Translations under genes and position numbers: made by a program
The notes under the pieces: model-generated
What the model was told of the DNA's origin: nothing
The model's input: only the letters and a program-made list of their open reading frames with translations
Databases searched by the model: none
NCBI GenBank assembly: GCA_019057635.1
Contig: DXJL01000138.1
Coordinates: 1-13,687 of the forward strand
Source of the DNA: Candidatus Heimdallarchaeota archaeon
GTDB lineage: Archaea; Asgardarchaeota; Heimdallarchaeia; Hodarchaeales; Hodarchaeaceae
Direction of reading: 5' to 3'
DNA length: 13,687 nt
Part shown: piece by piece, positions 1 through 13,687 of the stretch
Layout: each line of letters starts with the position of its first letter
Numbering within the stretch: the first letter of the stretch is position 1

Positions 1-495
1 CCACAGGGGAAGCGTGTTGGTAAATCACCAGTGGATGATTATTTTAATTTGCCAAAAGAGCCACGTAGTGGTATAGGCCGCGTTATATTGTTGATGAACG
101 GAAAATTGCCAGTAGTTCCCATGTTCATCCATGGAGCAGGAACAGCATTATCTCGAGGGGGTTTCTTACCACAATACAAGGCATATATCTCTGTGTCATT
201 CGGGGATCCCCTATCCTTTGAAGAATATGAGAAGGAGGGGGGATGGAAAGAAGACGATCCTGATTTTTTCCCTATAGCGAAAAAGATTGCTACACGCGTC
301 ATGACAGCTATTAATGAGCTAATGCTTGAACAAGAGCAACAATTCTTCACAATCATTGAGAGGAAATATAAAAGGCCAATTAATCAAATTTCTGAAGATT
401 TACGCAAGGATAGGTCTTTTCAAAGATATCTCCGTAATTTGTGCAACTATTCTCCAAAAGAGTTGCAGCAAATCCTGGATCAATTAACACCTTAG
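1..495 (+). CDS. Lysophospholipid/glycerol acyltransferase (PlsC/LPLAT family), C-terminal part; 5'-truncated by the window edge
   Basis: Frame 1 is open from base 1 (PQGKRVGKSPVDDYF...), so the GTG at 31 is not the true start. PQGKR matches the LPLAT block III FPEG(T)R motif. It is followed by 'PRSGIGRVIL', 'LPVVPMFIHG' (block IV) and 'ISVSFGDPL', all typical of PlsC-like enzymes. The catalytic HxxxxD would lie upstream of the window. Confidence 0.8.
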   Translation, partial: PQGKRVGKSPVDDYFNLPKEPRSGIGRVILLMNGKLPVVPMFIHGAGTALSRGGFLPQYKAYISVSFGDPLSFEEYEKEGGWKEDDPDFFPIAKKIATRVMTAINELMLEQEQQFFTIIERKYKRPINQISEDLRKDRSFQRYLRNLCNYSPKELQQILDQLTP

Positions 496-512
496 TAAAA
501 TAGTGACTCAAA

Positions 513-1061
513 ATGCTAGAAGGACCAAACATAATTTTACGTGGACTTGAACTAAATGATGTAGATGAGCTAATGAAGCACTGGAATAACCCAGAGCATC
601 GAAGTAACATTTTAAATAAAACTCCTCAATCTAGGGAAGAGGAAGTTGAATGGATTAAATATGGATGGAAAATTAGAAGCGAGGGGAAAGGTCACATTTT
701 TGGTATCATTCATAAAGAGAATAATCGCTACATTGGACATTTAGAATTGGATATTAAAGACCAAATATCCCAGCGAGGAAGTTTGGGTGTCGTAATTTTT
801 AACACGGAATACTGGAATAAAGGATTTGGAACAGAATCAATGCGCCTGATTAGTGAGTATGCTTTCAATACCCTTAATCTTCATTCCGTAGAATTAGATT
901 TGTTCGCTGATCATCCTCAAGCCCAACGCTGTTATGAAAAAGTGGGATTCAAACTTATGGGAAGACACCGTGATGCGTATTATCATGAGGGAAAATATGT
1001 TGATTCGATAATCATGGATTTATTAAGTTCAGAATGGGATACAGGAAAAATGACTATCTAA
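513..1061 (+). CDS. GNAT family N-acetyltransferase, RimJ/RimL-like
   Basis: 182 aa. N-terminal 'IILRGLELND', acetyl-CoA-binding motif 'YWNKGFGTESM', 'AFNTLNLHSV' and 'RCYEKVGFKLMG' are standard RimJ/RimL signatures. Starts 17 bp after the acyltransferase, so likely co-transcribed. Confidence 0.92.
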   Translation: MLEGPNIILRGLELNDVDELMKHWNNPEHRSNILNKTPQSREEEVEWIKYGWKIRSEGKGHIFGIIHKENNRYIGHLELDIKDQISQRGSLGVVIFNTEYWNKGFGTESMRLISEYAFNTLNLHSVELDLFADHPQAQRCYEKVGFKLMGRHRDAYYHEGKYVDSIIMDLLSSEWDTGKMTI

Positions 1062-1321
1062 CTAAATATGGATACATGAATTATACTCAATCACATAGTT
1101 TTAATTATCCAGGAGTTCAATTTCTACTCCAATCCATTTTTTATGATATCTGCTGATACTGATGTCTTTATTCTAATGATTTTGTCACTTATAAGATTTA
1201 TAGGTTGGTAACATTCCTAGATTTCTATTTTAATTATAAGAATAGCCGGTTTATTATGATTACTGTCACCTTTGTATTATTCTCCTTTCTTCCTTTACTT
1301 CATGTATTGAAATCCGTGGTT

Positions 1322-2551
1322 CTATACTATCTGTTGCGTAATGACATCAACTAATATCGCTCCTGCGATAGCAGTGGAATTTTTTAAGCCAGAAATGTCT
1401 ACTTTATCTGGAGTATCAAATGCTGTATGCATATAGCTCGGAGCGGTAAATTGAGCCAAACCAAATGTTGGGATTTTCCGGTGTGCAAAATGAACCGCAT
1501 CTGTTCCATGAGGAGGGCGTAAACTCATTTTAATGTCAAAACCTCTCGATTCAACAAAGTCAACAATATGATTATGCATTGGTATACTGTTGGAAGTAAA
1601 TGCACCTCTTACCCCTCCTTTAATATTTGTACAGTCATAATTACACATTAAGGACACATTAGGGGTTTTATCACTATCAATGTAATCCTTTACATAAGCT
1701 TCAGAACCAAGAATTCCTAGTTCTTCCCCTGAAAAGAAAATAAAGCGTAAAGAATTTGGTAAACTATCTAAAATAGGTGATTTACTGATCGTTTCAGCTA
1801 ATCCTAAGACAGTAGAAATACCTGTACCATTATCAAAAGCTCCTGGACCTATATCCCATGTATCATAGTGAGCACCAGATATCACCATATTATCAGATTT
1901 ACCATATAAATCTCCTATTATATTATAAGATGACTTATTTACCTTTTTTCCTTTTATTGAAAGAGTAATAGCACCTTTTCCCCGTTTCTGCATCCTATCT
2001 ATTAATTTTCCTGTTTCATATGAACAGGATAAAGCTGGTATTTCAGTGAAATCATTTCCTATACTACCTGTCTCCAAAACTCCTCCTAATGTACTTGACA
2101 TTTGAATGAAACCAATTGCTCCTCCTTCAACAGCTTTTTTGAACATGTCCTTCCTACTCATACCCCCATGACGCTGTTTAGTAGGTGTTGCAAGAAGAAT
2201 CTTTCCTTGGAAGCTTGCACGTTCGAAGGATTTTTCAGAGGGATTATCAAGGATATAACACTCACCTGAAAGGTCTTCAGATTTAGAAAAATGAAATGGA
2301 ATAGCAGCTAACGATTTCTTATCTAGAAAGAACTCTGCTATTTCTTTCTCCCAACAAGGATGTTCAAAACGGTGTGTATGAGTTTCTAACCCATATTCCT
2401 CAAGTTTCTTTTTGATGTACTCACCAGCTAGATGAGCTGACTCACTTCCAGCAGGACGAGAACCAATTGTATCACAAATATAATTCAAATTTTGTGACAC
2501 ATCTGTAGAACTCCAAATGCTTCCAATAACATCACCTATGTTATCTCTCAT
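1322..2551 (-). CDS. M28 family metallopeptidase with PA-type insert (paralog B), no signal peptide
   Basis: 409 aa. 'IGSRPAGS' start motif; co-catalytic zinc ligands GAHYDTW, GAFDNGTG, SGEELG, NYDC and YMHTAFDT. PA-like insert 'FQGKILL...AVEGGAIGFI...IPALSCSYETG'. Confidence 0.93.
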   Translation of the reverse strand: MRDNIGDVIGSIWSSTDVSQNLNYICDTIGSRPAGSESAHLAGEYIKKKLEEYGLETHTHRFEHPCWEKEIAEFFLDKKSLAAIPFHFSKSEDLSGECYILDNPSEKSFERASFQGKILLATPTKQRHGGMSRKDMFKKAVEGGAIGFIQMSSTLGGVLETGSIGNDFTEIPALSCSYETGKLIDRMQKRGKGAITLSIKGKKVNKSSYNIIGDLYGKSDNMVISGAHYDTWDIGPGAFDNGTGISTVLGLAETISKSPILDSLPNSLRFIFFSGEELGILGSEAYVKDYIDSDKTPNVSLMCNYDCTNIKGGVRGAFTSNSIPMHNHIVDFVESRGFDIKMSLRPPHGTDAVHFAHRKIPTFGLAQFTAPSYMHTAFDTPDKVDISGLKNSTAIAGAILVDVITQQIV

Positions 2552-2566
2552 TTCACTTCACTCTTT

Positions 2567-3787
2567 TCAGGTATATTTTTGTCGAATAATCTCCCCTAAT
2601 ACTGCTCCTGCAATTGCAGTTGAATTTTTCAACGAATCTTCTGTCAATTTCTCCGGGGTATCAAAGGCTGTATGCATGTAGGATGGTTTTGTCTTATCAA
2701 TTTGTTCTAAACTTACGACTGGAATTTTCGATAGATAAAAAGGAAAACCATCTGTTCCAAATGGGGGACGAGTGTTGATAGTGGAATCAAAATTAAAATA
2801 CTCGAGTAGATGACCTAAAGTATCATTAATTGCATTAGAATTGGAAACAGAAATAGTTCTCTGTCCTCTCGGATAAGCTGTACAATCAAAATTGACCATA
2901 AGAGGAACTGAAACTTCTCTTGACTCAACAATCTCCTTTTTGTAAGCCGTAGATCCTTTGAATCCTAATTCCTCTGCACTGAACGCGATAAACTGAAGAT
3001 TAACTTTGAGTTGCTCTAGTTGTGAGTATACTTCAGCGAGTTTGAGTAAGGTTGCTATACCAGTCCCATTGTCAAATGCGCCAGGACCATTTTCCCAAGT
3101 ATCATAATGAGCTCCTAGGATAATTGTCTCATCTGATCCAGTATTAATATTTCCTATAACATTTTTTCCAATGGCTAACCCAACTTTTCCTTTTACATTA
3201 ATTGTAACCGTAACTCCACCTTGTTGGGACTTTCTTCTCAAAAAATGCCCTGCTTCATAAGAAATACAAACTGCAGGAATTTCAGCTATTCCCTTGGTCG
3301 AGATAATTCCTGTTTCCACTATACCACCAGGAGTTTTAGCAACTTGAATATACGCGATTGCACCACCTTCGACAGCTTTCTTAAGAATTTCTGTTCTATG
3401 CATTCCCATTCCATGGGATGCTTCAGCAAGAAGAAGTTTCCCGTCAAATCGAGCATGTTCAAAAGCTTTTTTAGAGGGATTTGCAATGTAATAACAATCA
3501 CCTGACAGCTGACCATTACCTGAAAGATTGAATGGTATTGCAGGGAATGTTTGGTTTTCAATAGCAAAAGAAAATTCTTCTGGTGACCAAGAATTGTGAG
3601 TAAATTCATGAGTGGACGTTATTAGATTACCAATTTCAAATTCTGTTTGAATGAAGTCTGCAGCTTGATCAGCTGCATCTGAACCTGATGGTCGGGGGCC
3701 GATTTTGTCACATAAATGAATGATTGGTGAAAGGATTTGTTTTGATGCCCAAATTTCACTTATCACACCTTTTACAATATTTGTCAT
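2567..3787 (-). CDS. M28 family metallopeptidase with PA-type insert (paralog A), no signal peptide
   Basis: 406 aa. 'IGPRPSGS', GAHYDTW, GAFDNGTG, SAEELG, NFDC and YMHTAFDT motifs. Collinear with 1322..2551 over its whole length, separated by a 15-bp gap. Confidence 0.93.
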   Translation of the reverse strand: MTNIVKGVISEIWASKQILSPIIHLCDKIGPRPSGSDAADQAADFIQTEFEIGNLITSTHEFTHNSWSPEEFSFAIENQTFPAIPFNLSGNGQLSGDCYYIANPSKKAFEHARFDGKLLLAEASHGMGMHRTEILKKAVEGGAIAYIQVAKTPGGIVETGIISTKGIAEIPAVCISYEAGHFLRRKSQQGGVTVTINVKGKVGLAIGKNVIGNINTGSDETIILGAHYDTWENGPGAFDNGTGIATLLKLAEVYSQLEQLKVNLQFIAFSAEELGFKGSTAYKKEIVESREVSVPLMVNFDCTAYPRGQRTISVSNSNAINDTLGHLLEYFNFDSTINTRPPFGTDGFPFYLSKIPVVSLEQIDKTKPSYMHTAFDTPEKLTEDSLKNSTAIAGAVLGEIIRQKYT

Positions 3788-3817
3788 TGCGGTTCACAAA
3801 GATCCTTTGAACAGTCT

Positions 3818-5230
3818 TTATCCCATCATTGGAGGCATTTTCATACTTGTTTTCTTTGGTTTACTAGAATTAACAGCTATATCAGAGAAAACTACAGAAG
3901 GGGATACTACGGATTCCATCATCTTAGAATCATTACCTACGGCGATGATTTTCTTTAACCATTGCAATCCATTTCCAGCCATGGAAACTCCAATAACTGG
4001 ACTAATTATTTCTCCATTTTTAATCCTGAGAACACGAGTTGGAAATATTGTGAAATCTGTTGTCATTGGATTCCCAAGAAAGATACCAGCTGGATAACCA
4101 ATCAAAATTCCATTATCGGTTTGAGAGATTAACTCAGCTTGGGTTTTCTCCCCTTCACCGATCACTCTATCACGTGCTCCAATCGTAGGGAGAGAGGTAT
4201 ATGATCTTGCACCATGGCCAATTCCTCGTAAAGCATTACCCGTGGGTTCTACACCAGCTTTCTTAGCACTCGAATAATCAAAAAGAAAATTCGTGAGAAT
4301 TCCGTTTTTAATAATTGGGGTAGTGGAACTAGGTGTACCTTCATCATCTACTGGGGCGGCTTTAATTCCTCCATCCAGAAGACCGTCGTCAATGAGTGTT
4401 AGAGCTTTTGATCCGACCTGAGTTCCTAAGTCATTTAATGTCAAAATACTTCGATTAGTTAATGCTAAATTCCCCTTGAAGATTACTCTGCTTATACCAA
4501 TAAAAAAGATAGCAGCGGCAAAGGGTTCCATAATAACATCCATGTTTCCTCCCTGCACTGGTGTACTCTGTTGAAACATGTCTACTGTTCTCTGAGCAGC
4601 ATCTAAAGCCAAATTTTCAAAATCATAGGAGAGTTTTATTCCACCTGTAAATGAATTTTCAGAGAACCGATTTTCCCCATAGGAACCCACAGCAGAAAAA
4701 CTAGCAGTATAGCTTCCACGATTATAAGAATAATTTAAGCCTGAAGAATTAGATATTGCACGTTTGCCAAATTTGACTTGAAAGCTACCTTGAACATTAC
4801 TGAGGTTTTTATCAAGATCAAGTGCACTCCTTCGTGCGTCTACAAGTGAAGAAATTATTTCTTCAACCTGAATATTTTTCAAATCATCTAATCTCGGCTT
4901 GAATGCTGGAATATGACCCTCTAAAGGAAATCCAGAAAAGTCAGGATCATCTTCACGTATTTTTGCAATCCTAATCGCCTCCAGGATTTCTGTTTCAGCA
5001 TTTTGTAAATCAAGAGAAGATGAAGAAGTAAAAGCCCATTTTTTTCCAATGGCAACTCTTACTCCAATACCTGCAGTTACACTCGAGTTAGTGTCAATGG
5101 CTTCCCCATCGTGACTGATAGATATCCGTTTTTCTTTTACACAAAATATTTCAGTTTGTTCTGCACCATTAGCTAATCCATAGCGTACAAGCTTTTCAGT
5201 AATATTCGGTAGTTGTTCATAATCACTCAT
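3818..5230 (-). CDS. pmbA: TldE/PmbA family protein (non-catalytic subunit of the TldD/E protease)
   Basis: 470 aa. 'GAEQTEIF', 'GIGVRVAIG', 'ISNSSG', 'PVDDEGTP', 'IIKNGILTNFL' and 'PTGNALR'. No HExxGH motif. Start overlaps the tldD stop (ATGA, 5227-5230). Confidence 0.9.
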   Translation of the reverse strand: MSDYEQLPNITEKLVRYGLANGAEQTEIFCVKEKRISISHDGEAIDTNSSVTAGIGVRVAIGKKWAFTSSSSLDLQNAETEILEAIRIAKIREDDPDFSGFPLEGHIPAFKPRLDDLKNIQVEEIISSLVDARRSALDLDKNLSNVQGSFQVKFGKRAISNSSGLNYSYNRGSYTASFSAVGSYGENRFSENSFTGGIKLSYDFENLALDAAQRTVDMFQQSTPVQGGNMDVIMEPFAAAIFFIGISRVIFKGNLALTNRSILTLNDLGTQVGSKALTLIDDGLLDGGIKAAPVDDEGTPSSTTPIIKNGILTNFLFDYSSAKKAGVEPTGNALRGIGHGARSYTSLPTIGARDRVIGEGEKTQAELISQTDNGILIGYPAGIFLGNPMTTDFTIFPTRVLRIKNGEIISPVIGVSMAGNGLQWLKKIIAVGNDSKMMESVVSPSVVFSDIAVNSSKPKKTSMKMPPMMG

Positions 5231-6681
5231 TTCATCATCCCCATCATGGGCATCCTAGGTTGTGCTATTGAGGTAACCGAAATGTCCCTAAATCGTATAT
5301 ATGTTCCCCCTAATCCAACAAGTGCCCTTTGACCCCCCTTTCCACATCCTCCAAAACCACAGTCCACCTCTAAACTAAAATCACGACCCACAGCATCTAT
5401 TTTCTTTAGGTAATCTAGAATATTTCCATTGAGTGTAACACTCGAAATAATATCAGTAAGTTCTCCTCTCTCAATTAGATATCCAACTTGACTCCGAAAT
5501 GAGAACTTACCAGTAGTTCCTGACTCTCCTCCTGCATGTCCCTTCAAAAACAGTCCATTTGTAACATCTTCCACCATTTCATCAAATGAATGGTCATGTG
5601 GGAGGAAGGAAGTATTACTCATTCGAACAATGGGTGGATAACCATAATCTGAGGCCCTACTACTTCCAGTACTTACCGATCCAAGTTTATAAGCGTTTTT
5701 TCGATCAGACATATAACTTTCTAAAATACCTTTGTTGAGAATGATGTTTTGTTTGCCAATTACACCTTCATCATCAAGAAGATTCCATGCTCCTTGCTGA
5801 AGTGTTGGATCATCTATTATGGAGACAAAATCAGGAGCTAAACGCTCTCCTAATCTGTCAGTAAGCGCTGATGCACGTGTTGTGATAGCATCCGCTTCAG
5901 TCATGTGGCCAAAAGATTCATGTGCGAGAAGTCCTGCAAAAGCGGGATCTATGATAACGTCATATCGACCTGAATTGATAGATTTACCCTCTATCATCAT
6001 ACTAACTGTTTTTCCTATTTCTTCTGCCAAGTTACCTTTTTCTAAGAGTGTGTACAGATCTCGGATACCAAAGGTACCTCCCTTACGATCAGCATAAGTC
6101 TGGAATTTTCCCATCTTCCTCATTGTCGCATCTCCCTTATAACCAACCCCATCAACGATGAATGTCACATCAGAACCCTCCGTTGTTATTATGTGCTTAT
6201 ATTGAATTGTTCCTGCCAAACCACAGCTTGCAGAAGAAACATCCTCTTGCTTTATTTCATCTACATGTGCTAGGGCATAATCCTTAACGTCTTTCAAGTC
6301 TGTTGAGAATATTGAATCTTTTGATGTATGAACTAAATGTTGGGTTTCTATTGGTTGCCCTGCAAAATGGACTTCATCATTGGAAGAGAGACTCGCGAGA
6401 GTACGACTACTTTGGTTAGCTTCCTCAATGATTTCACTAAGACTCCCTTTGGAAATATTGCTCGTAGATACAAACGCGAGTGGTGCTCCCTTCTCTGATT
6501 GAACTCGAATACCAATTCCAGTTTCAACGCTTCGTGTAATTTCCGCAATTTTTGAATCCCGAGCAATCAATTTCAATTCGAGTTGTTTGGTATATCTAAT
6601 ATCTCCATAATAGACATTTCTCTGATTCAATGCAGTAATTGCATAATCCATAAACTCTATGTAATCATTTGTAACTTCCAT
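5227..6681 (-). CDS. tldD: TldD family zinc metalloprotease (catalytic subunit)
   Basis: 484 aa. 'YGDIRY', 'GIGIRV', catalytic 'LAHESFGHMTEAD' (5905-5922), 'DDEG', 'PIVRMSNT' and C-terminal Cys ligand motif 'GGCGKGGQ'. Confidence 0.94.
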   Translation of the reverse strand: MEVTNDYIEFMDYAITALNQRNVYYGDIRYTKQLELKLIARDSKIAEITRSVETGIGIRVQSEKGAPLAFVSTSNISKGSLSEIIEEANQSSRTLASLSSNDEVHFAGQPIETQHLVHTSKDSIFSTDLKDVKDYALAHVDEIKQEDVSSASCGLAGTIQYKHIITTEGSDVTFIVDGVGYKGDATMRKMGKFQTYADRKGGTFGIRDLYTLLEKGNLAEEIGKTVSMMIEGKSINSGRYDVIIDPAFAGLLAHESFGHMTEADAITTRASALTDRLGERLAPDFVSIIDDPTLQQGAWNLLDDEGVIGKQNIILNKGILESYMSDRKNAYKLGSVSTGSSRASDYGYPPIVRMSNTSFLPHDHSFDEMVEDVTNGLFLKGHAGGESGTTGKFSFRSQVGYLIERGELTDIISSVTLNGNILDYLKKIDAVGRDFSLEVDCGFGGCGKGGQRALVGLGGTYIRFRDISVTSIAQPRMPMMGMMK

Positions 6682-6715
6682 TGGTTATTTCTCTCTGTTA
6701 GGGGGGAATTATTAT

Positions 6716-8455
6716 TCAATCACGTTTAATAACGAATTTTCTACCTTCAACACGCCATTTGAGTGACAGTTGTCTAATCATGTTTAGAACATCAAATGAA
6801 GCTTTGTTGAAATTAGTACTACTTTGTGCCCAACCCGAACTTTCACCAAAAGATGAATATGGATTAACTTGTGCAAAAACTTTCATTGTTTGAACATTAG
6901 GTTCTTCAATGCTCCACATTGATATTAAAGCATAAGTTCCCTCTGCAGAAAAAACTGCAACATCTAATTTAAAAGATCTTTTTATCCTATCACCCTCAAT
7001 ACTCTGAGTTTGTACAGGCCATTTACGTTTAACCTTGAAAAACGTGGGTACATCTATTCTAGTTTGAATGTAGCTAGCATAATCATCAAAATCTTGTGGT
7101 TCAAGCGTAATGGGGATTTCTTCTTCGTCAAATGTGTATTGTTGAGTCAACATTTCCCCGAGTCCAGGTTTCCAAGATCTTTTCAGACTTGGAACGACAG
7201 CGGTTGAAGCTTTCCGTGAAGGATAGATTGCGGAGAGTACACTTAATATGACTGCTATTAAGATTGTTAGGAATAACCAGTTAAAATCATATTTTTCGGG
7301 AGTAATACTGGTTTGAAAACCAAGGATAATACCTGTAAGAGAAAATAAAATTGCACCAATATATCCCAAAGTTCCGCCAATAGCACCAAAAATCATACTT
7401 TCAAACATGAAATTATATTTAATATGACTAGGATTAGCACCTACGCTAGACCAAACTTCAATATCTTTCATACGTGCAGAAATCGCCCCAAGTAGGGTAT
7501 TTAAAATTATTAAACCAGCGATGATTAATACAAAGATCATAAAGGTGAATCCTCTTACAGAAATCTGTGTATCAACGGAATACTTCCGTCGCTCAAAACC
7601 ATCTATTACTGTAATTTCTCTAGTCTGACCAACTTTGATCGGAAGTAATTGTTGGATTAACTCAAGATGTTCTGTATCAGATTCATAGCTTACTTGAATT
7701 TCGTTATAGGCATTGTCAGTAATGAAACCTTCATTTATTGCGGGTAATAATCGCCAAAGTGACTGGAAAGACATGAATGCCACGTTAGCGCTCGGAATTG
7801 GTTGATGGGTCCCCGACTCAACATCTTCAGGAAGAATCCAATTTCCAGTGAAATCAGTGAATGTGTAAAGAATAGAAGCATCAATAATCCCTGATATATT
7901 ATAAAAATCTGTTTGAATGGTAACCTGATCCCCTATTTGTAGTTGTAGATCATTAGCTAAGTCATCAGAAATACAGATGTCATTCTCAGTTTGAGGTAAT
8001 TCCCCCACACTTAAGACATGGGAAAGGTTCGAGATTTCATTTTCTAATGTAAAATTACTCGCAAAAGGAAATAAGATGGAGCGTAGGATATCTGAGCTGT
8101 TTTTTATAATTAACTGGTTGTAGCTTAAACGTCCCATTAAGCGAATGCGAGGAATACTGGAGGTTATACTCGTGATTGTCTTCAATTGATCAAAATCGTC
8201 CTGATTAAAGAAATGGCCATAATCATGAATTACCATACCTTCTCCAGAACTTGTGTATGTGTACTCGGAAACACTAATTGAAGCACTAGATACAATTGAA
8301 ACAGAAAGCAAGAAACTAAACATAGCTACAAATATCGTTAGTATTGTAAGAATCGTATTTCTGCGCTGGCGTGAAAGATTGCGTACAGATATATTTAACA
8401 TAAATCCAGCTGTAGAACCTAACAAGGTTTCAATGCTCTTCTGGAAATTAACCAT
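6716..8455 (-). CDS. FtsX/MacB-like ABC transporter permease with large extracytoplasmic domain and extra C-terminal soluble domain
   Basis: 579 aa. 'SVRNLSRQRRNTILTILTIFVA' precedes TM1. A ~250-aa soluble domain carries 'GELPQTENDICISDDLANDLQLQIGDQV' (MacB-like periplasmic core). FtsX domain 'ILNTLLGAISARMKDIEVWSSVGANPSHIKYNFMFE' is followed by further TMs and 'YPSRKAS'. GGAGA lies upstream of the ATG. Confidence 0.88.
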   Translation of the reverse strand: MVNFQKSIETLLGSTAGFMLNISVRNLSRQRRNTILTILTIFVAMFSFLLSVSIVSSASISVSEYTYTSSGEGMVIHDYGHFFNQDDFDQLKTITSITSSIPRIRLMGRLSYNQLIIKNSSDILRSILFPFASNFTLENEISNLSHVLSVGELPQTENDICISDDLANDLQLQIGDQVTIQTDFYNISGIIDASILYTFTDFTGNWILPEDVESGTHQPIPSANVAFMSFQSLWRLLPAINEGFITDNAYNEIQVSYESDTEHLELIQQLLPIKVGQTREITVIDGFERRKYSVDTQISVRGFTFMIFVLIIAGLIILNTLLGAISARMKDIEVWSSVGANPSHIKYNFMFESMIFGAIGGTLGYIGAILFSLTGIILGFQTSITPEKYDFNWLFLTILIAVILSVLSAIYPSRKASTAVVPSLKRSWKPGLGEMLTQQYTFDEEEIPITLEPQDFDDYASYIQTRIDVPTFFKVKRKWPVQTQSIEGDRIKRSFKLDVAVFSAEGTYALISMWSIEEPNVQTMKVFAQVNPYSSFGESSGWAQSSTNFNKASFDVLNMIRQLSLKWRVEGRKFVIKRD

Positions 8456-8602
8456 AAATCTATCTCCGCAAATGAAGGCTAAATTATATATTGATATATT
8501 TTATGATGATAAAGAAAATTTCCTTAGATAATATTCTATATTTGCTAAATTAAATCCGAGTACTGTTAAACATGCAAATCTCCCTACCAAATTACTAAAG
8601 GA

Positions 8603-8638
8603 TATGGACTTATCCATAGATGAAAAAGGAGTTATCCT
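8603..8638. promoter_or_regulatory. Candidate tandem operator: two GGA-N4-TCC palindromes
   Basis: TATGGA-ctta-TCCATA (8603-8618) and AGGA-gtta-TCCT (8627-8638). The shared core GGASTTATCC lies at 8606-8615 and 8628-8637, 22 bp apart, near the middle of the divergent intergenic region. Confidence 0.4.
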
Positions 8639-8671
8639 CATTTTTTTTACGATAAATTTGGTGAGATTTAC

Positions 8672-8679
8672 TTTAAATA
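8672..8679 (+). promoter_or_regulatory. Possible archaeal TATA box upstream of the OPT gene
   Basis: TTTAAATA matches the archaeal TTTAWATA consensus, about 130 bp upstream of the OPT start. The region is AT-rich, so a chance match is possible. Confidence 0.3.
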
Positions 8680-8809
8680 TTCAATATATGCCGTAACTCT
8701 TAAGAATAAGGGAGAAAGACTTGCTTTTATTGTTTTTACGTGTAAATAACCCATAAATCTCTTATTCTCAATATACAATCTGGAAATAACAGACAAGAGG
8801 TAAGAATCG

Positions 8810-11029
8810 ATGAGCGATTATAGAGCAGAAGAGGTGCTAGAAGCCTCAGCAGTTAATGTTACTAAAAAACGGGAGATGTCATTACGGGTAGTACTGGCTA
8901 TGACCGTTCTAGGTGGATTTTTTTCATTTGCAGCTACATACGCAGATATGACAACAGGAATTTTCAGTGGCTGGGCCTTTATGTTTGTCGCTGGCTTAAT
9001 AATCTCTAGATATTTTGCATGGACTGGAGAAAAAGCCACAAAGCAAGAATTGGGATTAGTCTTAGCAGCAACACCTGCTTTATCATCATCAACGGTCGTT
9101 TTTTGGATTCAATTTGCAACTCATGAAAAAATAATCGATGCTGGAATAACACTACCTTGGTGGATGTTACCAGATATTAATTCAAGTATTATCGCCGATA
9201 GAATACCTATTGCAGTTGATTGGCTTTTTCCTATTATCTTCTTTTTCCTCCTTTACCAAATCGGTATTTTAAGCGGATTAGGTTTTGGTTTCATCCTCAG
9301 AAAGTATTATATGGAATTAGAGATTATGCCATGGCCTATTCATTCGCTTAAAGCTGAAACCGTACAAAATCTTGCCTCTGGACAAATGGATTATCGGTTT
9401 AAATATTTCGTGAGAGGTCTAATTGGTGCAACCATAGTAATGGCATTCCTGTACATTCCAAATACTCTAGACGTTAATCTGCCTGACTTGATGTATAGCA
9501 TTACTAATATCGAACCTATCAGATCCATTCTAGACTGGCTTCCTTTATTGAATCCTGCTTTACCTGTGGATGATCCAGGAACTCGGGGGAAGATAATTGA
9601 AACAAGTATTTTCTTCACAGAAGAGTTATGGAATATTCATCCAATATTGAAAGGAGCATTTTTTGCTATTAGCTTCAATGCTTTCTTCTTAATTTTAGGC
9701 TTCTTGGTTCCCAAGGAAGTTTCTTTTGGGGCCCTTCTAGGAGCCCTCACATTTTCCTTAGTGGTTATGCCAATGCTAGCTTTTCTGTGGACTATAGGAT
9801 TCAATCCTTACGGACAGTATGCAGATCTTTCTTGGTTCGCTGAGGGAATAAATTTTGAAGGATTATGGTCATTTCTTACGTATACTAGTGAAGGGGGTTC
9901 TAAAGGAGCCATAATGGCACTTTGGGGTGAATCTCAAAGTATTTGGGGAATATCGTTCTCCGCAGCAATAATCTTTGTAGGATCAATGCTTCCCATTCTA
10001 CTTTCAAGCAAATTGTTAGTTGCATCTCTTAAAGATCTAAAGAAAATGCGGACTGTTTCAAAGCAAGGTGAATTGCCTTTAACTGCGAGTTTATTAGTTT
10101 TCTTTGGAGTAGGGGTTATTTATGGTGTGATTTGGATATTCTTATCCGATTATTTCGATCCACTTTGGATTATTGTAGTCCTCTTCTTAGTTACCCTTTT
10201 TCCGCTATTATCCAATCTGATGATAACTAGATCCCTCGGAACCATGGGAATGGGAGTTGCACCCTCACCAGAATTGTTTTCTCTTACAATTTTCTTCTCC
10301 GGGATTCGGATGAACTATCCCGCTTATTCTGTAGGTAATGTAACGTTTTCCGCGCAGCAATCAGGTTGTGGGTATATTGCTCATTGTGTCATGGCAGAAC
10401 AGATCAATTTAACTTATTGGAAAGTCGGAGCAAGTGAATTTATTCGACGTGGCGTACCTATGCTTATTGGTCCCTTTGTAGCCTTGTTTCTCTGGAGTGC
10501 TTATGGGCTTAGGTCAGAGAAGTTACCAACGCAGGCCTGGGATCCTGGAATTGAGACTTCTCTTGCCTTTTTGTCTGGTAGCTTAGAAGTTTTTAAGATT
10601 CTTCCTCTTTTATTGGGCGCTCTTGCAGGTATAATCCTTGTTTTGATTCGGATTCCGTTAGGATTTTCCCCTATTAATCCTATAGGTGTTGGTATTGGAA
10701 CAGCGATGCCTCCTTTCTTGATTGTTACAATGGGCATTGGGGGTTTAATTAGAATATTGTTCATCAAAAGTAAGGGAGTGGAAGGTTTCATGGATATCGG
10801 TATGCCAATTGGAGCTGGAGCATTAACGGGTGTTGGTGTGATAACGGCAGTAGATGTATTTATTAATCTCTATTTTGCGTTTGATTCTGGAGCAATTACT
10901 ATGATTGTACTTGGGATTAGCCTAATTCTAGTTGCTATAATTATATTCTCAATAGTGACCAGAAAGAAGAATCTTGGTTATCTCAGAACTCCCAAGAACA
11001 CAAAATTTGATGATACATTAGAAGAATAG
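8810..11029 (+). CDS. OPT/YSL-superfamily oligopeptide transporter
   Basis: 739 aa, highly hydrophobic with many TM segments. 'MSLRVVLAM', 'ATKQELGLV', 'IMPWPIHSLKAETVQ' (cf. OPT LPFP...AETL), 'GFLVP' and 'GVGIGTAMPP' fit the family. No Walker motifs. AAGAGGT ribosome-binding site upstream. Confidence 0.82.
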   Translation: MSDYRAEEVLEASAVNVTKKREMSLRVVLAMTVLGGFFSFAATYADMTTGIFSGWAFMFVAGLIISRYFAWTGEKATKQELGLVLAATPALSSSTVVFWIQFATHEKIIDAGITLPWWMLPDINSSIIADRIPIAVDWLFPIIFFFLLYQIGILSGLGFGFILRKYYMELEIMPWPIHSLKAETVQNLASGQMDYRFKYFVRGLIGATIVMAFLYIPNTLDVNLPDLMYSITNIEPIRSILDWLPLLNPALPVDDPGTRGKIIETSIFFTEELWNIHPILKGAFFAISFNAFFLILGFLVPKEVSFGALLGALTFSLVVMPMLAFLWTIGFNPYGQYADLSWFAEGINFEGLWSFLTYTSEGGSKGAIMALWGESQSIWGISFSAAIIFVGSMLPILLSSKLLVASLKDLKKMRTVSKQGELPLTASLLVFFGVGVIYGVIWIFLSDYFDPLWIIVVLFLVTLFPLLSNLMITRSLGTMGMGVAPSPELFSLTIFFSGIRMNYPAYSVGNVTFSAQQSGCGYIAHCVMAEQINLTYWKVGASEFIRRGVPMLIGPFVALFLWSAYGLRSEKLPTQAWDPGIETSLAFLSGSLEVFKILPLLLGALAGIILVLIRIPLGFSPINPIGVGIGTAMPPFLIVTMGIGGLIRILFIKSKGVEGFMDIGMPIGAGALTGVGVITAVDVFINLYFAFDSGAITMIVLGISLILVAIIIFSIVTRKKNLGYLRTPKNTKFDDTLEE

Positions 11030-11035
11030 AAATGA

Positions 11036-11090
11036 TTTATTCTTCTCTCCTCTTTTTCTATCCTGGGTTCACATTTTTTGTACTTTTTCT
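11036..11090 (+). terminator. Possible archaeal oligo-T terminator after the OPT gene
   Basis: Pyrimidine-rich tract with T5 (11053-11057), T6 (11074-11079) and T5 (11084-11088) runs, and no GC hairpin. Confidence 0.35.
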
Positions 11091-11162
11091 TAAATATATA
11101 ATTAATACCAATCAAGTTATTGTCTAATTACTCCTAATACTTTCCAGTCAAGAGGTTTGTGA

Positions 11163-12548
11163 TTGCACGAGATTTTAACACTTATTAACCAACTGTGTAA
11201 GGAAAAAGGGGTTAAATATTCTGAAATCAGGTTAACTGATCTTAATAGTATGGAGTTGACGTTTAGTCAAGGGAGAAAAGAGTGGGTACAAACGTCTAAT
11301 CTCATCGAATTACAATTATCTATATGGATAGATGAATATTTCGGTCATAGTCATACTACATCCGTTTGTGAACAATCTCTTAATCGATTAGTTGAGAATG
11401 CAGTTGAGTCTCTACAAGCATTCAGACAAGTGAATGATGTTATTTTACCAGACCGAATTCTTGGTTTCAAAAATAATAAAGGAACAGATCACTTATCCGA
11501 AGGTAATGACTCTGAGGTGCGGGAAAAAGAAAAAATTCAATTTATCAAAAAATTTGATTCAGTAATTAAGGGAGTATCACCAAAAATCCAAACTGCATTT
11601 AGATATCAAGATAGGGAAGGGATCTTGTATCTTGGAAATTCCGATGGCACTTTAATCTTTAATAAGATATCAGAATTTTTCTTGGAATATAGTATGAAAT
11701 ATGAGTTTGCCCTAAAAAAACTCCATCGGTCATTTACCTTAGCTGGAGCCCTAAATCGTTCCAATTTTACACCTAAACTTGCTCAAACAATCGGTAAAGC
11801 AAAAGCACTCAGATTTCTGAATTCAGCAGTCGTAACGTTACCCCCAAAGAAAAGAATGCCCGTAATAATGGACGGAAATCTTACTGGAACCATTCTTCAT
11901 GAATTAATTCATGGTCTCGATGGTGATTTTGCATTATCAGGGAGTCCTTGGAGAAAAAAGCATAAGAAAAGAATTTTTTCCAAATCTCTAACTATTCATG
12001 ATGTACCGAATTATTCAGACTCACGATTGATCAAATTTGCTCATGATGCCGAAGGCTTTCCAAGTAAAAGATCACCTGTAATAGTAAATGGTGTTTTAAA
12101 CAGTTTCATTACAGATTCTAATTCAGCACAAAGATTAAAGGTTACCAACAGTTACAATGCACGTTTATCTTTAAATAATCAATATCTTTTTCCTGCCTCA
12201 ACAAATCTCGTGGTTGAGGCGGGTAAAGTAAGTTTAGAAGATATGTTGACGAAAATTCAGCAAGGAGTTTTATGCCAAGGAGCATTAGAGGTATCAGTTG
12301 ACTGGCAGAATGATATGATTAGGATTTTACCCGAACAATCCATTCTCTTTACTGATGGAAATTTGCATAAAAATCTCCCTTTATCAGTATTGATCACCTC
12401 CCCTATTGAGGATTTTACAACAGGCCTTAAAGATATCGGAAAAAAGTTATTTATTTCAAATATACATTGTACGAAAGGTGGAGGAATAATCTGTGGTGTA
12501 GTGTCTCCAACCATGTCATTCGAGCGATTTCAAGTCCAAGAAAGATAG
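11163..12548 (+). CDS. Divergent TldD-like metalloprotease (variant HExxH motif)
   Basis: 461 aa, TTG start with AAGAGGT upstream. 'YSEIRL', 'GNSDGT', 'GTILHELIHGLDGD', 'HDAEG', 'VIVNGVLNSFI', 'PASTNLVVEAG' and 'HCTKGGG...SPT' align with TldD landmarks. Confidence 0.85.
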   Translation: MHEILTLINQLCKEKGVKYSEIRLTDLNSMELTFSQGRKEWVQTSNLIELQLSIWIDEYFGHSHTTSVCEQSLNRLVENAVESLQAFRQVNDVILPDRILGFKNNKGTDHLSEGNDSEVREKEKIQFIKKFDSVIKGVSPKIQTAFRYQDREGILYLGNSDGTLIFNKISEFFLEYSMKYEFALKKLHRSFTLAGALNRSNFTPKLAQTIGKAKALRFLNSAVVTLPPKKRMPVIMDGNLTGTILHELIHGLDGDFALSGSPWRKKHKKRIFSKSLTIHDVPNYSDSRLIKFAHDAEGFPSKRSPVIVNGVLNSFITDSNSAQRLKVTNSYNARLSLNNQYLFPASTNLVVEAGKVSLEDMLTKIQQGVLCQGALEVSVDWQNDMIRILPEQSILFTDGNLHKNLPLSVLITSPIEDFTTGLKDIGKKLFISNIHCTKGGGIICGVVSPTMSFERFQVQER

Positions 12549-12567
12549 ATGAGAGGAAGAAGTAAGT

Positions 12568-13687
12568 ATGGAATCAACTCAAAATGCATTGTTGACTAAA
12601 ACAGAAGCTGTGTACAAAACTGTAATGGATTCTGGAGCTGTTACTGCAGAGGTATTTGGAGCACAGATGTTTAGTAAACAAGTGTTGTTTTCCTCAAGTA
12701 GAATTGTCGATCTTTCATCATCAGAAGAATTTGGATTTGGTATTCGTTACCATAAGGATAATCGGATGATTTTCCTAACAATCGATGGATTTAATGAAAA
12801 ATTATTTAAGAAAAAACTTAATCCGTCATTTGCATCTCCAACCCAAGCTTTTTCTTCTGTACCATTTGATTTTGCATGTGAAATCCCCTCTATTAGCTCT
12901 GCTTTTAGTAAGCAATATGATGCAAGAATTGCAGAATTATCACTATGCGATTTAAAAGAACATGCTCAATCTCTCAGAGGATTAGTACAAGCTCATAAAT
13001 CACCCATGATCCTAGACTCTGGTGTTATAGCTATTAAAACTCAAATTACATCCTTAATTAATTCTAATGACCTACAAATTAGCTATTCTAATTCTTTTAT
13101 ATTAACACAAGCCCGATTAATTGCAGGACTTAAAAATCAGATCATTTTTGAAAAAAATTATAGGAAAATTCATCGAAATCTTGATAATGGCATATTAACA
13201 GAATTTGATTCTGAACTTGACGGATCAATTAATTTTACCAAGCCAAAGAGAATTAGGGATAATCAAATCCTCCCTATTGTCTTCAATAGTCGTGCAATGT
13301 GTCAGATTGGAGATCTAATACTTCGTCCTCTTTTTTCAAAATTCGCAAATTCGTCCTCTCCAACTACTATGTCACAAATATCTCCCTTGATTGACATACG
13401 AGAAGAATCTAACGACCCCTCACGTGTAGGTTCTCATCCATTTGATCACGAGGGAGTGCAGACAAAGACATTGCAATTATATAGAGAAAGTAAACCAACA
13501 GAATGGCCCAGGGATTTACGATGGGTTGGAATTCATGATCAATCACCTTCAGGAAACACTTTGCGAGGAATCCCAGATATGATGGAGAGTCCAATCCACC
13601 GCAACTCTCCTTCAAAGATTCTAACAAATATAACAATCGAAGCAATTAAGCACTCAGATGATAAATTACAGGAGAGTATAACACGAG
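12568..13687 (+). CDS. Divergent TldE/PmbA-like protein; 3'-truncated by the window edge (not in the ORF track)
   Basis: My translation from ATG 12568 is open for 373 codons to the window end: MESTQNALL...SGAVTAEVFG...FGFGIRYHKD...LINSNDLQISY...VGSHPFDHEGVQTK...SPSGNTLRG...LTNITIE. These match PmbA motifs (AEVF, GxGIR, NSxG, PFDxEG, TGN). No HExxxH in the expected position. Starts 19 bp after the TldD-like gene, with GAGAGG upstream. Confidence 0.85.
   Translation, partial: MESTQNALLTKTEAVYKTVMDSGAVTAEVFGAQMFSKQVLFSSSRIVDLSSSEEFGFGIRYHKDNRMIFLTIDGFNEKLFKKKLNPSFASPTQAFSSVPFDFACEIPSISSAFSKQYDARIAELSLCDLKEHAQSLRGLVQAHKSPMILDSGVIAIKTQITSLINSNDLQISYSNSFILTQARLIAGLKNQIIFEKNYRKIHRNLDNGILTEFDSELDGSINFTKPKRIRDNQILPIVFNSRAMCQIGDLILRPLFSKFANSSSPTTMSQISPLIDIREESNDPSRVGSHPFDHEGVQTKTLQLYRESKPTEWPRDLRWVGIHDQSPSGNTLRGIPDMMESPIHRNSPSKILTNITIEAIKHSDDKLQESITR

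Follow-up and report, generated by a model that had tools for sequence, protein, structure and literature searches.

Type VII ABC systems (MacB, LolCDE, FtsEX, HrtBA, YtrEF, BceAB) have so far been described as exporters, extractors, or mechanotransducers, and to our knowledge no importer has been characterized among them. Proteins of the OPT/YSL family carry metal-nicotianamine complexes in addition to oligopeptides, and some enzymes of the TldD/PmbA family are N-deacetylases. In Lactococcus lactis, the endopeptidase gene pepO reportedly follows the opp peptide-transporter operon. With regard to Escherichia coli TldD/TldE, the published account describes sequence-independent peptide binding, processive truncation of unfolded peptides from the N-terminus, and a role as the microcin B17 leader peptidase (PMC5810440). 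In this study, we analyzed a 13,687 bp stretch (the window; positions 1–13,687 of contig DXJL01000138.1, assembly GCA_019057635.1) of a Hodarchaeales member of the Asgard archaea.

Results

The eight genes of the window (Table 1), their strands, and their spacing agree, by ORF coordinates and Pfam, with the initial annotation. On the minus strand the permease and TldD1 genes are 34 bp apart, the TldD1 and TldE1 genes overlap by 4 bp, and gaps of 30 and 15 bp follow before and between the M28 genes; on the plus strand 133 bp separate the OPT-like gene from TldD2 and 19 bp separate TldD2 from TldE2. The mirror-image appearance previously attributed to the two arms is superficial, as the TldD/TldE pairs are deep paralogs and the arms are not duplicated. 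Moreover, the island to which the window belongs holds three such pairs, rather than the two that had been counted, among seven in the genome.

Table 1. Features located in the window
Feature	Position	Strand	Evidence
M28b, PA-domain M28 aminopeptidase, 409 aa	1322..2551	-	Pfam Peptidase_M28, E 2.7e-31
M28a, PA-domain M28 aminopeptidase, 406 aa	2567..3787	-	Pfam, E 1.1e-33
TldE1, PmbA-type, 470 aa	3818..5230	-	All three PmbA_TldD Pfam domains
TldD1, 484 aa	5227..6681	-	Alignment to E. coli TldD 5nj5_A
Perm579, large FtsX/MacB-type permease subunit	6716..8455	-	Pfam FtsX (E 2.3e-13) and MacB_PCD (E 3.7e-7)
Divergent control region, 354 bp, between permease and OPT-like genes	8456..8809	.	Alignment of orthologous regions
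OPT-like polytopic membrane protein, 739 aa	8810..11029	+	PF03169 below cut-off; ESM Atlas; relatives
TldD2 (TldD'), 461 aa	11163..12548	+	Pfam PmbA_TldD_3rd, E 2.7e-30; alignment to 5nj5_A
TldE2 (TldE'), 373 of ~467 aa, gene cut by contig end	12568..13687 (ORF to 13686)	+	Pfam, E 2.1e-5 (truncated copy)

The island is about 20 kb long, with most of it inside the window, and extends beyond the right edge. It is contiguous in a close relative and spread over four contigs in the window's own genome, for which the order C55-C9-C77-C112 was obtained by placing them on the contiguous relative and from contig overlaps. TldE2 resumes on contig C77 (468 bp overlap, 97.2% identity), and the full-length copy of the relative (L019:9869-11272) matches Pfam at E 9.5e-26. 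Beyond the edge lie the genes for p128, a small zinc-ribbon-like protein; FtsX203, a minimal FtsX permease of 203 aa lacking an ectodomain; ABC1 and ABC2; and then the convergent TldE3 and TldD3. The search for ABC ATPases past the right edge that had been proposed thus yielded two, which score best against the MacB, LolD, DevA, and FtsE models. Perm579 has no ATPase of its own, and because the ATPase and FtsX203 genes lie on the opposite arm, 4–5 kb away, we infer rather than observe their partnership with it. In three relatives, a CbiX-like chelatase-fold gene follows TldE3; it is missing in the window's own genome. In the contiguous relative, a PqqD-like (peptide-chaperone-type) gene is found about 8 kb beyond the right edge of the window, with a gene for a surface protein bearing a Heimdall-CTERM-type anchor on either side.

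Alignment of four orthologous divergent regions revealed conserved blocks, a palindrome, TATGGACTTATCCATA, at 8603–8618, many indels, and no conserved small ORF. The motif is not enriched genome-wide (9 copies, 9 in shuffles), and one of its copies sits in the other divergent region of the locus, on contig C55. The region and its palindrome can at most be put forward tentatively as a candidate control element.

Gene order is identical in every relative that possesses the genes. It is the same in two contiguous relatives and is kept in two more distant ones (39–87% amino acid identity) in which the island lies on two contigs each, the right arm of one being placed from match coordinates only, whereas the flanking genes differ between these relatives. 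Orthologs scattered without synteny had been named as the outcome that would speak against integration; synteny recurs instead, and because the order is kept in this way the arrangement is a conserved integrated cluster, more than chance would give. The island is restricted to a few Hodarchaeales species. The same five of 22 genomes of the genus carry orthologs of Perm579, the OPT-like protein, and TldD2, and the other Asgard genomes that were searched yielded none. Full-length Perm579 orthologs are present in 4 of 21 congeners and in none of the 19 genomes searched from other genera; TldD2 orthologs are in those same five genomes, the window's own being counted; and a search of 301 Asgard genomes detected the OPT-like protein in four, each of them one of the five, the fifth appearing in the gene-order comparison. 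The five island genomes have 12–16 PF19289 matches, versus 1–10 in the other 17. M28a has orthologs in three relatives (96%, 70%, and 57% identity), and one further relative has M28b only. Within one genome pair, TldD2/TldE2 share 39% identity versus 80–87% for the OPT-like protein and ABC1; such far faster evolution than that of the neighbors fits an arms race no less well than it fits bulk nutrition. The link to peptidases is lineage-specific, since none of 80 metagenomic loci with p128 relatives had OPT-like or M28 genes and only three had TldD/TldE nearby, with unrelated genes in between.

Perm579 consists of a first transmembrane helix, a variable ectodomain (residues ~56–293), three further transmembrane helices, and a cytosolic C-terminal domain (~436–579) that is strongly conserved (alignment A4). 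Foldseek searches with its AF2 model (mean pLDDT 82.9) matched LolCDE and MacB (E down to 4.9e-14), with BceAB chains among the matches at E 4e-6 to 2.5e-5; structure comparison (VIA) matched 5xu1_S (Z 19.1, rmsd 18.1, 330 aligned). The C-terminal domain resembles helix-grip and KA1 lipid/membrane-binding folds (1vjh_A, Z 8.9, rmsd 3.4, 118 aligned; 5iri_B, Z 8.5, rmsd 2.8, 94 aligned), at Z values of 8–9 that are common between unrelated folds. A predicted complex of Perm579 with FtsX203 scored 0.35 (best of three controls, 0.00) and passed a mark that 116 of 157 solved complexes attain but only 2 of 215 mismatched pairs do, with the proviso that at scores of 0.60 or less only 18 of the 157 solved complexes, and both mismatched pairs, reach it. 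The runs agreed in at least 88% of contacts, with partner pLDDT of at least 67. Solved structures exist for similar dimers (MacB, LolCDE), so that mere resemblance to them may explain the pass, and the prediction weakly suggests that the two subunits pair.

The OPT-like protein matches PF03169 at E 1.1e-3 (18.2 bits, under the 25.8-bit cut-off), a match that is weak alone. However, 26 of its 30 nearest ESM Atlas clusters fall in the OPT set, and 24 of 37 aligned relatives match PF03169 (best E 6e-23). It has 18 hydrophobic peaks, several overlapping, and only one close cluster among 1.84 billion representatives, and its sequence matches none of the solved structures. It thus appears to be a distant, divergent member of the OPT superfamily.

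The TldD and TldE proteins of the left arm match PmbA_TldD_3rd at E 1e-56 to 1e-58. TldD1 aligns with E. coli TldD over residues 17–469 (E 2.7e-48) and carries HESFGH, the C-terminal Cys ligand, and the tail PRMPMMGMMK, motif and tail being conserved in its orthologs. TldE1 lacks an HE..H motif and ends in a Met/Pro-rich tail, SMKMPPMMG. TldD1 and TldD3 both have HExxxH and the Cys ligand, and the TldE proteins lack the motif. In TldD2, HELIH (HExxH) replaces HExxxH through a one-residue deletion relative to 5nj5_A, with the Cys ligand retained; HExxH is found in the window copy, in three aligned orthologs (HELCH in one), and in six of six database clusters. Judged by these motifs, all three TldD proteins retain the metal site. 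M28a and M28b share 47% identity, match Peptidase_M28 at E 1e-31 to 1e-34, and have their motifs intact (alignment A6), in M28b GAHYDTW, GAFDNGTG, SGEELG, NYDCT, and YMHTAFD. No N-terminal hydrophobic segment (signal peptide) was found in the TldD, TldE, or M28 proteins, and both M28 enzymes are predicted to be catalytically competent and cytosolic.

A paralogous cluster in the genus encodes p128', FtsX', ABC1', ABC2', a DUF6785/DUF6784 protein, a second OPT-like protein, and a protein of 1501 aa in which a signal peptide and a degenerate PA/M28 head precede a MacB_PCD/FtsX module and the C-terminal domain that is also present in Perm579. Both M28 and FtsX Pfam domains are present in 51 of 56 database relatives of the latter, so that M28-FtsX fusion near OPT-like proteins links these families independently. 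A glycoside hydrolase gene adjoins the cluster, and another PqqD-like gene lies near it. By analogy with this cluster, Perm579 and the OPT-like protein seem to belong to a single machine rather than being two alternative transporters.

Discussion

The best reading of the island, to which we assign a probability of roughly one half, is peptide import followed by endo- and then exoproteolysis in the cytosol. Perm579, FtsX203, the two MacB/LolD-type ATPases, and the zinc-ribbon-like protein would form a type VII (MacB/FtsX-type) ABC machine that cooperates with the OPT-like protein. On the outside of the cell, the substrate may be engaged by the variable ectodomain of Perm579, and ATP hydrolysis may drive the process, with the OPT-like protein carrying peptides inward. 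As judged from E. coli TldD/TldE, the three cages would chop unfolded peptides, starting at the N-terminus, into small fragments, which the M28 aminopeptidases would trim to amino acids, feeding fermentation. Of the two schemes offered previously, import with proteolysis fits better than maturation and export because the peptidases lack signal peptides and retain their catalytic motifs, and because about 46 kb of sequence from the contiguous relative showed no modifying or precursor gene. Against this reading stand the lack of any known importer among the characterized type VII systems, the distant OPT membership of the OPT-like protein, and the transport of metal chelates by some OPT/YSL proteins. 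A preprint reports that two cultured strains of Hodarchaeales require peptides and do not grow on a free amino acid mixture (bioRxiv 10.1101/2025.02.26.640444). The island is probably a kit for taking up and breaking down peptides, on which these cultured relatives feed. It is not, however, the general route of peptide use in these archaea, since 17 of the 22 congeneric genomes lack it.

A BceAB-like machine that resists or senses antimicrobial peptides, with OPT-like import and destruction by TldD/TldE and M28 enzymes, is an unlikely though not negligible alternative. BceAB is among the Foldseek matches of Perm579, TldD2/TldE2 diverge unusually fast, the island is an accessory one that 5 of 22 genomes carry, and one source labels relatives, in generic terms, "ABC-type antimicrobial peptide transport system permease". 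The two FtsX modules of BceB differ alike, and we take Perm579, with its ectodomain, and FtsX203, without one, to resemble a split form of it. However, LolCDE and MacB match Perm579 better, the island has no two-component sensor or regulator, three cage pairs and two aminopeptidases are heavy equipment for one compound, and the glycoside hydrolase gene beside the paralogous machine points to nutrient use. We consider it improbable that TldD/TldE remove the leader of a RiPP-like product that M28 enzymes trim, the ABC module exports, and the OPT-like protein re-imports. The same ~46 kb held no YcaO, radical-SAM/SPASM, lanthipeptide, or other modifying enzyme, the divergent region has no conserved small ORF, and one leader needs no three protease pairs. 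The ABC module, the microcin B17 precedent (PMC5810440), and PqqD-like genes near the island and its paralog favor such a pathway, but the PqqD-like gene lies between two anchored surface proteins.

These surface proteins with C-terminal anchors, together with the closeness of Perm579 to LolCDE and of its C-terminal domain to lipid/membrane-binding folds (Z 8–9, common for unrelated folds), would suit a turnover pathway for proteins of the cell's own membrane or surface, in which the ABC machine extracts membrane-anchored peptides, such as remnants of signal peptides or of C-terminal anchors, in the way that LolCDE extracts lipoproteins, and passes them to cytosolic TldD/TldE and M28. We give this little credence, because housekeeping is an unlikely role for an accessory island that 5 of 22 genomes have and because the OPT-like partner has no part in such a pathway. 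There is also a small chance that the substrate is no ordinary peptide but a glyco- or acyl-peptide, a peptide-like conjugate, or a metal chelate: some members of the OPT family carry metal chelates, TldD/PmbA homologs reportedly occur in lincosamide gene clusters (PMC4351081), a CbiX-like gene follows TldE3 in three relatives, and the paralogous machine neighbors a glycoside hydrolase. Nevertheless, the TldD proteins and M28 enzymes have the motifs and sites expected of peptidases, the conserved core contains no sugar- or metal-handling genes, and the CbiX-like gene is dispensable, as it is missing from the window's own genome. Chance adjacency of transporter and peptidase genes, to which TldD/TldE pairs elsewhere in the genome beside TrmB, glycosyl transferases, and ABC exporters might point, is already disfavored and very improbable, given an order identical down to 39% identity between differing flanks, the identical presence and absence of Perm579, OPT-like protein, and TldD2, and the existence of M28-FtsX fusion proteins.

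Compared with E. coli TldD/TldE (PMC5810440; 5NJ5), the island shares adjacent tldD-tldE pairs, the three Pfam domains, TldE proteins that lack the motif, and, in TldD1 and TldD3, HExxxH with a C-terminal Cys. It differs in that its pairs are triple, paralogous, and sited among transporters and aminopeptidases rather than free-standing housekeeping genes, that the HExxH and one-residue deletion of TldD2 are conserved throughout its small family, and that pair 1 bears Met/Pro-rich C-terminal tails. The OPT-like protein is polytopic, as are OPT/YSL transporters (PF03169), and has OPT relatives and ESM Atlas neighbors, although it lies itself below the Pfam cut-off. The proteolytic system of Lactococcus lactis offers a conceptual likeness, a peptide transporter encoded with cytosolic peptidases that digest its imports, but all families differ, with TldD/TldE and M28 in an archaeal host and no Opp/Dpp-type binding protein. 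With the Hodarchaeales M28-FtsX machine with OPT-like partners, for which no paper was found, the island shares homologous p128, small FtsX, and two ATPases (36–66% identity), the FtsX module and C-terminal domain, and an OPT-like partner; in contrast, Perm579 lacks the M28 head, the M28 enzymes of the island are separate, cytosolic, and catalytically intact by motif, three TldD/TldE pairs are added, and there is one OPT-like protein instead of two. As in type VII ABC systems, Perm579 has four transmembrane helices with the ectodomain between the first two, and the models giving the highest scores with ABC1 and ABC2 are those of MacB, LolD, and FtsE. Unlike those systems, the membrane part is probably heteromeric, combining a large subunit that has an extra conserved cytosolic C-terminal domain with a 203-aa subunit lacking an ectodomain; two distinct ATPases and a zinc-ribbon-like protein accompany it, the subunits are encoded on opposite arms, and the system is always paired with OPT-like proteins.

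RESULTS

Anatomy and extent of the island

Re-reading of the open reading frames reproduced exactly the eight genes, strands and gaps of the initial annotation, and Pfam confirms the permease (here Perm579) as FtsX/MacB_PCD, two pairs as TldD/TldE-type and two peptidases as M28 enzymes with a PA domain. The window is the whole of contig C112 (13,687 bp) in a genome of 3.19 Mb, 214 contigs and 36% G+C, which the names of close database homologues assign to the Asgard order Hodarchaeales. Its last 468 bp are 97.2% identical to the start of contig C77 (locus L001), the end of C77 matches the start of contig C9 (L003) over 536 bp at 85% identity, and placement on the contiguous copy of a relative (L019) gives the order C55, C9, C77, C112. 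The contig-end overlaps contain mismatches; the assembly breaks at points of strain or paralogue difference, and the first ATPase gene of C9 may stem from a strain other than the source of C77.

Past the right edge there follow, in order, the rest of TldE2; p128, a cytosolic, Cys-rich protein of 128 aa; FtsX203, a 203-aa FtsX protein with four transmembrane (TM) helices and without an ectodomain; the ATPases ABC1 and ABC2; and then the convergent TldE3 and TldD3 genes, which brings the number of TldD/TldE pairs in the island to three. The ABC ATPase that had been sought beyond this edge is thus present twice, and the top-scoring models for both are MacB, LolD, DevA and FtsE. Beyond these genes the relative has a PNPOx-like protein, two genes for secreted surface proteins (Heimdall-CTERM-type anchors) with a PqqD-like gene between them, as well as an MFS gene and, with its partner, a degenerate M28 gene. 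By the ESM Atlas, the 252-aa protein encoded upstream of TldD3 resembles a split barrel of the pyridoxamine-5'-phosphate-oxidase type; it has no Pfam match. A CbiX-like gene (class II chelatase fold) comes after TldE3 in three relatives and is deleted in the window's genome, in which ABC2 and TldE3 are only about 100 bp apart. At the other end, two genes converge on the island, one acyltransferase-like (cut by the contig start; its full-length relative matches PF01553) and one for a GNAT acetyltransferase. The two closest relatives retain both, the two distant ones do not; in one close relative, two extra genes, for a 273-aa protein and for a beta-helix/NosD-like protein of 729 aa, separate them from M28b.

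Coordinates of features in the island, its flanks and related loci (C, contigs of the window's genome; L, fetched loci, L019 being the contiguous relative's copy)
Feature	Location	Strand
Acyltransferase-like and GNAT genes	window 1-1061	
M28b	window 1322-2551	minus
M28a	window 2567-3787	minus
TldE1	window 3818-5230	minus
TldE1 tail, SMKMPPMMG	window 3818-3850	minus
TldD1	window 5227-6681	minus
TldD1 tail, PRMPMMGMMK	window 5227-5260	minus
Perm579	window 6716-8455	minus
Divergent control region	window 8456-8809	
Inverted repeat, spacer 4	window 8603-8618	
OPT-like protein	window 8810-11029	plus
TldD2 (motif at residue 246)	window 11163-12548	plus
TldE2 (cut by contig end)	window 12568-13687	plus
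Overlap with C77	window 13220-13687	
Inverted repeat, spacer 10	C55 at 1237	
ABC2-TldE3 spacing	C9, about 1493-1592	
PqqD-like protein and the two secreted proteins around it (own contig C55)	L019:20-2782	
252-aa protein	L019:2988-3746	
CbiX-like genes	L019:6636-7175; L021:6084-6593; L032:8058-8585	
PqqD-like genes near paralogous machine	L030:1255-1719; L031:1979-2485	
Degenerate M28 and ~370-aa neighbour	L025:13676-16138; L024:1691-5181; L023:986-3409	

Each of the island's two divergent control regions contains an inverted repeat, TATGGA...TCCATA. The pattern TATGGA-N(0-14)-TCCATA has nine copies genome-wide against 9.0 in shuffled sequences, two of the nine being those in the island; as the motif was chosen after looking and its half-sites are incompletely kept in two orthologous regions, a shared operator is a lead only. 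Scans for sigma-70 promoters and terminators, patterns that are not archaeal, gave hits fewer than or no more than shuffles, and Rfam had no match within the window.

Conservation and distribution

Of 21 congeneric genomes, four have a full-length orthologue of Perm579 (99, 85, 64 and 60% identity), as against none of 19 genomes from other genera of the order and class; only seven clusters among 5.8 billion clustered proteins are full-length relatives. Orthologues of the OPT-like protein occur in four of 301 Asgard genomes sampled, all within the Perm579-bearing set, and the fifth island-bearing genome, from outside that sample, has one at 91%. TldD2 orthologues are present in five of the 22 genomes of the genus, which is exactly the same set. 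Gene order is identical wherever contigs permit reading. The entire array lies on a single contig in two relatives and on two contigs each in two more distant ones (amino-acid identities of 39 to 87%), for one of which the order of the right-arm contig comes from match coordinates only; the genes beyond M28b vary among these relatives. The scattering of orthologues that would have spoken against an integrated locus is therefore not what we see, and the shared distribution and kept gene order indicate that the cluster is real and integrated. Moreover, the five island genomes have 12-16 matches each to PF19289 as opposed to 1-10 in the other 17, which indicates that all three TldD/TldE pairs belong to the island.

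TldD/TldE pairs and M28 peptidases

PF19289 matches above cut-off in all four TldD/TldE proteins of the window, pair 1 has PF01523 and PF19290 as well, and a full-length copy of TldE2 matches Pfam PmbA_TldD at E 9.5e-26; we take the family to be MEROPS M103. TldD1 aligns over its full length with E. coli TldD and keeps the HExxxH motif as HESFGH, with a Cys falling in the E. coli ligand region, and TldD3 has HESVGH. In TldD2 the motif has lost one residue and reads HELIH, HExxH instead of HExxxH, with the Cys kept. The window copy shares this spacing with its three aligned orthologues and with six of six database clusters, down to 39% identity. TldD2 is thus a homologue with an altered motif, so that activity is not to be assumed, and pair 2 evolves far faster than its neighbours (39% vs 80-87% identity in the same genome pair).

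The TldE proteins are without the HExxxH motif, and each adjoins its TldD in all pairs. In a tree of 20 sequences, which covers the seven pairs of the window's genome along with relatives' orthologues (cut genes being replaced by a relative's full-length copies), TldD separates from TldE and each TldD co-diverges with its own TldE, its predicted heterodimer partner. The three island pairs are deep paralogues, pair 2 on a long branch, so the idea of the two arms as mirror duplicates does not hold and a recent duplication of the arms is ruled out. Pair 1 carries Met/Pro/Lys-rich C-terminal tails. Its orthologues retain them and four other pairs in this genome lack them, a similar stretch being present in TldE3; these tails could serve partner docking or metal binding. 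The four pairs outside the island (L004, L005, L006 and L002) have unrelated neighbours, namely a cupin and two ABC exporter half-transporters; a TrmB regulator; a couple of Glycos_transf_3 genes close to a Roadblock gene; and a DNA methylase.

M28a and M28b match PF04389 above cut-off (E 1e-31 and 1e-34), and in the alignment both keep every metal and catalytic motif (His, Asp, Glu-Glu, Asp, His), the ligands being presumably those of the Aeromonas and Streptomyces M28 enzymes. The M28 motifs are lost from the M28c-type proteins near the island and from the head of the paralogous giant protein described below. In three relatives, the degenerate M28 near the island has Ser-Lys in place of Glu-Glu and Asn in place of the last His, and lies beside a protein of about 370 aa. 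A hydropathy scan and inspection by eye found no N-terminal hydrophobic segment on any island peptidase; judged by their sequences, these peptidases should act in the cytoplasm.

Permease, ABC machine and OPT-like protein

The AF2 model of Perm579 (55-row alignment, mean pLDDT 82.9) resembles LolCDE, MacB, HrtB, YtrF, FtsX and BceB by Foldseek (9rld_E, E 4.9e-14; 5gko_A, 1.3e-13) and VIA (5xu1_S, Z 19.1, rmsd 18.1, 330 aligned; 8tzj_C, Z 16.4, rmsd 3.3, 166 aligned). The model gives Perm579 the FtsX fold of four TM helices, TM1 and TM2 being separated by an extracytoplasmic domain. The ectodomain is variable and the cytosolic C-terminal domain (about 436-579) nearly invariant; the latter has a middling likeness to Bet v 1/START/KA1-type folds (Z 7-9), that to helix-grip and KA1 folds being at Z 8-9, which counts as common for the tool. 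Perm579 has no ATPase of its own. ABC1 and ABC2 (MacB/LolD/FtsE-type), beside FtsX203, are the only ATPases of the island; as putative partners of Perm579 they are encoded 4-5 kb from it, on the other arm of this conserved island. Complex prediction for Perm579 with FtsX203 scored 0.35 (best control 0.00), with contacts agreeing to at least 88% and a partner pLDDT of at least 67. This is weak support. The mark used is reached by 116 of 157 solved complexes and two of 215 mismatched pairs, and at 0.60 or under by only 18 of the 157 solved complexes and both mismatches; since similar dimers are already solved, the prediction shows likeness at most.

Perm579 also matches the PADLOC profile PDLC01991, 'CARF_m8--CARF_LolE_TM', over positions 165-679 of 810 (E 2.9e-55). 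Together with its relatives the matches range from E 2.9e-55 to 1e-131, all seven members ending at or before about 682, and some relatives in the family may have an extra sensor domain. Anti-phage defence was considered and rejected: no PADLOC system matched, the strong PDLC01991 match is confined to the permease portion and the ATPase matches are generic P-loop ones. No CRISPR-Cas genes were seen near the island.

The initial assignment of an OPT transporter is weak on the window protein alone (PF03169, E 1.1e-3, 18.2 bits against a cut-off of 25.8) and gains its support from two results: in the ESM Atlas 26 of the 30 clusters nearest to it come from the OPT set, and PF03169 matches at E <= 1e-3, at best 6e-23, in 24 of 37 aligned sequences. 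The alignment consists of 31 of the 35 relatives found at E <= 1e-3 in an exhaustive search of 1.84 billion representatives, four short fragments being left out, and six locus proteins. An AF2 model from a 6-row alignment has a mean pLDDT of 31.5, and the profile of that alignment matched no PDB sequence at E <= 1.

Paralogous cluster and p128 neighbourhoods

A paralogous cluster is present in many genomes of the genus. It comprises p128', a 200-aa FtsX' and two ATPases (36-66% identity to their island counterparts), a DUF6785/DUF6784 protein, a second OPT-like protein and a giant of 1501 aa, which from N to C terminus has a signal peptide, a PA/M28 head, three TM helices, MacB_PCD, FtsX and a Perm579-like C-terminal domain. 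Two His motifs are missing from this head, as is Glu-Glu. M28 and FtsX Pfam domains occur together in 51 of 56 database relatives of the giant, one of them bacterial (Abditibacterium), and OPT-like genes flank the giant in both clusters examined, one of which has a glycoside hydrolase gene at its edge. Thus, FtsX-type, OPT-like and M28 modules travel together in the order. PqqD-like genes also lie near this paralogous machine.

In the metagenome collection p128 has 195 relatives. Among the best 80 loci, many of them short and all screened with narrow home-made HMMs at E <= 1e-5, an ABC gene was found in 61, a small FtsX in 24, a large FtsX in four, TldD/TldE in three, and OPT-like or M28 genes in none; in the three TldD/TldE cases unrelated genes separate these from the p128 relative. 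The MacB-type ATPase is usually just upstream and the small FtsX downstream, and three loci have a large FtsX protein with other head domains directly upstream (CarboxypepD_reg in the one scanned). The p128-ABC-FtsX set looks like a general archaeal ABC module.

DISCUSSION

OPT proteins are oligopeptide importers and M28 enzymes are aminopeptidases. The most economical reading of the locus, to which we give a probability of about 0.5, is that of an island for peptide uptake and digestion, in which the cargo would be peptide, transport would be inward through a machine including the OPT-like and FtsX/ABC components, and the TldD/TldE cages would presumably cut before the M28 enzymes trim. The E. 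coli TldD/TldE enzyme takes unfolded peptides N-terminus first, with no sequence preference, and releases short pieces (PMC5810440), and two cultured Hodarchaeales strains are peptide-dependent, with no growth on free amino acids (bioRxiv 10.1101/2025.02.26.640444). However, type VII ABC systems are not known as importers, the island is accessory, the evolution of pair 2 is unusually fast, and the link to peptidase genes was unseen in the best 80 of 195 metagenomic p128 loci.

The handling of antimicrobial peptides is an alternative that we consider unlikely. Maturation and export of a RiPP is more doubtful still. A PqqD-like protein (113 aa, PF05402, E 1.2e-8) is encoded about 8 kb past the window's edge; Pfam scans of the open reading frames in about 46 kb of the contiguous relative found no YcaO, radical SAM/SPASM or LanM-type enzyme, and no RiPP precursor gene was recognized in the region between the arms, where small open reading frames are unconserved and orthologous regions indel-ridden, or by eye in the other gaps. 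Turnover of the cell's own membrane peptides leaves the OPT-like gene aside; we hold it to be just as improbable. The same small weight falls to a non-peptide substrate. That the genes have no functional link is the least credible of these explanations; the unrelated neighbours of the other TldD/TldE pairs speak for it and the kept gene order among relatives against it.

A more elaborate form of the uptake reading, a transport-proteolysis metabolon, is rather improbable. In it the OPT-like protein and a heteromeric FtsX/ABC complex would make up one importer of a new, ATP-assisted type. With its invariant cytosolic C-terminal domain, Perm579 would dock the TldD1/TldE1 cage by way of that pair's Met/Pro-rich tails, and imported peptides would be threaded directly from transporter into protease. 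Different peptide classes would fall to the three cage pairs, of which one has the re-spaced HExxH site.

Among archaea, Hodarchaeales are placed closest to eukaryotes, and their cultured strains live on peptides alone. Peptide uptake in them has so far been inferred from standard Opp-type genes; the island points to a second, unstudied route. It also offers a concrete physiological setting, so far lacking, for the many TldD/TldE paralogues of archaea, for prokaryotic OPT-like proteins and for a family of type VII ABC machines that combine a minimal FtsX subunit with a large one, and TldD2, as a natural HExxxH-to-HExxH variant of TldD, is useful for enzymology. If peptide uptake and digestion is the true function, the island is a compact, testable model for coupled import and proteolysis; if not, the conserved linkage still flags an unknown function of a machine widespread in the order.

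Literature searches on DUF6785 returned no paper, and among the papers listed for M28 with FtsX and OPT, and for TldD/PmbA with peptide transporter and gene cluster, there was no account of a transporter-TldD/TldE locus; in the one paper that has all three of the latter terms, TldD/PmbA appears only in a peptidase table. Compared with the giant-based machine, the large subunit in the window is headless, the M28 proteins are free and TldD/TldE pairs are added. The concept of a transporter encoded with peptidases that digest its cargo is known; these parts, and their combination, are new to it.
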